Shown: positions 1-64,000 of the stretch, in pieces
Numbering within the stretch: the first letter of the stretch is position 1
How the letters are laid out: every line of letters starts with the position of its first letter
Origin: an uncultured Clostridia bacterium
GTDB lineage: Bacteria; Bacillota; Clostridia; Christensenellales; Pumilibacteraceae
Assembly (NCBI GenBank): GCA_934229275.1
Contig: CAKQDN010000001.1
Location: 11,596 to 75,595 of the forward strand
Length of the DNA stretch: 64,000 bases
Reading direction: 5' to 3'
Notes under the pieces: generated by a model
What the model saw: the letters and a program-made list of their open reading frames with translations, nothing else
Told to the model about the DNA's origin: nothing
Database searches by the model: none
Translations under genes and position numbers: made by a program

Positions 1-16
1 TTGGAATTTTCGTTAA

Positions 17-442
17 TTACTGCATGCTTTTCAGCACTTCGCTTACCTTTTTCATGTCAACGCTGCCGGCGTACTCGGTTTTGAAGTGTTTCATAACGGC
101 AGGAGTGGACTTGTCGGCGAGAGAAGCGATGACGTTTTTAATCTCTTCGTCGGACAGCATTTTTGGCAAATACGATTGAATGATTTCGATATTGCGTGTA
201 AGTTCTGCGACCTGCTCGTCGCGCCCTGCCTTAATAAAGCCTTCGCGCTCTTCGATAAGTTCTTTTTCGCATTTTTGCAGAACCTTAACGACGTCGGCGT
301 CGCCGAGTTCCTTGCCCTGCGCGCGTGCTTCGATGGTGACGAGCATGAGTTTGGAAATAACCGTGTTGAGCGCGGCGACTTTGGCGTTGTCGTGCTGCTT
401 CATTGCCTGTATTTTTTCTTTTTTGAATTGATCGAGATTCAT
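17..442 (-). CDS. yqeY: GatB/YqeY-domain protein
   Basis: 141-aa ORF; translated sequence resembles the small YqeY/GatB C-terminal-like domain family (conserved helical protein, Lys/Glu rich, typical length). Confidence 0.7.
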   Translation of the reverse strand: MNLDQFKKEKIQAMKQHDNAKVAALNTVISKLMLVTIEARAQGKELGDADVVKVLQKCEKELIEEREGFIKAGRDEQVAELTRNIEIIQSYLPKMLSDEEIKNVIASLADKSTPAVMKHFKTEYAGSVDMKKVSEVLKSMQ

Positions 443-593
443 AATTTGCTCCTTGAATTTGCGGCAGAGCCGTTTTATTTACCCGATAATTATAACTCAA
501 AATAACGCTATTGTCAACAGTGAGGCAAAAAGAATTGACTTTTTTCGCTCGATATGGCATAATTTTACCTGAAAACGAGAAAGGAGAAACGAT

Positions 594-1868
594 ATGATAA
601 CCGTTATCGGAACAGGAACGGAAGCGGGCGACGTAACCGTTCGCGGAAAAAGAGCGATAAAGCAGGCTGACGAGGTTTATTCACGCACGAAAACGCGCTA
701 TAAAAGCGTGCCGCTCGGCGAAAAATTCGGCGACGCGGAGAGTTTCGAGGAACTTGACGAGCGTATATGCGAATTCTTGCTGTCGCGCGAAAAAGAGGGC
801 GCGGCGGTCGCTTTTCTGTCGGTCGGCGACGGATATTCCGATACGGCGGTTAAAAAACTCGCGGCTATGACCGAGGTGGAAATCATTCCGGGAGTTGCGG
901 ACAACCGCGCTAGGCTGCCGGGCTGCGACGTTACGTTCGTTTCGGCTTACGACCTCGAAAAAACGCGGATAGATTCGCGCGTTCCGCTCGTCGTATACCA
1001 GATCGACGGCGTAGATGCGGCGTCCGACGTCAAACTCGCTCTTATGAAGTTCTACGACGACGAAATGCCCGTTCGCCTCGTTTCGGGCGGCGAGGTCATA
1101 ACCGCTTTGCTGTGCGAAATCGACAGGTATAAAATCGCGCAGGGAAGCAGTCTTTATATTGACGGCGACGAGCGGCTTATCGGCAAAAAACGTTACGGTT
1201 TTTCCGACCTTCTATATATAATGAAACGCCTTACCGCTCCCGACGGCTGTCCGTGGGACCGCGCGCAGACCCACGAGAGTATCGCCGTCAATATGATCGA
1301 AGAAGCGTACGAGGCGGTGGACGCCATAAATAAGGGCGACAGCGACAATCTTCGCGAGGAACTGGGCGACGTTCTGCTGCAAACCGTTTTTCACTCGGAT
1401 AAGAGCGAAAAAGAGGGCGATTTCGATATTAACGACGTTATAAACGACCTTTGCGTCAAACTCGTCGGCAGACATACGCACATTTTCGGCGAGGACAAGG
1501 CAACCGACCCCGAAAGCGCGCTCTATTACTGGGAAAAAGCCAAGGCAAAGGAAAAGCACTATTCCACGCTTACCGAGCAGATCGACAGGCTGCCGGATAA
1601 TTTCCCGGCGACCGTGCTTTTGAGTAAATTCGTCAAAAAAGCCAATAAGTCGGGCGCGAACGTCACGCAGGAAGAACTGAAAAAAATAATTTCGGACAAT
1701 CTCGGAAAGGACGACCCGGCTTCGACCGAGGAACTTGTTTCTGCCGCCGTCATGCTGTCCGCTCTTCGCGACTGCTCCGCGGAAGAACTCATGCTTAAAA
1801 AATTCGCCGAACTGAAAAACGTTACCGCGGCGAGCGACCTCGAAAAGGCGGTAAAGGACAAACTATGA
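594..1868 (+). CDS. mazG: MazG-family nucleotide pyrophosphohydrolase fused to an N-terminal tetrapyrrole-methylase-like domain (YabN-like)
   Basis: AAGGAG RBS 8 nt upstream of ATG. C-terminal half carries the MazG motif region (LYIMKRLTAPDGCPWDRAQTHESI...EEAYE). N-terminal ~200 aa methylase-like, as in B. subtilis YabN. ATGA-coupled to the next gene. Confidence 0.8.
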   Translation: MITVIGTGTEAGDVTVRGKRAIKQADEVYSRTKTRYKSVPLGEKFGDAESFEELDERICEFLLSREKEGAAVAFLSVGDGYSDTAVKKLAAMTEVEIIPGVADNRARLPGCDVTFVSAYDLEKTRIDSRVPLVVYQIDGVDAASDVKLALMKFYDDEMPVRLVSGGEVITALLCEIDRYKIAQGSSLYIDGDERLIGKKRYGFSDLLYIMKRLTAPDGCPWDRAQTHESIAVNMIEEAYEAVDAINKGDSDNLREELGDVLLQTVFHSDKSEKEGDFDINDVINDLCVKLVGRHTHIFGEDKATDPESALYYWEKAKAKEKHYSTLTEQIDRLPDNFPATVLLSKFVKKANKSGANVTQEELKKIISDNLGKDDPASTEELVSAAVMLSALRDCSAEELMLKKFAELKNVTAASDLEKAVKDKL

Positions 1869-2791
1869 GCATTAAAATAGGCAACGTAACGCTTTCGGGC
1901 AACGTCATTCTCGCGCCCATGGCAGGTTTCGGCGACGTGGCTTTCCGCAGACTGTGCCGCGATTACGGAGCGGCTCTCACCACGACCGAAATGATAAGCG
2001 CGAAAGGACTGCTGTACAACAGTAAAAAGACCATCGACATGCTTCGGCTCGCGCCCAACGAAACGCCGTCGTCGGTGCAACTGTTCGGACCCGACCCCGA
2101 CGACTTTTATCTTGCGGCGCAGAGAGAGGAACTTGCGCATTTCGACATAATCGACATAAACATGGGCTGTCCTGCAAAAAAGGTCGTTTCCAACGGCGAG
2201 GGCAGCGCGCTCATGCGCGATTTCGATCGGGCGGAAAAGATCATAAAGGCAGCCGTAGCCGGTGCGAACGGCAGACCGGTTACCGTTAAATTCCGCGCGG
2301 GCTTTTACGACGACGATATTTGCGCCGAAGAATTTGCCGTTATGGCGGAAGAGGCGGGAGCGGCGGCGATGACCGTGCACGGAAGAACGGCGGAGCAGGG
2401 CTATTCGGGCTTTGCCGACTGGGATATAATCTGCCGCGTCGCAGGAAAAGTACACGTTCCCGTGTTCGGGAACGGCGACGTTAAGAAAAATAACTTAAAA
2501 GACCGCCTGCTGCTCACCGAAGGAGTCGCGATAGGAAGAGGAGCGATCGGCAACTGCGATATTTTCTCTCCCGGTAAAAAAGACGCGAGCAAAAAACAGA
2601 TGCTGCTCACTCATATCCGCTATATGACCGAGTATTTCGGCAGTCGCTTCACCGCCGTCAATATCCGCAAGCACCTTCCGTACTATTTCGCCGGGAACAA
2701 GGACTTAAAACTGTTCCGCGCCCGTCTTAACACGCTCGAAGACGCCGAACAAATGTACCGCGAAGTGGAAGCGTGCGCCGAGTTCGAGTAA
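1865..2791 (+). CDS. dusB: tRNA-dihydrouridine synthase
   Basis: 308 aa; N-terminus LAPMAGFGDVAFRRLCRDYGAALTTTEM and overall Dus/FMN TIM-barrel signature. Confidence 0.85.
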   Translation: MSIKIGNVTLSGNVILAPMAGFGDVAFRRLCRDYGAALTTTEMISAKGLLYNSKKTIDMLRLAPNETPSSVQLFGPDPDDFYLAAQREELAHFDIIDINMGCPAKKVVSNGEGSALMRDFDRAEKIIKAAVAGANGRPVTVKFRAGFYDDDICAEEFAVMAEEAGAAAMTVHGRTAEQGYSGFADWDIICRVAGKVHVPVFGNGDVKKNNLKDRLLLTEGVAIGRGAIGNCDIFSPGKKDASKKQMLLTHIRYMTEYFGSRFTAVNIRKHLPYYFAGNKDLKLFRARLNTLEDAEQMYREVEACAEFE

Positions 2792-2854
2792 AAAACAGGA
2801 CAAAGTTGCGCTTTGAGCGCGCTAAACAGAGCAATTTTTTACACGCCGTTTCGT

Positions 2855-2883
2855 TTGACCGAAGCGGCTTTTTGCTGTATAAT
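2855..2883 (+). promoter_or_regulatory. sigma-A-type promoter (TTGACC-N17-TATAAT) upstream of the beta-galactosidase gene
   Basis: TTGACC at 2855-2860, 17-nt spacer, TATAAT at 2878-2883; GGAGGG RBS before ATG 2942. Confidence 0.55.
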
Positions 2884-2941
2884 TTATTGTATAAGCGGAG
2901 CGAATCCGCCCCCTTAATAAATAAATTGCGGAGGGCAAAAA

Positions 2942-5830
2942 ATGTTGAAAAACTACTACGAGCAGTACGATTACGTCGGCGTCATGCAGCCGAGATGCTA
3001 TTATATTCCGTTCTCGGATAAAAACGAATGGAGCGAGCAGAGAGAAAAGAGTTCGCGCTTTAAGTCGCTTAACGGCAAGTGGACGATCGCGCCTTATAAA
3101 AGCGTTCTGGACGTTCCGGACGACTTTTACTTAGTTACGCCCGAGCAGCCGATAGACGTTCCGTCGTGCGTACAGTACTACGGCATGGACTGTTTTCAAT
3201 ACACTAATATAAACTATCCGATTCCGTTCGATCCGCCGTCCGTTCCGAGCGAGAACCCGGCTTTCCATTACAGCCGCACGTTCGAAGCGAAAAAGAACGG
3301 CAGAAAATACCTTATTTTCGAGGGCGTGGATAGTTGTTTCTATCTGTACTTAAACGGCAAATTCGTCGGTTTCAGTCAGATAAGCCACAGAGTAAGCGAG
3401 TTCGACGTCACCGATTATATTGTCGACGGCAAAAACAAACTGGACGTGCTTGTTCTCAAATGGTGCGCAGGCACATATTTCGAAGATCAGGACAAATGGC
3501 GTTTTACCGGTATTTTCCGCGACGTTTATATGCTTGACCGCCCCGAAAAACACATCGTCGATTATAAAATAGAAACCAAACAAAACGGCGAAGTGACGTT
3601 TGCTCTTATCGAAGGCGAGGACGCTCTCGTCACGTTCTGCGGAGAAACGAAAAAGGTAAGAGCCGGCGAGAAAGTCTGCTTCAAAGTCGAAAATCCCAAG
3701 TTGTGGAGCGCGGAAACGCCCTATCTTTACGATATGGACGTCGAATGTAACGGCGAGTTTATTCGCGAAAAAGTCGGTATCCGCGAAATAGAAATAAAGG
3801 ACGGCGCGTTCCTTCTCAACGGCAAAGCGATTAAAATGCGCGGTGTCAATCGTCACGATTTCCACCCGACCAAGGGAGCGGCTGTAAGCCTCGACGATAT
3901 CGTGACCGACCTTACGCTTATGAAAAAGTTAAACGTCAACGCGATCCGAACCAGCCACTATCCGTCCTGCCCCGAATTCTATCGGCTTTGCGATAAATAC
4001 GGATTCTACGTCATCGACGAAGCCGATCACGAGTCGCACGGAGCAAGCGCAAGCCGCGACGGAAGAGCGGAAGGGTACCTGTCCGATTGTCCCGAATTCG
4101 AATTCGCGATGCTCGAACGCCAGAAAATGCTGGTCACGCGCGATAAAAACCGCGCCTGCGTTCTATTGTGGTCGATGGGCAACGAATGCGGATGGGGCAA
4201 AAACTTCTATGCCTGCTCGGCTTATATAAAGGCGACCGATTCCACCCGTCCCGTGCATTACGAGCGCGTGTGCGCCGTCGATTACGACGCCGAAACCGGC
4301 GAGAGAAAGCCGAGATTTACCGACTATGCCGAGGCTCCCGTGGACGTCGTCAGCCGTATGTACGCTTCGCCCGAATTCATGGCGAAAGGATTCCTCGGCG
4401 ATAAGGACGAACACCGCCCGTTCGTTCAGTGCGAATACTGCCACGCTATGGGCAACGGACCGGGAGATCTGAAAGAGTATTGGGACGTTATCTATTCTTC
4501 CGACAGATTTATGGGCGGATTCGTCTGGGAATGGGCGGATCACGGCGTTTTGTATAATTCGGACGGATTCCGTTACGGCGGCGACTTCGGCGAAACTCTG
4601 CACGACGGCAACTTCTGCGTGGACGGAATAGTCGCGCCCGACCGCAAAATCAAAACCGGCTCGCTCGAAATGAAAAAGGCGTACGAGCCCGTGCTTATCG
4701 AATATAAAGACGGAAAAGCGGTCGTAACGTCACGCAACTACTTCGCTTCCATGGCTTTTAAAGCCGAAATTATCTGCAAGCAGGGCGAAAAAACCACTTC
4801 CACGCAAACCGTGCAGGCAGTCGTGGAACCCGGCGAGAGTGTGTCTATGGACGTTGCCGACAAAAACGCGTCGGTAGTAAAAGTCAACCTCTACACGATT
4901 GAAGAGGACGGGCTCGTTCCCGAAAATCATCTTTTCGCGTCCGAGGGATTCGAACTTAAACCCCTTTCGCAGCCTTCTCATGCAGCCGCAAAGTGCGAAA
5001 TCAAAGAAAACGGCAGATATTACGTCGTAAAGAACGGCTCCCTCGTCTGTTTCGTAGACAGAGGCACCGGCGTTATAACGTCGCTCGAAAAGAACGGCGA
5101 AAAAGTGCTTTCGGATAATCTCGCGCTCAATATCTGCCGCGCGCCCACCGACAACGACAGAAACGTCAAGTGGGAATGGAAGTCGCAGCGCATGGATCAC
5201 TCGTATGCCGACGCTTACTCGGTCGAAAAAACGGGCGAAAACCGGATAACCGTAAAGGGCAAAATCGTGTCCGAACAGCGCGAACCGATAGTAAAATACA
5301 CGCTCGTGTACGACTTCGTCGAAAGCGGCGTTACGGTTTCTGTCGACTACGAATATAACGCGATGAAAGACGGATGGTTCCTGCCGAGAATAGGACTTAA
5401 AACCGCGCTCGGCAAGTCGTTCGAAAATATGGAATTCTACGGCTACGGTCCGCAGGAAAGTTACGTCGACAAGCGTTTCGCGTGCAGCCGCGACTTCTAT
5501 AAAACCACCGTTTCGGATAACTTCGTGCATTATATAAAGCCGCAGGAAAACGGCAGCCACTACGGCACGAACTACGCGTCCGTCACCGACGGCAAAACGA
5601 CGATAACGCTCGAGAGCGAGCAAGGTTTTTCGTTCAATCTTTCGCCTTACGACGAAGCGACGCTCGAAAAAACCGCTCACGACGACCAACTGCCCGAAAG
5701 CGAGAAAAATTATCTCTACGCCGACTTTTTCATGAGCGGAATAGGCTCCAATTCGTGCGGACCGCGCCTTAACAAACTCTGGCAGACTCCCGGTAAAGGC
5801 AGCGGAAAGATAACCTTAATCGTTAAATAA
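2942..5830 (+). CDS. beta-galactosidase, glycoside hydrolase family 2 (LacZ-like)
   Basis: 962 aa; GH2 hallmarks NRHDFHP, WSMGNECG and EYCHAMGNGPG (catalytic acid/base and nucleophile regions), sugar-binding N-terminus, C-terminal small-chain domain. Confidence 0.88.
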   Translation: MLKNYYEQYDYVGVMQPRCYYIPFSDKNEWSEQREKSSRFKSLNGKWTIAPYKSVLDVPDDFYLVTPEQPIDVPSCVQYYGMDCFQYTNINYPIPFDPPSVPSENPAFHYSRTFEAKKNGRKYLIFEGVDSCFYLYLNGKFVGFSQISHRVSEFDVTDYIVDGKNKLDVLVLKWCAGTYFEDQDKWRFTGIFRDVYMLDRPEKHIVDYKIETKQNGEVTFALIEGEDALVTFCGETKKVRAGEKVCFKVENPKLWSAETPYLYDMDVECNGEFIREKVGIREIEIKDGAFLLNGKAIKMRGVNRHDFHPTKGAAVSLDDIVTDLTLMKKLNVNAIRTSHYPSCPEFYRLCDKYGFYVIDEADHESHGASASRDGRAEGYLSDCPEFEFAMLERQKMLVTRDKNRACVLLWSMGNECGWGKNFYACSAYIKATDSTRPVHYERVCAVDYDAETGERKPRFTDYAEAPVDVVSRMYASPEFMAKGFLGDKDEHRPFVQCEYCHAMGNGPGDLKEYWDVIYSSDRFMGGFVWEWADHGVLYNSDGFRYGGDFGETLHDGNFCVDGIVAPDRKIKTGSLEMKKAYEPVLIEYKDGKAVVTSRNYFASMAFKAEIICKQGEKTTSTQTVQAVVEPGESVSMDVADKNASVVKVNLYTIEEDGLVPENHLFASEGFELKPLSQPSHAAAKCEIKENGRYYVVKNGSLVCFVDRGTGVITSLEKNGEKVLSDNLALNICRAPTDNDRNVKWEWKSQRMDHSYADAYSVEKTGENRITVKGKIVSEQREPIVKYTLVYDFVESGVTVSVDYEYNAMKDGWFLPRIGLKTALGKSFENMEFYGYGPQESYVDKRFACSRDFYKTTVSDNFVHYIKPQENGSHYGTNYASVTDGKTTITLESEQGFSFNLSPYDEATLEKTAHDDQLPESEKNYLYADFFMSGIGSNSCGPRLNKLWQTPGKGSGKITLIVK

Positions 5831-5849
5831 GTCAATATCGGAGGCAAAA

Positions 5850-6713
5850 ATGACTGAGTTTAATTATAATGTGGGTCTTTCGACTGCGTTCGATCTTACG
5901 GAAGAAAATTTCAAAAAGTTGCGGGATGCGGGAATAAGCGCGATAGAAATATCCGTCCCTGCGGAAAAATATGCGGAAATAGATTATGCGGACGTAAAAA
6001 AATTTGCCGACGAATACGGCATAAAACTATGGTCGTATCATCTTCCGTTTTATCCCTTTGAGAAAATAGACATTTCCGCGCTCGACGAGGAACAAAGAAA
6101 GTATACTCTTTCGTATTTTTCGGAAATTATAGAAAAAGCGACTGCCATAGGATTCGATAAATTCGTCGTTCACGCAAGCGGCGAACCTATAGAAGAGTGT
6201 AAGCGAGAAAAAAGAATGTCGCAGGCAAAAAAGTCGCTTGCTTTTCTTGCCGAATTTGCAGGAAAACGCGGTGCGGTGATTGCCGTTGAAGATTTACCTC
6301 GCACTTGTCTCGGGCGAAACAGTGCTGACATAAAGGAACTGTTGTCTGCGGATAAGCGTCTAAAGGTTTGTTTCGATACTAATCACCTTCTCGGCGAAGA
6401 CAATCTCGATTTTATGGAAGCGTTGAAAGATGAAATAATCACCGTTCACGTTTCCGATTACGACCGTGTAAACGAGCGGCACTGGTTGCCCGGCGAAGGC
6501 GTTATCGATTGGCAAAAAATGCTGAAAAAATTTCGCGAGATAGACTATAAAGGCGTGTGGATGTATGAAATTTCGCTTAAATGCCCCAAAACGATTATTC
6601 GCGACAGAGATCTTGATTTCGCGGATTTCCGTGCCAATGCCGATAATATTTTCGCCAACAAACCGCAACCCGTTTTAAGCCGTCATAAGCCCGATCTCGG
6701 TATGTGGGAGTAA
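5850..6713 (+). CDS. sugar phosphate isomerase/epimerase (xylose-isomerase-like TIM barrel)
   Basis: 287 aa, 19 nt after the beta-galactosidase stop with GGAGG RBS; composition and length of the AP-endonuclease-2/xylose-isomerase-like family. Assignment from general similarity only. Confidence 0.5.
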   Translation: MTEFNYNVGLSTAFDLTEENFKKLRDAGISAIEISVPAEKYAEIDYADVKKFADEYGIKLWSYHLPFYPFEKIDISALDEEQRKYTLSYFSEIIEKATAIGFDKFVVHASGEPIEECKREKRMSQAKKSLAFLAEFAGKRGAVIAVEDLPRTCLGRNSADIKELLSADKRLKVCFDTNHLLGEDNLDFMEALKDEIITVHVSDYDRVNERHWLPGEGVIDWQKMLKKFREIDYKGVWMYEISLKCPKTIIRDRDLDFADFRANADNIFANKPQPVLSRHKPDLGMWE

Positions 6714-6731
6714 AAATATCTTACGATAAAA

Positions 6732-6768
6732 GCGCATCGCCATAAACCACTCGGCGGTGCGTTTTTAC
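6732..6768 (+). terminator. rho-independent terminator after the isomerase gene
   Basis: GCGCATCGCC ... GGCGGTGCG stem followed by TTTTT. Confidence 0.55.
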
Positions 6769-6799
6769 GTTGTTTTTTACTCGTTAGTTTTCGCCGCGA

Positions 6800-6828
6800 T
6801 TGACACGCGGAGCGGTTTGTGATATAAT
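6800..6828 (+). promoter_or_regulatory. perfect-consensus sigma-A promoter (TTGACA-N17-TATAAT), upstream tandem promoter of htpG
   Basis: TTGACA 6800-6805, 17-nt spacer, TATAAT 6823-6828; about 175 nt upstream of a second promoter. Confidence 0.5.
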
Positions 6829-6941
6829 TTATTTAATAAAATCCGACGATTTCTTGGCTTTCGTAAAGGGTACCGTCGCCTATAAAACGGCAAAAAGGCG
6901 GCAAAAGACGGCGAACTGTTCAAAAATAACGAAAAGAGGGC

Positions 6942-6969
6942 TTGACAAAAGTCAAAATCGGACTATAAT
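6942..6969 (+). promoter_or_regulatory. htpG proximal promoter (TTGACA-N16-TATAAT) with palindrome TTGACAAAAGTCAA over the -35
   Basis: TTGACA 6942-6947, TATAAT 6964-6969; inverted repeat TTGAC-AAAA-GTCAA spans the -35. Confidence 0.55.
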
Positions 6970-7004
6970 ATATTGCGAAAACTATTTAAGAGAGGCAAAT
7001 GCTT

Positions 7005-8864
7005 ATGAAACAATTCAAAACGCAATCCAAACGAGTACTCGAACTCATGATAAACTCGATATACACCAATCGCGAGATTTTCCTTCGCGAACTTATTTCC
7101 AACGCGAGCGACGCCATCGACAAACGCCACTTCAAGTCGCTTACCGATGGCGGAGAACAGCAGTCGTATTCCATCCGTCTTATCCCGGATAAACAGGCGC
7201 GCACGCTTACTATCGAGGACGACGGCATAGGTATGACGGCGGAAGAACTCGAAAACAACCTCGGCACCATCGCAGAATCCGGAACGCTGGCATTCAAAAA
7301 CGCCGAAAAGGAAAAAACCGAACTTATCGGTCAGTTCGGCGTCGGATTTTACGCCGCGTTCATGGTCGCGAAAAAAGTGGAAGTCACGTCTAAAGCGTAC
7401 GGCAGCGACAAGGCTTTCATGTGGACGAGCGAGGGCGTAGACGGCTACGAAATAGTCCCGGCAGAAAAAGAAAGCGTGGGTACGAGCGTAAAACTGTACT
7501 TAAAAGACGACGACGATGATTGCAGATACGGCGAATATACCGAAGAATACTATCTGCGCATGCTGGTTAAAAAGTATTCCGACTATATCCGCTATCCCAT
7601 AACAATGGACGTCGTCCGCACCAAAAAGGAAGAGGGTTCCGACGAGGAAAAAACCTACACCGAAACCGTGACGCTCAACGGCATGACTCCGCTGTGGAAG
7701 AAACAGAAAAGCGAGATAAAGAAAGAGGACTACGACTCGTTCTACGCCGCCAAATTCCACGACTACGAGCCGCCCGTACGCGTCATTCACGCCAATATCG
7801 AAGGCTCCGTAAACTATACGGCGCTGCTGTTCGTTCCTTCGCACGCCGGCGCCGATTACTATACCAAGGATTACAAAAAAGGCTTGCAACTTTACAGTAA
7901 CGGCGTGCTTATCACCGACTGCTGCGAAGAACTCGTTCCCGACTGCTACGCGTTCGTAAAGGGCGTCGTGGACAGCAGCGATCTGTCGCTCAACATTTCA
8001 CGCGAAACGTTGCAAAAGGACCGCCAACTCAAAGCCATCGCATCCGGAATCGAAAAGAAGATTACGGCTGAACTTACCAAAATGCTGGAAAGCGACCGCG
8101 ACAACTACGAAAAAATGTTTAGTAACTTCGGTTTGTCGCTCAAATTCGGCGCATACAACAACTTCGGCTTCAAGAAAGACCAACTTAAAGACCTTTTGTT
8201 GTTCTATTCCGAACAAAAGCAGAAACTCATAACGCTCAAAGAGTACGTCGCCGATATGAAAGAGGGGCAGGACAGCATTTTCTACGCTTGCGGCTCGGAC
8301 TATAACGCAATCGCCGATATGCCGCAGACCGAACAGGTCCGCGCGAAAGGCTACGATTTGCTGTACTTTAAAGACAGCGTGGACGAATTCGTCGTCAAAG
8401 TGCTTAACGAATACGAAGAAAAGAAGTTCAAAAACGTTCAGGACGGCGATCTCGACCTCGGTAGCGAAGAAGAAAAGAAGCAACTCGAAGAAAAACGCGC
8501 CGAATATAAAGACGTTGCCGAATTCATGAAAGAAAAACTGGAAGGAAAGGCGGAGGACGTTCGCTTTACCGACAAACCCATGAAGAGCGCGGCTTGCCTG
8601 TCCGCGGACGGCGAAATCTCGCTCGAAATGGAAAAAACGTTCAAATCCATGAAAGCGACGTCGCCCGTGCCGGTAGAAGCCAAAAAAGTGCTGGAAATCA
8701 GCCTGCTTCATCCCGTAGCACAAAAACTCAAAACGCTTTACGACACCGATAAGGACAAACTCGCGAACTACGCGAAAGTGCTTTGGGGCGAAGCGTTGCT
8801 GCTTGCCGGATTCGACCTTGACGACACCGCCGAATTTACGAGCCTTGTCAGCGACCTGATGTGA
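7005..8864 (+). CDS. htpG: molecular chaperone HtpG (Hsp90 family)
   Basis: N-terminal ATPase motif ELISNASDAIDK and overall Hsp90 architecture. ORF opens at 6999, but ATG at 7005 has better spacing from the AGAGAGG RBS. Confidence 0.9.
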   Translation: MKQFKTQSKRVLELMINSIYTNREIFLRELISNASDAIDKRHFKSLTDGGEQQSYSIRLIPDKQARTLTIEDDGIGMTAEELENNLGTIAESGTLAFKNAEKEKTELIGQFGVGFYAAFMVAKKVEVTSKAYGSDKAFMWTSEGVDGYEIVPAEKESVGTSVKLYLKDDDDDCRYGEYTEEYYLRMLVKKYSDYIRYPITMDVVRTKKEEGSDEEKTYTETVTLNGMTPLWKKQKSEIKKEDYDSFYAAKFHDYEPPVRVIHANIEGSVNYTALLFVPSHAGADYYTKDYKKGLQLYSNGVLITDCCEELVPDCYAFVKGVVDSSDLSLNISRETLQKDRQLKAIASGIEKKITAELTKMLESDRDNYEKMFSNFGLSLKFGAYNNFGFKKDQLKDLLLFYSEQKQKLITLKEYVADMKEGQDSIFYACGSDYNAIADMPQTEQVRAKGYDLLYFKDSVDEFVVKVLNEYEEKKFKNVQDGDLDLGSEEEKKQLEEKRAEYKDVAEFMKEKLEGKAEDVRFTDKPMKSAACLSADGEISLEMEKTFKSMKATSPVPVEAKKVLEISLLHPVAQKLKTLYDTDKDKLANYAKVLWGEALLLAGFDLDDTAEFTSLVSDLM

Positions 8865-8868
8865 TTTT

Positions 8869-10173
8869 ATGACCCGCGCTTTAATAATTGCAGGTATAAC
8901 TGCGGCTTTAATGGTGTTTTGCGTGCTGTTAAAGCCGTATATTTATGTAAAAAAACTCAAAATCGGACTGTACTGGATGGTCTGCGTCGCAGGCGCCGCC
9001 GTCATGCTTATTTGCGGATGCATATCTTTGTCCGACGCGTGGCAGGGAATAACTGCGCCCACCGCCGTAAATCCGCTTAAAATACTCGCGCTTTTCATAT
9101 CGATGACGCTTATATCGGTATTTTTGGGCGACGCCGGATTTTTCGACGCGTGCGCCGACAAAGTGTTCCGCTCTGCCGGCGGAAGTCAGTTCAAGTTGTT
9201 TCTGACTCTGTATTTCGTCGTGGCGACGCTCACCGTTTTTACGTCCAACGACATTATAGTTCTGACGTTCACGCCGCCCATATGCATGTTCGCGGCAAAA
9301 GCAAAAGTGTCGCCGCTTCCCTATCTCGTGGGCGAATTCGTGGCTGCAAACACCTGGAGCATGATGCTCATCGTGGGCAACCCCACCAACATATACCTTG
9401 CAGGAAGCGCAGGCATAACTTTTTCCGAGTATTTTTCGGTTATGTGGCTGCCTGCCCTCGGCGGAGGACTTACGTCGCTTGCCGCAATGCTGCTCATATT
9501 CGGGAAAACGCTGCGCACTCCGCTCCAAAAGCCCGACGGGGCGGAACAGTCGGGCGTAAAATGCCGCAAAGTGCCGCTCGTCGCCGCGCTCGTTCATCTC
9601 GTCGTGTGCATAGTGATGCTTGCGATTTCCTATTACATAGGCGTCGAAATGTGGATTATCTGCGTCGCTTTAGCGGTGAGTTTAACGCTTTTCAACGTCG
9701 TGTACGACCTTATAACCGAAAAGAGCGTGCGCCCCGTTTTTCGGTCGCTTAAAAAAGCCCCGTACGAACTTATTCCGTTCGTTCTCGGCATGTTCGTGAT
9801 AGTTCTGTCGCTGTCCGAGTGCGGATTTACTTCGCTTGCGGCTCGGTATCTGTCGAGCGGAAAGAAAACCGACGGCATTACTTTCTCTTTTCTGTCCGCG
9901 CTAACGTCGAACGCGCTCAATAACATTCCGGCAGCCGTTCTGTTCGAGCGAATCACCGCCGGCGGAAGCACGGCGTCGGTGTACGGCGCGATTATCGGCA
10001 GCAACATAGGCGCGTACATAACCCCCGTAGGCGCGCTCGCAGGCATAATGTGGACCAATATTTTAGGCGAATACCGCGTTAAAATGAACTTTTTAAGGTT
10101 CGCGTCGGTGGGCGTGGCGGCGGCAATTCCGACTCTGCTCGTTTCGTCGCTCATGCTGCTGATCGTTCTGTAA
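8869..10173 (+). CDS. ArsB/NhaD-superfamily permease (CitMHS/ArsB-like anion transporter)
   Basis: 434 aa, about 12 predicted TM segments; conserved GNPTNIY-type motif of the ArsB/NhaD permease fold. Starts 4 nt after the htpG stop (translational coupling). Confidence 0.5.
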   Translation: MTRALIIAGITAALMVFCVLLKPYIYVKKLKIGLYWMVCVAGAAVMLICGCISLSDAWQGITAPTAVNPLKILALFISMTLISVFLGDAGFFDACADKVFRSAGGSQFKLFLTLYFVVATLTVFTSNDIIVLTFTPPICMFAAKAKVSPLPYLVGEFVAANTWSMMLIVGNPTNIYLAGSAGITFSEYFSVMWLPALGGGLTSLAAMLLIFGKTLRTPLQKPDGAEQSGVKCRKVPLVAALVHLVVCIVMLAISYYIGVEMWIICVALAVSLTLFNVVYDLITEKSVRPVFRSLKKAPYELIPFVLGMFVIVLSLSECGFTSLAARYLSSGKKTDGITFSFLSALTSNALNNIPAAVLFERITAGGSTASVYGAIIGSNIGAYITPVGALAGIMWTNILGEYRVKMNFLRFASVGVAAAIPTLLVSSLMLLIVL

Positions 10174-10238
10174 ACGGCACGCTTAACGAAAATACAATAA
10201 AAGCGTGATTTTGTGCAAATAAAAATCGGCTTAAAACG

Positions 10239-10267
10239 TTGATAAAACCGAAAAGTTGTGTTACAAT
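10239..10267 (+). promoter_or_regulatory. sigma-A promoter (TTGATA-N17-TGtTACAAT)
   Basis: TTGATA 10239-10244; extended -10 TGnTACAAT ending 10267; upstream of the oxidoreductase gene. Confidence 0.45.
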
Positions 10268-10297
10268 ACAATAAAACCGCTTGGGAGAAGTACTCTG

Positions 10298-11533
10298 ATG
10301 AAAGATAAGATAAAAATGTCGGTCGCAGGACTGGGCGCAAGAGGCACGAGCCTTATAAAAGACGTGCTTTGCAACCGTTCGGACGTCGAAATAATCGCCG
10401 TGTGCGACGTGTATCCCGACAGAGTGGAAAAAACAATCTCGCTCGTCAAAGAAAAAACCGGCGTTACGCCTGTCGGATATTCCGACTACCGCGAAATGCT
10501 TATCAAGGCTCGTCCCGACGCCGTGCTTGTTTCCGCCGCGTGGGAGTACCACACCGAAATCGCGATTGCCGCGCTCGAAGAAGGCGTTGCCGTCGCAATG
10601 GAAGTGGGCGGATGCTATTCGCAGGACGAAATGTGGAGGCTGGTCAAAACTTACGAAAAGACCAAAACGCCGTTCATGTTCATGGAAAACTGCTGCTACG
10701 ACAAAGCCGAAACGCTCGCGACCAACATAGCAAGAGCAGGCAAATTCGGCGAAATAGTGCATTGTTCGGGCGCATACTCGCACGACCTGCGCGAAGAAAT
10801 CGCGTGCGGCAACAAAAACAGACATTACAGGCTTCGCAACTACCTTAACCGCAACTGCGAGAATTACCCCACGCACGAACTCGGTCCGATTGCCAAACTG
10901 CTTAAAATAAACGCAGGCAACAAGTTCGTTTCGCTCGTGTCGGTAGCGTCCAAAGCGGCGGGAATGGAGCAGTATATCGCCGATAATAAGGATAAATATC
11001 CCGAACTGGTCGGCAAAAAGTTCGCGCAGGGTGACATCGTGAACACGATAATCACATGTGCCGGCGGTCAGACCGTTCTGCTGCGTCTCGACACTACGCT
11101 TCCGCGTTTTTACGAGCGCGACTTTACCGTAAGAGGCACGAAGGGCTTTTATTCGGGCAACTGCAACATTGCCTTTATCGACGGCGTCGATCCCGACGAA
11201 TTCGACACACTGAAAGCGTATAAAAACATGTTCGGTAGCGGCGAAAGATATTCCGAATTTTTGCCGGAAGAGTGGAAAAACATCACGCCCGAGCAGATGC
11301 AGGCAGGTCACGGCGGTATGGACTGGCTGGAATTCGATGAGTTTTTCGCATGCCTTAAAGAAAACAAACCCATGCCGATCGACGTTTACGACGCGGCAAG
11401 CCTTATGATAGTTTCGCTTCTCAGCGAACAGTCGATTGCATCCGGCGGCACGCCCGTAGCCTTCCCCGATTTCACGGAAGGAAAGTGGCTCGTTCGCAAG
11501 AATAGGGACGTCAACCTGATTACTCGCGGATAA
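10298..11533 (+). CDS. Gfo/Idh/MocA-family NAD-dependent oxidoreductase (possibly GH109-like glycosidase)
   Basis: Rossmann GxGxxG (AGLGARG) at the N-terminus, EIIAVCD motif; about 410 aa, which fits the long GH109-like members. ATG 10298 preceded by GGGAGAAG RBS; the ORF track start at 10256 lacks an RBS. Confidence 0.6.
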   Translation: MKDKIKMSVAGLGARGTSLIKDVLCNRSDVEIIAVCDVYPDRVEKTISLVKEKTGVTPVGYSDYREMLIKARPDAVLVSAAWEYHTEIAIAALEEGVAVAMEVGGCYSQDEMWRLVKTYEKTKTPFMFMENCCYDKAETLATNIARAGKFGEIVHCSGAYSHDLREEIACGNKNRHYRLRNYLNRNCENYPTHELGPIAKLLKINAGNKFVSLVSVASKAAGMEQYIADNKDKYPELVGKKFAQGDIVNTIITCAGGQTVLLRLDTTLPRFYERDFTVRGTKGFYSGNCNIAFIDGVDPDEFDTLKAYKNMFGSGERYSEFLPEEWKNITPEQMQAGHGGMDWLEFDEFFACLKENKPMPIDVYDAASLMIVSLLSEQSIASGGTPVAFPDFTEGKWLVRKNRDVNLITRG

Positions 11534-11697
11534 TTTCCGCTTTGGCGTTCGCTGCTTCCGAAAAAAAGTTCGTGACGTAAATAGGACTTTATATCCGAGA
11601 CAAAACCGCTCGTAAAGTTACGGGCGGCTTTTTTGTTCGTAAAAAGCCGATAATACTCGTTTTGAGAGTAAAGATTTTTTATATTGACCCGAATTTC

Positions 11698-11726
11698 TTG
11701 ACAAATTGCGATAGAAACGTTATAAT
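11698..11726 (+). promoter_or_regulatory. perfect-consensus sigma-A promoter of the TetR gene
   Basis: TTGACA 11698-11703, 17 nt, TATAAT 11721-11726; GAGGAGG RBS 11743-11749. Confidence 0.6.
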
Positions 11727-11754
11727 AATGCGGTAACTATTTGAGGAGGTGCAT

Positions 11755-12351
11755 ATGCGCACGCGTAACCAACAAGAATATACGGATAAGAAAAGGCGTA
11801 TTATGACCGCCTGCTTCGAATGCTATGCGCAAAAAGGTCTGCACGGCACGGGTATTTCCGCGCTCGCACAGGCGGCAGACGTATCCAAAGCGACGCTTTA
11901 TACCTATTTCGCCGACATAGACCAACTCATCGTTCAGTCCACCGAATACTGCATGTCGCAGGTGGAAAACGAATTTATGGAAAAAGCACCCGTAGACGCA
12001 GCCGACGTCGAAAGATTTCTTCTCGAAGTTCCCTATTGGACGGCCAGAGAGCACGGCGCCAAATACAGACTTATGTATCAGGTGTATACGCACCCCAAAT
12101 ATATAGAATACGGCAAAAGATTTTTCGAGGGCGTCAACAAGCGTTACTTCGAATATGCCAGCCTTCTCGAACCGAAAATCGGCTTGCCCAAAGAGGTCAT
12201 CACGCCGCTCATCTTCATTTTCGTGCGCGCGTGCGTTCACTACGCCATGTTCGAGGACGAATACTATTTAAAGACGCAGATCGAAGTGCTTAGAAAAACC
12301 GTTTACCTGTTTCTCGGCGAGTATAAGTCGAAAGAAACGCAAAAGCAATAA
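11755..12351 (+). CDS. TetR/AcrR-family transcriptional regulator
   Basis: N-terminal HTH GLHGTGISALAQAADVSKATLYTYF is the TetR signature; about 198 aa. Confidence 0.8.
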   Translation: MRTRNQQEYTDKKRRIMTACFECYAQKGLHGTGISALAQAADVSKATLYTYFADIDQLIVQSTEYCMSQVENEFMEKAPVDAADVERFLLEVPYWTAREHGAKYRLMYQVYTHPKYIEYGKRFFEGVNKRYFEYASLLEPKIGLPKEVITPLIFIFVRACVHYAMFEDEYYLKTQIEVLRKTVYLFLGEYKSKETQKQ

Positions 12352-12427
12352 TCGTCGATAAAACGTATTCCCGGACTGAGGAAAAGAAAAAAATCGAAAA
12401 AATTTTTTTAAAACCCCCTCAAAACGC

Positions 12428-12456
12428 TTTACAACTTTATCATAATGAAGTATAAT
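12428..12456 (+). promoter_or_regulatory. sigma-A promoter (TTTACA-N17-TATAAT) of the amino-acid ABC operon
   Basis: TTTACA 12428-12433, TATAAT 12451-12456; about 130-nt structured leader before the ATG at 12591. Confidence 0.5.
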
Positions 12457-12590
12457 AAAGGCACGATCGCAGTTCGGTCGTGTTCTTTTTGAAAAAGTCG
12501 CTTCACTGTGATAAAGCGATAAATCAAAAAAAGACCGCTCGAAGCGAGATCGCAAAATTTTGAAAAAAACAAAAAAAGGAGAACTTTAAT

Positions 12591-13451
12591 ATGAAAAAGG
12601 CATTGAAAGCAATCGGAACGGTGGCACTGGCGGTAATAGCCGCATTTACGTTCGCGGCATGTTCGCCGCAGACCGAAAACCTCGCTATCGGTAAAGAAAT
12701 GATTAAATACAATTCGCAACTGGACGCACTCACGCAACTGGACGCAGGCTCGGTAGACGCAGCCGTAATCGACTCTGTAATGGCTCGTTACTATGCGACC
12801 AATGGCGCGTACGCAGGCAAAATCGCGATAATGGAAGGCTCGCTTGCACGCGAACAGTACGGAATCGCCGCAAAGAAGGGCAGCGAAGCGTTCGTTTCCG
12901 AGATAAACAAAGCGCTTTCCGCTCTCGCCGCAAACGGCAAAATGAGCGAAATCGCGGCTAAATACGGTCTTAACGCCGACATCGCGATCACCGCCGACAC
13001 CGAAAACGGATACGAAGGCGCCACCGACGGAAGTTGGGATAAGATCAAGTCGTCGGGTAAAATCATCATCGGTTACACCGTGTTCGCACCTATCGCGTTC
13101 GGTGAGGGCGAAAACTTCACCGGTTACGACATCGAACTTGCCCGCGCGGTTAAAGACTACCTCAACGAAACGTATTCGCTGTCGCTCGAACTCGAATTCC
13201 AGAAAATCAGTTGGGCGTCCAAGGAAGTGCTTATCGAAAACGGCACCATCGACCTTATCTGGAACGGACTGACGATAACCGACGAGAGAAGCGAGGGCTT
13301 CTGTATGTCCAACGCGTACCTCAACAACGATCAGGTCGCAGTCGTGAAAAAGTCCGACGCGGACAAATTCAAAACCGCAGACGATCTCAAAAACGCGGTA
13401 ATCGGAGTTGAGAAAGGCTCTGCCGGCGAAAGCATCGTCAAGGGCGAATAA
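12591..13451 (+). CDS. amino-acid ABC transporter substrate-binding lipoprotein (SBP family 3), apparently circularly permuted
   Basis: Signal peptide plus lipobox (FAAC). Residues ~35-140 match the C-terminal lobe end of canonical GlnH/HisJ-type SBPs (AREQYGIAAKKGSE...EIAAKYGL). Residues ~150-286 match the N-lobe (GYDIELARAV...GLTITDERSEG) and the start of the C-lobe. Confidence 0.75.
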   Translation: MKKALKAIGTVALAVIAAFTFAACSPQTENLAIGKEMIKYNSQLDALTQLDAGSVDAAVIDSVMARYYATNGAYAGKIAIMEGSLAREQYGIAAKKGSEAFVSEINKALSALAANGKMSEIAAKYGLNADIAITADTENGYEGATDGSWDKIKSSGKIIIGYTVFAPIAFGEGENFTGYDIELARAVKDYLNETYSLSLELEFQKISWASKEVLIENGTIDLIWNGLTITDERSEGFCMSNAYLNNDQVAVVKKSDADKFKTADDLKNAVIGVEKGSAGESIVKGE

Positions 13452-13474
13452 ATTAAAAACGGATAAGAAGAGTA

Positions 13475-14155
13475 ATGTTTCCCGAGATAATTCGACATTT
13501 ATTAAACGGTTTTATGACGACACTGGCGTTATTTGCGATAACGCTGGTGTTTGCCGTTCCGCTCGGACTGCCGATAACGCTCGCTTCGCGCTGTAAGTTC
13601 AAGCCGCTGCGTTTCGTTATGCGCGCGTTCGTGTGGGTGATCCGCAGCACGCCGCTCATGCTGCAGGTGCTTGCGGTCAGCCTTTTGCCGAAGTACGTTT
13701 TCGGAGCGGCTGTAAAAGACCTTGCCGCCGCGCTCGGAACAAGCGTAAAATCGCTTAATTTCATATTCGTGTGCGTGGCGTTCGTAATCAACTACGCGTG
13801 CTATTTTTCCGAAATTTACCGCGCCGGCATCGATTCCGTGCCGCAGGGTCAGTACGAAGCCGGAAAAGTGCTGGGGCTTAGCCGCTCCAAGACGTTCGGC
13901 AAAGTCGTCCTCATGCAGGTGGTAAAGCGCATAGTTCCGCCCATGGGCAACGAAATAATAACGCTCGTAAAGGACACGTCGCTCGCGCAGATAATCGGCG
14001 TTATAGACCTGTTGAGCGCGGCAAACGAAGCGGTGAACACGTTCATAACTCTGACGCCGCTGGTCTATGCAGCCGTGTTCTATCTCGTTTTCAACGGACT
14101 TTTGACCGTGCTTTTATCGTATGCCGAGAAAAAACTCGGTTATTTCAAGGTGTGA
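13475..14155 (+). CDS. amino-acid ABC transporter permease (His/Glu/Gln/Arg/opine family)
   Basis: 226 aa, 5 TM segments, EAA-like loop region; directly follows the SBP gene. Confidence 0.8.
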   Translation: MFPEIIRHLLNGFMTTLALFAITLVFAVPLGLPITLASRCKFKPLRFVMRAFVWVIRSTPLMLQVLAVSLLPKYVFGAAVKDLAAALGTSVKSLNFIFVCVAFVINYACYFSEIYRAGIDSVPQGQYEAGKVLGLSRSKTFGKVVLMQVVKRIVPPMGNEIITLVKDTSLAQIIGVIDLLSAANEAVNTFITLTPLVYAAVFYLVFNGLLTVLLSYAEKKLGYFKV

Positions 14156-14156
14156 T

Positions 14157-14951
14157 ATGGCGTATCTCGAAGTTAAAAACTTAAATAAATCGTTCGACGG
14201 CACCGCCGTGCTTAAAGACGTCTGTTTTTCCATGGAGCAGGGCGAGGTCATGACCATAATCGGTTCGTCCGGCAGCGGAAAAACGACTGCTCTTCGCTGT
14301 CTCGTCGGCTTGGAAACGCCCGACGGCGGAGAAGCGTTTATCGGCGGCGAACGCATAATCCCGCGTGATAAAAAACGCATAAGCGACGGCGCCGTGGGCA
14401 TGGTTTTCCAGAATTATAATCTGTTTCCGCAGTACAACGTGCTGCAAAACGTCACGCTTGCCATGAACGTGCGCTCAGAAACCGCGTTAAAGGCGCAGAA
14501 AATCGGCTTTTTCGAGCGTAAAAAACGGCTTAAACGGATTAAAAAGCAAAACGCCGAAGCCGCGCTCGGACTGCTGGAAAGAGTGGGGCTGGGCGACAAA
14601 GCAACCGCCTATCCTTGGCAGTTGTCAGGCGGTCAGTGCCAGCGAGTCGCCATTGCGCGTGCGCTTGCTCTTCAGCCGTCGGTATTGTGTTTCGACGAAC
14701 CTACGAGCGCACTCGATCCGCTTTTAACGCAGGAAGTGCTGGGTGTTATCAAGTCGCTTAAAAGCAAGGACATGACCATGATAATAGTCACGCACGAGAT
14801 GAATTTCGCGCGTGCCGTGAGCGATAAGGTGCTGTTCATGTCGGACGGAGTTATTGCCGCCGAGGGAAGTCCCGACTACGTTTTCGGTGACGATGCACCC
14901 GAGCGTGTCAAGGCGTTCATCGCCGGCGCAAAAAGCGACTACGCCGAATAA
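14157..14951 (+). CDS. amino-acid ABC transporter ATP-binding protein
   Basis: Walker A GSSGSGKTT, signature LSGGQCQRVAIARAL, Walker B LCFDEPTSALD. ATG 14157 immediately after the permease stop; the ORF track start at 14121 would overlap the permease. Confidence 0.85.
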   Translation: MAYLEVKNLNKSFDGTAVLKDVCFSMEQGEVMTIIGSSGSGKTTALRCLVGLETPDGGEAFIGGERIIPRDKKRISDGAVGMVFQNYNLFPQYNVLQNVTLAMNVRSETALKAQKIGFFERKKRLKRIKKQNAEAALGLLERVGLGDKATAYPWQLSGGQCQRVAIARALALQPSVLCFDEPTSALDPLLTQEVLGVIKSLKSKDMTMIIVTHEMNFARAVSDKVLFMSDGVIAAEGSPDYVFGDDAPERVKAFIAGAKSDYAE

Positions 14952-15007
14952 CTTACTTTTTTTGGAGAAAAAGTAAGCAAAAAAACTTTTGAGTTAGGAG
15001 AATAATA

Positions 15008-15062
15008 AAACAAGGTTGGTTTTTCTGCTTAAACATTGCAGGTACCGACCTTGTTTTTTATT
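15008..15062 (+). terminator. terminator-like hairpin module (family E) after the ABC ATPase gene
   Basis: AACAAGGTTGG ... CCGACCTTGTT stem followed by TTTTTTATTGTTGTA; a near-identical module sits at 56786-56840 after dnaB. Confidence 0.55.
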
Positions 15063-15143
15063 GTTGTATGGTGGGCGTACTTTAAAGCCTCTCCCTCCGG
15101 GAGAGGTGCGGCGATAGCCGATGGAGAGGGTAATTTAAATTTT

Positions 15144-15173
15144 CGGACAGCCAACGGACGCCTGTCCCTACAA
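15144..15173 (-). repeat. REP element, variant 1 (5'-TTGTAGGGACAGGCGTCCGTTGGCTGTCCG-3' on the minus strand)
   Basis: 30/30 identical to the copy at 56873-56902; GTAG head plus GGACAG/CTGTCC arms. Confidence 0.8.
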
Positions 15174-15740
15174 AGACGCACAAACTTTGGTGCGTTGAAA
15201 TTGACTTCTTTAAAGCCTCCTTTGCTTTGCAAGGGAGGTGGCTTCGAGCATAGCGAGAAGACGGTGGGATTATTATCGGGAGGGGGAACCCCTCCCCTAC
15301 ATAGTAAACCAAACCGAGTGCGATTAAACAAGCGAAATTTACATACCAACCCTCTTCGTCGCGGTAAACCGCGCCACCTCTCCCGAAGGGCGAGGCTTTA
15401 AATGCGGTCAAAGCAGAGGCACCAAACCTTGACAAAATCGCACACCTGTCTTAAAGTTTTTTTGCCTGTTTTTTAAATAAGCAAGGTTTTTAGCCATGCA
15501 TAAGCAGAGGCACCAAACCTTGACAAAATCGCACACCTGTCTTAAAGTTTTTTTGCATACTTTTTTTCAAAAAAAGTATGGTTTCAAAAAAATTAAAAAA
15601 GAGGGGAGAGGTTGTCCTCGTCCCCTGCAATTGGAATTCGGCAAAAAATATTAAATTTCACGGGCGTGCGGTTTGCACGAGCCTGTCGCTTCCGTTACGC
15701 GTACTCGGGAGCGTAAATTTTCTGCTTTTGCGACTGTGAG

Positions 15741-15821
15741 TTATTTGCAGTTCTTGGTTGCTTTACCGGTAGTCTTATTCGTGGTTTTCTTTGCCTTATT
15801 GGCGGTTTTCTTCTCCGACAT
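15741..15821 (-). CDS. candidate 26-aa Lys/Thr-rich small protein (MSEKKTANKAKKTTNKTTGKATKNCK)
   Basis: Consensus SD AAGGAGGT (minus strand, plus coords 15829-15836) 7 nt upstream of ATG; TAA stop. Lies in an otherwise unannotated 1.1-kb gap; a GGGATATCCC palindrome sits just upstream. No homology assignable. Confidence 0.25.
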   Translation of the reverse strand: MSEKKTANKAKKTTNKTTGKATKNCK

Positions 15822-16031
15822 TGTTTTTACCTCCTTAAAGTATGTACGGGGGATATCCCTTCCTCGGTTATTGTGCGCCGGAGAGTAAAGTATTATCGTA
15901 GAAATTCGCTGTAATTTTATGTAAACGAAGCGCAGTGCGGTCGGAGTGCGTCGACGTGCGTTATAATCGATAAAAAACAGGCGGAGCGAGCAGGATTCAA
16001 CCGTTTTAATGCTCTTCTCCGCGCATTATAT

Positions 16032-16070
16032 AAAAGAAAAAACGCCGCAATAATTTCGTGGCGTTTATTT
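16032..16070 (-). terminator. terminator downstream of ppx (minus strand), bidirectional-looking
   Basis: AACGCCGC ... GTGGCGTT stem flanked by an A-run (plus strand) and T-run (minus strand). Confidence 0.5.
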
Positions 16071-16098
16071 ATACTACTATTGTCGTGGCGGCGTTACG

Positions 16099-16953
16099 CT
16101 AAATCCGTTCGCCTTTCAGCATCAGATAGCCTTCGATATTGTCGTGTTCGGAAACGGTGAGCGAACCGAATCCGAGATAGTCCTGCATAAGCGACAGCAA
16201 AATCGCTCCGTGACCGATAACAACCGCGCGTTTTGCACCCAGAGTGGGGAAACTCTCGGTGAGATTATCGCAGGCGAATATGCGGTCTATCAGGTTTTCG
16301 AGCGCGCCGCGCGTTACGACGTAGCCGTGAACGGCGTTCGCGTCGTACGTTTTTTGTCCGAGCAGCATGGAAGCGACCGTGGTCGCCGTGCCGCCTATCG
16401 CGTATAAAACGTCGGCGCATACCTTATCGAAAGCGGTGATTTTGCTCTTGTAGAACTTTTCGATATCGGCTCTGTTGCCGCCGACCGCGTCGCGGACGCG
16501 TACTACGCCGAGAGGAAGGCTTTTTGCGTACTCGATGACGCCGCTCTTGCCGCTCGTGAGTTCGACGCTTGCGCCGCCGATGTCAATGACGGCGTTGCTG
16601 CCTTTGCCGCCGGTGCAGCCGATATAGCCGATTTTAGCCTCGGTTTCGCCCGAAATTATGTCTACGACCACGGGGATACGGCTTTCTATCGTCTTTTTAA
16701 GCGTTTTGCCGCCCGGATTACGCATGGCTTCGGTGCCGAAAACGTATACTTTGTCCGCTCCCGACGCGATTGCCTCGTCAAAAAAACCCGCTACGGCGTC
16801 TGCCGTGCGAGCCATCGCTTTTTCCTGCAACCTGCCGAAAAGCGCAAGCCCTTCGGATAGTTGAGTGGTGTTCAGTTCTTTCGCGTTCACCGCTTTGCCC
16901 CTGCCGAGGTAAAGGCGAACCGAATTGCTGCCTATGTCTATTACCGCTACCAT
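16099..16953 (-). CDS. ppx: Ppx/GppA-family exopolyphosphatase / guanosine pentaphosphate phosphohydrolase
   Basis: N-terminal VIDIGSNSVRL actin-like ATPase motif typical of Ppx/GppA; 284 aa. Confidence 0.8.
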   Translation of the reverse strand: MVAVIDIGSNSVRLYLGRGKAVNAKELNTTQLSEGLALFGRLQEKAMARTADAVAGFFDEAIASGADKVYVFGTEAMRNPGGKTLKKTIESRIPVVVDIISGETEAKIGYIGCTGGKGSNAVIDIGGASVELTSGKSGVIEYAKSLPLGVVRVRDAVGGNRADIEKFYKSKITAFDKVCADVLYAIGGTATTVASMLLGQKTYDANAVHGYVVTRGALENLIDRIFACDNLTESFPTLGAKRAVVIGHGAILLSLMQDYLGFGSLTVSEHDNIEGYLMLKGERI

Positions 16954-17228
16954 TATTTACCCACGAACAATTCTTCGTTTTCGCCGATATAACCCAGATT
17001 TTCGCGAGCGAACTGATCAACATACAAATCGCTGGACATGTATTCGAGCCGCTCCTCGTTTCTCTCGATTTCGGCGCCAAGAGCCGCTTTCTGCGCTTCG
17101 AGCGAAGAAGCCTGCCTTCTGAGTCCGCCTATCTTGATGAGGTTGATAATAAGCGATACCGCAAGCAGAAAAATGAAAATAATCGTGGATATGGTGACGA
17201 TTTTAATAACTTTTAACTTGTCGGTCAT
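16953..17228 (-). CDS. septum formation initiator (FtsB/DivIC family)
   Basis: 91 aa; single N-terminal TM followed by a coiled coil (LEAQKAALGAEIERNEERLEYM) and DivIC-like C-terminus. AAGGAGA RBS upstream; start overlaps ppx by 1 nt. Confidence 0.65.
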   Translation of the reverse strand: MTDKLKVIKIVTISTIIFIFLLAVSLIINLIKIGGLRRQASSLEAQKAALGAEIERNEERLEYMSSDLYVDQFARENLGYIGENEELFVGK

Positions 17229-17334
17229 GACGCGTTTTTCTCCTTTTTTTGCGTTCCGTTTTCAGTATAACACATTAAGGAGAAAATTTCAAGCAAAAAA
17301 AAGAAAATTTCATGAAAAAACTAGGTCTAAACGA

Positions 17335-17363
17335 TTGACATCTCCGACAAAAAACACTATAAT
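17335..17363 (+). promoter_or_regulatory. perfect-consensus sigma-A promoter upstream of the XRE-cupin regulator / pot operon
   Basis: TTGACA 17335-17340, 17-nt spacer, TATAAT 17358-17363. Confidence 0.55.
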
Positions 17364-17462
17364 TTTCGCGTTTAGTAAAATTAAACCCGACGTTTATTAT
17401 GTTCTAACCTTGTAAACCGCGAGTTTAGCGTCCGGGCTTGATTTTAAGGGAGCGGCAGAAAA

Positions 17463-17996
17463 ATGGAAATAGGCATTAAAATAAGAGAAATGCGACTTAA
17501 AAAGCAGTTGACGCAGGAAGAACTTGCCGACCGCTGCGAACTTACGAAGGGCTATATAAGTCAGATAGAAAACGACCTTACAAGCCCGTCCATCGCAACG
17601 CTTAAAGACATTTTACAGGCACTCGGCTCGTCGCTGTCCGACTTTTTCTCGGAGGACGAGGAAGAGCAGGTCGTGTTCCGCAAGTCCGACTACTTCGAAA
17701 AGGAAGGCGACGACAGCACGATAACGTGGCTGGTTCCCTCGTCGCAGAAAAACGAGATGGAGCCGATAATGCTGCGGCTCGGCGCAGGTGCGTCCACCGA
17801 AAAGGACATGCCGCACGAGGGCGAGGAATTCGGCTATGTGCTTAAAGGGAGCGTTCGGCTGATAGTCGGAAAACGCGAGTATGTCGCCGAAGAGGGCGAG
17901 AGTTTTTACTACCGCGCCAATAAAACGCATTATATAGTCAACCGTGCGGAAGGAGAAAGCGTGCTACTGTGGCTTTCCTGTCCGCCCAATTTTTAA
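17463..17996 (+). CDS. XRE-family HTH plus cupin-domain transcriptional regulator (PuuR-like)
   Basis: N-terminal HTH_3 (LTQEELADRCELTKGYISQIEN) plus C-terminal cupin (GEEFGYVLKGSVRLIVG); sits immediately upstream of potABCD. Confidence 0.75.
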   Translation: MEIGIKIREMRLKKQLTQEELADRCELTKGYISQIENDLTSPSIATLKDILQALGSSLSDFFSEDEEEQVVFRKSDYFEKEGDDSTITWLVPSSQKNEMEPIMLRLGAGASTEKDMPHEGEEFGYVLKGSVRLIVGKREYVAEEGESFYYRANKTHYIVNRAEGESVLLWLSCPPNF

Positions 17997-18010
17997 GGAG
18001 AAGTCAGGCA

Positions 18011-19471
18011 ATGAAAGAACAAGGTAAATTTGATAAAATAATCGAAATTAAAAACGTTACCAAAGTGTTCGAGGACGGCGTTACCGTACTCGACGATATC
18101 AACTTGTCGATAAAACGCGGTCAGTTCGTTACTCTTTTAGGACCCAGCGGCTGCGGCAAGACTACTCTTCTTCGCATGATCGCAGGCTTCACCATGCCCA
18201 CGAGCGGCGAAATTTTCATCGAAAATCAGCCGATAACCGGCGTTCCGCCCTATAAACGCCCGGTAAACACCGTATTCCAGAAATACGCGCTTTTTCCGCA
18301 TCTCAGCGTCTTTAAAAACATCGCGTACGGCTTGAAACTCAAAACGATCGACGATCCGAACGCCAAAGGCGGCAAGAGAAAACTCACCAAGTCAGAGATA
18401 AACGAAAAAGTCAATCACGCGCTGAAACTCGTTAACCTCGAAGACTACGGTCACAGAAACGTAACCAGTCTTTCGGGCGGTCAGCAGCAGCGTGTCGCAA
18501 TCGCACGCGCGATAGTGTGCGAGCCGAAAGTGCTGCTCCTCGACGAGCCTTTGGGTGCGCTCGACCTCAAAATGCGCAAGGAAATGCAACTCGAACTTAA
18601 AAGCATGCACGAAAATCTCGGCATAACTTTCATATACGTCACTCACGATCAGGAAGAAGCGCTCACCATGTCCGACGTCGTCGTGGTAATGAACGACGGC
18701 GTAATTCAGCAGATCGCGCCGCCCAAAAAGATTTACGACGAGCCTGCAAACGCATTCGTTGCCAATTTCATCGGCGAGAGCAACATTCTCTCGGGCATTA
18801 TGGAAAAGGACTTTACGATAAACTTCCTCGGACAGAGCATCGAGTGCGTGGACAAGGGCTTCCAGAAAAACGAACAGGTGGATATCGTCATCCGCCCGGA
18901 GGACATTAAAATCTATCCCGAAAACGCCGAAAAAGGGCAGTTTGCAGGCACCGTTCTTCAAACCGTGTTCAAAGGCACCTACTACGAAATGGAAGTGGAG
19001 TGCTCCGGCTACGAGTTCACCGTTCAGAACACGAAAGAATTCCTGCCCGGTCAGAACGTGCGGCTCGGAATCGCGCCCGACAGTATTCATATAATGAAAA
19101 AACTGCGCACGATAAACGAATTCGAGGGCGAAATATCCGACGAAGAGAACGTGTGGTTCTGCGAAGCCGACTTCCCCGTCGCAAGCACGCAGGGCTTCGA
19201 AAAGAAGGACAAGGTAAAAGTACTCGTCCCCTTCGACGCCGTGGAACTTACCGACTACGAGGACGACGGCACGATAGGCGGCAACGTCGCGCAAACGCTG
19301 TATAAAGGAACTTACTATCAGGTGCAGGTGTACACCGATACCGACGAGGACTTCTACGTCGATACGTCCGACGAATGGGACATCGGCGACCGCGTGGGCA
19401 TCAAGGTAGATCCGAACAAAATAGTTTTGCAGCCTGCCGAGGAGGAAGAAGATGAAGAAGAGAAGAACTAG
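18011..19471 (+). CDS. potA: spermidine/putrescine ABC transporter ATP-binding protein PotA with tandem C-terminal TOBE-like domains and acidic tail
   Basis: Walker A GPSGCGKTT, LSGGQQQRVAIARA, Walker B LLLDEPLGALD. AGGAGA RBS before ATG 18011. About 120 aa longer than typical PotA, ending EEEEDEEEKN. Confidence 0.85.
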   Translation: MKEQGKFDKIIEIKNVTKVFEDGVTVLDDINLSIKRGQFVTLLGPSGCGKTTLLRMIAGFTMPTSGEIFIENQPITGVPPYKRPVNTVFQKYALFPHLSVFKNIAYGLKLKTIDDPNAKGGKRKLTKSEINEKVNHALKLVNLEDYGHRNVTSLSGGQQQRVAIARAIVCEPKVLLLDEPLGALDLKMRKEMQLELKSMHENLGITFIYVTHDQEEALTMSDVVVVMNDGVIQQIAPPKKIYDEPANAFVANFIGESNILSGIMEKDFTINFLGQSIECVDKGFQKNEQVDIVIRPEDIKIYPENAEKGQFAGTVLQTVFKGTYYEMEVECSGYEFTVQNTKEFLPGQNVRLGIAPDSIHIMKKLRTINEFEGEISDEENVWFCEADFPVASTQGFEKKDKVKVLVPFDAVELTDYEDDGTIGGNVAQTLYKGTYYQVQVYTDTDEDFYVDTSDEWDIGDRVGIKVDPNKIVLQPAEEEEDEEEKN

Positions 19472-20342
19472 TTTCTTTAAGCCCGGTCTGTTCGCCGCGC
19501 CCTACATCGTCATCTGCCTGATTTTCGTTGTTCTGCCGCTTATTCTCGTACTCGTGTACGCGTTTATAGGCTCGGACGGCAGTTTCACGCTCGATAACTT
19601 CAAGCGCGTGTTCGTCGGTCAGGAGCAGACCATATACGGAATCGTAAACGAAAACGGAACCATGCAGAACGGCAGTTTCACCGTCACCATTCCCAGCGGC
19701 AACCTCGAATTGCTGTTAAAAACTCTCGGAATAGCCGCGCTTACGACGGTCGTGTGCCTTCTCATCGCTTACCCCGTCGCGCTCGTTCTTGCTTCGGCAC
19801 CGTTTAACAAATACTTCGTTTTGTCGCTGCTGTTCATCATCCCCATGTGGATGAACTTCGTGCTGCGTATCATCGCGCTCAAATCGCTTTTGTACGTTCT
19901 CGGCATATCCGAAGGCTTGTTCTCCGTGATAGTCGGTATGGTGTACGACTTCCTGCCGTTCATGATGCTGCCGATATACACCGTGCTCACCGAAATAGAC
20001 AAAAGTTATTTCGAAGCGTCTGCCGACCTCGGAGCAAACAAATTCACGACCTTTTTCAAAGTCACGCTGCCGCTCTCGGCAGGCGGAATCATGAGCGGAA
20101 TCACCATGGTGTTCATGCCGGTGTTCAGCGCGTACGCGATAACCAATATGCTGGGCGACAGTTCCACGACCGTAATAGGTAACAAAATAAACCCGCTGTT
20201 CGGACTTTCGAGTTCGTGGGGCGTGGGATCGGCTCTGTCGTTCATGTTGCTGCTTTTAGTGCTGCTCACCATGTTTTTAAGCAGCCTCATCGGCAAAAAG
20301 ACGCAAAAAACAAGCAGTGCCGCAAAGGGAGGTAAAGCGTAA
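19452..20342 (+). CDS. potB: spermidine/putrescine ABC transporter permease PotB
   Basis: 6 TM segments, EAA motif region (EASADLGANKFTTFFKVTLP). Confidence 0.8.
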   Translation: MKKRRTSFFKPGLFAAPYIVICLIFVVLPLILVLVYAFIGSDGSFTLDNFKRVFVGQEQTIYGIVNENGTMQNGSFTVTIPSGNLELLLKTLGIAALTTVVCLLIAYPVALVLASAPFNKYFVLSLLFIIPMWMNFVLRIIALKSLLYVLGISEGLFSVIVGMVYDFLPFMMLPIYTVLTEIDKSYFEASADLGANKFTTFFKVTLPLSAGGIMSGITMVFMPVFSAYAITNMLGDSSTTVIGNKINPLFGLSSSWGVGSALSFMLLLLVLLTMFLSSLIGKKTQKTSSAAKGGKA

Positions 20343-21172
20343 TGAACAGGAAACTTTCGGTTTTTTTGCGCTGGGTATTCCTTATCGTAGTGCTTGTCGC
20401 GATCTACGCTCCCATCGCTCTTATAGTTTTGTATTCGTTCTCGTCCGAAAAGGATATCGGCGGAGCAAACGGCTTCGGTTCGTTCACTTTCTCGTGGTAT
20501 ACCAAACTGTTCGAAAACGAAGAGATAATGTCGGCGATGCTCAACACGCTGATTATAGGTCTGGTTTCCGCAACGCTCGCAACCGTTATCGGAACGCTCA
20601 CCGCCGTCGGTCTGCACTACATGACCAAGGGTAAAAAGTTTATAAACTTCATGAGCGAAATAACCGTCGTCAACGCCGAAATAGTCACGGCGGTCGGATT
20701 CTTCCTGCTGTCCATATTCCTGACCAACGTCATCGGGTTGCACGTCGAAAAAGGTCTGTTCTGGCTTATAATCGCCCACACCGTTATAACCACGCCGTAC
20801 GTCATATTAAACGTATCGCCGCGGCTTAACCAACTCAACCCCAATCTCTACGAAGCAGGTATGGATTTGGGAGCAGGACCCGTGCGCAGCCTCGTCACCG
20901 TCATACTTCCGCAACTCGTCGGAGCCATGATTTCGGGATTCGCACTCGCGTTTACGTTGTCGCTCGACGATTTCGTCGTAACCAACCTCAATAAGGGCAG
21001 TAACGGCGTGAACACGATTTCCACGTACGTATACGCAAGTCTGCGCCGTAAACTCAATCCGTCCGTCCGCGCGCTCAGCACGATAATATTCGTAGCCGTG
21101 CTGATAGTGCTGATAGTCGTCAACATCGTCAAAAGCCGCAAAGCAAAAGCGGCGGAAAATACCAATCATTAA
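20342..21172 (+). CDS. potC: spermidine/putrescine ABC transporter permease PotC
   Basis: 6 TM segments, EAA loop (EAGMDLGAGPVRSLVTVILPQ); follows potB. Confidence 0.8.
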   Translation: MNRKLSVFLRWVFLIVVLVAIYAPIALIVLYSFSSEKDIGGANGFGSFTFSWYTKLFENEEIMSAMLNTLIIGLVSATLATVIGTLTAVGLHYMTKGKKFINFMSEITVVNAEIVTAVGFFLLSIFLTNVIGLHVEKGLFWLIIAHTVITTPYVILNVSPRLNQLNPNLYEAGMDLGAGPVRSLVTVILPQLVGAMISGFALAFTLSLDDFVVTNLNKGSNGVNTISTYVYASLRRKLNPSVRALSTIIFVAVLIVLIVVNIVKSRKAKAAENTNH

Positions 21173-21191
21173 ACCATAGGAGGCTATATCC

Positions 21192-22391
21192 ATGAAAAAG
21201 TTAATTTCGTTAATGCTTGCCGTCGTTATGACGGTTCCCATGCTGTCTTTTGCCGCTTGCTCGAAAGGCAACCGCGAAGAGCAACTCAAAATGTACGTTC
21301 CCGGCGAATATATCGACAGCGAAATATTCGAAGGTTTCGAACAGTGGTATAAGGAAAAAACCGGTAAAACCGTAAAAGTGGTCGCTCCGTCCACGTTCGA
21401 CGCGGTCGAAGAAATCATGACCGCGGTCGAAAAAGACCATGCCGACTACGATCTGCTTCTGCCGTCCGACTACGCAGTCGAGCAACTCATCAAAAAAGAC
21501 CTTCTCGTAAAGGTGGATAAACAGCGCGTAAACGTCGCCGAAGTTTTCCGCTCCGAATACGTCGAACGCGCAAAAATCTCCGACCCGACGCTCGAATACT
21601 CCGTACCCTATATGTACGGTACGTTCGGACTTATGTACGACTATTCCAAAACGGGTAAACATCTCGACAGTTGGGAAGCGCTCTACGGCAACGAATTCGC
21701 AGGTAAAAGCGCGAATAAAGACTCCCTGCGCGAAGCGATAACTTCCGCCGCTATCTGGAACAACGCGTCCGAACTTACCAAAGACAATCCTTACGACAAC
21801 AAGAAAATTCAGTCGCTGTACGACAGACTTCCCGATACCTACACGTCGGCAATAAGCACGCTCGGCGCAACCAAGAAAAACTACCTGTGGGGCGGCGAAA
21901 GCATGAAGTTCGATATGGCTTCGGGCAACACCAAAGTGCAGGTCGCGCTCATGTGGTCGTGCGACGCCGGCTACATCATGAACGACTACGAGGACGATAA
22001 CGGAAACGAACATCACGGCAACAGGAACCTGTGGTACGTCGTTCCCAAGGAAGGCGGAAACATCTACCTCGACAACTTCGTCATCTCCAAGTACGGCAAG
22101 AATCAGGAAGCCGCTCAGTATTTCCTCGAATACATCTGCCAAAAGGATATCGCTATTCAAAACAGCGAATACGCAGGCGCGATCAGCCCCGTAAAAGCGG
22201 CTTACGACCAACTCTATGCCGATTATACCGCCGACGAAGGAATAGGCGAAGGCGCAGCGGAAGGCTGGAGAGAAATGTATCTCGACATGCTGTTCCCGTC
22301 CGCTGAAACGCTCGCTCGTTGCGGAACCATGCGTGATTTCGGCGACAGCGACGGCGCGATAAGCGAAGCGTGGAGCAACGTCCGCGGTTAA
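21192..22391 (+). CDS. potD: spermidine/putrescine-binding periplasmic lipoprotein PotD
   Basis: Signal peptide plus lipobox (SFAAC); SBP family 1 PotD/PotF-like length and composition; GGAGG RBS. Confidence 0.8.
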   Translation: MKKLISLMLAVVMTVPMLSFAACSKGNREEQLKMYVPGEYIDSEIFEGFEQWYKEKTGKTVKVVAPSTFDAVEEIMTAVEKDHADYDLLLPSDYAVEQLIKKDLLVKVDKQRVNVAEVFRSEYVERAKISDPTLEYSVPYMYGTFGLMYDYSKTGKHLDSWEALYGNEFAGKSANKDSLREAITSAAIWNNASELTKDNPYDNKKIQSLYDRLPDTYTSAISTLGATKKNYLWGGESMKFDMASGNTKVQVALMWSCDAGYIMNDYEDDNGNEHHGNRNLWYVVPKEGGNIYLDNFVISKYGKNQEAAQYFLEYICQKDIAIQNSEYAGAISPVKAAYDQLYADYTADEGIGEGAAEGWREMYLDMLFPSAETLARCGTMRDFGDSDGAISEAWSNVRG

Positions 22392-22457
22392 TCGTTATAA
22401 AGCGGCGTAAAGAGCAGAGGACGACCTCGTCCTGAATTTATCTAACTTTAATTTTTT

Positions 22458-24332
22458 ATGAATGACGCAACAATCAAAGAATTTTACTACGACGCCGTAG
22501 TGGTGGGCGCGGGACATGCCGGAATAGAGGCTGCTCTCGCGCTTGCCCGTACAGGAAACAACACGCTGGTGCTGTCCGTTTCGCTGGACAACGTCGGCTA
22601 TCTCGCGTGCAACCCCAGTATCGGCGGCACGGCAAAAGGTCACCTCGTGCGCGAGGTGGACGCTCTTGGCGGACAAATGGGCATAACCGCAGATAAAACG
22701 CTCACGCAACTGCGCATGCTCAATTCGTCCAAAGGTCCCGCCGTGTGGTCGCTCCGCGCGCAGGTGGATAAGTACGCCTACCACAACGAGATGAAACGCG
22801 TCCTCGAAACCACTCCCAATCTCACGCTCCGTCAGGGCGAGGCAAAGTCGCTCATCGTCGAAAACGGCACGGTAAAGGGCGTTAAAACGGTGTATAACCT
22901 GATTTACTACGCGCCCGTCGTCGTGCTTGCGTGCGGCGTGTACTTAAAGTCCACGATAATAGTCGGCGACGTGTTTTTAGACCGCGGACCCGTGTGCTTT
23001 GCTCGGGCAGAATATCTCTCCGACAACCTTCGGTCTCTGGGCCTGGAAGTGCGCCGATTTAAAACCGGAACGCCTGCCCGTATAGACGGTACCACGGTCG
23101 ATTATTCCGCGCTCGAAGTGCAGAAAGGCGAAAACGACATATACTCGTTCTCGGTGATGAGTAAAAAAGTAAACGCAACCAAAAGAGTGTGCTATCTCGG
23201 TTATACAAACCAAAAAACGCACGAAATAATAAGAAATAATATAAATCTCGCGCCCAAGTATGCCGGACTTATCGACGGCGTCGGACCGCGTTACTGCCCC
23301 TCCATCGAGGATAAGGTCGTGCGGTTTGCCGATAAGGAACGACATCAGTTTTTCCTCGAACCGGAAGGCGAAGGAACGGTGGAAGCGTACGTTCAGGGAA
23401 TTTCCACGTCGCTGCCGGCGTCCGTTCAGTACGATTTCTATCGCAGCATAAAGGGCTTCGAAAACGTTAAAATCATGCGCGACGCCTACGCGATAGAGTA
23501 CGACTGCATAAATCCGCTCGAACTGTATCCCACGCTCGAAACCAAGAAAATAAAGGGCTTGTTCTGCGCCGGTCAGATAAACGGCACCAGCGGCTACGAA
23601 GAAGCGGCGGCTCAGGGCATAATCGCCGGCATAAACGCTTCGCTCGAACTGCGCGGAAAAAAGCAGATAGTGCTTACCCGTGACAACAGTTACATCGGCG
23701 TTCTTATCGACGACCTCGTAACCGAAGGCACGCAGGAGCCGTACAGAATGATGACCTCGCGCGCGGAATTCCGTCTGTCGTTGCGACAGGACAACGCCGA
23801 TCTGCGCCTTACGGAAATCGGACGGGAAGTCGGACTCGTGGACGACAAACGCTATCGCAAACTGCTTAAAAAGAAGCGTGACCTCGCCGCGGCGGAAAAA
23901 ATTCTGGACACCGTCGTTCCTCCCAAAGCGTACGCGCCGCTGTTCGAAGAGGCAGGCGAGCCGATCGCGAAAACGGGTCTTAAGTACCGCGACATAATTA
24001 AGCGCCACAACGTCACGGCTTCGCTTTTCAACAAGCATTTCGACGTATTCAAGAAAATGTCGCCCGACGCTGAAAACTGCCTGTTCGTTTCGGTAAAATA
24101 CGACGGCTATCTCGCCCGAGCCGAAAAAGCGCGAGCGGAGCAAAAACGCCTCGAAAACACGCCGCTTTCGCCCGACATAAACTACATGAAAGTGGAAGGT
24201 TTGCGGCTCGAAGCGCGCGAAAAACTCAATAAAATCAAGCCGCTGTCCATCGGTCAGGCGGGAAGAATAAGCGGAGTTACGCCCTCGGACGTAAACGTTC
24301 TTATACTTGCAACGGCAAAACACCTCGTTTAA
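22458..24332 (+). CDS. mnmG: tRNA uridine 5-carboxymethylaminomethyl modification enzyme MnmG (GidA)
   Basis: 624 aa; FAD-binding N-terminus YDAVVVGAGHAGIEAALALARTG and full-length GidA architecture. Confidence 0.85.
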   Translation: MNDATIKEFYYDAVVVGAGHAGIEAALALARTGNNTLVLSVSLDNVGYLACNPSIGGTAKGHLVREVDALGGQMGITADKTLTQLRMLNSSKGPAVWSLRAQVDKYAYHNEMKRVLETTPNLTLRQGEAKSLIVENGTVKGVKTVYNLIYYAPVVVLACGVYLKSTIIVGDVFLDRGPVCFARAEYLSDNLRSLGLEVRRFKTGTPARIDGTTVDYSALEVQKGENDIYSFSVMSKKVNATKRVCYLGYTNQKTHEIIRNNINLAPKYAGLIDGVGPRYCPSIEDKVVRFADKERHQFFLEPEGEGTVEAYVQGISTSLPASVQYDFYRSIKGFENVKIMRDAYAIEYDCINPLELYPTLETKKIKGLFCAGQINGTSGYEEAAAQGIIAGINASLELRGKKQIVLTRDNSYIGVLIDDLVTEGTQEPYRMMTSRAEFRLSLRQDNADLRLTEIGREVGLVDDKRYRKLLKKKRDLAAAEKILDTVVPPKAYAPLFEEAGEPIAKTGLKYRDIIKRHNVTASLFNKHFDVFKKMSPDAENCLFVSVKYDGYLARAEKARAEQKRLENTPLSPDINYMKVEGLRLEAREKLNKIKPLSIGQAGRISGVTPSDVNVLILATAKHLV

Positions 24333-24397
24333 GGGGTGTTTTTTCTTATAAGCGTGATAAATATGTAAAAAACATGAAAATATTTTTGAAAAACCTA

Positions 24398-24426
24398 TTG
24401 ATTTTTGTAAAAAACTGTGTTATAAT
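24398..24426 (+). promoter_or_regulatory. sigma-A promoter of spoVG (TTGATT-N17-TGtTATAAT)
   Basis: TTGATT 24398-24403; extended -10 ending 24426. Confidence 0.55.
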
Positions 24427-24483
24427 ACTTAACGAAGCGGAAAAATCCGCAATGCTAAACTAAACAAGAAGGAATCAGGGGCA

Positions 24484-24762
24484 ATGAACATTACTGAAGT
24501 ACGCGTAAGACTGGTAAAAAAAGACGAAGGCAAACTCAAAGCGGTTGCAAGCATCACTATCGACGATTGTTTCGTCGTTCACGACGTGAAAATTCTGGAA
24601 GGCAACGACGATTTCTTTATCGCCATGCCCAGCAAAAAGACGCCCGACGGCGAATATAAGGACATAGTGCATCCGCTCAACACCGAAACTCGCGAACTTA
24701 TCAAAAACGCGGTTTTAACCGAATTCGAAAAAGTAAAAGCGGCAGCCGAATCGGAAGAATAA
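24484..24762 (+). CDS. spoVG: septation/sporulation protein SpoVG
   Basis: MNITEVRVRLVKK...AVASITIDDCFVVHDVKI is the canonical SpoVG sequence. Confidence 0.9.
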   Translation: MNITEVRVRLVKKDEGKLKAVASITIDDCFVVHDVKILEGNDDFFIAMPSKKTPDGEYKDIVHPLNTETRELIKNAVLTEFEKVKAAAESEE

Positions 24763-24849
24763 AATTCGTTTCGCAACGCGAATTACGTTATAGAGCTTAA
24801 AAACTTTTTTCTCCGCAAATGCATATAATTGTGTATGAAGCAACCTTTT

Positions 24850-26151
24850 ATGTGCAAAAAACTGCATTTTATCGGTGCAGGCGGAGTGAGTATGAGCGCG
24901 CTTAAAGACATAGCGGCGCGCTTCGGAGCAACCGTGAGCGGCTCGGACGTCAAGACGGGCGGTCACGACAAGAACAATATTACAGGCAAAGACCTCGTGG
25001 TGTATTCGGGCGCGATCCCGGACGACAACGAGGAATTGTCGTATGCGCGTAAACTCGGCGTTCCGACCATGGAACGGTCCGGGTTTTTGGCTTTAATTGC
25101 GGGATTTTTCGATAAAACCGTTGCAGTCGCAGGCTGCCACGGCAAGACCACGACCACCGCCATGCTGGGCGAAACGCTTGCCGTTTTTCATCCTACCGTG
25201 CATCTCGGCGGAGAGTATAAGTTCGGTTACGAGCCGGGCGAAAATCTGTTCGTCACCGAAGCGTGCGAGTACAGGCGCAGTTTTCTCGCTCTTAAGCCCG
25301 ACGTCGCGGTGATAACCAACATCGACTTCGACCACCCCGACACCTATCGGAACACGGACGAGGTTTTGCAGGCGTTTTCCGCGTTTATCCGAGGAAGCAG
25401 GAAAGTAATATACAACGGAGACGATCCGCTGCTTAAAAAAACGGTCGAAGGCGGCACGAGCGTGGGTTTCGGCAGCGATAACGACTACGTCGTGCGCGTT
25501 TTCGGCAATTCGTTCGATATGTATTACCGCGACGCGTATGCAGGCACTTTCTCGCCGCGCTTCGATCAGCCGTTCAATATCAAAAACGCCGCGTTGGCGA
25601 TCGCCGCGAGTTATTCGCTCGGCACATGTTACCGCGACGTCAAAGCGGGAATAGAGCGGTTCCGCGGAGTTGCAAGGCGTGGCGAAGTCGTGTGCCTGGC
25701 GCACGGCTGCACGGTTATATCCGACTATTCGCATCACCCTGCCGAGATTTCCGAGCGGATTCAGTCGCTTAAAAAGCAGTACGGAGCGGTCGCAGTTATT
25801 TTTCAGCCGCATACGTATTCCCGAACGATCGCGCTCTCAGGCAGGTTTTCCCGCGCGTTCTCGCTCGCCGACGAAACGGTGTTTACCGACACTTTTGCCG
25901 CCCGCGAGAAAAAAGGCGACGACCTTTATATCTACGACCTGTGCCGCGATCACTCCGTATGCTCGTTTGCTCATACGAACGAACTCCGTCCCGAGTACGA
26001 GCGGCTTACGAAAAAATATCCCTGCGTCGCGCTTATGGGAGCCGGCGACTTTCAGGCAAAACTGCTCGAAAAGCGGTCGGATAACGGTGAAATTATGCGA
26101 AAATCGGACGAAAAATCACCGGGGGAAGAAAAAAACGGTCAAATGGGTTGA
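24850..26151 (+). CDS. murC: UDP-N-acetylmuramate--L-alanine ligase MurC
   Basis: LHFIGAGGVSMSALK nucleotide-binding N-terminus, Mur ligase middle and C-terminal domains. Start ambiguous (TTG 24829, ATG 24835, ATG 24850); none has a good SD. C-terminal 25 aa is a non-conserved tail overlapping a downstream promoter. Confidence 0.8.
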   Translation: MCKKLHFIGAGGVSMSALKDIAARFGATVSGSDVKTGGHDKNNITGKDLVVYSGAIPDDNEELSYARKLGVPTMERSGFLALIAGFFDKTVAVAGCHGKTTTTAMLGETLAVFHPTVHLGGEYKFGYEPGENLFVTEACEYRRSFLALKPDVAVITNIDFDHPDTYRNTDEVLQAFSAFIRGSRKVIYNGDDPLLKKTVEGGTSVGFGSDNDYVVRVFGNSFDMYYRDAYAGTFSPRFDQPFNIKNAALAIAASYSLGTCYRDVKAGIERFRGVARRGEVVCLAHGCTVISDYSHHPAEISERIQSLKKQYGAVAVIFQPHTYSRTIALSGRFSRAFSLADETVFTDTFAAREKKGDDLYIYDLCRDHSVCSFAHTNELRPEYERLTKKYPCVALMGAGDFQAKLLEKRSDNGEIMRKSDEKSPGEEKNGQMG

Positions 26152-26176
26152 CAAAATCGCGCTCCTTTGGTAAAAT
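26148..26176 (+). promoter_or_regulatory. sigma-A promoter (TTGACA-N17-TAAAAT) inside the murC 3' end
   Basis: TTGACA 26148-26153, TAAAAT 26171-26176; serves the DUF1858-pth-mfd genes. Confidence 0.5.
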
Positions 26177-26221
26177 CAATAATGCCTGCGGAAAAAGTTT
26201 TTCGGGGCAAGGAGCATACTT

Positions 26222-26425
26222 ATGAACAAGATAAACAAAGATATGACCATCTACGAAGTTATTCAGATAAATCCCGCTCTTGCGGAAGTATTCACCTCTC
26301 TCGGCATGCACTGCGTCGGCTGCGCGATCGCTCACGGCGAAACGGTGGAAGAGGCTGCCGGCGTTCACGGAATCGACCTCGACCTCATGCTGGAAAAACT
26401 CAACGAAGCGGTTGACGCCGAATAA
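26222..26425 (+). CDS. DUF1858-domain small protein
   Basis: 67 aa with CVGCAIAHGETVEEAA motif typical of DUF1858; AAGGAG RBS. Confidence 0.55.
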   Translation: MNKINKDMTIYEVIQINPALAEVFTSLGMHCVGCAIAHGETVEEAAGVHGIDLDLMLEKLNEAVDAE

Positions 26426-26958
26426 TGAAAATAGTCGTAGGACTGGGCAATTTCGGCGATAAGTACGCCTACACTTTTCACAATATGGGTTTTCTCGCCG
26501 TCGAGTGCCTGTGCGACCGATTGGGCTGGAAGTTCGATAAAAAAGAATGCGACAGTCTGGTTGCCGTCGGCTTTATAAAGGGCGAAAAAACCGTGCTTGC
26601 CAAGCCGCTCACCTACATGAATCTTTCGGGCGTGGCGGTAAAGCAACTGCTTGCGAAAAACAAGGCGACGGAAAACGATCTCGTGGTGATTTACGACGAC
26701 ATCGACCTTCCCAAAGGCGCTCTCCGCGTGCGTGAAAAAGGCAGCGCCGGCACGCACAACGGTATGCGCAACATCATTGCCGAAATCAAAACCGAAAATT
26801 TCCGCCGCATACGGATCGGAACGGGCAGACCGCCCGAAAACGTTCCGCTTGCCGACTACGTTTTATCCGACGTACCCAAAGCCGAACGCCCTCTCATCGC
26901 CAAAGCCATCGAGAGCGCGGCGGACGAGGCGGAAAAGTTTATAGGCAATAAATCTTGA
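26425..26958 (+). CDS. pth: peptidyl-tRNA hydrolase
   Basis: MKIVVGLGNFGDKYAYTFHNMGF N-terminus and catalytic His region; 177 aa. Confidence 0.85.
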   Translation: MKIVVGLGNFGDKYAYTFHNMGFLAVECLCDRLGWKFDKKECDSLVAVGFIKGEKTVLAKPLTYMNLSGVAVKQLLAKNKATENDLVVIYDDIDLPKGALRVREKGSAGTHNGMRNIIAEIKTENFRRIRIGTGRPPENVPLADYVLSDVPKAERPLIAKAIESAADEAEKFIGNKS

Positions 26959-29900
26959 ACAAAATAACCGACGTATTCGCTTCCCTTCCGGAAGTGAACA
27001 AAATATTAAACGACAACCGGGACGGTAAAAAAGTCTCGGTTTTCGGCGTACAAACTTTTTCCCGGGCGGTGATAACCTCGCTTATCGGGTCTGCCGTCGT
27101 CGTCTGTTCCGACTTTTTCACGGCAGGCAGATTCGCGCGCGCTCTTCGCTGCTTTTCGGACGGAGTGGTTCTGCTGAAAGAGAGAGAAGAAACGCTGATA
27201 GCCGGCTGTTTTACGCCCTCGCTTCGCGAACGCTTCACCGCTATGGGCGACGCCGTAACCGGAAAAGCGAAATTCGTGGTAACGACCTCGCGCGCGCTCA
27301 TGCAATTGTACCCCCAAAGAGATACGTTCGCGAAAAGGATTATAACGCTGAAAAAAGGCGGACAAGTCGACCCCGACCTCGCCTCCGAAAAACTGGTCGG
27401 TAACGGGTATAAAAGAGAGGCGCAACTGAGCGACGCGTGCAGATTTTCCCGACGCGGCGACATTCTCGACGTCTACCCGGTAAACGCGTCCTCGCCGTAC
27501 AGGATAGAATTCTTCGGCGACGAAATCGACCGTATAACCGTGCTCGACCCGGAAACGCAATTATCGGTAAAATCCGTTGACGAAGTCGAAATTTATCCCT
27601 GTACGGACGTATTCGATCTGCCCGAAGAGGTCAATCATTTAAATAAATACCTCTGTCCGTCGCTCGCCCCCGACTTCAGAGCGAGAGGCGACGAACTCAT
27701 ATCCGGCATAGTTTCGGGCGGAAGCGGCAACGAGCGCGATTATCTTCTGCCGCTTTGTCCGCACGAATCGCTTGCATCTTTCCTGCGCGGCAGAACTTTC
27801 GTTTTCGACGAATGTAAGCGCACTTACGACGCTCTCGAAACGGCGTATTCCGAGCATAAACAGCGATTCGAGTCGCTGTTCGGCAAGGGCGAAACGCTCA
27901 AATTCGCGTTTGAAAGCATGCTTTCGCCAGAGCAGGCGGCGGCAATCGACGAGAAAGAACTGTCTTTCCACGCGATAACAAGCACCAACCGCTTTTTCGC
28001 TCCGCAGGAACTGTACGTTTTCCGCACCATGAACGCTCCGAGATACGTCGGCGACCACGCTCAACTGGTAACCGACACGCAAAACTGGACGAGTAAAGGC
28101 TATAAAGTCTGCGTTCTTTGCGCGAACGACAAACTCCGCGAGCACGTTTCGGAACTTTTTGCCGATAATTATGTGGCTTGCTGCGGCGACTATTCGGGCG
28201 ACGTCACCGTCACCGGCGAGAGCGGCGAGAACGGCGAAATTCTGCACGACTTCAAACTTGCCGTCGTGTGCGAAAACGACCTCGTGGGAGCGAAAAACGT
28301 TTCGGTCAAAACCCGACGCCGCAATAATTTCATCGGCGAACCCAAAATCGGCGAATACGTCGTACACGACGTTCACGGCGTGGGCATGTGTGAGGGCGTT
28401 AAAAAAGTCACCGTGGGAACGGTAACGCGCGATTACGTCGTCGTAGGCTATGCCGGCGGCGACAAACTGTACGTCCCGGTCGAAAATCTCGACAGCCTGA
28501 CCCGGTACGTTTCGGGCGGTACTCCGCGCTTAAACAAGATGGGCGGAGCCGAATTTACCAAGCAAAAACTAAAAGCGCGCGAATCCATTAAAAAACTGGC
28601 GTTCGACCTTAAAAGTCTGTACGCCGAGCGGTTCAAGGCAAACGCCTATCGTTACAGCGACGACGACAGCCTTCTGCATGAGTTCGAGAATACGTTCGAA
28701 TACACCGAAACGGACGATCAGTTGCGCGCAGTAAAAGAGTGTCTGGACGACCTGAAATCGCCCAGAATAATGGACCGACTGCTTTGCGGCGACGTCGGTT
28801 ACGGCAAAACCGAAGTCGCGCTCCGCGTGGCTTTCAAGGTCATAAGCGAGGGTAAGCAAGTCGCTTTTCTGTCGCCTACGACCGTGCTTGCCAAGCAGCA
28901 CTACGCGACCGTCCTTAAAAGAATGAGCGCGTTCGGCGTAAAAGCGGGCAGACTTACCCGTTTCGACAGCCAGGCTGCCGTTAAAAAAACGCTGTCCGAC
29001 CTTGCCGCGGGTAAACTCGACATCGTGGTCGGCACGCACAGACTTCTGTCCAAAGACGTCAAATTTTCTGACCTCGGATTGCTGATTCTGGACGAAGAAC
29101 AGCGTTTCGGCGTCGGGGACAAGGAAAAGATCAAGAATTTAAGGCGCGAGGTAAACGTTTTAACGCTTTCCGCAACGCCCATACCGCGCACTCTGCACAT
29201 GTCCATGACGGGCATACGCGACATGAGCCTTCTCGAAACGCCGCCTATGAACCGCCTGCCCGTTCAGACCTACGTCACCGAGTACAGCGACGCGCTTTTG
29301 TACGACGCGATAACGAGGGAGATGGGTAGAGAGGGACAGACTTTCGTCGTTTATAACCGGGTAGAGGACATAGATCGGTTCGCGGCAAAGGTTAAAACCA
29401 TCGTGCCGGACGCAAAAATAATCGTGGCTCACGGTCAGATGCCGGAGAGCGAACTGGAAAAAGCCGTTGACGCATTCGTTTCGGGCGACGGCGACGTCAT
29501 GGTGTCGAGTACCATCATCGAAAACGGCGTGGATATTCCGCGCGCAAACACGCTTATCGTGGCGGACGCCGACAGAATGGGGCTGAGTACTCTTTATCAA
29601 CTCCGCGGCAGAGTGGGCAGAAGCGATCGCACGGCATACGCTTTCTTCACTTATCGCAGCAATAAAGTGCTTTCAAAAGAAGCGTTCGAGCGGCTCGAAT
29701 CCATCGGTAAGTATACGGAATTGGGCAGCGGCTTCAAAATCGCCATGCGCGACCTCGAAATACGCGGAGCAGGCAATATTCTGGGTGCCGAGCAGCACGG
29801 TCATATGGAAAAAGTGGGCTACGACACCTACTGCGCTCTTCTGGAAGAAGTGCTGGGAGAAATGGACGGAAAACCGCCGGTCGTCAAAAAGGAAGTGCGC

Positions 29901-30317
29901 ATGTCCGTGGACTACGGCACGTTCGTCCCCGACGGCTACGTCACCGATCCCGAATGGAAACTTCGCCTGTACTCGCGCATATCCCGGGTATGCTCGACCG
30001 ATGAGAGAAACGCTCTTCTTAGCGAACTCGCGGACATGTACGGACCGGTTCCCGACGGCGTCAAAAACCTCGTCAACGTCGCGCTTATCAAAAATCTCGC
30101 GGCGGAAGCCGGCGCAAGCGGCGTCGTAATGAACAAAAGAGAAAGCAAAGTGGTGTTCGACCTTATAAAAGACATATCGCCCGACTGCTATGCGGCGGCG
30201 CTTAAATGCGGCGCAAAACTGGCAGGAGAGGAAAAGCCGGCGCTCAGATTCAACAACAATAACGATTTATTGAAATTTTTACGCAATTGTCGTAATTTGA
30301 GGTTGAAAAACGTTTGA
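26955..30317 (+). CDS. mfd: transcription-repair coupling factor Mfd
   Basis: 1120 aa; UvrB-homology N-terminus, RNAP-interaction domain, superfamily-2 helicase motifs (GDVGYGKTEVA, DEEQRFG), TRCF C-terminal domain. ATGA overlap with pth. Confidence 0.9.
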   Translation: MNKITDVFASLPEVNKILNDNRDGKKVSVFGVQTFSRAVITSLIGSAVVVCSDFFTAGRFARALRCFSDGVVLLKEREETLIAGCFTPSLRERFTAMGDAVTGKAKFVVTTSRALMQLYPQRDTFAKRIITLKKGGQVDPDLASEKLVGNGYKREAQLSDACRFSRRGDILDVYPVNASSPYRIEFFGDEIDRITVLDPETQLSVKSVDEVEIYPCTDVFDLPEEVNHLNKYLCPSLAPDFRARGDELISGIVSGGSGNERDYLLPLCPHESLASFLRGRTFVFDECKRTYDALETAYSEHKQRFESLFGKGETLKFAFESMLSPEQAAAIDEKELSFHAITSTNRFFAPQELYVFRTMNAPRYVGDHAQLVTDTQNWTSKGYKVCVLCANDKLREHVSELFADNYVACCGDYSGDVTVTGESGENGEILHDFKLAVVCENDLVGAKNVSVKTRRRNNFIGEPKIGEYVVHDVHGVGMCEGVKKVTVGTVTRDYVVVGYAGGDKLYVPVENLDSLTRYVSGGTPRLNKMGGAEFTKQKLKARESIKKLAFDLKSLYAERFKANAYRYSDDDSLLHEFENTFEYTETDDQLRAVKECLDDLKSPRIMDRLLCGDVGYGKTEVALRVAFKVISEGKQVAFLSPTTVLAKQHYATVLKRMSAFGVKAGRLTRFDSQAAVKKTLSDLAAGKLDIVVGTHRLLSKDVKFSDLGLLILDEEQRFGVGDKEKIKNLRREVNVLTLSATPIPRTLHMSMTGIRDMSLLETPPMNRLPVQTYVTEYSDALLYDAITREMGREGQTFVVYNRVEDIDRFAAKVKTIVPDAKIIVAHGQMPESELEKAVDAFVSGDGDVMVSSTIIENGVDIPRANTLIVADADRMGLSTLYQLRGRVGRSDRTAYAFFTYRSNKVLSKEAFERLESIGKYTELGSGFKIAMRDLEIRGAGNILGAEQHGHMEKVGYDTYCALLEEVLGEMDGKPPVVKKEVRMSVDYGTFVPDGYVTDPEWKLRLYSRISRVCSTDERNALLSELADMYGPVPDGVKNLVNVALIKNLAAEAGASGVVMNKRESKVVFDLIKDISPDCYAAALKCGAKLAGEEKPALRFNNNNDLLKFLRNCRNLRLKNV

Positions 30318-30342
30318 TTTATCAATCGTAATATGGTATAAT
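30314..30342 (+). promoter_or_regulatory. sigma-A promoter (TTGATT-N17-TGgTATAAT) of the PrsA-like gene
   Basis: Extended -10 TGGTATAAT ending 30342. Confidence 0.5.
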
Positions 30343-30423
30343 ACTTTAGGCTGATATTGTCTACCTTGACAGTCAGACGCTTATTCCGCGCACAGGCGCG
30401 ATAATATAGTAAAGAGGAACAAA

Positions 30424-32271
30424 ATGCGTAAAAGAATTATTTGTCTAATTGTTGCAATCGTTATGTGCTGCTCGGTATTCGCCGGCTGCAATCTCGTTAC
30501 GTTCGATCAGGAACGCGACGACAACAAAGTGGTTATCACCGTCGCTTCGTACGAAATCAAGTCGCCCGACGGACAGAAAACCTATAAAACCGAAGAGAGC
30601 AAGATTTACAAAAGCGAGTTCAAGACGGTTTATAATTATTACACTTACTACTATCAGCAGTACTACGGTTTTTCCGCAGAACAGGTAGTCGAATTGCTCG
30701 TCGAAAACCTTGCGACCGAGAAGATCGTGCTTAATCTCGCAAACGCGTACATCGATTTCGGCTATATTTCCATCGATACCTACGATCGCAACACCATCGA
30801 TCAGAACGTGTACGCCGCAATCGACAGCGCGATTTCTTCCGCTCGTACCGAAGTTCTGGAAGAGCGCGGCATAACCGTTCCCGATGACGACGACGATCAC
30901 GACCACGATCATGACGGCGACGACGATGACGGCGACAGCACCACCTATCCCGTAAAGGATCAGACTTCCGGTGCGTACGACGGTATGGCTCGCGACAAAC
31001 TGATCGAAATCTGCCTCGAAAGAGGAATTCTCACCGTTCCGGCAAACGACAAAGAGCAGGACAAGCAGGACGCAATCACCGTTCGCCAACTTAAAAATCT
31101 GCTCACGAAAGACGATCGCAAGCACGTCGAAGCCTGGAAGCCGTCTTTGTCCAAATATCCCGGACTCAACGCATACGATCAGGAAAGCCGCTCGCTCGAA
31201 ATCGAATCGTTCAAGCGTGCGCTCAAAAATATCAAAACCACCGTCCTCGCTTCGCGCAGTATCACCGAAGAACAGAAAAAGGCAGTGGAAGAAGATTACA
31301 AAAACTTCGATAAAATTACCAACGAAAAGGGCGTAAGTTACGTCTACGGCGCGCTTCAGGGTACTACCACGGCATATCTGCTCGCGGGTAAAAACTACGA
31401 AGATCAGCAGAAAATGACTCTTATCGAAGAGTATATAACCGGCACCGTCGAAGTTACCCGCGCAGACGTCGAAGCGGTGTACGCAAGCACGCTCGCCGAT
31501 CAGAAAAAGTCCTATGCCGACGAATCGGCTTACGAAAGCGCGATAAGTAGCGATACCAAACTGCTCTACTTCCGCGACTCGAACCACTTCTTCGTCAAGC
31601 ACATCCTTATTCCGTTCAGCGACGCGCAGACCGCGGCTCTTAAAGCTTACAAGTCCGGCGTCGAAGCGTCCGTCGGCGGCAACTACGAAGACTATCGCAA
31701 TCGTCTCGCAAACGAAATCATGTCGTACGAACACGTTGACGGCGAAAACTACGGCAAACCCGTTTCGCTTAACGTAATCTACAACGAAATCCTCAACAAG
31801 GTCAACGGAGCGGCAACTCTGTACGAAAAGGAACGCGCGTTCGACGACCTTATTTACAAATACAACACCGACCCCGGAATTTTCGGTAAAACTTACGGAT
31901 ATATGGAAAAATACGAACTTGGTTCTTCCACCGAAAGTTATGTTGCCGAATTCGCGGCAGCGGCAAGAAAACTGTACGAAGGCGGCGTCGAAGGCGCTCT
32001 GTCCGAAAAAGTCGTAACCGACTACGGCGTGCACGTTCTCTATCTGTCCAAACTGCCCAAGGCAGGCGAAGTCGTCGGTCTTGACGGATATTATTCCTAC
32101 GGTCAGTACGATTCGGTTTACGCCGCTATGGAAAGCACCGCGCTCACCGCAAAGGAAAACGCAGCGTTCTCGCAGTGGAGAAGCCAGCAGGTCGCTCGCT
32201 ACTACAAAGGCGATGCCGATAACGCAAGCGTGGTTTCCGTAAACGAAAAAGAAACCAAAGCAGTTATCTGA
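30424..32271 (+). CDS. PrsA/SurA-like lipoprotein with parvulin-type PPIase region and an Asp/His-rich acidic tract
   Basis: Signal peptide plus lipobox (FAGC). Parvulin-like segment (FVKHILIPFS ... DYGVHVLYLSK). Acidic tract DDDDDHDHDHDGDDDDGDS at nt 30881-30940. Sits after mfd as in clostridial genomes. Confidence 0.55.
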   Translation: MRKRIICLIVAIVMCCSVFAGCNLVTFDQERDDNKVVITVASYEIKSPDGQKTYKTEESKIYKSEFKTVYNYYTYYYQQYYGFSAEQVVELLVENLATEKIVLNLANAYIDFGYISIDTYDRNTIDQNVYAAIDSAISSARTEVLEERGITVPDDDDDHDHDHDGDDDDGDSTTYPVKDQTSGAYDGMARDKLIEICLERGILTVPANDKEQDKQDAITVRQLKNLLTKDDRKHVEAWKPSLSKYPGLNAYDQESRSLEIESFKRALKNIKTTVLASRSITEEQKKAVEEDYKNFDKITNEKGVSYVYGALQGTTTAYLLAGKNYEDQQKMTLIEEYITGTVEVTRADVEAVYASTLADQKKSYADESAYESAISSDTKLLYFRDSNHFFVKHILIPFSDAQTAALKAYKSGVEASVGGNYEDYRNRLANEIMSYEHVDGENYGKPVSLNVIYNEILNKVNGAATLYEKERAFDDLIYKYNTDPGIFGKTYGYMEKYELGSSTESYVAEFAAAARKLYEGGVEGALSEKVVTDYGVHVLYLSKLPKAGEVVGLDGYYSYGQYDSVYAAMESTALTAKENAAFSQWRSQQVARYYKGDADNASVVSVNEKETKAVI

Positions 32272-32443
32272 CGAATAAACGGTAAAATGCGGGCGTTCCG
32301 GCAAAAACGGAGTGCCCGTTTTTATTCTTAACGAAAGCACGTCGCCCCGATAAAAAGACTATTTTTTGCGGCTATTCGTGCAAATATTCGGTTTTTCGCA
32401 TCCGATTCCGTGATATAATCAAGGAAAAAACGAGGCGCTTAAA

Positions 32444-33544
32444 TTGAAAAAACTGAAAGTCGGTAACGTAAACGCGTACTTCATCGAAAATAACGAAAAA
32501 TTGCCCGATTTGTGCGGTATGCCCGAGGGTATCGCCGCCTGCGTATATCGCGACGACGACTGCTCCGACCTCGACGATATAACGCTTCGCCGCGTTATTT
32601 CCGCCAAATACAGAGTTAAAGAGCAATCGGCGGAGGACGTTCGTTTGCGATTGGTCGTGGCAAGCAAAGCGTTTGTGCGAAAATTCGACCGCGCCGAACC
32701 TATTAAATCGCTTCCGACGGCATATATAGTGCCGAAAGGCGACTGCTTGTCTGCAATTGCTTATATATCGAGCAGGCAAAACGAGGTGACCGACGCCGTT
32801 GTGGTCGATTGCGCTGCGAAAGACCGATATACCGACGCGTCGAATTTCGGTTCGGCTGCCGCAAAACTGCTCGGAGTTGCCGATTACAGAGCCGAGTGTC
32901 TGCTCGGGAGCGAAAAGTACGACCGCGCCGCCGCGTCCGATTTCCGCAAGTGTATTCTTGCCGGCATCGCAAGCGGCAAAGCACCCGACGACTATACTAT
33001 TGCTCAAAAAGCGGCTAAAATCGACTATTTCACGCGCCCGGGAGGAGAGAGTTTCTTCTCCGCCGTGTTAAACGCCATGCTGCGGCACGAAAGCCGTAAA
33101 ACGCTGCCCGAGGGAGTGGCTCGCCTGCTCGCCGCAAACGTGATCGTCGAAACTTACAAACAGTTCGTAATAAGCGATTTCGGACTGATAACGCCGCCCG
33201 ACAACAACGCGCGGATAGAAGCGCTGTGCGACTATCTCGGGTGGGACGAGAGGAGTCTGCTTTCTATCGTTCGGCTCGATCTGACCGAGAATCAGATTAA
33301 ACGCTCGCTTTACGCCGTCAAAAACTGCCGCGCGGAATTACTGGCGGAACTGTGCTACGACGGAGCCGCGCTTGCGGTCGCCGCTCGCAAAATAAAACGG
33401 CTCATGCCCGATTACGGCTACGATTTGTACGGCTCGTTCGGGTTCGACGACCTGCGACTTGCGTTTGCGCTCGCCCCCGATTTCGGCGGAGGAAAAATCT
33501 ACACGCTTATGAAAAGCATGGGGCTTACCGACGCTTTTATTTAG
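32444..33544 (+). CDS. hypothetical protein (no recognisable domain)
   Basis: 366-aa ORF, TTG start with upstream GATATAAT -10 and AAGGA RBS; coding-like composition; occupies the slot after the PrsA-like gene. Confidence 0.45.
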   Translation: MKKLKVGNVNAYFIENNEKLPDLCGMPEGIAACVYRDDDCSDLDDITLRRVISAKYRVKEQSAEDVRLRLVVASKAFVRKFDRAEPIKSLPTAYIVPKGDCLSAIAYISSRQNEVTDAVVVDCAAKDRYTDASNFGSAAAKLLGVADYRAECLLGSEKYDRAAASDFRKCILAGIASGKAPDDYTIAQKAAKIDYFTRPGGESFFSAVLNAMLRHESRKTLPEGVARLLAANVIVETYKQFVISDFGLITPPDNNARIEALCDYLGWDERSLLSIVRLDLTENQIKRSLYAVKNCRAELLAELCYDGAALAVAARKIKRLMPDYGYDLYGSFGFDDLRLAFALAPDFGGGKIYTLMKSMGLTDAFI

Positions 33545-33572
33545 AAAAATTCTTTACACCGGAGATAAAATC

Positions 33573-34349
33573 ATGAACGACAAAATGAAAAAAGTCAAGT
33601 GTTTTCTGCTCGATATGGACGGCACGATCTGCCTCGATAACGACGTTTTCGACGGCGCGGTCGATGCGGTCGAACGCATGAAAAAGCAGGGAAGAGTGCT
33701 GTTTCTGACCAATAACAGTTCCAAAACGCCCGACGGATATTACGAAAAACTCAACAAAATGGGCTTCAACGTGACCATGGACAACATCTATACGTCCGCC
33801 ATGGCTGCGACGGCGTATCTTAAAGCGAATTTTGCCGATAAAAAAGTCTATATTTTCGCAAATAAGGCGGTAAAAGCCGAATTCATAGCGCAGGGAATAA
33901 AGTCGGAAGAAGAGCATCCCGACCTTATTTTAATTGCGTTCAACACCGAATTTCATTATGACGAACTCGAAACGCTTTGCAATTTCATACGCGAAGGCGT
34001 TCCTTTTATATGTACTCACGACGATATCAACTGCCCCACGGTGCGCGGGTTTAAGCCCGACGTCGGCTCGTATCTCGCGCTCATCGAAAAGTCTACGGGC
34101 AAAAAACCGATTGCCGTGTGCGGCAAGCCCTATTCGATCATGGGCGACTGCATCCGCGAAAAATGTCACCTCGGGTGCGACGAAATCGCCATGTTCGGCG
34201 ACAGACTCGGCACCGATATTAAGTTCGGAATTAATAACAATTTCGTGTCCGTTCTCGTCCTTACCGGCGAAACGAAAGCCGACGAAGCAAAGAAAAGCGG
34301 GCTCGACATAACCTTTACTCTGCCTTCCATATGCGAATGGGACGCTTAA
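33573..34349 (+). CDS. HAD-superfamily subfamily IIA hydrolase (NagD/YutF-like sugar phosphatase)
   Basis: DMDGT motif I (FLLDMDGTI), LTNNSS motif II, GD-x-x-x-D motif IV (MFGDRLGTDI); 258 aa. Confidence 0.75.
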   Translation: MNDKMKKVKCFLLDMDGTICLDNDVFDGAVDAVERMKKQGRVLFLTNNSSKTPDGYYEKLNKMGFNVTMDNIYTSAMAATAYLKANFADKKVYIFANKAVKAEFIAQGIKSEEEHPDLILIAFNTEFHYDELETLCNFIREGVPFICTHDDINCPTVRGFKPDVGSYLALIEKSTGKKPIAVCGKPYSIMGDCIREKCHLGCDEIAMFGDRLGTDIKFGINNNFVSVLVLTGETKADEAKKSGLDITFTLPSICEWDA

Positions 34350-34404
34350 ACAAGGCAAAAATTAAATTTTGTCACATTATCGTTGCAAAATTTTCCGTTT
34401 TGTA

Positions 34405-34920
34405 TTATAATAGTACTATTCTTCGACTCGGTAAAATAGTTTTGCGTGCGGAGAATGCTGCGGATATGGCTTTGGCGGCTTTAATCGACAGCGAGTAAAC
34501 GTATCGTTTGTCGGCGTAAACGAGTTCGCTTTTGTCGTTTATCCCGATCGTAGCGATAACCGACCAGTCGCCCACCGCACCCAGATTTTTGCCGTTGGCA
34601 AGTCCCGGGCGTATGGAGCCGCGGAATACGCTCAAAGTACCTTTTTTGCCGTACGGACAAATAGCCGAGTCCACCGCTATGATTTTTCGTCCGGGGTGCA
34701 GTAAACCGATTTTTTCGGTCTCGCTTGAAAAATTCAGCGCGTGAACGGGATTATCGCAAGTACCGTAAACGGGAGCCGGAACGGAAAAGTTCTCGGTTAA
34801 AAGTTTCCCGGTTATCGGACCGAAACTGTCACCCGATACTTTAGGCGAGCCTATGCACAGTATGACGGGCGGAAGGTCCTGATTCAATACGAATTGTCTG
34901 AATAAATAATTTGCGTCCAT
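34405..34920 (-). CDS. YyaC-like (DUF1256) spore-protease-related protein
   Basis: ILCIGSPKVSGDSFGPITG matches the CIGtDrstGDsLGP motif of the YyaC/Gpr family. ORF opens at 35061, but Met-48 (34920) avoids overlap with the divergent cvpA start. Confidence 0.55.
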   Translation of the reverse strand: MDANYLFRQFVLNQDLPPVILCIGSPKVSGDSFGPITGKLLTENFSVPAPVYGTCDNPVHALNFSSETEKIGLLHPGRKIIAVDSAICPYGKKGTLSVFRGSIRPGLANGKNLGAVGDWSVIATIGINDKSELVYADKRYVYSLSIKAAKAISAAFSARKTILPSRRIVLL

Positions 34921-34975
34921 AGATAGAATTTTCGCCTGTATTCGGGCGTTGTATACGACGCAAAAAGGAGGTTGC

Positions 34976-35779
34976 ATGTCTTTTATCGATATAGGAATAA
35001 TTTCCGTGGTCGGCTTGTGTGCGCTTGTCGGCTTGTGGCGCGGAACGGGCAAAACGCTCATAAAACTGCTTTGCTTCGTGCTTGCGCTTTTAACTTGCTT
35101 TTTTCTGTCCGATTATTTTTTGAGATTTCTGCTCGGAGTGGACGCTATCAAAAATCTCGCGCTCGGCGATACGTTTTCCATTTATAAACTGATTAAAGAC
35201 CGTTTCGGCGACGTCGAAAGCGCTACGGGAGTGGCGAAAACGCTGTACGATTCGCTGCTCGTCCGCTATGATGCGCTCGGCGGTGAGGCTGCCTGGGGAG
35301 CAAGCAAACAGGAATTTCTTGCCGTTGCCATGTCGCTTCATATGTTCACGATATTCACGACCGCCGTTCTATACGCCGCGGCAAGAATACTCGCAACCAT
35401 TCTCGGCTACGTTCTTAAAATTATTTTCGTTCACGGCGAACCCAATCTTGTCAGCCGTATTTTCGGATTGGTTATCGGCGCGGCAAAAGGCGTTTTAACG
35501 GTCATGATTTTGTTGTTTGCGCTGTCGGTCGTGTTCCCGTTTTCCGCCGGCATGAACGACCAACTCACCAAAAGCAAGACTTCGCAGATGCTTTGTAACG
35601 CCGAATACGGCTTTTTTTCCGAACGTTTGTACCGTAACAGCACGCTCGAATTTATGCTCGAAAACAAGTTCGGCACAAAAAGCGAGCCGGAAGCCCCCGG
35701 CGGCGAAACAGGTCAATCGGAAGTAAAAACCGCGTATATCGTCAGAGTTACGCCCCCGCAGACTGACGCGAACGTGTAA
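34976..35779 (+). CDS. CvpA-family membrane protein
   Basis: AAAGGAGG RBS plus ATG 34976; 4 TM segments with the CvpA-like N-terminus (MSFIDIGIISVVGLCALVGLWRG). Confidence 0.6.
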   Translation: MSFIDIGIISVVGLCALVGLWRGTGKTLIKLLCFVLALLTCFFLSDYFLRFLLGVDAIKNLALGDTFSIYKLIKDRFGDVESATGVAKTLYDSLLVRYDALGGEAAWGASKQEFLAVAMSLHMFTIFTTAVLYAAARILATILGYVLKIIFVHGEPNLVSRIFGLVIGAAKGVLTVMILLFALSVVFPFSAGMNDQLTKSKTSQMLCNAEYGFFSERLYRNSTLEFMLENKFGTKSEPEAPGGETGQSEVKTAYIVRVTPPQTDANV

Positions 35780-35812
35780 GTCCCAAATGCGTAAAATTCG
35801 ATAAGCAAGTTC

Positions 35813-35843
35813 GACGCAGACCGTAAAAAGTCTGCGTTTTTTG
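35813..35843 (+). terminator. rho-independent terminator after cvpA
   Basis: GACGCAGAC-cgtaaaaa-GTCTGCGT followed by TTTTTT. Confidence 0.6.
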
Positions 35844-35863
35844 CGTGTTGCGGAGCGAAATCG

Positions 35864-35892
35864 TTGATTTTTGTTTGCGCTTATGGTATAAT
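35864..35892 (+). promoter_or_regulatory. sigma-A promoter (TTGATT-N17-TGgTATAAT) of the DMT transporter gene
   Basis: TTGATT 35864-35869, TATAAT 35887-35892. Confidence 0.5.
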
Positions 35893-35973
35893 ATTTGCCG
35901 TGCTTAAAGGGAGCGGCGGTGTCTTCCTAAGCGGCGAGAGACGAGAAAACGGCAACTCTCGGAGGAGAAATTT

Positions 35974-36927
35974 ATGTATTATCTGTTGCTTTTCGCGGCT
36001 TCCGTTTTATTTTCCGTTCAATTCGTATTCACGAAATGTTTCCAGAAAATCAAAGGAGGCGGCTTTTTTTATTCGCTCGTGTTCGGGCTGATCGTGTCGC
36101 TCGTGTCCGTGCCGATTTTTCTTGCCGTCAACGGCTTTAAATTCGAATTCTCTGCGTTTTCGCTTGTCGTCGCCGCGATTTATACCGCTAACAATATAAT
36201 CTTAACCGCGTTTTCCACGAAAGCGCTCACCTGCGCCGACCTGTCGCTTTTCAGCCTTTTTATGCTGCTCGGAGGCATGATAGTGCCGTTTTTATACGGT
36301 ATCTGCGTCGGGGAAAGCGTCAATGCCATGAAAATAATCGGTGTAGTCGCCGTAAGCGCGTCGATGTTCGTCAGCCTTAAACCCGATAAAAACAAGAAAA
36401 ATTCGCTGTTCGCAATCGTCTGCATGATTGTGGTTTTTGTCTGTAACGGTCTTAGCGGCATAATCACCGCATACCATCAGAGCGGCGTCGGAGATGCGGT
36501 CGGTTCGTCCGCTTTTCTCATGCTCCAGAACGTTTTCCGTGCGGGGATTTCGGTTGTAATTCTCGCCGTGATCGCTGTCGTAAATAAAGTAAGAACGGGT
36601 CGCGCCGACGGCGAAACGCTTTCTCCCGAAAACCCGACCGATTTCTCTTCGCCCGATTCGGGTGCCGAAAAGAAACAAACGGCTATAAAAGCGTGGATAG
36701 TCGCGATATCCGTCTCCGCCGGATATGCGGTCGTAAACGGAGCCGGCAATCTCTTCGCGACCGTTTCGGTCGCCGAGTTGCCCGCAGTCGTCGTCTACCC
36801 GATAATAACCGGTTGCGGCGTGTTTTTTTCTACGCTTTTCGGACTGTTTTTCGGCGAAAAAATAGATTTGCGCAAAACTTTGTCCGTTTTGCTCGTAATT
36901 TCCGGAACGGTGCTTATGATGTTCTGA
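35974..36927 (+). CDS. DMT-superfamily (EamA-like) membrane transporter
   Basis: 317 aa, about 10 TM segments in two 5-TM halves; GGAGGAG RBS. Confidence 0.5.
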   Translation: MYYLLLFAASVLFSVQFVFTKCFQKIKGGGFFYSLVFGLIVSLVSVPIFLAVNGFKFEFSAFSLVVAAIYTANNIILTAFSTKALTCADLSLFSLFMLLGGMIVPFLYGICVGESVNAMKIIGVVAVSASMFVSLKPDKNKKNSLFAIVCMIVVFVCNGLSGIITAYHQSGVGDAVGSSAFLMLQNVFRAGISVVILAVIAVVNKVRTGRADGETLSPENPTDFSSPDSGAEKKQTAIKAWIVAISVSAGYAVVNGAGNLFATVSVAELPAVVVYPIITGCGVFFSTLFGLFFGEKIDLRKTLSVLLVISGTVLMMF

Positions 36928-37055
36928 TTGAGCGTATTTACATAAAGCAAATACCGAAAGAACAAAGCCGCTTCGACAAATTCAACCGTAGCCTGTTTTT
37001 TATAGGACAAAAAAATAGCGATAACACAAAAATAGCAGTGGTATTTTAAATCAAT

Positions 37056-37093
37056 CAAAAAACGCACTCGGGTGCTTTGCCGTGTGCGTTTTT
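37056..37093. terminator. putative bidirectional terminator between convergent genes
   Basis: A-run, AACGCAC...GTGCGTT stem, T-run. Confidence 0.4.
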
Positions 37094-37232
37094 TATATGT
37101 CGAATAATAATTTAATTAAAGACTGCTGTTTTTTCGCGGAGAGTGTGCAGATTGCTCGGAGAGTTTTTCGCCGAAAATCGGGGCAGCGAGCGAGATTGCG
37201 TAATAGCGGATAAATACTCCTCGCGAGAAAGG

Positions 37233-38465
37233 CTATTCGGTTTTCCCGGCGGTTTTTTCGGGTTGGGCTTGCGCTTGCTTTTTCTCTTCTTCCGAAAGAT
37301 GAGGGAATTTCTTTTTTAATAGATCCCACATTATGTCCGCCGTTTTTTCCGCGCCGTAATTGTCGTGATGAGCGCGCGCTTTTTCCGCCATTTTTTCGAG
37401 TTCATCGGGATTATCGTAGAAAAACCGCACTTTTTCGGCTGCTCTTTTGGGATTTAATATCGCAATCGCGTTACCGACGTGGTCGATGTAGTAGTGAGCG
37501 TTGTGCTGTTCCATCTGTGTGGCGTAACTCGTGATTATCTCGGGAACGCCGAAAAAGCAAGGTTCGGCGACCGACGACGCACCGCTTTTGCCCATAAACA
37601 AGTCGGCGGAAGCAAGCAACTCTAAAATTCTGTCGGTAAAGCCGAACACGCGGAAATCGACGGTGGGGGAGGGCGTTATCGCCTTTAATTTGTCGTAAAG
37701 TTTGGTGTTTTTGCCGCAAACGGGTATGACCGTTATGTTCATGTCGCTCCGGGCGAGCAGTGCGGCGACTTTGCCCATTTTTCCTATTCCGTAACCGCCG
37801 TCGAACAATACGACTGTGAAGCGGTTTTCGTCCAGCCCGAGCGCCTTACGGTTGACTTTTTTATCGAGCGGAATGGAAAACGCCTCTTTGCGGATGGCGA
37901 ACGGCACGAGCGCGAGATTGTTTTCGTTAAACCGTTTCGGGTAGTGTTTTATAGCGGCGTCGTAGCCCGATTTTGCCGAAACCAGCGTCATGTCGTTGGG
38001 GTAGCAGCACAGCGGAATTATCTCGACGTCGGGAACGTAACTGACGTTTATGGGCTTGGAGTCGCTGTTCGCGACGTAGTAGGCAGTGGACCAGTGAGTG
38101 GACAGGAACATGTCGGCTTTTAAACGGTCGACGTATTCGGTGGCGTACTTGTTGGCATGCGGAACGAAGTTCATTATAAGTTCGCTACACGCCTGTGGAC
38201 CGAGAAGGTGCATGACCGACAGGCTTAAATAGCCGTAAAAAGGCATACGGTTGTACATGCGGACGTTGTTGCATAGCATTTTCTCGAACCGAACGAGCGG
38301 TTTTTTCCCGCTTTCGGCGAAAAAATGCGAGCGTACGACTCTCGTATACTGACCGTATTTTTTCTCGAACGCATCGGCTATGCTGCGCTCGGGCGCTATG
38401 TGACCCATTCCGGCTTCGACGAACGCGAATACGACTTTGGGTTTGTAAAATTTAGGTTTACTCAT
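37233..38465 (-). CDS. GT28-family glycosyltransferase (MGDG-synthase/UgtP-like diacylglycerol glycosyltransferase)
   Basis: 410 aa; N-terminal MGDG-synthase-like domain (VVFAFVEAGMGHIAPERSIADAF) plus C-terminal GT-B glycosyltransferase domain. Confidence 0.7.
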   Translation of the reverse strand: MSKPKFYKPKVVFAFVEAGMGHIAPERSIADAFEKKYGQYTRVVRSHFFAESGKKPLVRFEKMLCNNVRMYNRMPFYGYLSLSVMHLLGPQACSELIMNFVPHANKYATEYVDRLKADMFLSTHWSTAYYVANSDSKPINVSYVPDVEIIPLCCYPNDMTLVSAKSGYDAAIKHYPKRFNENNLALVPFAIRKEAFSIPLDKKVNRKALGLDENRFTVVLFDGGYGIGKMGKVAALLARSDMNITVIPVCGKNTKLYDKLKAITPSPTVDFRVFGFTDRILELLASADLFMGKSGASSVAEPCFFGVPEIITSYATQMEQHNAHYYIDHVGNAIAILNPKRAAEKVRFFYDNPDELEKMAEKARAHHDNYGAEKTADIMWDLLKKKFPHLSEEEKKQAQAQPEKTAGKTE

Positions 38466-39921
38466 TTATTTCCGATTGCGTTTGTCCTTGCGCAGAAGTT
38501 TTTTCTTCTTTTACGTTTTCGCTGAGTACTATATACAGGCAGTAGAACATCGCGAAGTATGGTGAAACGAAGAACACGTCAAGAAGCGACATGCACACGA
38601 GCGACGCGCAGCCTGCCGCGAACATGAGTTTTTCGTATGAATAGTTTTTAACGTACAGACGCACCGACATATAGCGGTGGAACAGGTATCCGATAAGTCC
38701 CACGGCTCCGCAACTGCCGAGATACTGAAGTACGGTGTTGTGAGCCATGCCCGAGAATCTGGTCATTCCGCCCAACCTTAGCGCTTCGAACGCGTTATAA
38801 AATCCCACGCCGAACACGGGTGCCTGTTTGAAAAACTCGAAATAGCCTTTCCATAGGTCGAACCGACCGCGTGACGCTTCCGCCACGTCGCCCGAGCCCG
38901 AAACCGAGTTCTTAATGAAAAAGTCGGTAAATACTTCGATTTTGCCGCACAAAACGATTATAAGCGCGATGAGGACGTATGCAAGCACGAAACACGCCGA
39001 CTGCACGCCGAGTGCCGAGCGCAGGTTTTTGTTCTTTACGAAAGAAATTATCGTAAGAATAACGCACATGGGCGCGCCTACGACCAGAGCCGTCCGCGAC
39101 ATGGTAAAGTACGTTGCCGTGATCGCTATGAAAACGGCGAAATAGTTGAAGTACAAATTGTAATTTTTGTTGATGAGGTAGTATGCTGCCGGGATAAGCA
39201 TGACGAGGAGCGCGCCGATCGTGTTGCTTATTCCCCAGCCTATGTGCATGACCGCTTTCCAGTCGCTGCTCATAATGCCGTAATCGCCGAAGTTGAAAGC
39301 GTAAAAAGCGGCAAGTTCCGCGCTCACCAGCAGCATCACGGCCACCATAGTGCGCGCAAGGTAAATGCGAGTACTCTCTGTGTTGTCGCAGAAGAAAGCA
39401 AACGCCGCATAAAAAGCGAGGAACATTCCGCCTATTCCGAACGCGTACAAAAGCGACGAAAAGTCGTACGGCTTATGGAAAAGTCCGCCTGCGATCGTGA
39501 CGACGAACAGCACGGCGAAAGCAAGTGACATGGGTCTAAGAAGAAGGTTCGCTTTATGATCTCTCGTCTTGTAGATTTTCGCAAAGTAGTATGTAACCGC
39601 ACACGCGATTATAACGACGGCGACGGCAAACGCGACTATCGTAAGCGGAGAAGTGAAGTATTTCATTTCGTCGTCTGAAGAGCCGCTCGAACGGAAGGAC
39701 AACTGAAAAACGAGTGTCAAGAGAGGTGGGAAAGCGTAGCGTTCGTTGTCCGACAGAATAAGCGCCGCCGCGAACAGAACCGCCGAAACGATTACGCCGA
39801 GGCGCGTTAAGCCCGTTACGAAAAACACGAACGCAAGGGCGGTTACAGCCGCGATATAGTAAGGACTTTTGAAAAGCCTTATTATCGTGCCTTTAAGCCG
39901 ATCGTTATCCTTTTTGCTCAT
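38458..39921 (-). CDS. O-antigen-ligase-like (Wzy_C) polytopic membrane protein
   Basis: 487 aa, at least 10 TM segments, large loop with TMSRTALVVG-type motif; GGAGG RBS; 8-nt overlap with the GT28 gene. Confidence 0.45.
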   Translation of the reverse strand: MSKKDNDRLKGTIIRLFKSPYYIAAVTALAFVFFVTGLTRLGVIVSAVLFAAALILSDNERYAFPPLLTLVFQLSFRSSGSSDDEMKYFTSPLTIVAFAVAVVIIACAVTYYFAKIYKTRDHKANLLLRPMSLAFAVLFVVTIAGGLFHKPYDFSSLLYAFGIGGMFLAFYAAFAFFCDNTESTRIYLARTMVAVMLLVSAELAAFYAFNFGDYGIMSSDWKAVMHIGWGISNTIGALLVMLIPAAYYLINKNYNLYFNYFAVFIAITATYFTMSRTALVVGAPMCVILTIISFVKNKNLRSALGVQSACFVLAYVLIALIIVLCGKIEVFTDFFIKNSVSGSGDVAEASRGRFDLWKGYFEFFKQAPVFGVGFYNAFEALRLGGMTRFSGMAHNTVLQYLGSCGAVGLIGYLFHRYMSVRLYVKNYSYEKLMFAAGCASLVCMSLLDVFFVSPYFAMFYCLYIVLSENVKEEKTSAQGQTQSEINE

Positions 39922-41932
39922 TCTTGATTTTCCTCCTGTATTCGCTGGGGACCATGGTAAATATCTGTTCTTCGGTGGCTTTTTCGTCTTCGCTCATGGC
40001 AAGAGTACGCAGTTTTTCGAGTTGTTCGTCGAACTTTTTGCGGTCTATTTCCTGCAATTTGTTGACGAAAACGCCCTCATGAGCGGTTTTATCCACTTTT
40101 TCCTTGTCGTAACGCAGTTCTTCGAACAGTTTTTCGCCGGGGCGCAGTCCTGTTATTTCGATCGGGATATCGACTTCCGGAACCAGCCCGTTAAGACGTA
40201 TAAGGTCGCACGCAAGGTCGTAGATGTACACGGGTTCGCCCATGTCCAGCACGAACACTTCGCCGCGTGAAGCGAACGCTCCCGTCTGAAGAACCAGTCT
40301 TACGGCTTCCGGAATGGACATAAAGTAGCGTTTAATATTGCGGTCGGTAAGCGTTACGGGACCGCCTTTACGGATCTGATCGAGGAAAATAGGCACGACC
40401 GAGCCGTTGCTTCCGAGCACGTTGCCGAAACGGACCGCCGCTATTTTCAGTGAGCCTGTTTTTCCGCGCGTCTGCACGAGCATTTCGGCAATACGCTTGC
40501 TCGCACCCATGACGTTGGAGGGGTTCACGGCTTTGTCGGTGGAGATAAGCACCATCTTGCCTGTGCCGTATTTCTGCGCGCACTCGATGACGTTGAGCGT
40601 GCCGAAAACGTTGTTTTTAATGGCTTCCGTGGGCGCGATTTCCATCATCGGAACGTGTTTGTACGCCGCCGCGTGGAAGATGATTTCGGGGTGATACTGT
40701 TCGAACACTTCTTCGAGTTTGGCACGCTCCCGAACGGTACCGATGACGAGCGTGTAGCGACTGCGGTCGAATTTCTGCATGAATTCCTGATTGAGGAAGA
40801 ACATGCCGTTTTCGTGCATATCGAAAATAACGAGGTGTTTGCAGCCGAACGTCAGTACTTGTCTGCACAGTTCGCTGCCTATCGAGCCTGCTCCGCCGGT
40901 GACCATGACCACTTTGTCTTTAACCGAGCAGTCTATAAGTTCGCGGCGCACTTTGAATTCGTCGCGACCCAAAAGGTTTTCGATTTTAATGTCCTGAATG
41001 GACAGCGAGCCGCTCGAATATTCGTCGGCGTCGAGATAGCCGGGGACGAATTTAATGGGGATGTTAAGCGGTTTGCAAAGGTTGTAAATGTGGCGCAGTT
41101 GCGACTTGTTAAGGCTGATTATCGCGATGACTATGGCGCCTGCCGTGTATTTTTCGGCGACTTCCGCGACGTTTTCGATGGGGCCGACTATGGGTACGCC
41201 GCAGATTTTGGCGTGCTGTTTGTTCTTGTCGTCGTCGAGCGCGGCAACGGGGAGGTAGCCTTCCGAAGGATTCTGCATGAATCGCGTGATTATAAGCGCG
41301 CCGGTGTAGCCCGCTCCGATTATTATCGTGCGTTTGAGCGTGGGTTTATTGGACTTGCCCGTTTTGTTGTAGTACAGAATGGTGTTGATTATTCCGTAGC
41401 GGAAACGCCAACTGCCGCACAGACAGAACGCGAAAAGTATGTACATTAAAATTACCGGAGCCCAGTACGGAATTCCGAAAAATTCGTAAAGCACTATTTT
41501 TGCCGCCCATATGACGACGAGCGCGAAAACAAACGCCGCGATAAACCGCTGAACGTCGTTTTTGCCGGCGTATTTCCACACCGTGCCGTAGCAGCGGAAG
41601 ATAAGCAGCATGACAATCGTCGTTACGACCGAAACCGGCATTATTATCGTCCAGCGATTGGTTCCGTAACCGTACGACGGGTCAATACGATAGTACATTA
41701 TGGCGTCGGCAAGCCAGAACGCCAGCATGCATAGGGCGACGTCGGCAAGCAACGTGAGAATAAACATCAGCCAGAACGGAATCACTCTGTCCGAACCGCT
41801 TACCGCGCGTTCGAAGTTTTTACGCGCTTGTTTTTTATCGAATTGTTCGGGCGTAAAATCGTTATTGCGTCCGACGATTTTTTTGTTTTCGATTTTTTTG
41901 TTTTCGTTTTTGTTGTTCTGTCGGTTATTCAC
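39905..41932 (-). CDS. polysaccharide biosynthesis protein, membrane-anchored NDP-sugar 4,6-dehydratase (PglF/CapD/WbpM family)
   Basis: N-terminal TM segments plus Rossmann VMVTGGAGSIGSELCRQV plus catalytic Y-x-x-x-K region. The ORF is open to 42304 (Arg-rich N-terminus with no RBS); GTG at 41932 with GGAG upstream is proposed as the start. Confidence 0.75.
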   Translation of the reverse strand: MNNRQNNKNENKKIENKKIVGRNNDFTPEQFDKKQARKNFERAVSGSDRVIPFWLMFILTLLADVALCMLAFWLADAIMYYRIDPSYGYGTNRWTIIMPVSVVTTIVMLLIFRCYGTVWKYAGKNDVQRFIAAFVFALVVIWAAKIVLYEFFGIPYWAPVILMYILFAFCLCGSWRFRYGIINTILYYNKTGKSNKPTLKRTIIIGAGYTGALIITRFMQNPSEGYLPVAALDDDKNKQHAKICGVPIVGPIENVAEVAEKYTAGAIVIAIISLNKSQLRHIYNLCKPLNIPIKFVPGYLDADEYSSGSLSIQDIKIENLLGRDEFKVRRELIDCSVKDKVVMVTGGAGSIGSELCRQVLTFGCKHLVIFDMHENGMFFLNQEFMQKFDRSRYTLVIGTVRERAKLEEVFEQYHPEIIFHAAAYKHVPMMEIAPTEAIKNNVFGTLNVIECAQKYGTGKMVLISTDKAVNPSNVMGASKRIAEMLVQTRGKTGSLKIAAVRFGNVLGSNGSVVPIFLDQIRKGGPVTLTDRNIKRYFMSIPEAVRLVLQTGAFASRGEVFVLDMGEPVYIYDLACDLIRLNGLVPEVDIPIEITGLRPGEKLFEELRYDKEKVDKTAHEGVFVNKLQEIDRKKFDEQLEKLRTLAMSEDEKATEEQIFTMVPSEYRRKIKNEQKG

Positions 41933-42182
41933 GGGAAATGCTCCGTCTACGTTGCCTTTTCGCGGCAAACTCCGTATTTTTACTTGCAACCGCATCCGAG
42001 CGGTCGCGCGCACGCGTATCATATTTATGCGTACACGCAATATTATATTATTTTTGATGCGTTCTGTCAAGCCCAAAAGCCTTATACGAAAAAAACGACG
42101 CCGTTTCATGCGAGAAAAGCGTCGTTTTAAGTCTTTTTGTAAATTATGAGTAGCGTGATTGATAAGAAAACTTTGGGGTCGC

Positions 42183-43094
42183 TCAGGCGCGGTCTGGATT
42201 TCGTACTTCGCACGCGCGCAGGTCTTTTCCCGAAAATTCGGCGGCGTAGCAGGTCTTTTTGTCCAGCATGCGGCTCGCGATTCTCTCGCCGTACCGCGCG
42301 GCAAGCCGATCGACGTCGAGATTGCTCGTAAACAGCGTGTGACGTCCTGCGATCTGTCGTTCGTTTATCACGAGGTACAGGTATTCGAGCGTAACGTTTT
42401 TATACACGGCTTCGGTGCCGAGGTCGTCGATGACGAGCAAGTCGCAGTCGAGGTACGGAGCGATCAGCGAGCGACGGTCGGGCGTGAAAGTGGTGTGGTA
42501 TGCCGACGCGTCAGAAACGAACTTGAAAGCCGTGACGAAAGTGGCGGAGTAGCCTTTTTTAAGCACCGCGTCCACGCAGCACGACGCAAGAAAAGTTTTG
42601 CCCGTGCCGCTTTTTCCGAGCAGCGAGAATATCTTCTTTTTGGAAAGCGGAAATTTGTCCGCAAACACCGTTTTAAGGTCGGCGGCGACTTTTATAAATA
42701 CCGCTCCGTCTTTTTGATCGAAAAGCGAATAGTCGATTTCCGAAAAATCGTGCAGGGGAAAGGCGATGTAGTCGTCGAACGACATTGCCTTGACGCACTC
42801 GCACATTTTTCCGCCCGTAAAGCCCTTATCTCCGCATTTGGCGCAGTGAGGAGCGGGGCGAACGATTTTTTTCAGTCCGCTTGCGTCGATGTATTCGTCA
42901 AGAGCGCGTTTTGCTCTGTCGCCGGCTCCCTCGGTTTCGCCTTTTACGTCCGAAAGCACGGCTTTTCGGTAGGCGGCGTCGAGCGCGGCAAGGCGTTCGT
43001 CGCTTGCAAGCAGACGGTAGTAGGCTTCCGACGCGGCAATAAGGTCGCTTTCGCGGCGCGAACGTATGAAGTTAAGCGTTTTTTCGTAGTTCAT
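42183..43094 (-). CDS. dnaI: DnaC/DnaI-family helicase loader (IstB-like AAA+ ATPase)
   Basis: Walker A LLGKSGTGKTFLA, Walker B LLVIDDLGTE, N-terminal Cys-rich zinc-binding region (CAKCGDKG...CEC). Confidence 0.8.
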   Translation of the reverse strand: MNYEKTLNFIRSRRESDLIAASEAYYRLLASDERLAALDAAYRKAVLSDVKGETEGAGDRAKRALDEYIDASGLKKIVRPAPHCAKCGDKGFTGGKMCECVKAMSFDDYIAFPLHDFSEIDYSLFDQKDGAVFIKVAADLKTVFADKFPLSKKKIFSLLGKSGTGKTFLASCCVDAVLKKGYSATFVTAFKFVSDASAYHTTFTPDRRSLIAPYLDCDLLVIDDLGTEAVYKNVTLEYLYLVINERQIAGRHTLFTSNLDVDRLAARYGERIASRMLDKKTCYAAEFSGKDLRACEVRNPDRA

Positions 43095-44521
43095 TACAGA
43101 TCCTCGTATTCGAGATTATCGAAAAGAGCGTTGAGTTGGTCGCTCGTGTAAGTTTTCGTGACTTTGGTTTCCTGCGACGCGGCTTTTTCGAAGCGGAAAG
43201 CGTTTGCTTCGTCGACCGTTTTTACGCCTGCTTTGAACCAGGCGGACAAAAGCGCGTTCATGTGCTGAACGGGAGCGGACGTTCCCTTCGACTTTTCCGC
43301 GGCGAGAGTGATAAGTTCGCTCGTCATGCCCCACGACCCCGTCCAGACGTTGTAACTGTCGCGGTCGCGCGAGGTGACGTTTCTCGTAATTCCCGCAACC
43401 TCGAAAAAAGCCTTGATGAAGTTATCGGTCTGCACGCTCTTGCCGACGAACTGATCGATGCTCGCGGCGGACACGAGACCTTGCTTGTAAAATTTGTCCA
43501 CGACGTCGTTCATGCCTTCGAGCGTACGCACGCCGCGCTTGAAGCAGTAGGTCGCGATAAGCGTTATCGTTTCCTCGTCGAATCCGCATGCTATCCACTT
43601 GGTGATATACGTTTCGATTATAAAATCGAGTTGTTCGTAGTATACGCCGATAATGCGGTTGACGTTTTTTGCAAGCGCGACCAGTTTTTCGCGGTTTGCG
43701 TTGAAGTCCTCGATTTCCTCGAACGACATAAGATGATTTTCGTAATATCGGGTCATAAGAGCGTCCAGTTTTTCCATGCCGCCCTTTTTGACCGTTTTCG
43801 CGACTTTTATTATTGTGGCAGGAGTGTATTCCATGCCTTTCGTCCATTTTATGTAAAGCCGCTTGTCCTCGTGGTCGGGCTTTCGCTTGCTGCCGAGCGC
43901 GGCGAGAACGGGACGTAGTTCTTTTTCGTACGCGTCGAACTGGCTTAACTGCTCGCTCACGCGGTCGAATGTCAGTAGTCCCTGTGCCGCTAGGTTGCGC
44001 GCGACCGCGAGAATGTAGGGGTAGGATATGCTTTCGCCTTTCTGGCGTATGCAGTACGCTATGATGGCGAGCATCGCGCCCGTTTCCATGTGCGTGTCTT
44101 CCATGAGAGAGTAGTACTCGTTGTATTCGCCCGGAAGAACGTTTCTGTTCGGGAGCATGGCGTGCAACTGGTCGTTGAAGTCTTTGTACTTGGTTTTGGA
44201 GAACTTTTGCGCGGAAGGAGTGGCTTCGCGCACGGGCAGGAATTCTATTTCGGGAGTGGCGGACGCGCGTGAAACGGCAATAACGCCCTGATTTTCCCAG
44301 TAGCGCAACGCTTCTTCCACGACCGGCGTATCCAGACTCAGTTTGCTTGCTATGTATTCTTCCGCGTTGTCGCCGACGTTTGCTCCGCTTGCCGCCAGAA
44401 GTCCGCAAAGGTACACTTTAACGTAACTTTCGGGAGCAAACGGCATGAAATTAAGCAAAAACGCGTTGTCTACCTCGGTTTTTCCCGACAACAGTTTTTC
44501 TTTTCCGATCTTCATTTGCAT
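43094..44521 (-). CDS. DnaD-domain replication initiation / membrane attachment protein (B. subtilis DnaB-type)
   Basis: 475 aa with two DnaD-like repeats (YVKVYLCGLL ..., YIKWTKGMEY ...) immediately upstream of the dnaI-like gene, the conserved Firmicutes pair. Confidence 0.7.
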   Translation of the reverse strand: MQMKIGKEKLLSGKTEVDNAFLLNFMPFAPESYVKVYLCGLLAASGANVGDNAEEYIASKLSLDTPVVEEALRYWENQGVIAVSRASATPEIEFLPVREATPSAQKFSKTKYKDFNDQLHAMLPNRNVLPGEYNEYYSLMEDTHMETGAMLAIIAYCIRQKGESISYPYILAVARNLAAQGLLTFDRVSEQLSQFDAYEKELRPVLAALGSKRKPDHEDKRLYIKWTKGMEYTPATIIKVAKTVKKGGMEKLDALMTRYYENHLMSFEEIEDFNANREKLVALAKNVNRIIGVYYEQLDFIIETYITKWIACGFDEETITLIATYCFKRGVRTLEGMNDVVDKFYKQGLVSAASIDQFVGKSVQTDNFIKAFFEVAGITRNVTSRDRDSYNVWTGSWGMTSELITLAAEKSKGTSAPVQHMNALLSAWFKAGVKTVDEANAFRFEKAASQETKVTKTYTSDQLNALFDNLEYEDL

Positions 44522-44591
44522 AAATTCCGCCTCCCTTAAGCGACCGACGAACGTTTTTTGCGTCCGCTCGGCAAAAAATTGCCGAAATCGC

Positions 44592-44620
44592 TTGATTTAA
44601 TCCCCACAATAATCTATAAT
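44592..44620 (+). promoter_or_regulatory. sigma-A promoter (TTGATT-N17-TATAAT) of sbcDC
   Basis: TTGATT 44592-44597, TATAAT 44615-44620. Confidence 0.5.
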
Positions 44621-44720
44621 ATCATTATTCCGTAAATTTTTCAAACGTTTTCGGGCAGTTTTTTAAATATCTATATGTGGTATTTATCGCACGCTACAAA
44701 ACACAATAAGGAGAATGTAT

Positions 44721-46046
44721 TTGAAGATTCTGCACACCGCCGACTGGCATCTCGGCAAAAAAATAGAAGGAAAGAGCATGCTCGCCAATCAGATAGCGGC
44801 TCTCGGCGACCTCGAACGGATAGCGGAGGGCGAAAAACCCGACCTCGTGCTTATCTGCGGCGACGTGTTCGACACAGCCGTTCCGCCTGCCGAAGCCGAA
44901 CGCCTGTTTTTCGACACTTGCGAACGTTTGTCGTCGTACGGCTGCCCGGTAGTGGCGATTGCCGGCAATCACGACGACGGAAACCGGCTGTCCGCCGCGA
45001 GAAGCCTTGCCGCGCGCCACAATATCTACCTTATCGGCGACACCGACAACTCCTTTTACGACGCGTTCGGAGCGGAAAACGGAAAAGGCTGGATCCGCAT
45101 TGATACGCCTTCGGGCAAAGCGTGCATTGCCGCGCTTCCGTACCCCCTCGAAAGTTTTTTTACGGGCTCGTCCGAGAGTGATCCGAACGAAATTCAGTCT
45201 GACGAAAACGCAGCGTCCCGTAACGAAAACGACGGTACGTCTGACGAAAAAACGAACGAAAACGGTGCCGTGAGCGTTGCTCCCGAAAGCGAAAAAGCCG
45301 ATAATAATGATGATAGCAATGTCAAAAACAGTGACGGCGAAGAGCAGTCGGATGAGCCGTTCGACGAGAAATACACCGACAGAATACGCGCGCTTGTGCG
45401 TGAGTGCGAAAAGGGATTTTTGCCCGGCGAGGTCAATATATTCGCGGCGCATATCTTCACCATGCCCGGCTCGGAGGAAAAGACGCTGGGCGGAGCGAAA
45501 ATTCTGCCGTCCGACGTTTTGCCCGATAGCGCGGACTATGCGGCGCTCGGTCACGTTCATAAAAGACTGCGGATAAGCCGCGCTCCCGAGGCGTGGTACT
45601 CCGGCTCACTCGTGCCGTGCTCGTTTGCCGAAACGGGCAACAGGTGCGTAAACATCGTCGAAATAGAGAAAACGGAAAACGGTGAAAAGTCCGTCGCCGT
45701 GAGGTCGGTGACGCTTGAAAACGTAAAAGACCTCGTGAAAATACGCGCGAAAGACTACGACGAGGCGTACGAAAAACTGTCCGCGTGCGACTGCTACGCC
45801 GAAATCGAATACGACTGCCCAACGCCGCTCACTCCGGCTAAAATGAACGCACTCCGCGCACTCCCGGCATTCGTCAAATTCACGCCGTGCTTCGTTTCCG
45901 GCGAGAGCGGATCTCGTTCCGAGCGCAAACTCATGACCGACGAACAACTGTTCGAAGCGTTTTTCGAGCGCAAAAAGGGCAGAAAGCCCGATCCCGACGA
46001 GCAGGAACTCTTTATTAAGGCGGTCGGAAAGGAGGATATTTTATGA
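44721..46046 (+). CDS. sbcD: exonuclease SbcD (Mre11-type phosphoesterase) with acidic low-complexity insertion
   Basis: Phosphoesterase motifs HTADWHLG, GDVFD, GNHD. TTG 44721 has correct spacing from AAGGAGA (ATG 44715 is 1 nt from the RBS). About 70-aa Asp/Glu/Asn/Ser-rich insertion (nt about 45170-45370). Confidence 0.85.
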   Translation: MKILHTADWHLGKKIEGKSMLANQIAALGDLERIAEGEKPDLVLICGDVFDTAVPPAEAERLFFDTCERLSSYGCPVVAIAGNHDDGNRLSAARSLAARHNIYLIGDTDNSFYDAFGAENGKGWIRIDTPSGKACIAALPYPLESFFTGSSESDPNEIQSDENAASRNENDGTSDEKTNENGAVSVAPESEKADNNDDSNVKNSDGEEQSDEPFDEKYTDRIRALVRECEKGFLPGEVNIFAAHIFTMPGSEEKTLGGAKILPSDVLPDSADYAALGHVHKRLRISRAPEAWYSGSLVPCSFAETGNRCVNIVEIEKTENGEKSVAVRSVTLENVKDLVKIRAKDYDEAYEKLSACDCYAEIEYDCPTPLTPAKMNALRALPAFVKFTPCFVSGESGSRSERKLMTDEQLFEAFFERKKGRKPDPDEQELFIKAVGKEDIL

Positions 46047-48661
46047 AACCGTTGCTTCTCGAAATAGAAGGAATAAACAGTTTCCGCCAAAGGCAGGTCA
46101 TCGACTTCCGCGCGCTTTCGAGCGGCAATCTTTTCTGTATATCCGGTAAAACCGGCAGCGGCAAAACCACCGTACTGGACTGCGTCATTTTGGGACTTTA
46201 TCAGAAATTACCGTCGTTTTCGTCGCGCGGTAATATAGAAGATTATATAAATCTCAGTTGCGAAAAGGGTGAAATCAAACTGACTTTCGAACTGGACGGA
46301 AAAGTGTACCGCACCGAGCGCGTCATATCGAGAAAAGGCGCGAATTCCGCGAAAATAGTAGACGCGGAAACGGGCGCTGTAATCAAGGAGAAAAACAACG
46401 AGGCGTTCGCGTTCATCGGCGAAAAACTCGGGCTTAGCGTTGACGACTTCGCTCGGGTCATCGTGCTGCAACAGGGCGAATTCGCGCAGTTTTTGCGTGC
46501 GAACAAGTCGGACAGGAACGCAACGGTCATAAAATTGTTCCGCCTCGACCGCTTTTCCGACGTTCCGCAGCGTTTCCGTGCCGCCGCAAATACGCTTAAA
46601 ATCGAACTCGAAAAAAAGGACGCCGTTCTTGCCGGTTACGAAAACGATACCGCCGAGCGCGAAAAGCAGATTTCGGACGAGATTAAACTGTGTGACGCCG
46701 CGGTCGAAAAGATAACGGCAGAGTATAAATCTGCGTGCGAGATGCTCCTTAAAGCGGAAGAAAATATGCGAACTCGCGAGCGTTACGAAAAAGCGGTTAA
46801 GGATAAAGCGGCTCTATCCGAAAAAGAGAAAGAGTTGCTGCTCCGCGAAAAGAAAGTCACGGAACTCGAAGAGAAAATCGGAAAGGAACAGCCCGAAATC
46901 AAGAAGGAGCAGGCTCGCAAAGAAGAATACCTGCGGCTCTCGGCGAAACTCGAAAACGAGAGAGCGCAACTGACCGACCTTGTCGAGCGGAAAAAACGCC
47001 TGGACGAAAAACGCGCGGAATATTCTAAACTCAACCAAAAATACGCCGAAAAGAAAAAAGAACTCGAACTTATCGACCGCAGTATTGCCGAAACCGAAAC
47101 GCTTTTAGGCGACTATGCAGGTCAGCGAGCGGACGTTTTGTCTGCCAAATATAAAGAATCGGAGTTTAACCTTAAAAATCGTCGTCAGGCGGAAGCGCAG
47201 TTAAACGCTCTTAAAAACGAGTTGTCGGCTGCCGAAAAACGACTTGAAGAAACTGCTAAGCGCGCGCTTACAGCCGAGGATAATTTGCGTAAAGCCGAGG
47301 AAAATCTCTCGCTCGCGAGAAAAAATCTCGACGACGTAAGACTTATTGAGGGCGCGAATTCCCTTAAAAAACAACTGCACGCCGGCGACGTCTGCCCCGT
47401 GTGCGGAGAAATTTTAAAGCAGCAGCCGGTCGTGACCTGCTCGCGTCTGAAAGAGGCGGAAGAGCGCGCGTTAGCGTGCGAAAACGACGCTGCGACTGCA
47501 AGAAAAGAGCAGTCTGCCGCAGCCGCCGCGCTCGCCGCGGATAAAAGCGCACGCGAACAATTGTTTGCAAACTTTTCCGCATGCGAAAAACAATACGCTT
47601 TGCTCCCGGATGCTGACGAAAAGCAAACCGAAACGCTTAAAAAAGCGCTCTCTCTGACTGTCGGACTCGAAAAAACGCGGACGGAAAGGCAAAAAATCGC
47701 ATCCGAAGAGGGCAATATGTCGGCGACTCTTACCGCGCTCGTCGAACAGGGCAAAGAAGATAAAATCGATTACGAAAATCGCCTGAATAAACTGACGTAC
47801 CGCGATTTCGACGCCCTTTCGAAGCAGGAAGATCTCGTCGGTCGCTGCCTTGCCGCAATAAACGCGCGGATAGAGGAGTTCGAGCGCTGCGTTACGGACG
47901 CCGGAAAACTGCGACTGTCGCTCGACAAAGAAAAAGCCGAGAACAAAGCCGCTCTCGAAGCCGCCGAAAAACTGCTCGTAAAGGCTCCCGACCCCGATAT
48001 TCCCGACCCCGAAACGTACCGCGTTCTTTCCGGGAGCAAGGACGAGGAGAAAACTGCCGCCGTGGCGCAGCGAGCCAAACTCGAAAACGCGCTGACGGAA
48101 CTGAAAAGCCGCCTCGAAGTCAAACGCGCCCTGAAAACCGAACGCGCCGAAATAAACAAAAAATACGAAAAAATCAATTGTCTTTCCGTAATGTTTTCGC
48201 GCGGAGAATTCAACGCGTTCGTCGCGACCGAGTACATAAAGGACTTCACGGTTTCGGCTTCCGAAACGCTGCGCGAACTGACCGGCGGAAAGTACACTCT
48301 CTCCTACGACGAGCAGGAAAGCGACTTTTTCGTCACCGATTTTCTCAACGACAACAAAAAGAGAAAGGCGCGCACGCTCTCGGGCGGCGAAACTTTTCTT
48401 GCGTCGCTGTCCATGGCGATCGCGCTTTCGAAGGAAATAGCGAGATTCGGAACGTTCGACTTCTTCTTCATCGACGAGGGCTTCGGAACTTTGCACGACG
48501 CCGCGCTCGATCAGGCGCTCGAAGTGCTGTTCGAACTGAGCAAAACTTCGCTCGTCGGACTGGTCACGCACCGCACCGAACTTATCGGAAGAATACCGGT
48601 AACTTTGCTCGTTTCCGAAGCGGACGGAGAAGCCGGCTCGGTGTGTCGTATCGCCGACTGA
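46043..48661 (+). CDS. sbcC: exonuclease SbcC (SMC-like ATPase)
   Basis: Walker A GKTGSGKTT, long coiled coils, zinc hook CPVCGE, C-terminal signature/Walker B (LSGGETFLASLSMAIAL, FFFIDEGFGTLHD). ATGA overlap with sbcD. Confidence 0.85.
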   Translation: MKPLLLEIEGINSFRQRQVIDFRALSSGNLFCISGKTGSGKTTVLDCVILGLYQKLPSFSSRGNIEDYINLSCEKGEIKLTFELDGKVYRTERVISRKGANSAKIVDAETGAVIKEKNNEAFAFIGEKLGLSVDDFARVIVLQQGEFAQFLRANKSDRNATVIKLFRLDRFSDVPQRFRAAANTLKIELEKKDAVLAGYENDTAEREKQISDEIKLCDAAVEKITAEYKSACEMLLKAEENMRTRERYEKAVKDKAALSEKEKELLLREKKVTELEEKIGKEQPEIKKEQARKEEYLRLSAKLENERAQLTDLVERKKRLDEKRAEYSKLNQKYAEKKKELELIDRSIAETETLLGDYAGQRADVLSAKYKESEFNLKNRRQAEAQLNALKNELSAAEKRLEETAKRALTAEDNLRKAEENLSLARKNLDDVRLIEGANSLKKQLHAGDVCPVCGEILKQQPVVTCSRLKEAEERALACENDAATARKEQSAAAAALAADKSAREQLFANFSACEKQYALLPDADEKQTETLKKALSLTVGLEKTRTERQKIASEEGNMSATLTALVEQGKEDKIDYENRLNKLTYRDFDALSKQEDLVGRCLAAINARIEEFERCVTDAGKLRLSLDKEKAENKAALEAAEKLLVKAPDPDIPDPETYRVLSGSKDEEKTAAVAQRAKLENALTELKSRLEVKRALKTERAEINKKYEKINCLSVMFSRGEFNAFVATEYIKDFTVSASETLRELTGGKYTLSYDEQESDFFVTDFLNDNKKRKARTLSGGETFLASLSMAIALSKEIARFGTFDFFFIDEGFGTLHDAALDQALEVLFELSKTSLVGLVTHRTELIGRIPVTLLVSEADGEAGSVCRIAD

Positions 48662-48695
48662 CGGGCGAAAGCAGGCAACTTTCAAGAAAAATCTA

Positions 48696-48728
48696 CGCGT
48701 GCGCAGGCGAGCGTGCGCGTTTTTTTAT
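48696..48728 (+). terminator. GC-rich hairpin plus T-run terminator after sbcC
   Basis: GCGCAGGCGAGCGTGCGC followed by TTTTTTTAT. Confidence 0.5.
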
Positions 48729-48841
48729 CGCTAATTTTAAAAAAATACGCGCGCACACGCCCGACGAGCCTTAAAACGTTTTGAAAAAGTCGCAAAATGT
48801 GGTAAAATAAAACGTAAGACTTCGATAAAAGGAGAACGGCT

Positions 48842-49387
48842 ATGACTGCGGTGTACACCGACGAAGAAATAGAACGCGCGTTTGCCGAAAGAAAGAAAAT
48901 GCTTATAATATACTGGGCGGCGTTTGCTCTGGTTGCGCTTTTTCTGGTCGCGTTGTTCGTCGTGCATCTCATCCGCGTCGAAACCATGCTCGACCGCACC
49001 TATCAGAAGACGATAATGCTCGTTTCGATAGTCGTCAGTTCCCTTTTCGCGATAGGCTCGGTGTTCTTTTTCGGAGTAAAATACCGCTACACGAAAGCCT
49101 ATTGCAAGTTGTACCGCGACATGACGGACGGACCTAAAGACCGCTGCCGCGGAGAAGTAATCGAACTCGTCCCGGAGCAGAGCGAAAAATACTCGATAAA
49201 GTTCCGCGGAATCAAGGTCAAGTGTCCGCCGGTGAGAAGAGGAGAGGAAAATATCCGCCTGCTGCTCGTCGAGCACGAACACGATATTCCCGAACTCGTT
49301 CCGGGCGTAAAATTCGAATTCATTTCGCAGTCGAACATAATTCTCGGCTACGAAATAACCGGAAACAACGATAACACCGTCAAATAA
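48842..49387 (+). CDS. hypothetical membrane protein (2 TM)
   Basis: 181-aa ORF with AAGGAGAA RBS, two hydrophobic helices then a soluble domain; no recognisable family. Confidence 0.45.
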   Translation: MTAVYTDEEIERAFAERKKMLIIYWAAFALVALFLVALFVVHLIRVETMLDRTYQKTIMLVSIVVSSLFAIGSVFFFGVKYRYTKAYCKLYRDMTDGPKDRCRGEVIELVPEQSEKYSIKFRGIKVKCPPVRRGEENIRLLLVEHEHDIPELVPGVKFEFISQSNIILGYEITGNNDNTVK

Positions 49388-49453
49388 CATTGTCAAAAAA
49401 GAGCGGAATTCGGTTTCCGCGTCGTCAGAATAATCAAAACAAGGAGTAAATTC

Positions 49454-51220
49454 ATGAAAAGATCCGAAGTAGACAAGAAAGATCTGTGGGCGCTCGAGGA
49501 CGTATACGCCTCCGACGACCTGTGGGAAAAAGACTACAAAGAATTGGACAAAAGCGTCGCTTTCCCTGCCGCTTACAAGGGCAAACTCGCAAACAAAGCA
49601 AAACTGCTCGAACTGCTTAAAAAGAGCGACGAAATCGAAATAAAACTGGAAAAACTGTACTCGTACGCGAAAATGAGGCTGGATCAGGACTCGTCCGATA
49701 ACTTCTACGCAGGACTAACCGACAGAGCGCAGTCGTTGTTCGTCAAGTATTCCGCAGTAACCAGTTATATAAATCCCGAACTCTGCTCGCTGGACGAAAA
49801 ATATATCGAAAGTCTTATCGTAGACCCCGATTTCGCCGACTACGACTATATGCTTAAAGGCGTGCTGCGCAGAAAAAAGCACACTCTCGGCGAAAACGAG
49901 GAAAAACTCTTGTCCATGGCTCAGTCGCCGCTGTCGCAGTTCCAGACCGCGTTTACCAAAATCGACAACGTGGACGTGCAACTCGGCTCGGTTAAGGTAG
50001 ACGGCAAAAAAGTAAAACTCACGCACGGAACGTATGCGCAACTGCTGCAAAATCCCGATCAGAGCGTCAGAAAAGCCGCTTTCACCACCTATTACAAGGG
50101 CTACGAAAACCTTTTAAGCACGCTTACCGCCGTATACGCAGGCTCGGTCAAAAGCGACGTGTTCTCGGCGACGGCAAGAGGATATAAAAGTTGCCTCGAC
50201 GCCGCTATGTTCAACGAGAACGTTCCCGAATGCGTTTACACCAACCTTATCGAAAGCGTCAACGAAAACTGCAAGTACGTTCATGATTACGTTGCGTACA
50301 GAAAACAGGCTCTCGGCGTAGAAAGATTTAATATGTACGATATGTATGTGCCGATAGTGGAAGGCGCGGATATGTCGCTGCCCTTCGAAGAGGCGTTCGA
50401 ACTGGTTAAAAAAGGTCTGTCCGTGATGGGCGAAGAGTACGTCGGACTGCTTCAGAAGGCTCGCGACGAACGCTGGATGGACGTTTACGAAACCGAAAAC
50501 AAACGCAGCGGTGCGTACAGTTGGGGTTCGTATTCCACGAAACCGTACGTGCTGCTCAATTACTCGGCAACCATTCACGACATATTTACGATAGCGCACG
50601 AACTCGGTCATTCCATGCACAGTTACTATTCCGATAGCACTCAGCCGTACAGCAAGGCAGGCTACGCCATTTTCGTTGCGGAAGTCGCTTCCACGGTAAA
50701 CGAAGTGCTGCTTCTCAAGTATCTGCTTTCCTCGACCGACGACAAAAAGATGAAAAAATACCTCTTGTCCTACTATCTCGACATGTTCCGCACCACGCTG
50801 TTCCGTCAGACCATGTTCGCCGAATTCGAGAAAATCAGCCACGATATGGAGCAGAAGGGCAAGCCGCTCACGCCCAAGTCGCTGTCCGACGCGTATATGA
50901 AACTCAATAAAAAGTACTACGGTCCCGCCGTTACGCACAATAAGCAGATCGCGACCGAGTGGGCTCGTATTCCGCATTTTTACAACGCGTTCTACGTTTA
51001 CAAGTACGCTACCGGCATCACCAGCGCCGTAAATATCGCCAATTCGATATTGAAAGACAATTCGTTCGTCGCCCGGTACAAGAAGTTCCTCTCCGCCGGC
51101 GGCAGCGATTCCCCCTACGAAATTCTCAAAATCGCCGGAGTCGATCTCGCAACGCGCGCTCCGTTCGATTTCGCAATGAAAGAGTTTAAAGATACTCTGG
51201 AACAACTCAAAGCGCTCTGA
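49454..51220 (+). CDS. pepF: oligoendopeptidase F (M3B family)
   Basis: 588 aa with zinc motif HELGHSMH and downstream Glu ligand region; AAGGAG RBS. Confidence 0.85.
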   Translation: MKRSEVDKKDLWALEDVYASDDLWEKDYKELDKSVAFPAAYKGKLANKAKLLELLKKSDEIEIKLEKLYSYAKMRLDQDSSDNFYAGLTDRAQSLFVKYSAVTSYINPELCSLDEKYIESLIVDPDFADYDYMLKGVLRRKKHTLGENEEKLLSMAQSPLSQFQTAFTKIDNVDVQLGSVKVDGKKVKLTHGTYAQLLQNPDQSVRKAAFTTYYKGYENLLSTLTAVYAGSVKSDVFSATARGYKSCLDAAMFNENVPECVYTNLIESVNENCKYVHDYVAYRKQALGVERFNMYDMYVPIVEGADMSLPFEEAFELVKKGLSVMGEEYVGLLQKARDERWMDVYETENKRSGAYSWGSYSTKPYVLLNYSATIHDIFTIAHELGHSMHSYYSDSTQPYSKAGYAIFVAEVASTVNEVLLLKYLLSSTDDKKMKKYLLSYYLDMFRTTLFRQTMFAEFEKISHDMEQKGKPLTPKSLSDAYMKLNKKYYGPAVTHNKQIATEWARIPHFYNAFYVYKYATGITSAVNIANSILKDNSFVARYKKFLSAGGSDSPYEILKIAGVDLATRAPFDFAMKEFKDTLEQLKAL

Positions 51221-51334
51221 GTCCGACGACGAATAACGGCACGCCTTTGCGCTACGTGCGATATTCGAACGGCAGTCACGTACAGGAAGTACGCTATTGC
51301 AATAAGTCGATAGTGTGTTTATCCGACTTTCGTT

Positions 51335-51375
51335 AACTCAAAAGTTTTTTGCCTACTTTTTTGCAAAAAAGTAGG
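51335..51375. repeat. family-D AT-stem palindrome (CCTACTTTTTTGCAAAAAAGTAGG) with conserved 5' AACTCAAAAGTTTTTT leader
   Basis: Related copies at 14953-14997, 15541-15581 and 59953-59994. Confidence 0.7.
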
Positions 51376-51376
51376 G

Positions 51377-51406
51377 GCGGACAGTCGGGGACGCCTGTCC
51401 CTACAG
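51377..51406 (-). repeat. REP element, variant 2 (minus-strand 5'-CTGTAGGGACAGGCGTCCCCGACTGTCCGC-3'), 67 nt upstream of the RAYT gene
   Basis: GTAG head plus GGACAG/CTGTCC arms; 29/30 identical to the 57123-57152 copy. Confidence 0.8.
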
Positions 51407-51472
51407 TAATAAGTCGAAAGTACGTCTACTTAACATCTCAATGCATGAGAGAATAACGTAAAACGATAAGAA

Positions 51473-51997
51473 ATGAATGACATAATCGAAAACAGAGTGT
51501 TGTCGCAAAGAGTTCCGACACGTTTACGATACTATGACTACAATAACGCAGGCGCGTATTTTGTAACAATATGCACAATGGGCAAAAAGTGCATATTGTC
51601 GAAGATTGTAGGGACAGGCGTCCTCGACTGTCCGCAACCGGAATTGACCGAATACGGGAAAATCGCCGAAAAATACATTAAATCGATGGGCGAGTTTTAT
51701 AAACATATTTCTATCGACGGATACGTAATAATGCCCAATCACATTCATATCATGCTTGTTATAAAAGAGTGCGAAACAATTAAAAACGACAGTCGCTCGA
51801 ACAGCGCGTATTCGCGATTTGTTTCTACGTTCAAACGTTTTTGTAATAAAGAGTACGGTAGAAACATTTGGCAGGCGCGTTCCAACGACCACATTATTCG
51901 TAACGAGCATGACTACGAAAAACACATGAAGTATATTTACGAGAATCCCTTGAAGTGGACATCCGACGAGATGTATATAAACGAGGTGCAATTGTGA
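51473..51997 (+). CDS. REP-associated tyrosine transposase (RAYT; IS200/IS605-like Y1 HuH transposase family)
   Basis: YFVTICT N-terminal motif, HuH motif MPNHIHIML, C-terminal catalytic-Tyr region NIWQARSNDHIIRNEHDYEKHMKYIYENPLKW closely resembling E. coli YafM-type RAYTs. Surrounded by cognate GTAG-headed REPs. Confidence 0.8.
   Translation: MNDIIENRVLSQRVPTRLRYYDYNNAGAYFVTICTMGKKCILSKIVGTGVLDCPQPELTEYGKIAEKYIKSMGEFYKHISIDGYVIMPNHIHIMLVIKECETIKNDSRSNSAYSRFVSTFKRFCNKEYGRNIWQARSNDHIIRNEHDYEKHMKYIYENPLKWTSDEMYINEVQL
51606..51635 (+). repeat. REP element, variant 2, in-frame inside the RAYT ORF (encodes IVGTGVLDCPQ)
   Basis: 5'-TTGTAGGGACAGGCGTCCTCGACTGTCCGC-3' differs by 1 nt from the intergenic copies at 51377 and 57123 (reverse complement). 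Confidence 0.75.
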
Positions 51998-53100
51998 AAA
52001 ACAAAACGATTAAAAAAACGATAGTCTGCATTGTTGCGGCGATTATGATCGTGCTTCCGCTGTTCGGAGGGACGGCTGCAACCGCGAGCGCAGAGGACAA
52101 AACCTACGCGATCGACAAAAATCCGCCCGACACTATCAACTACTACGACCGCAAATACGGATCGCTGCAGTACGTCACTATCGAAATGGTGCTGTCAAAA
52201 GAAACTATCGGCAAACTCAACGCCGACGCCGAAAAAGCGACTGCCGAGGGCGAAAAAATCTGGACGGTGGACGATTATTTCGATACGTTCGCCGAAATCG
52301 AGTCCGCATCCGCTTCGGCTTGCGAAAAAAAGACCGACGGGAACGGTAATACGACTTATGTAATTCCGCTCGTCACGTCCTATTCGTCTCCGCTCGATCA
52401 GAACGACGGCTACACGGTCGAAAAAGGTTTCTATTTCGTCGATTACTCGCTGTCGTACGTCAATCCGCTTATAAAACTGGGTAAAAAACTGTTCGAAAAC
52501 GAGCAGAAGGACTATTCGGGACTGAACGATTGGCAAATAACGCTCGCAGCGGGCTACTATAATCGCTTGCCGGCACTCGTCGAAGCGTTCCCCTGCCTTA
52601 AAACGGCGGACACGAGCAAGATCAACATAACCTATAACCGCAGCGTGCCCAAACTCTATCACGGCGGAAACGCGAACGCCGACCTCGTCACTTACGGCGC
52701 CACGCGTTATATGCGCTGGACCAACGGTACCGACGATTGGCAGACTCTTATGTACACATATTCGCGCCCGTATTCGCTCGGATGGGGCGTGACGATAGTC
52801 ATTATCTCGCTGTGCGTTACGGCAATACTCATATTCGTTTCGGTAAAGAAAAAAGAGCAGCCCTCTTTCGCCGATTACCGTCCGCTCGCAGAAGCGGAAA
52901 CTATGCGCCGGGTCGAAAATAAGATAAACGGCACGACTCCGGACGGCGGAGAAAATGCCGCAGCAGAACCCGAAAATGAGGGAAAAGACGGCTATGCCGG
53001 TCACGGCGTGTTCAACGAAAACGGAAAAACGGTGGACGTGTTCGGTAACGACGCGACTTCCGCTCCCGAAGAAAGAAAGGACGAAAACAACGATAATTAA
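51994..53100 (+). CDS. hypothetical secreted protein with C-terminal TM anchor and acidic cytoplasmic tail
   Basis: GTG 51994 overlaps the RAYT stop (GTGA) with GAGGTG 5 nt upstream; alternative ATG at 51955. Signal peptide, about 270-aa extracellular region, TM helix (GVTIVIISLCVTAILIFVSV), Glu/Asn-rich tail. Confidence 0.5.
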   Translation: MKNKTIKKTIVCIVAAIMIVLPLFGGTAATASAEDKTYAIDKNPPDTINYYDRKYGSLQYVTIEMVLSKETIGKLNADAEKATAEGEKIWTVDDYFDTFAEIESASASACEKKTDGNGNTTYVIPLVTSYSSPLDQNDGYTVEKGFYFVDYSLSYVNPLIKLGKKLFENEQKDYSGLNDWQITLAAGYYNRLPALVEAFPCLKTADTSKINITYNRSVPKLYHGGNANADLVTYGATRYMRWTNGTDDWQTLMYTYSRPYSLGWGVTIVIISLCVTAILIFVSVKKKEQPSFADYRPLAEAETMRRVENKINGTTPDGGENAAAEPENEGKDGYAGHGVFNENGKTVDVFGNDATSAPEERKDENNDN

Positions 53101-53198
53101 GCAAGAATTCGGGCAAAACCATTGATTTTTTGCTCCGATTTAAGATACGCTCGGGCAAACGATGAGACAAACCATAAGTCAAAGAGGATTAGACTAAC

Positions 53199-55031
53199 AT
53201 GAAAGAAAACATAAGAAACGTCGCGATAATAGCGCACGTCGACCACGGCAAAACCACTCTCGTAAACGAACTTTTAAAACAGGGCGGAGCGTTCCGTTCC
53301 AATCAGGTGGTAAACGACAGAGTTATGGACTCCAACGACCTCGAAAGAGAAAGAGGAATAACCATTCTCGCGAAAAACACGTCGGTCAAATACGGCAACT
53401 ATAAAATCAACATCGTCGATACTCCCGGTCACGCCGATTTCGGAGGAGAAGTCGAGCGTATTCTCAAAATGGTAAACGGCGTCGTTCTGCTCGTAGACGC
53501 GTTCGAAGGTACCATGCCGCAAACCCGCTTCGTTTTGCAGAAAGCGCTCGAACTCAATCACCCGGTAGTCGTCGTGGTCAATAAAATCGACCGTCCCGAC
53601 GCTCGTCCCAAGGAAGTCGTGGACGAAGTGCTGGAACTTCTCATGGAACTGGGTGCAAGCGACGAGCAACTGGACAGCCCCATCATCTATTGTAGCGCGA
53701 GAAAGGGTATCGCGTCCGAACGCGCCGACGAGGAAGGAACCAACCTCATTCCGCTTTTCGAGGCGATCGTGCGCCATATCCCGGCTCCTACGGGCGACGA
53801 AAACGCTCCCGTGCAGATGCTTATAAGCGCGCTCGACTATTCCGATTACGTCGGCTCTATCGGTATCGGCAGAATAGAACGCGGCACGCTTACGCAGAAT
53901 CAGCAGGTTGTGCTTACCAACTTCCATCACGACAATCAGATTAAAACCAAAGTCACCAACATATATCAGTTCGAAGGACTGAACCGCGTGGCGGTCGAAA
54001 GCGCGTCCGCCGGCGACATCGTGTGCGTCAGCGGTCTCGAAGGCGTTAAAATCGGCGATACGCTGTGCGATCCGATAGACGTCACGCCCATCGAATTCCC
54101 CAAGATAAGCGAACCCAGCGTGGAAATGACCTTCCTCGTAAACGACAGCCCGTTCGCAGGGAAAGAGGGCAAATTCGTCACTTCCCGTCACCTTCGCGCG
54201 CGCCTTTATAAAGAAGCCGTCCGCGACGTCAGCATACGCGTAAACGACGGCGAAACAAGCGAGTCGTTCAAAGTGTGCGGAAGAGGCGAAATGCACCTGT
54301 CTATCCTTATCGAAAACATGAGAAGAGAGGGCTACGAATTCCAGGTTTCGCAGCCGCGCGTTCTTTATAAAGAAATAGACGGCGTTCTGTGCGAACCTAT
54401 CGACATCATGGTCGCCGACGTACCCGAGGACTGCGTGGGAGCGGTCATCACCAAAATGGGTATGCGTGCCGGCGAACTTAAATCCATGTCGCCTGCAGGA
54501 AACCGCATGAAACTCGAATTCTCCGTTCCGTCGCGCGGACTGTTCGGCTATAAGTCCGAATTCCTCACCGATACGAGAGGAGAAGGCATCATGAGTTCGG
54601 TGTTCGACAAGTACGACAAATACCGCGGCGAAATCACGAGAAGAACGACCGGCTCGCTTATCGCGTTCGAAACGGGCGAAGCGGTCGTGTACGGACTTTA
54701 TAACGCTCAGGAGCGCGGCGATCTGTTTATCGGAGCCGGCACTATGGTTTACGAAGGCATGATAGTCGGATCCAACCCCAAGGGCGGCGACATAGCGGTT
54801 AACGTGTGCAAAACCAAGCACCTTTCCAATACCCGTGCTTCCGGCAGCGACGACGCTCTGCGCCTGACGCCCCCGGTTATAATGTCGCTCGAAAAATCGC
54901 TCGAATACGTCGGCGACGACGAATATCTCGAAATCACGCCCAAGTCCATTCGCCTCAGAAAAATCATTCTCAACACCGAACTGCGCTTGAAGGCGGAAGC
55001 GAAAAGGAAAAAAGCAGCCGACAATCAGTAA
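53199..55031 (+). CDS. typA: translational GTPase TypA/BipA
   Basis: IRNVAIIAHVDHGKTTL G1 motif, DTPGHADF, NKID; EF-G-like domain order without domain IV; 610 aa. Confidence 0.9.
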   Translation: MKENIRNVAIIAHVDHGKTTLVNELLKQGGAFRSNQVVNDRVMDSNDLERERGITILAKNTSVKYGNYKINIVDTPGHADFGGEVERILKMVNGVVLLVDAFEGTMPQTRFVLQKALELNHPVVVVVNKIDRPDARPKEVVDEVLELLMELGASDEQLDSPIIYCSARKGIASERADEEGTNLIPLFEAIVRHIPAPTGDENAPVQMLISALDYSDYVGSIGIGRIERGTLTQNQQVVLTNFHHDNQIKTKVTNIYQFEGLNRVAVESASAGDIVCVSGLEGVKIGDTLCDPIDVTPIEFPKISEPSVEMTFLVNDSPFAGKEGKFVTSRHLRARLYKEAVRDVSIRVNDGETSESFKVCGRGEMHLSILIENMRREGYEFQVSQPRVLYKEIDGVLCEPIDIMVADVPEDCVGAVITKMGMRAGELKSMSPAGNRMKLEFSVPSRGLFGYKSEFLTDTRGEGIMSSVFDKYDKYRGEITRRTTGSLIAFETGEAVVYGLYNAQERGDLFIGAGTMVYEGMIVGSNPKGGDIAVNVCKTKHLSNTRASGSDDALRLTPPVIMSLEKSLEYVGDDEYLEITPKSIRLRKIILNTELRLKAEAKRKKAADNQ

Positions 55032-55124
55032 TCGGCGGCAATTATAGTTTATAAGAAAAGCGTTGTTTTTAACGCCGAAAACAGGCTCGGTCAACGCTTA
55101 TACAGGTAAAAAAAGGAGGTAATT

Positions 55125-56687
55125 ATGCCGTTCGACGCAAAATCGACCGCTCACCCCAACTTGAAAGCGAGAGTGCTTCCGCACAACGACGAAGCAGAGC
55201 AGGCAGTGCTCGGCTGCGTCATGATAGACGAAAACGCTCCGATAACCATTCTCAACGAACTCAAACCCGAGGACTTCTATCAGAATGCGCACAAACTGAT
55301 TTTTCAGGCGATGCAAAACATTTCGCTTGCGGACAAGCCCGTGGACATCGTCACGCTCGTTCAGGAACTGGAAACCATGGGTTGCATGGACAAGACGGGC
55401 GGCATCACATATCTGACTGAATTGAGCAATTTCGTGCCCAGCGCCGACAACTACCGCCACTATCTCGAAATAGTCAAGAAAAACTCGCTTCTGCGCCAAC
55501 TCATTTCGGTAAGTTCCCGGATCGCCGACAACGCGTTCGAGGGCGACCCCGAGGATAAAGCGCTCGAAAAAGCCGAAAGCGAGATATATTCGCTGTCCGA
55601 AAAACGCGATAAAAGTTCGCTCGTGGACATAAAACAGGCGGTAGGCGAGGCGGTGGAGCAGATGGAATACAAGTTCGCTCACCCCAAAGAGGAAGTCAAC
55701 GTCCCCATCAAATTCCGCCAACTCAACTATTTCCTCAACGGTTTTCACCGCACCGACCTCGTGCTTATCGCAGCACGCCCCGGTCAGGGTAAAACCAGTA
55801 TCGGTATGAATTTTATCACCGACGCCGCGCTCGATACGAGCAGAAAAACCGAGGCAGGCGCGACCGATCCGTATAAATGCGCCGTGTTCTCTCTGGAAAT
55901 GTCGGCGGTGCAACTTGCAAACCGTATGCTTGCTTCGGTTGCGAAAGTGGATATGGGCAAGGCTCTTCGCGGCAATCTCGATCCCGACGAATGGCGTCGA
56001 ATCTCCGAAGCGCGCAAACGCCTGTCGCAAAGCAAAATCTACATCGACGACTCGTCGCTTACAACGCCTGTCGAAATACTGTCTAAATGCCGCCGTCTCA
56101 AAAGGGAAATCGGCGGATTGGATCTCGTCATGGTGGACTATCTGCAACTTATGTCGTCGGGTAAAAAGACCGACAGTCGTCAGCAGGAAGTCGCGGACAT
56201 CACCCGTACCATGAAAATCGCGGCGAAAGAACTGGACGTTCCCATTCTGCTCCTGTCGCAGATGTCCCGTGAAGTGGAAAAGCGCAACACCAAGGAGCCG
56301 CAGATGTCCGACCTTCGCGAGTCCGGTGCAATCGAGCAGGACGCGGACATTATCATGTTCATCTACCGCCCTCACAAGGAAACCGACCCCGTTTCCGACG
56401 AGGAAAAGAGCAAAGTGGAAATACATATCGCTAAGCACAGAAACGGCTCGACCGGTAAAGTTCCGCTGCGCTGGAAGGGCAGTTTCGTTTCGTTCGAGGA
56501 CATCGACACCAATCCCGAAACGGAAAGACGTGCCGAAAGCGTTCCCGAAAACAAGGGCAATTTCATCATGGGCGACGATGACGTTCCGCCCGCGCCCGAA
56601 GAGGATATGCGTGCGAAAATGAACATAGGTTCGGGCAGCATGGAAGAAATTCTCAAAGTTTCCGAAAACGACGACGATATAATTTAG
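55125..56687 (+). CDS. dnaB: replicative DNA helicase (DnaB family) with about 70-aa acidic C-terminal extension
   Basis: Walker A RPGQGKTSIGMNF, Walker B LVMVDYLQLM, RecA-like C-domain; AAGGAGG RBS. Tail ...DDDVPPAPEEDMRAKMNIGSGSMEEILKVSENDDDII. Confidence 0.9.
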   Translation: MPFDAKSTAHPNLKARVLPHNDEAEQAVLGCVMIDENAPITILNELKPEDFYQNAHKLIFQAMQNISLADKPVDIVTLVQELETMGCMDKTGGITYLTELSNFVPSADNYRHYLEIVKKNSLLRQLISVSSRIADNAFEGDPEDKALEKAESEIYSLSEKRDKSSLVDIKQAVGEAVEQMEYKFAHPKEEVNVPIKFRQLNYFLNGFHRTDLVLIAARPGQGKTSIGMNFITDAALDTSRKTEAGATDPYKCAVFSLEMSAVQLANRMLASVAKVDMGKALRGNLDPDEWRRISEARKRLSQSKIYIDDSSLTTPVEILSKCRRLKREIGGLDLVMVDYLQLMSSGKKTDSRQQEVADITRTMKIAAKELDVPILLLSQMSREVEKRNTKEPQMSDLRESGAIEQDADIIMFIYRPHKETDPVSDEEKSKVEIHIAKHRNGSTGKVPLRWKGSFVSFEDIDTNPETERRAESVPENKGNFIMGDDDVPPAPEEDMRAKMNIGSGSMEEILKVSENDDDII

Positions 56688-56872
56688 TTATTTTTAAGGC
56701 GCAAATAAGCCGAAAAGAATGTAAAGGTTTTTTTGATTTAAACGATTTATATCTAAAGTAATTGTAAAGAAGCAGTAAACAGCAAAACAAGGTTGGCTTT
56801 TCCGTTTTAACATCGCGGATTGACCAGCCTTGTTTTTTTATTGTTGTAAGGTGAGCACACATTTGACTTCTT

Positions 56873-56902
56873 TTGTAGGGACAGGCGTCCGTTGGCTGTC
56901 CG
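56873..56902 (+). repeat. REP element, variant 1
   Basis: 5'-TTGTAGGGACAGGCGTCCGTTGGCTGTCCG-3'; identical to the reverse complement of 15144-15173. Confidence 0.8.
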
Positions 56903-56908
56903 TTTAAC

Positions 56909-57011
56909 GGGAGGGTGGAGTCCGGGTCGCAATTATAAATTGCTTCCCGCTTTGGCTACGAATAGTCCACCGGACTATTCGCTTAACGCGTCGCGCCCCG
57001 CCCCTACAAAG
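56909..57011 (-). repeat. about 100-nt structured element (GTAGGGG-headed; contains perfect palindrome GAATAGTCC-ACC-GGACTATTC), copy 1
   Basis: About 95% identical to the reverse complement of 59692-59786. Ends (CCCCGCCCCTACAAAGG) resemble REP heads. Confidence 0.75.
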
Positions 57012-57122
57012 GCGCACAAGCCGAGTGCGCTGAATCAGCCGACTTCTTTAAAGCCTCTCACTCCGGGAGAGGTGGCACGGCGCAAGCCGTGACGGAGAGG
57101 GTAATAATAGGCGCGGACAGTC

Positions 57123-57152
57123 GGGGACGCCTGTCCCTACAAATCGGATGAT
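57123..57152 (-). repeat. REP element, variant 2
   Basis: Reverse complement TTGTAGGGACAGGCGTCCCCGACTGTCCGC. Confidence 0.8.
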
Positions 57153-57346
57153 TTCGTTTTGTCCTGTGCGTTTATCCTTATATCGTAGGGGAGGGGTCTC
57201 CCCTCCCGTTTACTTTAAAATCATGACTTCTTTAAAGCCTCTCACTCCGGGAGAGGTGGCACGGCGCAAGCCGTGACGGAGAGGGTAATTGCTTGAAAAA
57301 AATACCGTTCGTACGCCCTCTTTTCACCCACCTCGACCGCAAAAAA

Positions 57347-57402
57347 TCGTCCGAAAATCGTCCGAAAATTGTCCGAAAATCATCCGAAAATCACCCGAAA
57401 AA
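57347..57402 (+). repeat. five tandem 11-bp repeats (NNTCCGAAAAT), iteron-like
   Basis: TCCGAAAAT at 57350, 57361, 57372, 57383 and CCCGAAAAA at 57394: exact 11-bp phasing. Confidence 0.75.
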
Positions 57403-57476
57403 CGCGGCGGCGCGCTCGATTTTTTAAGATCCGGAAAAATACCGAAAATCGGCAAAGTCGCATAAATAAACATTAT

Positions 57477-57578
57477 TCTACTGAAAGACTAAGCGTAAAC
57501 TGCGGGTAACTAAGCGTAAACTGCGGGTCATCCGCACTTTACGCTTAGTCTTTTTCCTTGATTTTTCAGTAAAAATCG
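57477..57578. repeat. 21-bp direct repeat x2 (ACTAAGCGTAAACTGCGGGT) nested in an inverted repeat (TACTGAAAGACTAAGCGTAAA / TTTACGCTTAGTC...TTTCAGTA)
   Basis: Direct copies at 57488-57508 and 57509-57529; inverted arm at 57538-57575; about 80 nt upstream of the lipoprotein gene. Confidence 0.7.
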
Positions 57579-57655
57579 TGTTAAAATTTTAATGTCGAAC
57601 GGAAATCGCGCGAACGTTTGGCAAAAAAATACATCCGAAAAAGGAGAATTAAAAA

Positions 57656-58102
57656 ATGAAAAAAGTAAAAAGTCTGAAAGTTATTGCAGCCGTGCTGTGT
57701 ATGGTTGCCGTGTGCGTCGCTGCTTTGTCGTTCGGCGCGTGTGCAAAAACAAAAGACGACGGTGCTATTGATGCAGGAGTTATACAGCCCGATGATGGAC
57801 GTCCCGATTTTAATAAAATCTACGAAGACCTCGGCTCGCCGTATTGTTGCACCGTCGCAAAAGACGGAAGTTATCTTTCGGTTGATACCAACTGGCTGGA
57901 CAGAGACGATTATTTCGATTCGACCGCTTACAGCATATTATGCCAGGTTGTAGAAAAATTGGGTTTGCCCGAATCTCTGACAGAAGAAATGAATCACACG
58001 AGAGCAATCGACGGCAGGCTGAGTGAAAAGTATACTTATGTAACCGTTTCGTGGTCGTATCATCCGGATAAAGGGCTCGAAGCAACTTTCAAACTTAATT
58101 AA
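57656..58102 (+). CDS. hypothetical lipoprotein
   Basis: Signal peptide plus lipobox (SFGAC); 148 aa; AAGGAGAA RBS. Confidence 0.55.
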   Translation: MKKVKSLKVIAAVLCMVAVCVAALSFGACAKTKDDGAIDAGVIQPDDGRPDFNKIYEDLGSPYCCTVAKDGSYLSVDTNWLDRDDYFDSTAYSILCQVVEKLGLPESLTEEMNHTRAIDGRLSEKYTYVTVSWSYHPDKGLEATFKLN

Positions 58103-58133
58103 AAATGGTCGTAAAATCAAGGAGAATTAAGAA

Positions 58134-59471
58134 ATGATTTGTAACAAATGTGGGGCGGAGAACGAGGAAGGAACCGTTTTCTGCGGAACGTGCGGCGCTC
58201 GTCTTGACGGGAAAATCAAGTGTCCGTCGTGCGGAAAGTACATCGACCCTAGCAACGTTTATTGCCCCGAGTGCGGAACGCGAACGGACGGCAAAAAGAC
58301 CTGCCCGAAGTGCGGCTCGGTGGTCGAGGGTAAGTTTTGTCCGAAGTGCGGTACCGCCGTGGATAAAGCCGGGAGAATAGAGAACGCTAAAACGAAAAAA
58401 ATACTGAGCATAGTGTCTAATGCGCTTTTTCTTTGCGCAGTGGCAGTATCATTGTTGTTTATATTCTTAATCGGATGGGAAAGCAGTTCTTCAACCAAGT
58501 TTACATCGAACAGCGAATCGGCGAATATTTTCTATTTGTTCGGGAAGAAAAACGAATATTTCGATTCATCGTATAATTGGCTCCCGATAACGCTGTACAT
58601 AATTTCGTTATTGCTTGTTATTGGGTTTGCGACGATAGCGGCAATTAAATCCGTTCCTTTGTTTAAAGGTGAAAATAAGGGTGAGATAGTCACGTACTCT
58701 TTTGTGCCGGTAATCGTCTATTTTGCATTCTGTCTTATAGTCAAAATGTTTGTCGGAATGAGCAATAATGGTGATATTGAAGGAATAGCGACGGAAGCAA
58801 GTGTGAAACTTAATCCGGCGACAGTGGCAGGATTGATTATTGCGATATTACTATTTATCGCAGGATTGATATTGCATATTGTGGCAAATAACGAGAATGA
58901 AAACAAAAAGAGATATATGACGAACGCAATAAACGCATGTATCGGAGTCGGTATTGTGTTTGTGCTTATATTATTTATCGGTAGCACCGGAATAGATTTC
59001 AGGACTGATCTTCGTGAAAGGTCTAGTATTTATTCATCATCGTATAATGAGTCTTACATTGAAGGAAGGAACTCAATAGTACGTGTGGCTGCTGCGCTTG
59101 AGAAAAAAAGCCTGGGCTTGACTGCTATGTTGTTTGGCATTGCAGCCGTAGCGTTGGCGGTTTATATCGCGATCGTGGCTTTGAAAAAAACGAATAGCAA
59201 AACCTCGATGTTGAGAGTTATTCTTTCGTCGTTGGAAGTTGCGCTGTCGATTGTTTTTATGATTTTTACTTTAGTACTATCCGGTAAATATGAAAAATCT
59301 TTAAACCCAGACCCCACCTCGTATGTTATATGTACAGGTTCGGCATCTGCGCCGATGTTTGTCGGAGTTATCGTTTTTGCGGTTTTATTGTTGGCTTCGT
59401 CGATAGTTGCTTGCGTTTTGGAAAAGAAAACCGCTAATGCAGCAGGGGCAGATTATAATTACGACATGTAA
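58134..59471 (+). CDS. zinc-ribbon-domain polytopic membrane protein
   Basis: N-terminal 4x CxxCG...CxxCG zinc ribbons (residues 4-75) followed by about 8 TM helices; AAGGAGAA RBS; no further functional assignment. Confidence 0.6.
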   Translation: MICNKCGAENEEGTVFCGTCGARLDGKIKCPSCGKYIDPSNVYCPECGTRTDGKKTCPKCGSVVEGKFCPKCGTAVDKAGRIENAKTKKILSIVSNALFLCAVAVSLLFIFLIGWESSSSTKFTSNSESANIFYLFGKKNEYFDSSYNWLPITLYIISLLLVIGFATIAAIKSVPLFKGENKGEIVTYSFVPVIVYFAFCLIVKMFVGMSNNGDIEGIATEASVKLNPATVAGLIIAILLFIAGLILHIVANNENENKKRYMTNAINACIGVGIVFVLILFIGSTGIDFRTDLRERSSIYSSSYNESYIEGRNSIVRVAAALEKKSLGLTAMLFGIAAVALAVYIAIVALKKTNSKTSMLRVILSSLEVALSIVFMIFTLVLSGKYEKSLNPDPTSYVICTGSASAPMFVGVIVFAVLLLASSIVACVLEKKTANAAGADYNYDM

Positions 59472-60016
59472 ATTATTCAGACACACCACCACCCGTTTTA
59501 AGGCACTCTTGCCCGATGGATAAAATCGGATAGGGGTGCCTGTTTTTTTAAAGTGGGACATGGATGGTCGTCGTCGGAGTTGATCGCGTATCGGAGTGGT
59601 TAAATAACCCTCTTCGTCGGCTGCCGCCGCCATCTCTCCCAGTGGGCGAGGCTTTAAAGAGGACGATTTTAAAGCACCAAGGTTTGAGCGACTTTGTAGG
59701 GGAGGGGCGCGACGCGTTAAGCGAATAGTCCGGTGGACTATTCGTAGCCAAAGCGGGAAGCAATTTATAATTGCGACCCGGACTCCCCCCCCTCCCGAAA
59801 ATAATCCCACCGTCTTCTCGCTATGCTCGAAGCCACCTCCCTTGCATAGCAAAGGAGGCTTTAAAGAGGTCGATTATTTTAAAGTAAGCGGATAGAAGGT
59901 AGCGCCCTGTCCCTACAAAAAAAGTCAAAAGTGCGTTCTCCCAACTTCCCCTAACTCAAAAGTTTTTTGCCTACTTTTTTTCAAAAAAGTACGGTGCTTT
60001 TTTACAAAAAAGTAAG
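59472..60016. repeat. BIME-like mosaic cluster 3 (terminator hairpin, inverted family-A hairpins, about 100-nt element copy 2, truncated REP, family-D palindrome)
   Basis: Hairpin plus T-run 59492-59548, family A (inverted) 59600-59665 and 59833-59880, long element 59692-59786, REP half CCTGTCCCTACAA at 59906-59918, family D at 59953-59994. Confidence 0.8.
59692..59786 (+). repeat. about 100-nt structured element, copy 2 (inverted relative to copy 1)
   Basis: 5'-TTGTAGGGGAGGGGCGCGACGCGTTAAGCGAATAGTCCGGTGGACTATTCG...GGACTCCCCCCCCTCCCG-3'. Confidence 0.75.
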
Positions 60017-60367
60017 TCAGCCGACGAGGAAATCGGTGGCGGAGGAGAAAATATCGTTTACTTTCCGATCGGTCACGGAATAGAAAACGACCTTTCCGTC
60101 GCGTTTGTACTTAACGAAACCGCTGCCGCGAAGCGTTTTCAGTTGGTGCGAAACGGTGGTCTGGTTAAGCCCGAGCAAAAGCGAAATATCCCCCACGCAC
60201 ATGGGCGTAATCGACAATGCCGACAGAATTTTAAGCCGGGTTCTGTCGCCGAGCACGGCAAACAGGTCGGAAAGGCGCAAAAGAGCGTCCTCGCCGGGCA
60301 TGTACTTTTCGACTTTCATGGCGCTGGGCGCGTCGAGCGTAAGGCTTTCGAGAATGTTTTGATTCAT
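60017..60367 (-). CDS. ArsR/SmtB-family metalloregulatory transcriptional repressor
   Basis: Winged HTH LSDLFAVLGDRTRLKILSAL ... DISLLLGLNQTTVSHQLKTLR; AAGGAGAAT RBS. Confidence 0.8.
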   Translation of the reverse strand: MNQNILESLTLDAPSAMKVEKYMPGEDALLRLSDLFAVLGDRTRLKILSALSITPMCVGDISLLLGLNQTTVSHQLKTLRGSGFVKYKRDGKVVFYSVTDRKVNDIFSSATDFLVG

Positions 60368-60783
60368 TTTTATATTCTCCTTATAATAAAATTCGGTCGT
60401 ACGGCATAGAATAAGCGTACGGGTGATTATGTGTACATTATAGCACGCATATTCGTACGCAAAATGTCGATAAATTCACTTTGGAGGCGTATTACGCAGA
60501 AATATGAACGACAAAAACATTTTTAAATTATTACTCGTGGTGCTGCTGATGGCAAACAACCATGGTTCGGGAGGCGACTGCCGCGAATCGACTTTTTACG
60601 GCGGCGCAGGCGACATAATAATACTCGCGCTGCTTCTCGGCATACTCGACGACGGCGAAAACTCGACCTCGCTTCTCTCGACCGACACCACGTTCTGACC
60701 GCGAAAAAGGCGTTATTCCGACTATTTATGAAGTCATTAGCAATCGTTATGCGTAAATCGTCGCGACAAGAGTAAAATTTCTC

Positions 60784-60822
60784 GTCAACATTGTTGACAG
60801 ACCGTGACAAAAGTAGTATAAT
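60784..60822 (+). promoter_or_regulatory. perfect-consensus sigma-A promoter with 7-1-7 palindrome GTCAACA-T-TGTTGAC over the -35
   Basis: TTGACA 60794-60799, 17 nt, TATAAT 60817-60822; drives the large surface-protein gene. Confidence 0.55.
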
Positions 60823-60897
60823 TAGTGTATCATTGCTTGGTGTGAAGTCGGACAGGCTGTCGCGCAGGAGCAAAAAAATCGAAAAGGAGAAAAATAT

Positions 60898-63800
60898 GAA
60901 AAGAAGATTTGTTGTTCTGATCTGCGTGCTTTGCGCCGTGATGATGGCATGTCCGTTTTTCGCTGCCTGTGACGGCACGCCCGGTCAGACGGACGACGAA
61001 AAGACGTACAGCGTCGTGTTCGATCAAACCGAGATGACGCTTGTCGTCGGCGAAACGAAAACGGTCGGCGTTACGTTCAGCGGCGGAGACACGGTTGAAA
61101 TCAAAATTCAGCCGGAAGACGTCGCGTCTTATGCCGACGGTAAGATCACCGCTCTCAAAGCGGGCAACGCAACCGTAACGGCTAAAATCGGCGACAAGAG
61201 CGCAACCATGAAACTCGTCGTCGAGGCTCGGAAATATTCCGTCACGATCGACGGAGTCAAGAGCGAGGTCGATGCCGGAAGTTATCTCGATAAGCCCTCC
61301 GACCCCAAAAAGGACGCAACTACGGAACATGAGTATGTGTTCGACGGCTGGTATATCGCCGGCACCGGCACTAAATGGGACTTCGCGAAAGATACCGTCA
61401 AAAGCGATCTCGTCCTCGAAGCGAAATTCACCGAAAATCCGAGAATGTATTGGATTGCGTTCGGCAGCGAATTCGTTAAAGGTTACTACGGTCAACTTCT
61501 CGAAAAACCCGAAGATCCCACGAAGCCCAACGAAGGCGAAAATTCTTATGTGTTCGACGGCTGGTATATCGTCGGTACCGACACTAAGTGGGACTTCGAA
61601 AAAGACACCGTAACCGGAAAAGTCAATCTCGAAGCACGCTTTACCACGGTAGTCGCACAGTACACTTATACCTACGAAATCAAACTTAAAAAAGAAAACG
61701 TCATGGGCGCGGCGTACGAACTCGGCGTTATAGACTATTCCGCAGTCACGGCTACGCTTGTAAAAGGAGATCAGACCACCGCTCTCGAAGTTAAAGACGG
61801 AAAGGTGGACGTCGTTGCTACACGCGGTCAGTACGACGTTGTATTTGCTTATAAAGGTCAGTCGATAAAAAAATCGCTTTATTTGCAGGCAAACGGCAAT
61901 GCCGATATCGAATTCGAGAACGAAAAACCCGTCCTCGGCGGTAAAGCAGGCGAACTTCCTTCGTTTAACGGCGGATGGACTCGCAGCGACGACGGCAATA
62001 CTCTCACCGTAACCGGAACGTCGTATGTGTATATCCAGAACGCACAGCCCACCGAAACCGTTTATTACGAAGCAAACGTTTCTTTCACTCAGGGCGTCGG
62101 CAGCATGACCGGTTTTATGCCGGCAGCCGAACATAAATCGCTCGAAGGCAACGACGGCGGCAAAAAACTCTTGTTCTCGTACAGCGCCGGAAACAAGATT
62201 TACTATCAGGAAGTCGCAGGCTGGTCGGGCGCCGGAATTACCACAATGACCTCGCTGGCTTCGGCTCAGTATCCTCTCGATAAATTTAAGATGGGTATCG
62301 CGCGTCGCGGAAACGAATATTTCATTTTCATGAACGACAAACCCATGGGTTATTACAAATCCGATTATATCGAAGGCGCGGGAGATTTCGGTTTTGCTCA
62401 GACGAACGGAAGCACGAAAATTACCTACACCGACGTTAAATACACCACAAAAGCAGACGTCGTCGAACAGATTATAGAAAAGAATAAAGCAAATGCTTAC
62501 CTCGGAGGTAAATTCAATTACCCGGACGGCAAAAAATACGATTCGTTCGCTTCCAGATGGACTATCACGAGCGCAAACGGCGGTTACCTTAACCCGACCA
62601 CTTACGTTTATGCAAGCGAGCAGGTCGGAAACGTCTACTATCAGGAAGTTAACTTCTCTGCAGGCGCAGGTTGGGTCGGACTTCTCGTCAACACGCTCGA
62701 CGGTCAGCCTTGCGATAACAAAGGCTGGTACGGCTACGGCGTGCTTTACGGATCTCTTTATCTGCACAAATTCAGCAGTTGGTACGAAGGCGATCCGCTC
62801 GGCGACGTAGGCACAAACGGCAAGGCGTTCAAAATGGGCGTCGCGCGTATTTACGACAGATATTTCGTTTATATCAACGATAAATTTGTTCGCTCCGACG
62901 TCGTAACCGCTTATTCCACCGCGAATAAAGCCAAGGCGTTGCCTGCCGGCAATATGTCCGGATTCGGATTGTTCCGCGGCAGCAACGAAGAAAACCTTAA
63001 TCAGAGAATAGATTTCAGCAATTATTACTACACCACCGATCTCGAAGAAGTAAGCAAAAAGGTGGGAAGTGCCGCTATCGCAACGTTCGACTCGACGGTC
63101 ACCATGACTCAGAACGGTAAAAAGGTTAATAGCGGCGACGTACTCTATGCCGGAATTCCCGTCGAAATGGGCTTCAACGCTCCCGAAGGAAAGGCAATCA
63201 AGAGTTATAAACTCACGCGCGACGGAAAAGACGTCGATTTGAAAATAGACGGAACGTCTTTGTACTTCACCCCCGAAGTAAGCGGCAAATACGTCGCGAC
63301 GGCGGAATTCACCGAAGCAGGCGAAGCAACGCTCGATCTCACGGTTAAACCCGTCGAACGCAAAGCAGGTGATAAGACGTATTCGCTGTATGACATGAAC
63401 GTCGATTACAGCAAAGTACATGTATCCGTTCTCAATTTCACCACTGCAAAGGAAACCACGTTCTATATGAGCGGCGCGAACATGACGCAGAAGGTGACGA
63501 GCGGATATTGCAAGATTACCGTAACGTACAAAGATAACAGTTACGTTAAGTACCTCACGATCGAACCCGGCACGACTTTCGAATATCTGACCTATGTATC
63601 CGAAGTATATCTCGGCGGTAAGATCAACAACATCACCGGCGAGCATCTGTCTTTCGACAAAGCACCCGTCGGCTCGACTTCCGGAAACGGATGGGCGCTC
63701 GTAAACGGCAGACGCGATACGGTTCGCATCACCGGTTACACCTACGCATATCAGAACGGCATCATCGGCAATAAGTATTACGTCGAAGGTACTTTCGACA

Positions 63801-64000
63801 GCACCACGCGACTCGACATCGGCAATAATTTCGCAGGACTTTTGGTAAGCCACGGCGAAAAAGACTTAAGCGGCAACGGCGACAAGAAATTCGAAGTCAC
63901 AATACTCGGCGGAGGAATTTTCGCTCTGTATGTGCCTACGCAGTGGAGCCCCGAAAATATCTTCTCGGTAGGTAACTATGCGGACGTTGTGGGCGTTTAC
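60898..64000 (+). CDS. large cell-surface lipoprotein with Big_2 and tandem Listeria-Bacteroides-repeat (Flg_new) domains; 3'-partial at window end
   Basis: AAAAGGAGAAAAA RBS; signal peptide plus lipobox (FFAAC); Ig-like Big_2 segment (TLVVGETKTVGV...KLVV); two Flg_new repeats (YVFDGWYIAGTGTKWDFAKDTV, YVFDGWYIVGTDTKWDFEKDTV); beta-rich downstream domains; ORF open to window end. Confidence 0.8.

Follow-up and report, generated by a model that had tools for sequence, protein, structure and literature searches.

A probable REP/RAYT system with BIME-like repeat clusters in an uncultured gut Clostridia species

To our knowledge, work on REP/RAYT systems has been confined almost entirely to Proteobacteria. 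RAYTs are nucleases of the HUH/Tyr type that act on single strands, recognizing and cleaving GTAG REPs. The repeats described below resemble those of E. coli TnpA-REP/YafM and the GTAG REPs (Di Nocera et al. 2013, PMC3733652; Nunvar et al. 2010, PMC2817692) in being GTAG-headed palindromes of 25-35 nt. As in REP/BIME systems, many extragenic copies lie behind genes in mosaic clusters of alternating orientation, and the same REP flanks a RAYT gene whose product has the HUH and Tyr motifs. Unlike in those systems, units without GTAG (A, A', D, F, and T) are interspersed among the REPs of the clusters, the RAYT gene is polymorphic among strains and has REPs within its reading frame, and one REP family bears a large structured insert. 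The host belongs to gut Clostridia, whereas the survey of GTAG REPs by Di Nocera et al. (2013, PMC3733652) mentions no Firmicutes, and only Group 1 RAYTs were noted in Clostridia by Bertels et al. (2017). A partial likeness may also exist with REPINs, in which two inverted REPs with a short spacer make up a longer unit that is capable of forming a hairpin and replicates as one (Bertels and Rainey 2011, PMC3116915). Here, a B-type REP in reverse complement and the C element constitute a 139-nt doublet (56872-57010, ends TTTGTAGGG...CCCTACAAA; fold z = -3.8), but its halves are different REP types that pair only at the head, and its spacer is filled by a module of ~78 nt.

The analyzed window is a stretch of 64,000 nt from an uncultured Clostridia bacterium. 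At least six short repeat families, including C, form mosaic clusters in four of its intergenic regions; the recurring families A, B, E, F, and T are located at 14.95-15.6 kb, 51.3-51.65 kb, 56.8-57.3 kb, and 59.6-60.0 kb (Table 1). Families B, E, and C have a GTAG-headed REP palindrome in common: B is GTAGGGACAGGCGTCC-n5-CTGTCCG, E is GTAGGGGAGGGG-n3-CCCCTCCCG, and C has both the stem and the head of E. The stems are imperfect and G+C-rich, and the untagged ends terminate in CCG. An earlier note on this DNA had likened the termini of C to the GTAG REP head, and this was correct: seven heads were counted in the window, whether as TTTGTAGGGNNGGG or as TTTGTAGGG, against 0.19 expected. At least 11 GTAG-headed units are present in the 64 kb, all of them intergenic except one inside the RAYT ORF. 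Dozens were found within 35 kb of MAG CAKQJJ01, and the B 18-mer was detected in more than 120 metagenome loci in the JGI metagenome scan. The REPs alternate in orientation and are interleaved with other motifs in a recurring order; the adjacency A'-E/C-D-A and the leading position of T were seen in loci of the MAG as well as in three clusters of the window (15 kb, 56.8 kb, and 59.6 kb). The clusters are BIME-like mosaics of several short palindromic families located behind gene 3' ends.

Table 1. Repeat units and genes of the analyzed window
Feature	Position	Strand	Evidence or remark
Mosaic cluster: F, T, A, B, D, A', E, D, A(rc), F	14950-15600	.	same families
T unit, second copy	15007-15073
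B-type GTAG REP, immediately 5' of RAYT gene	51378-51407	+	preceded by F unit 51334-51375
RAYT homologue, 174 aa	51473-51997	+	PDB 4ER8, NCBIfam NF047646
B-type REP inside RAYT reading frame (encodes KIVGTGVLDCP)	51597-51637	-
T unit: terminator-like hairpin and T-run, opens left cluster directly after dnaB	56784-56853	+
B-type GTAG REP (TTTGTAGGGACAGGCGTCC-GTTGG-CTGTCCG)	56872-56902	-	repeat search
Left C element: E-type REP stem (GGGAGGG ... CCCCGCCCCTACAAA) around module	56909-57011	+	repeat search, sequence
D hairpin (GCGCAC-aagccga-GTGCGC), after E/C units	57012-57040	+	mirror copy 59666-59691
A unit (CTTTAAAGCCTC, two hairpins, GGAGAGGGTAAT)	57041-57105	+	repeat search
B-type GTAG REP	57114-57143	+	repeat search
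E-type GTAG REP without module (GTAGGGGAGGGG-tct-CCCCTCCC)	57185-57208	-
Second A unit, 100% identical to 57041-57105	57225-57289	+	repeat search
Tandem 11-nt units (TCCGAAAATCG), five to six, upstream of cassette promoter region	57339-57403	+	repeat search
ACTAAGCGTAAACTGCGG x3 (two direct, one inverted), forms long hairpin	57484-57553	+	repeat search
Predicted lipoprotein, 148 aa (lipobox-like LSFGAC)	57656-58102	+
445-aa protein, N-terminal double zinc ribbons and multi-pass membrane region	58134-59471	+	PF12773, PF13240, PF13248
Terminator-like hairpin and T-run after Zn-ribbon gene	59503-59550	+
A unit, reverse complement	59600-59665	-	repeat search
Right C element: perfect E-type stem GGGAGGGG/CCCCTCCC and module	59692-59790	-	repeat search, covariance model
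A' unit (A variant), equivalent to 15203-15274	59800-59872	-	98.5%
Degenerate B-type REP	59890-59919	+	repeat search
F units (AAAAGTTTTTTGCCTACTTTTTTTCAAAAAAGTA)	59957-60014	+	further copies 51339-51375, 15549-15578

The repeat system is probably explained by a RAYT gene that the earlier note had not recognized, located in the same window ~5 kb from the C elements. The encoded protein shows similarity to the TnpArep structure PDB 4ER8 (E = 3.9e-9) and to NCBIfam NF047646 (E = 2.9e-17, 62.9 bits, under the cutoff of 80); no Pfam match was obtained for the ORF at E <= 0.01. It is called a RAYT homologue here because it is a divergent member that scores below the curated NF047646 cutoff. According to the translation, the motifs are intact: HUH in MPNHIHIML (HIH, residues 89-91), the catalytic Tyr in KYIYENPLK (KYIYENP, residues 153-159), which has the YIxxNP context, and the WQxR...DH.IRN block in NIWQARSNDHIIRN, which aligns to NIWQPRFWEHAIRN of 4ER8. 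The position of B-type REPs upstream of and inside the gene is an association of the REPtron type, and of 120 metagenome loci retrieved through the B 18-mer, 13 encode the same RAYT family. The RAYT of the window lacks a segment that its homologues have, and conspecific strains have no such gene at this site; it may be inactive or itself mobile.

The C elements form an inverted pair with arms of 110 nt (56913-57022 and 59681-59790) that are 95% complementary and spaced by 2658 nt. The pair had previously been described as an element of about 100 nt at 56909-57011 and 59692-59786, and the arms proved slightly longer. The palindrome reported for it, GAATAGTCC-N3-GGACTATTC, has two sites in the window, both in the C arms, against 0.04 expected from shuffles. 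Family-A hairpins flank the unit where the earlier note had placed them, and its view of C as a structured repeat with copies in the clusters to the left and right of the gene pair is supported. The mirror symmetry extends beyond 110 nt, as the left cluster and the reverse complement of the right one share the unit order B-(A')-C-D-A. Structurally, C is an E-type REP with two further hairpins in its loop, which make up a conserved module of ~78 nt. The left module gives a covariance-model match at 56922-56999 (107.5 bits), and the right one spans 59704-59781; the right C element, folded as single-stranded DNA, forms a closed three-way structure (z = -4.4). At 15203-15301, a paralogous A'-E junction contains the same REP without the module and matches the right A'-C junction.

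The preferred reading, to which we assign a probability of about 0.7, is that the window carries a REP/RAYT/BIME-like system of an uncultured gut Clostridia species and that the two elements represent an interspersed repeat of REP type and do not form cassette or transposon ends. The REP units would have been seeded and spread by RAYT-dependent single-strand DNA processing; the clusters may then evolve fast by gain, loss, and replacement of units and by gene conversion. The left C follows dnaB (+), the right C follows arsR (-), and the inverted orientation probably reflects the convergence of these genes, since each copy is co-oriented with the gene preceding it. Two C copies 2.7 kb apart with a mirrored B-(A')-C-D-A order exceed the simplest outcome of independent insertion; the arrangement probably goes back to inverted duplication of a composite, or else to gene conversion involving both clusters. 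A complete example of a REP/RAYT system, with the RAYT, GTAG REPs, and BIME-like clusters, is readable from sequence in an uncultured gut Clostridia species.

Turnover of the clusters is visible between strains of 98% identity, the nucleotide identity of conspecific strains to the window. In strains L066, L067, and L069, only cgGGAGGGGgaaCCCCTCCCctacaaagg, a plain E hairpin, is found at the exact left C position, with the T-B-E-D-A units around it kept; the comparison covers the dnaB-side units up to the A unit, inside which these contigs end. The system also illustrates how REP clusters break up metagenome assemblies. An assembly artefact was rejected, because both junctions of this allele are specific to the left locus and it was seen in three independent samples. 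Strains L058 and L060 have A and an intact B at the site of the degenerate B-type REP, and the second hairpin of the A unit at 59600-59665 varies between strains with compensating changes. In L058, the right arm and the terminator hairpin are kept, and the adjoining gene is different, with only 21% identity; no matches were obtained when this divergent allele was extended by protein search. The sister species L046 (DnaB 96%, 82-88% nucleotide identity) has neither REPs nor RAYT after pepF; after dnaB, it shows the start of a different lipoprotein gene and again no REPs. Its contig covers ~350 nt after dnaB, and absence of the cassette applies to the comparable sites only. None of the families described here was found in the loci of more distant relatives. 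The strain variation fits recombination between or within repeat clusters, and this part of the earlier proposal, which had offered either a MITE/REP-bounded mobile cassette or recombination between clusters, was retained. The region after dnaB appears to be a synteny breakpoint with alternative low-GC surface-protein genes in different strains, and portable homology supplied by the clusters would be consistent with it. The REP clusters mark a hypervariable envelope-protein locus adjoining dnaB.

The module is the one less ordinary feature of the system, and it demonstrates that a REP loop is able to host a conserved structured module that varies between strains. At the same site, some strains have it and others do not, and its stems are kept by compensatory changes: both hairpins covary, with 11 of 18 pairs changed on both sides and 98% of cells paired, a level reached in none of 500 shuffles. 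Copies with 97-100% identity were detected in seven unrelated intergenic regions of MAG CAKQJJ01 (with B adjoining C in three of the seven), in strain L058, and in three metagenome loci. A diverged copy occurs in Bifidobacterium primatium, and a multi-copy repeat of Streptococcus suis contains the 10-3-10 hairpin in identical form. One may tentatively suppose that the module is a separate, undescribed miniature element or structured DNA/RNA signal lodging specifically in GTAG-REP loops and spread across phyla. If so, it would be a parasite of a parasite, near-identical in gut Clostridia, diverged in B. primatium, and represented by a hairpin in S. suis, and would extend REP biology by a further layer; failing that, the locus is a well-explained repeat landscape. 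PATEs, IS200/IS605-derived miniature elements with subterminal hairpins, are similar in that they lack both terminal inverted repeats and a target duplication and have hairpins close to their two ends; in addition, the Y1 HUH enzyme family present in the genome acts on single-stranded hairpins. Unlike in PATEs, the two hairpins of the module are dissimilar, its ends are not definable to the nucleotide, and no cognate IS was found; no IS200-type transposase was present near any C copy in the fetched loci. A discrete sequence that sits inside a REP and is carried at a given site by only some strains is also known from IS1397/ISKpn1 and from ISPpu9 with ssr9 (PMC1525189; PMC12288879). The latter, belonging to the IS110-family ISPpu9, is a small non-coding, separately mobile module that spreads into REPs using the enzyme of another element (PMC1525189; PMC12288879). 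In contrast to such REP-inserting IS elements, the module has only ~78 nt and no terminal inverted repeats or recognizable duplication, and no associated IS was seen in any fetched C locus. BLAST searches for the C element in PLSDB plasmids and INPHARED phages gave no matches, the C palindrome was found in no viral contigs, and its combination with CTTAA gave none in the JGI metagenome scan. Two further candidates were rejected: an integron attC, as cassettes would have direct repeats and an integrase, and a DGR template/variable repeat pair, as the mismatches between the arms are not adenine-specific.

It appears unlikely that the module is a 3'-UTR element or small RNA under selection that acts on the dnaB and arsR transcripts, with the REP stem as a mere carrier. 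Such a function would agree with the near-invariant core among copies with differing flanks, the covariation of both hairpins, the conservation of the ACC loop and of the single-stranded stretches CCCGCTTTGGCTA and CGCGTCGCGCC, the diverged Bifidobacterium copy, and the co-orientation of seven of the eight interpretable copies with an adjacent gene, as judged by reading of the loci. However, every one of the 15 changed cells forms a Watson-Crick pair on either strand, without G-U intermediates, which favors a palindrome at the DNA level, these cells coming from only three to four diverged sequences. The module is, moreover, dispensable between strains at the same site and has no terminator of its own. 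Rfam 15 gave nothing relevant for the whole window at gathering thresholds and no match for 56700-60100 even at E <= 1, and ARAGORN found no tRNA or tmRNA in the window. A promoter in the module was rejected, as TATAAT on the reverse strand of hairpin 1 is lost in L094 and the promoter scan lists nothing there. The same applies to a tRNA-like or hammerhead-like three-way junction, for which sequence reading revealed no acceptor pairing and no CUGAUGA/GAAA core.

The mobile-cassette part of the earlier proposal fared worse. Both ORFs that it placed between the arms exist, the second with DZR/Zn_Ribbon domains and with homologues found; no family match was obtained for the 148-aa predicted lipoprotein. 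The GC content of the cassette is 38-45% versus 52-55% in dnaB/typA, and its exact proteins were found on three contigs, DnaB on 15, and ArsR on 17; it is an accessory, strain-variable membrane-protein locus. The low GC, the difference between conspecific strains after dnaB, the REPtron-like geometry of genes flanked by inverted REPs, and a RAYT encoded 5 kb away would suit C elements serving as REPtron REPs or composite-transposon arms, with the gene pair as cargo moved in trans by the RAYT or another transposase. Nevertheless, this reading is quite improbable. No target-site duplication is present at the C ends or the outer B ends (flanks ...CCGTTTAAC and GAAAATAAT...). The junctions lie elsewhere than at the element ends: the left edge of the strain-variable region is 56705/56706, ~200 nt outside the left arm, internal variants exist, and strains that retain the neighboring units lack the module that gives the left arm its length. 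The L058 allele, with its right arm and terminator beside a gene of only 21% identity, also argues against it. All other C copies found are single copies in unrelated intergenic regions, the only distant full-length homologue found (P0003) has another context and no C, and neither a second location of the cassette nor a transposase or recombinase in or beside the cassette was found.

Least likely is an inversion of the 2.7-kb segment by RecA or an invertase, resulting in phase variation of two envelope proteins: 110-nt repeats at 95% identity suffice for homologous recombination, and the right C copy of L058 resembles the left copy of the window, as would fit exchange or gene conversion between arms, but all contigs spanning a junction (L001/L053, L058, L063, L002) show one orientation, no invertase gene lies nearby, and the segment contains its own upstream region, so that inversion would be no obvious expression switch. 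A sequence like the ACTAAGCGTAAACTGCGG repeats of this upstream region was detected 5' of a 32%-identical Zn-ribbon homologue in another species (L061, 3073-3118, 87%).

According to a repeat search of the window, two inverted arms of 110 nt each (56913-57022 and 59681-59790) are 95% complementary and lie 2658 nt apart, so the inverted structured repeat of about 100 nt reported in the earlier note (element C) is real. The perfect 10-3-10 palindrome within C has two sites in the window, both in C (0.04 expected). The right C copy, folded as single-stranded DNA, gives a closed three-way structure (z = -4.4). The repeat-rich region and both ORFs previously placed between the arms, in the segment called the cassette, were found there.

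Repeat units and features of the locus and of the compared contigs (window positions unless a contig is named)
Feature	Position	Strand	Description
T unit			terminator-like hairpin
A, A' units			CTTTAAAGCCTC + two hairpins + GGAGAGGG
B unit			CGGACAG..GGACGCCTGTCCCTACAAA
C unit			about 100-nt element of the earlier note
D unit			short hairpin
E unit			CGGGAGGGG-n3-CCCCTCCCCTACA
F unit			AAAAGTTTTTTGCCTACTTTTTTTCAAAAAAGTA
B REP	51378-51407		just upstream of the RAYT ORF
B REP	51597-51637		in frame within the RAYT ORF
typA, dnaB		+	left flank of the cassette
Tandem 11-nt array	57339-57403		between the arms
Triple 18-mer hairpin	57484-57553		between the arms
Lipoprotein ORF	57656-58102		148 aa; between the arms
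Zinc-ribbon ORF	58134-59471		445 aa; double zinc ribbons and membrane region; between the arms
ArsR-type regulator		-	right flank of the cassette
SASA-domain protein			right flank of the cassette
Type I lipoprotein gene	L065 4912-5169; L068 3555-3821; L072 2663-2878; L046 11665-11916		comparison contigs

The interpretation offered earlier combined REP-like repeat clusters and recombination, which stand, with a mobile cassette, which does not: judging from the sequence, the cassette does not appear to be mobile. Neither the C ends nor the outer B ends in the window are flanked by a target-site duplication, and no transposase or recombinase gene lies in or beside the cassette. In related strains, variation starts not at the end of C, as a mobile unit bounded by C would imply, but at 56705/56706, 18 nt past the dnaB stop codon and approximately 200 nt outside the C arm. 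Two contigs (L058 and L060) encode an ArsR protein identical to that of the window and are 98.6% identical to it over 2.7 kb. In their right cluster the outer unit is replaced (A plus B vs. a degenerate B in the window), the C copy resembles the left copy of the window, and the second hairpin of the A unit is compensated differently. L058 holds a different neighbouring gene, whose product is 21% identical over the membrane region; similarity to the window ends at the stop codon of this gene, and the terminator is kept (the L060 contig ends within C, before the neighbouring gene). In L063 and L195 the cassette proteins are 93-95% identical, and L063, the one aligned to the window, has the same immediate cassette flanks. 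Exact cassette proteins are much rarer in assemblies (3 contigs) than DnaB (15) and ArsR (17), and the GC content of the cassette is 38-45% vs. 52-55% for dnaB/typA. In relatives with DnaB 79-86% identical, dnaB is followed by other genes and the loci contain no member of the repeat families; in the sister species (L046), repeats and RAYT (REP-associated tyrosine transposase) are missing after pepF, as are repeats after dnaB. The locus is best described as a hypervariable envelope-protein site at a synteny breakpoint, between fast-evolving REP clusters.

The same short units build four intergenic regions of the window (14.95-15.6, 51.3-51.65, 56.8-57.3, and 59.6-60.0 kb). B, E, and C have a common terminus, (TTT)GTAGGG followed by a G+C-rich palindrome, which is the signature of GTAG-tagged REPs; the REP-like terminus proposed for C is thus borne out, with seven GTAG head motifs in the window vs. 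0.19 expected. The unit order is stereotyped (A'-E/C-D-A, with T first), as it is in BIMEs, and for this reason the mirror symmetry around the cassette extends beyond C and covers B-(A')-C-D-A. Comparison of the A units at 59600-59665 (with L058 and L063) and 57041-57105 revealed that the second hairpin varies between copies and strains (CACGGC-gcaa-GCCGTG, GCGCGAT-tta-TCGCGAC, GGCGGCG-tca-GCCGAC). With compensating changes and unaltered flanks (GAGAGGTGGC and GACGGAGAGGG), the A family is likewise structurally conserved.

The C copies are probably inverted because the flanking genes are convergent and each copy has the orientation of the gene that precedes it, dnaB (+) or arsR (-). By inspection, seven of the eight interpretable C copies elsewhere point the same way as a neighbouring gene. 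With four clusters in 64 kb, two of them containing C, two adjacent C copies could plausibly be a chance outcome. Duplication of a composite, or gene conversion between the left and right clusters, is nevertheless suggested by their common unit order and by the L058 pattern.

A scan of genome collections for other copies of C, as had been proposed, showed that a single fragmented MAG (CAKQJJ01, uncultured Clostridia, Hadza gut) has the palindrome on seven contigs, in unrelated intergenic regions, e.g., near a ribosomal-protein operon. A two-hairpin module of about 78 nt in these copies is 97-100% identical to that of the window, and the flanks are of three types. Among contigs with identical DnaB protein and 98-99% DNA identity, three states were found after dnaB. 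In type I, shared by L065, L068, L072, and the sister species (L046), the cluster is missing and a different lipoprotein gene with a Cys-rich product is present. Type II, seen in the window and in L064, reads T, B(rc), C, D, A. Type III (L066, L067, and L069, from three samples) retains T, B(rc), D, and A, and exactly the position of the left C of the window is taken by a plain E hairpin (cgGGAGGGGgaaCCCCTCCCctacaaagg). Samples that yielded conspecific strains include ERZ28613879, SRR25448497, SRR29134110/144/258, and ERZ27280881. Paralogous sites are alike, with A'-E at 15203-15301 vs. A'-C in the right cluster. Both comparisons show C to be an E-type REP whose loop contains the module or has been replaced by it; insertion may have formed C, or deletion E. 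Metagenome contig L148 (28-129) retains hairpin 1 and a left module flank of subtype 3; beyond these, its sequence is AT-rich and unrelated and forms another hairpin. The contig, which has a poly-G run at its end, may hold a disrupted or extended form of C. The type I gene, absent from the window, encodes a lipoprotein with Cys-rich repeats (CxHEWS..CETEGEK..C.KCGE); being only 68-94% identical among strains with identical DnaB, it is fast-evolving itself.

Both module hairpins change compensatorily in diverged copies from metagenomes (L077, L094, L103) and from Bifidobacterium primatium (L035). Hairpin 1, GCAATT-ATA-AATTGC, becomes GCAAGC-ACG-GCTTGC or CGAT-ATA-ATCG; hairpin 2, CGAATAGTCC-ACC-GGACTATTCG, becomes AAAATATGCC-ACC-GGCATATTTT or TTGACAGCCC-ACC-GGGCTGTCAA. 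Outside the stems, the ACC loop is retained, as are CCCGCTTTGGCTA and CGCGTCGCGCC, which are unpaired. In the model-based alignment, which was fitted to the covariance model and draws its information from three or four sequences, both partners differ in 11 of the 18 pairs and pairing is preserved in 98.3% of cells; neither shuffles nor shifted registers approach this. Changes in the stems are never one-sided (no G-U), which favours palindromes read as DNA, i.e., hairpins on either strand or cruciforms, rather than RNA. The B. primatium copy (L035 1120-1194, 37 bits by the model) carries the CGAT-ATA-ATCG form, is identical over a 34-nt run covering hairpin 2 and the following CTTAACG, and overlaps the 3' end of an ABC-ATPase ORF; other palindromic repeats lie in the neighbouring DNA. 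B. saguini (L034 1240-1299) has an A-like GAGGTGGCA..GACGGAGGGAGAG. The 10-3-10 palindrome CGAATAGTCC-N3-GGACTATTCG, with an ACC or ACT loop, occurs unchanged in Streptococcus suis (L003-L045 loci) as part of a composite repeat, about 110-200 nt long and present in multiple copies, that has the hairpin alone in common with C; this could reflect chance, convergence, or a shared protein-binding hairpin.

Screening of all six-frame ORFs against an E. coli RAYT sequence pointed to ORF 51473-51997 (174 aa). It matches PDB 4ER8 'TnpArep' (E = 3.9e-9) in an alignment spanning the HUH motif (MPNHIHIML), the WQ.R...DH.IRN block, and the catalytic-Tyr motif (YIYENP), and NCBIfam NF047646 'REP-associated tyrosine transposase' with E = 2.9e-17 and 62.9 bits, under the 80-bit cutoff. 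As Pfam gave no match at E <= 0.01, the protein is a divergent member of the RAYT family. Group 1 RAYTs have been mentioned in Clostridia (Bertels et al. 2017), and Firmicutes are not mentioned in a survey of GTAG REPs by Di Nocera et al. 2013 (PMC3733652). A metagenome scan with the B 18-mer yielded at least 120 loci; 13 of the 120 listed have a RAYT ORF of the same family as the window ORF, and in most of them two inverted in-frame B REPs (VGTGVLDCP, GQSRTPVPT) flank the HUH motif, an arrangement for which no description was found in the REP/RAYT literature searched. The pair, read as (I)VGTGVLDCP and GQSRTPVPT, is present in the ORFs of L084 (a full-length homologue), L130, L165, L170, L108, L119, L166, and L076; the window ORF has the first alone. 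The B REP and RAYT ORF (window 51376-51971) are present or absent between strains of 98% identity: positions 1-130 of L065/L066/L067 have an F unit, AACACCG, and TGTATATAAACGAGG, with about 596 nt absent, up to a right junction that falls two to three codons short of the RAYT stop. At this site, L046 (the sister species; 6640-6900) is without F, B, and RAYT.

At the level of sequence comparison, the following are established: GTAG-headed REP families, a RAYT homologue with intact catalytic motifs, the organization of the clusters, gain and loss between strains of the module and of cluster units, and a conserved module structure. By analogy with the RAYT/IS200 family, RAYT would bind and cut GTAG hairpins as single-stranded DNA, seeding and spreading them. 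The clusters may terminate or insulate transcription, since T units and terminators lead them, and may supply portable homology for replacing the genes between them. A known precedent for sequences that lodge in REPs comes from insertion sequences that target REPs, among them ISPpu9 with its separately mobile ssr9 module (PMC1525189; PMC12288879). The whole appears to be a REP/RAYT/BIME-like system, of a known kind, in a little-described host, a gut Clostridia species; its one new feature is the conserved, covarying, strain-polymorphic module inside a REP loop.

Upstream of the cassette genes, the five to six tandem 11-nt units (TCCGAAAATCG), spaced by about one helical turn, could be phased A-tracts or iteron-like sites. 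The long hairpin that follows consists of three copies of ACTAAGCGTAAACTGCGG, approximately 100 nt upstream of the lipoprotein gene, and metagenome contigs break there. An 87% similar sequence (L061 3073-3118) precedes a 32%-identical zinc-ribbon membrane homologue in another species, which suggests a conserved operator or leader of this gene family.

Follow-up and report, generated by a model that had tools for sequence, protein, structure and literature searches.

An 11-bp tandem repeat with phased A-tracts in a strain-variable chromosomal spacer downstream of dnaB in an uncultured Clostridia bacterium

The window analysed in this study is a stretch of 64,000 nucleotides from one contig of an uncultured Clostridia bacterium. 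A 970-bp non-coding spacer, reaching from the end of dnaB to a lipoprotein gene, contains five direct repeats with a period of 11 bp, and the question is whether such an array is a site for a dedicated protein or a tandem repeat with at most an architectural effect. The preliminary description of this DNA had compared the array with plasmid iterons and with partition-protein binding sites; its geometry, with the copies phased along the helix, was borne out, while the functional labels of iteron and partition site were not. The elements of the spacer and the genes on its two sides are as follows.

55125-56687: dnaB, gene of the full-length replicative helicase (DnaB and DnaB_C domains)
56784-56836: terminator-like hairpin 3' of dnaB
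56864-57290: cluster of REP-like dispersed repeats, upstream of the array
57337-57347, plus strand: decayed leftmost copy CCGCAAAAAAT, holding an A6 tract (57341-57346); its core has one insertion or mismatch, and it lies 3 bp off the register of the main array
57348-57402, plus strand: main array of five head-to-tail 11-bp units
57403-57425: GC-rich mini-palindrome CGCGGCGGCGCG followed by T6 (-6.6 kcal/mol on the plus strand, -7.9 kcal/mol on the minus strand)
57431-57448, plus strand: two decayed right copies (CCGGAAAAATA and CCGAAAA, starting at 57431 and 57442), spaced 11 bp from each other
57483-57553, plus strand: very stable hairpin followed by a U-run (-39.4 kcal/mol, z = -8.07)
57558-57587, plus strand: sigma-70-type promoter match TTGATT-18-TAAAAT with TG, the sole good plus-strand match in the spacer
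57656-58102: lipoprotein gene
58134-59471: gene of a double-zinc-ribbon membrane protein

The main array consists of CGTCCGAAAAT twice, followed by TGTCCGAAAAT, CATCCGAAAAT and CACCCGAAAAA, and the units start in register at 57348, 57359, 57370, 57381 and 57392. Together with its flanks, the stretch 57337-57451 is laid out as CCGCAAAAAAT / CGTCCGAAAAT / CGTCCGAAAAT / TGTCCGAAAAT / CATCCGAAAAT / CACCCGAAAAA, CGCGGCGGCGCGCTCGATTTTTTAAGAT, CCGGAAAAATA / CCGAAAATCG. The exact 11-bp period claimed earlier was confirmed by reading the units directly and by Tandem Repeats Finder, which reported the array as 57343-57401 (period 11, 5.4 copies, 91% matches, 0 indels) with a score of 90, the highest among the 42 rows obtained for the window. 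With this period the A-tracts, and any protein bound to them, come to lie on nearly one face of the helix, as had been proposed, and the position between the repeat cluster and the lipoprotein gene was also given correctly. The A6 tract described as preceding the array is present and is part of the decayed sixth copy. The preliminary description had missed all three decayed flank copies (57337, 57431 and 57442), of which the right-hand two are found 27 bp right of the array and +3 bp out of phase with it. Per dinucleotide-shuffled window, 0.02 occurrences of three CCGAAAA cores at 11-bp spacing were expected, and three overlapping exact matches were observed, all belonging to this array, the only place in the window with such three-core matches.

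The region had been described as free of open reading frames, and in practice this holds: mechanical reading frames of 44-58 aa overlap the array, and none of them is a called gene in a collection of 15 billion proteins or has similar predicted proteins. The reading frames of the array were used as bait for small contigs in an exact look-up and in a six-frame concatenated protein search, and nothing matched.

The CCGAAAA core is invariant in all five units, and every difference falls in unit positions 1-3 and 11. The two units at the left are identical and those to the right carry 1, 1 and 3 differences in turn. Five cells differ: three, representing two distinct changes, are CG>TG or CG>CA transitions, one is a T>C transition and one a T>A transversion. 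With three or four independent events, the chance of the differences avoiding the core is about 0.02 if a single 3-bp block is named beforehand and about 0.2 if any block counts. The sparing of the core could reflect selection, for example for a protein site, and is weak evidence for it; the test has little force because there are just three or four independent changes.

The array is located on a bacterial, Firmicutes-like chromosome in a context of housekeeping genes. Upstream are the genes of PepF, two unknown proteins, BipA, SbcCD, a DnaD/DnaB_2-type protein and a DnaI-like protein, and further downstream, behind the lipoprotein and zinc-ribbon genes, are an ArsR-family regulator, a 64-aa reading frame and a large protein with a SASA domain (the domain was found in the identical contig L001). 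Long stop-free antisense reading frames of up to 1007 aa shadow real genes in the window, for example 53274-55094 opposite BipA. Another lies on the minus strand at 60830-63853, opposite the gene of the SASA-domain protein; since the identical contig has a plus-strand gene called at this place, the antisense frame is probably no real gene.

Such surroundings bear directly on the idea that the repeats are iterons of plasmid type, or form a partition centromere as parC does in plasmid R1, and mark the replication origin or the segregation site of an integrated or autonomous element. In its favour, five 11-bp direct repeats equal one half of R1 parC in size and number, parC is also strongly curved (PMC2241845), and the island behind dnaB that contains the array varies between strains. 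However, no gene of Rep, ParA/ParM, ParB/ParR or a relaxase was present within about 17 kb upstream and 6 kb downstream (among the annotated products between 39.9 and 64 kb), the array has no counterpart that would complete a pair of repeat sets around a promoter, and the neighbours are chromosomal housekeeping genes together with those of the lipoprotein, the zinc-ribbon protein, the ArsR regulator and the SASA-domain protein. A BLAST search of 57291-57660 against 72,556 plasmid and 50,697 phage records gave no similarity. The earlier statement that DnaA boxes are lacking nearby proved right: at one mismatch or fewer, none occurs between 45577 and 58357, so that none lies within about 950 bp of the array and the nearest is at 58358, and the window as a whole holds 10 versus 7.4 expected. 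The GC skew takes no turn in the window. A chromosomal origin, oriC, was discarded as a candidate on the same two grounds, no DnaA-box cluster and no skew turn. We consider the iteron or centromere label, which the preliminary description had offered, as already largely refuted and as having next to no chance of being right.

On the side of the lipoprotein gene, the predicted promoter at 57558-57587 starts 156 bp downstream of the array and would serve the lipoprotein and zinc-ribbon genes; between promoter and lipoprotein gene lies a leader with a strong Shine-Dalgarno sequence. Six rows, the window and five contigs, were aligned over this region. From 57566, where TCAG is common to all six rows, to the start codon the sequence is nearly invariant in 6/6 rows, while the -35 side (57558-57565) is covered by 4/6 rows with one difference. 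The encoded lipoproteins are just 77-78% identical in three of the six rows despite the near-invariant promoter and leader; the conservation has a modest margin over the nucleotide identity of about 92% for the whole operon. A 31-mer of the invariant promoter had 0 matches in the JGI metagenomes, a collection from which the species is absent. An exact TGTCGAA heptamer occurs at 57592-57598, just after the -10, and resembles a Spo0A box. A reading of the array itself as Spo0A boxes was rejected: its units resemble TGTCGAA with an extra C, and the extra base breaks the heptamer. CodY boxes, integron attC/attI sites and DGR repeats were likewise rejected for missing partner genes or symmetry.

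Between the array and this promoter stands the hairpin at 57483-57553, which is composed of three 20-nt units ACTAAGCGTAAACTGCGGGT, two direct with a period of 21 and one inverted. Conservation of this hairpin was seen in L133 and L134 and extends to strains with a 77% identical lipoprotein. The hairpin could be a terminator or insulator, or an operator, and separates the array from the lipoprotein promoter. The mini-palindrome at 57403-57425 is unconvincing as a terminator, with a weak hairpin on both strands that folds no better than shuffled sequences (z = 0.76 on the plus strand and -0.13 on the minus strand). No promoter-like pair of -35 and -10 sites adjoins the array on either strand, and no acceptable plus-strand promoter was found upstream of it by a promoter scan together with inspection of 57180-57345. 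On the minus strand, a promoter-like site at 57499-57472 scores 9/12, and 2 such sites were found versus 1.3 expected by chance.

This arrangement has to be weighed for the main rival of the tandem-repeat reading, namely that the array serves as operator or enhancer for a sequence-specific protein which reads direct repeats one helical turn apart. The target would be the lipoprotein/zinc-ribbon operon, reached from afar, or some unseen transcript. Candidate proteins are a winged-helix response regulator of OmpR/PhoB type and a ribbon-helix-helix protein. Five units with an exact 11-bp period, an invariant 7-bp core and a variable 4-bp spacer are what speaks for an operator, an architecture shared with ParR iterons (PMC2241845) and with PhoB/PhoP-type boxes, and an extra ATCCGAAAA at 57634-57642, in the invariant lipoprotein 5' leader beside the ribosome-binding site, points the same way. 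The nearest promoter, however, is 156 bp away behind a hairpin of -39 kcal/mol, and none adjoins. Among the genes annotated from 39.9 kb to the end of the window there is no response regulator, the sole regulator gene in the neighbourhood is of ArsR type, and an AlbA_2 homologue is absent from the window. The ArsR family binds inverted and not direct repeats. Moreover, the rest of the window shows no enrichment of the single 9-mer (50 matches at one mismatch versus 37.7 ± 6.3), and the array is absent from all readable relatives. We regard an operator as unlikely, though a serious alternative.

The same elements could be put together differently, with the array acting as RNA: as an unstructured A-rich repeat in a small transcript ending at the 57483-57553 hairpin or, on the minus strand, as UUUUCGGA repeats complementary to AUCCGAAAA beside the lipoprotein ribosome-binding site. 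In either form, the RNA might sequester an RNA-binding protein or base-pair with the leader. The hairpin with its U-run does resemble an intrinsic terminator for an upstream transcript, the leader has the same 9-mer beside the Shine-Dalgarno sequence, and the minus-strand site at 57499-57472 is weakly promoter-like; against this, the plus strand offers no acceptable promoter upstream of the array and the minus-strand site is at chance level. Array RNA from the two strands gave z = +1.72 and +0.67, no more structure than shuffled sequences. The Rfam search returned no family matches, with sub-threshold chance matches on the neighbouring hairpin only. Because the array is unstructured relative to shuffles and has no Rfam match, a role as RNA is unlikely, and taking both variants together we give it a very small chance.

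Relatives of the locus were collected using exact-protein look-ups with the lipoprotein, DnaB, the zinc-ribbon protein and the homologues P0002, P0003 and P0005; members of the DnaB cluster (P0015, P0018, P0019 and P0020) were also looked up. Many contigs of this species and of congeners were recovered. Samples with the window-type allele include ERZ28613879/SAMEA4765669, SRR29134144, SRR25448497, SRR29134110, SRR29133773, SRR25448311 and SRR29980925, and the lipoprotein variants of 77-78% identity are represented by SRR29133795, SRR29133858 and SRR29133773. Contigs of the same allele coming from the dnaB side end in the REP cluster, at or before 57102, and those that enter through the lipoprotein gene have their first base within the big hairpin or shortly behind it (57498-57566), so that none spans the array. 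The breaks would be an effect of dispersed repeats and of a strong hairpin on short-read assemblies. That the array might be an assembly artefact of the source contig was considered in this connection. In ERZ28613879, assembled independently from the same strain, the sequence stops at 57095 and is taken up again at 57531, leaving 57096-57530 without support from another contig. Yet the units have diverged in order and are not perfect copies, the flanks join unique sequence, and the REP cluster and the very stable hairpin explain the breaks; we hold an artefact to be extremely improbable.

The REP-like families of the cluster at 56864-57290 are also found at 15070-15410, 51380-51410, 51600-51630 and 59610-59658, and in relatives. 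Within these families TTTGTAGGGACAGGCGTCC occurs five times, and a 65-nt unit has two exact copies, at 57041 and 57225, and similar copies both in other parts of the window and in the genomes of relatives. Hairpins of the form GGGAGGGG..CCCCTCCC are present in the clusters, and the short-read contigs of the species break in them. A 174-aa reading frame (51473-51997, plus strand) contains a REP copy in its coding region and has only a sub-threshold match to Y1_Tnp (IS200-like, E = 0.098); it may encode a REP-associated, RAYT-like transposase. A link of the array to the REP family was rejected: TGTCCGAAAAT also ends the REP copy at 15138-15148, but other REP copies continue as CTGTCCGC..., and the coincidence is probably due to chance.

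After dnaB, the gene order differs between strains. Three contigs (L004, L007 and L011) encode a DnaB identical to that of the window, and their DNA diverges from 56706, with an LRR_5 lipoprotein gene in place of the one described here. The congeners L136-L143, whose dnaB DNA is about 86% identical, also have an LRR_5 lipoprotein gene after dnaB, and L303, with a 520-aa DnaB, shows a third arrangement. Neither the array nor the 57483-57553 hairpin is present in any of these contigs, which have different DNA after 56705, and in L305, with a distant lipoprotein homologue, there is no tandem repeat upstream. The sequences part 18 bp beyond the stop codon of dnaB. From 56706 to at least 60800 the window is variable, with three unrelated arrangements behind the same or an at least 90% identical DnaB: the lipoprotein, zinc-ribbon and ArsR genes of the window; the LRR_5 lipoprotein gene, behind which some relatives have a prophage terminase; and the third type. 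By these sequence comparisons the locus is plastic, with at least three alternative alleles, and the array is part of one of them. As a hotspot where strains swap surface-protein genes after dnaB, the locus may be of interest for population genomics in this organism of gut or rumen type.

The curvature of the DNA was predicted using three dinucleotide wedge models with literature parameters, and the ranks are approximate. Among about 64,000 positions, the array ranked 1 (AA-wedge), 89 (De Santis) and 1953 (Bolshoy-Trifonov) at 84 bp, and 1, 67 and 1940, respectively, at 30 bp; two of the three models predict it to be close to the top of the window in curvature, and the prediction depends on the model. 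Its five AAAA(T/A) tracts are spaced at 11.0 bp and fall under the definition of phased A-tracts (at least three tracts of 4-6 bp every 10-11 bp). Relative to 10.5 bp, a period of 11 bp is slightly over-winding and gives a non-planar bend.

Arrays with the same core, three copies of CCGAAAA spaced at 11 bp, were sought in a set of genomes that represents each prokaryotic species once. At least 119 loci were obtained, from Firmicutes, Bacteroidota, Proteobacteria, Planctomycetota, Cyanobacteria, Actinobacteria and archaea; among the matches listed, none comes from the source genome or is related to the window, and most have no long reading frame open. A metagenome search for three copies of TCCGAAAAT-N2 gave 11 loci, none similar to the window; several of the metagenome matches resemble eukaryotic satellites and one adjoins GGGTTA telomere repeats. 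In L105, a MAG of Lachnospiraceae UBA7188, seven phased GAAAAT units occupy 860-940 on the minus strand, and two of them (TCACCCGAAAA and TCGTCCGAAAA) are identical to units of the window; this array sits between two convergent genes, so that no promoter is expected there. Species-level MAGs of Acutalibacteraceae/Clostridia (L014, L065, L075, L098 and L122) carry a composite of TTACCAC, (TTACCGAAAA)n and two or three units of GGTGGTAAAAA type, with an 11-bp period throughout and the last unit cut short; the composite of L065, the sole locus examined, is intergenic and adjoins one end of a tRNA cluster. As a rough control for the period, arrays of three cores were counted in viral contigs: those with periods of 8, 10, 11, 12, 13 and 14 bp numbered 3, 43, 27, 59, 3 and 14, respectively, counts that are not independent, many period-10 matches coming from one metagenome. 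Twelve is divisible by three, and giant-virus contigs (GVMAG names) account for many of the period-12 matches. That 10 and 11 are the commonest among the periods not divisible by three fits a helical-phase preference of A-tract units.

A group of MAGs from Bacilli/Erysipelotrichaceae differs in having the array ahead of a promoter. The loci (L018, L019, L024, L037, L045, L049, L063, L076, L095, L099 and L110) contain three or four units (GTGA-, GCGA- or CCGG-CCGAAAA) which end 2 or 13 nt before a TTGATA or TTGCAT -35. The start of an orthologous reading frame follows in nine of them, eight of which were extracted (at least 8 MAGs); the stretch of L063 ends before a gene, and L110 has none in the stretch read. 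L018, the sole member checked for domains, encodes SLFN_AlbA_2 and HATPase_c_4 (RecG-C-like). The upstream array of the AlbA_2/HATPase_c_4 gene in one Bacilli MAG is (GTGACCGAAAA)3. The array position is kept while the spacer bases change, and this pattern in the sequences argues for a function as an UP-like element or operator in these Bacilli. We found no description of this conserved promoter-upstream array.

For the array of the window, the Bacilli group adds to the case for an operator in one respect: same-core arrays 2 or 13 nt upstream of a -35 in at least 8 MAGs suggest that the motif class can be regulatory. Carried further, the CCGAAAA core would be read by a direct-repeat-binding protein, and the array would belong to a wider class of N4-CCGAAAA 11-bp operators of Firmicutes that includes the SLFN_AlbA_2/HATPase_c_4 arrays; it would then control the strain-variable surface lipoprotein/zinc-ribbon operon from a distance. 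We consider this extension improbable, a step below the operator reading as such. If the core is a protein site, the finding would gain weight, and the fixed promoter position in many uncultured Bacilli hints at an unstudied regulator-operator pair.

On balance, we lean, by a little more than an even chance, towards the array being an 11-bp minisatellite that arose by slippage and statically bends the DNA through its phased A-tracts, with no role or at most an architectural one. Its copies are arranged head to tail and decay towards the ends, and a decay gradient with degenerate flank copies is the birth-and-decay pattern expected of slippage arrays. By this account, slipped-strand duplication of an 11-bp unit would have produced the array in a fast-changing non-coding spacer, and point mutation would then have decayed the copies grown in this way. 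One A4-5(T) tract per unit, at about one helical turn, would yield five phased tracts and intrinsically curved DNA. The array probably lacks a sequence-specific partner, and its role would be passive at most, as a static bend or as a stretch favoured by nucleoid proteins of no sequence specificity, ahead of the lipoprotein/zinc-ribbon operon. No role or a passive one is the most likely because no promoter adjoins the array and the hairpin or terminator cuts it off from the lipoprotein promoter. If the minisatellite reading is true, the array matters little, apart from the caution that copies phased at exactly 11 bp are not iterons on that ground alone.

Among known systems, typical iterons measure 17-22 bp, and the 11-bp unit is short beside them. 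What the array shares with iterons is direct repeats in helical phase; a Rep gene or replicon context, and an AT-rich element with DnaA boxes, are lacking. In parC of plasmid R1 (ParMRC), two sets of five 11-bp iterons flank the par promoter, and each iteron takes a ParR dimer (PMC2241845). The array is like one such set of five 11-bp direct repeats in predicted curved DNA; unlike parC, it is a single cluster with two decayed copies on a chromosome, with no promoter between and no parM/parR.

The boxes of the OmpR/PhoB family are direct repeats of 6-7 bp with a 10-11 bp period which overlap or abut the -35. With them the array has in common a conserved 7-bp core and a variable 4-bp spacer, head to tail at 11 bp, whereas it has no adjoining -35 and no response regulator among its annotated neighbours.

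Curved DNA and A-tracts upstream of bacterial promoters, UP-like elements, were reportedly treated by Aiyar, Gourse and Ross in 1998, and the A-tracts upstream of Clostridium perfringens plc are an example of phased A-tract curved DNA. The known activating A-tracts abut the -35 hexamer, at about -40 to -90. The array resembles these in its five A4-5(T) tracts, one per helical turn, and in its position upstream of an operon. In contrast to them, it stops 156 bp short of the -35, from which a strong hairpin separates it, and its units share a GC-containing CCG core which curvature does not need. A-tracts directly upstream of the -35, the mark of an UP element, are present in the Bacilli arrays 2 or 13 nt before TTGATA and not here.

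In Helicobacter pylori sabA, an upstream repeat tract is reported to tune promoter output through DNA architecture (PMC4081817). The array is like this tract and other bacterial short tandem repeats (VNTRs, simple-sequence contingency repeats) in having non-coding head-to-tail copies upstream of a surface-protein operon at a strain-variable locus, with a divergence gradient typical of slippage. It is unlike the tract in that its 11-bp unit makes a full turn per copy, so a change in copy number would not rotate upstream sites relative to the promoter. Taken as a whole, the feature looks like a kind already known, a short tandem repeat of phased A-tract DNA.
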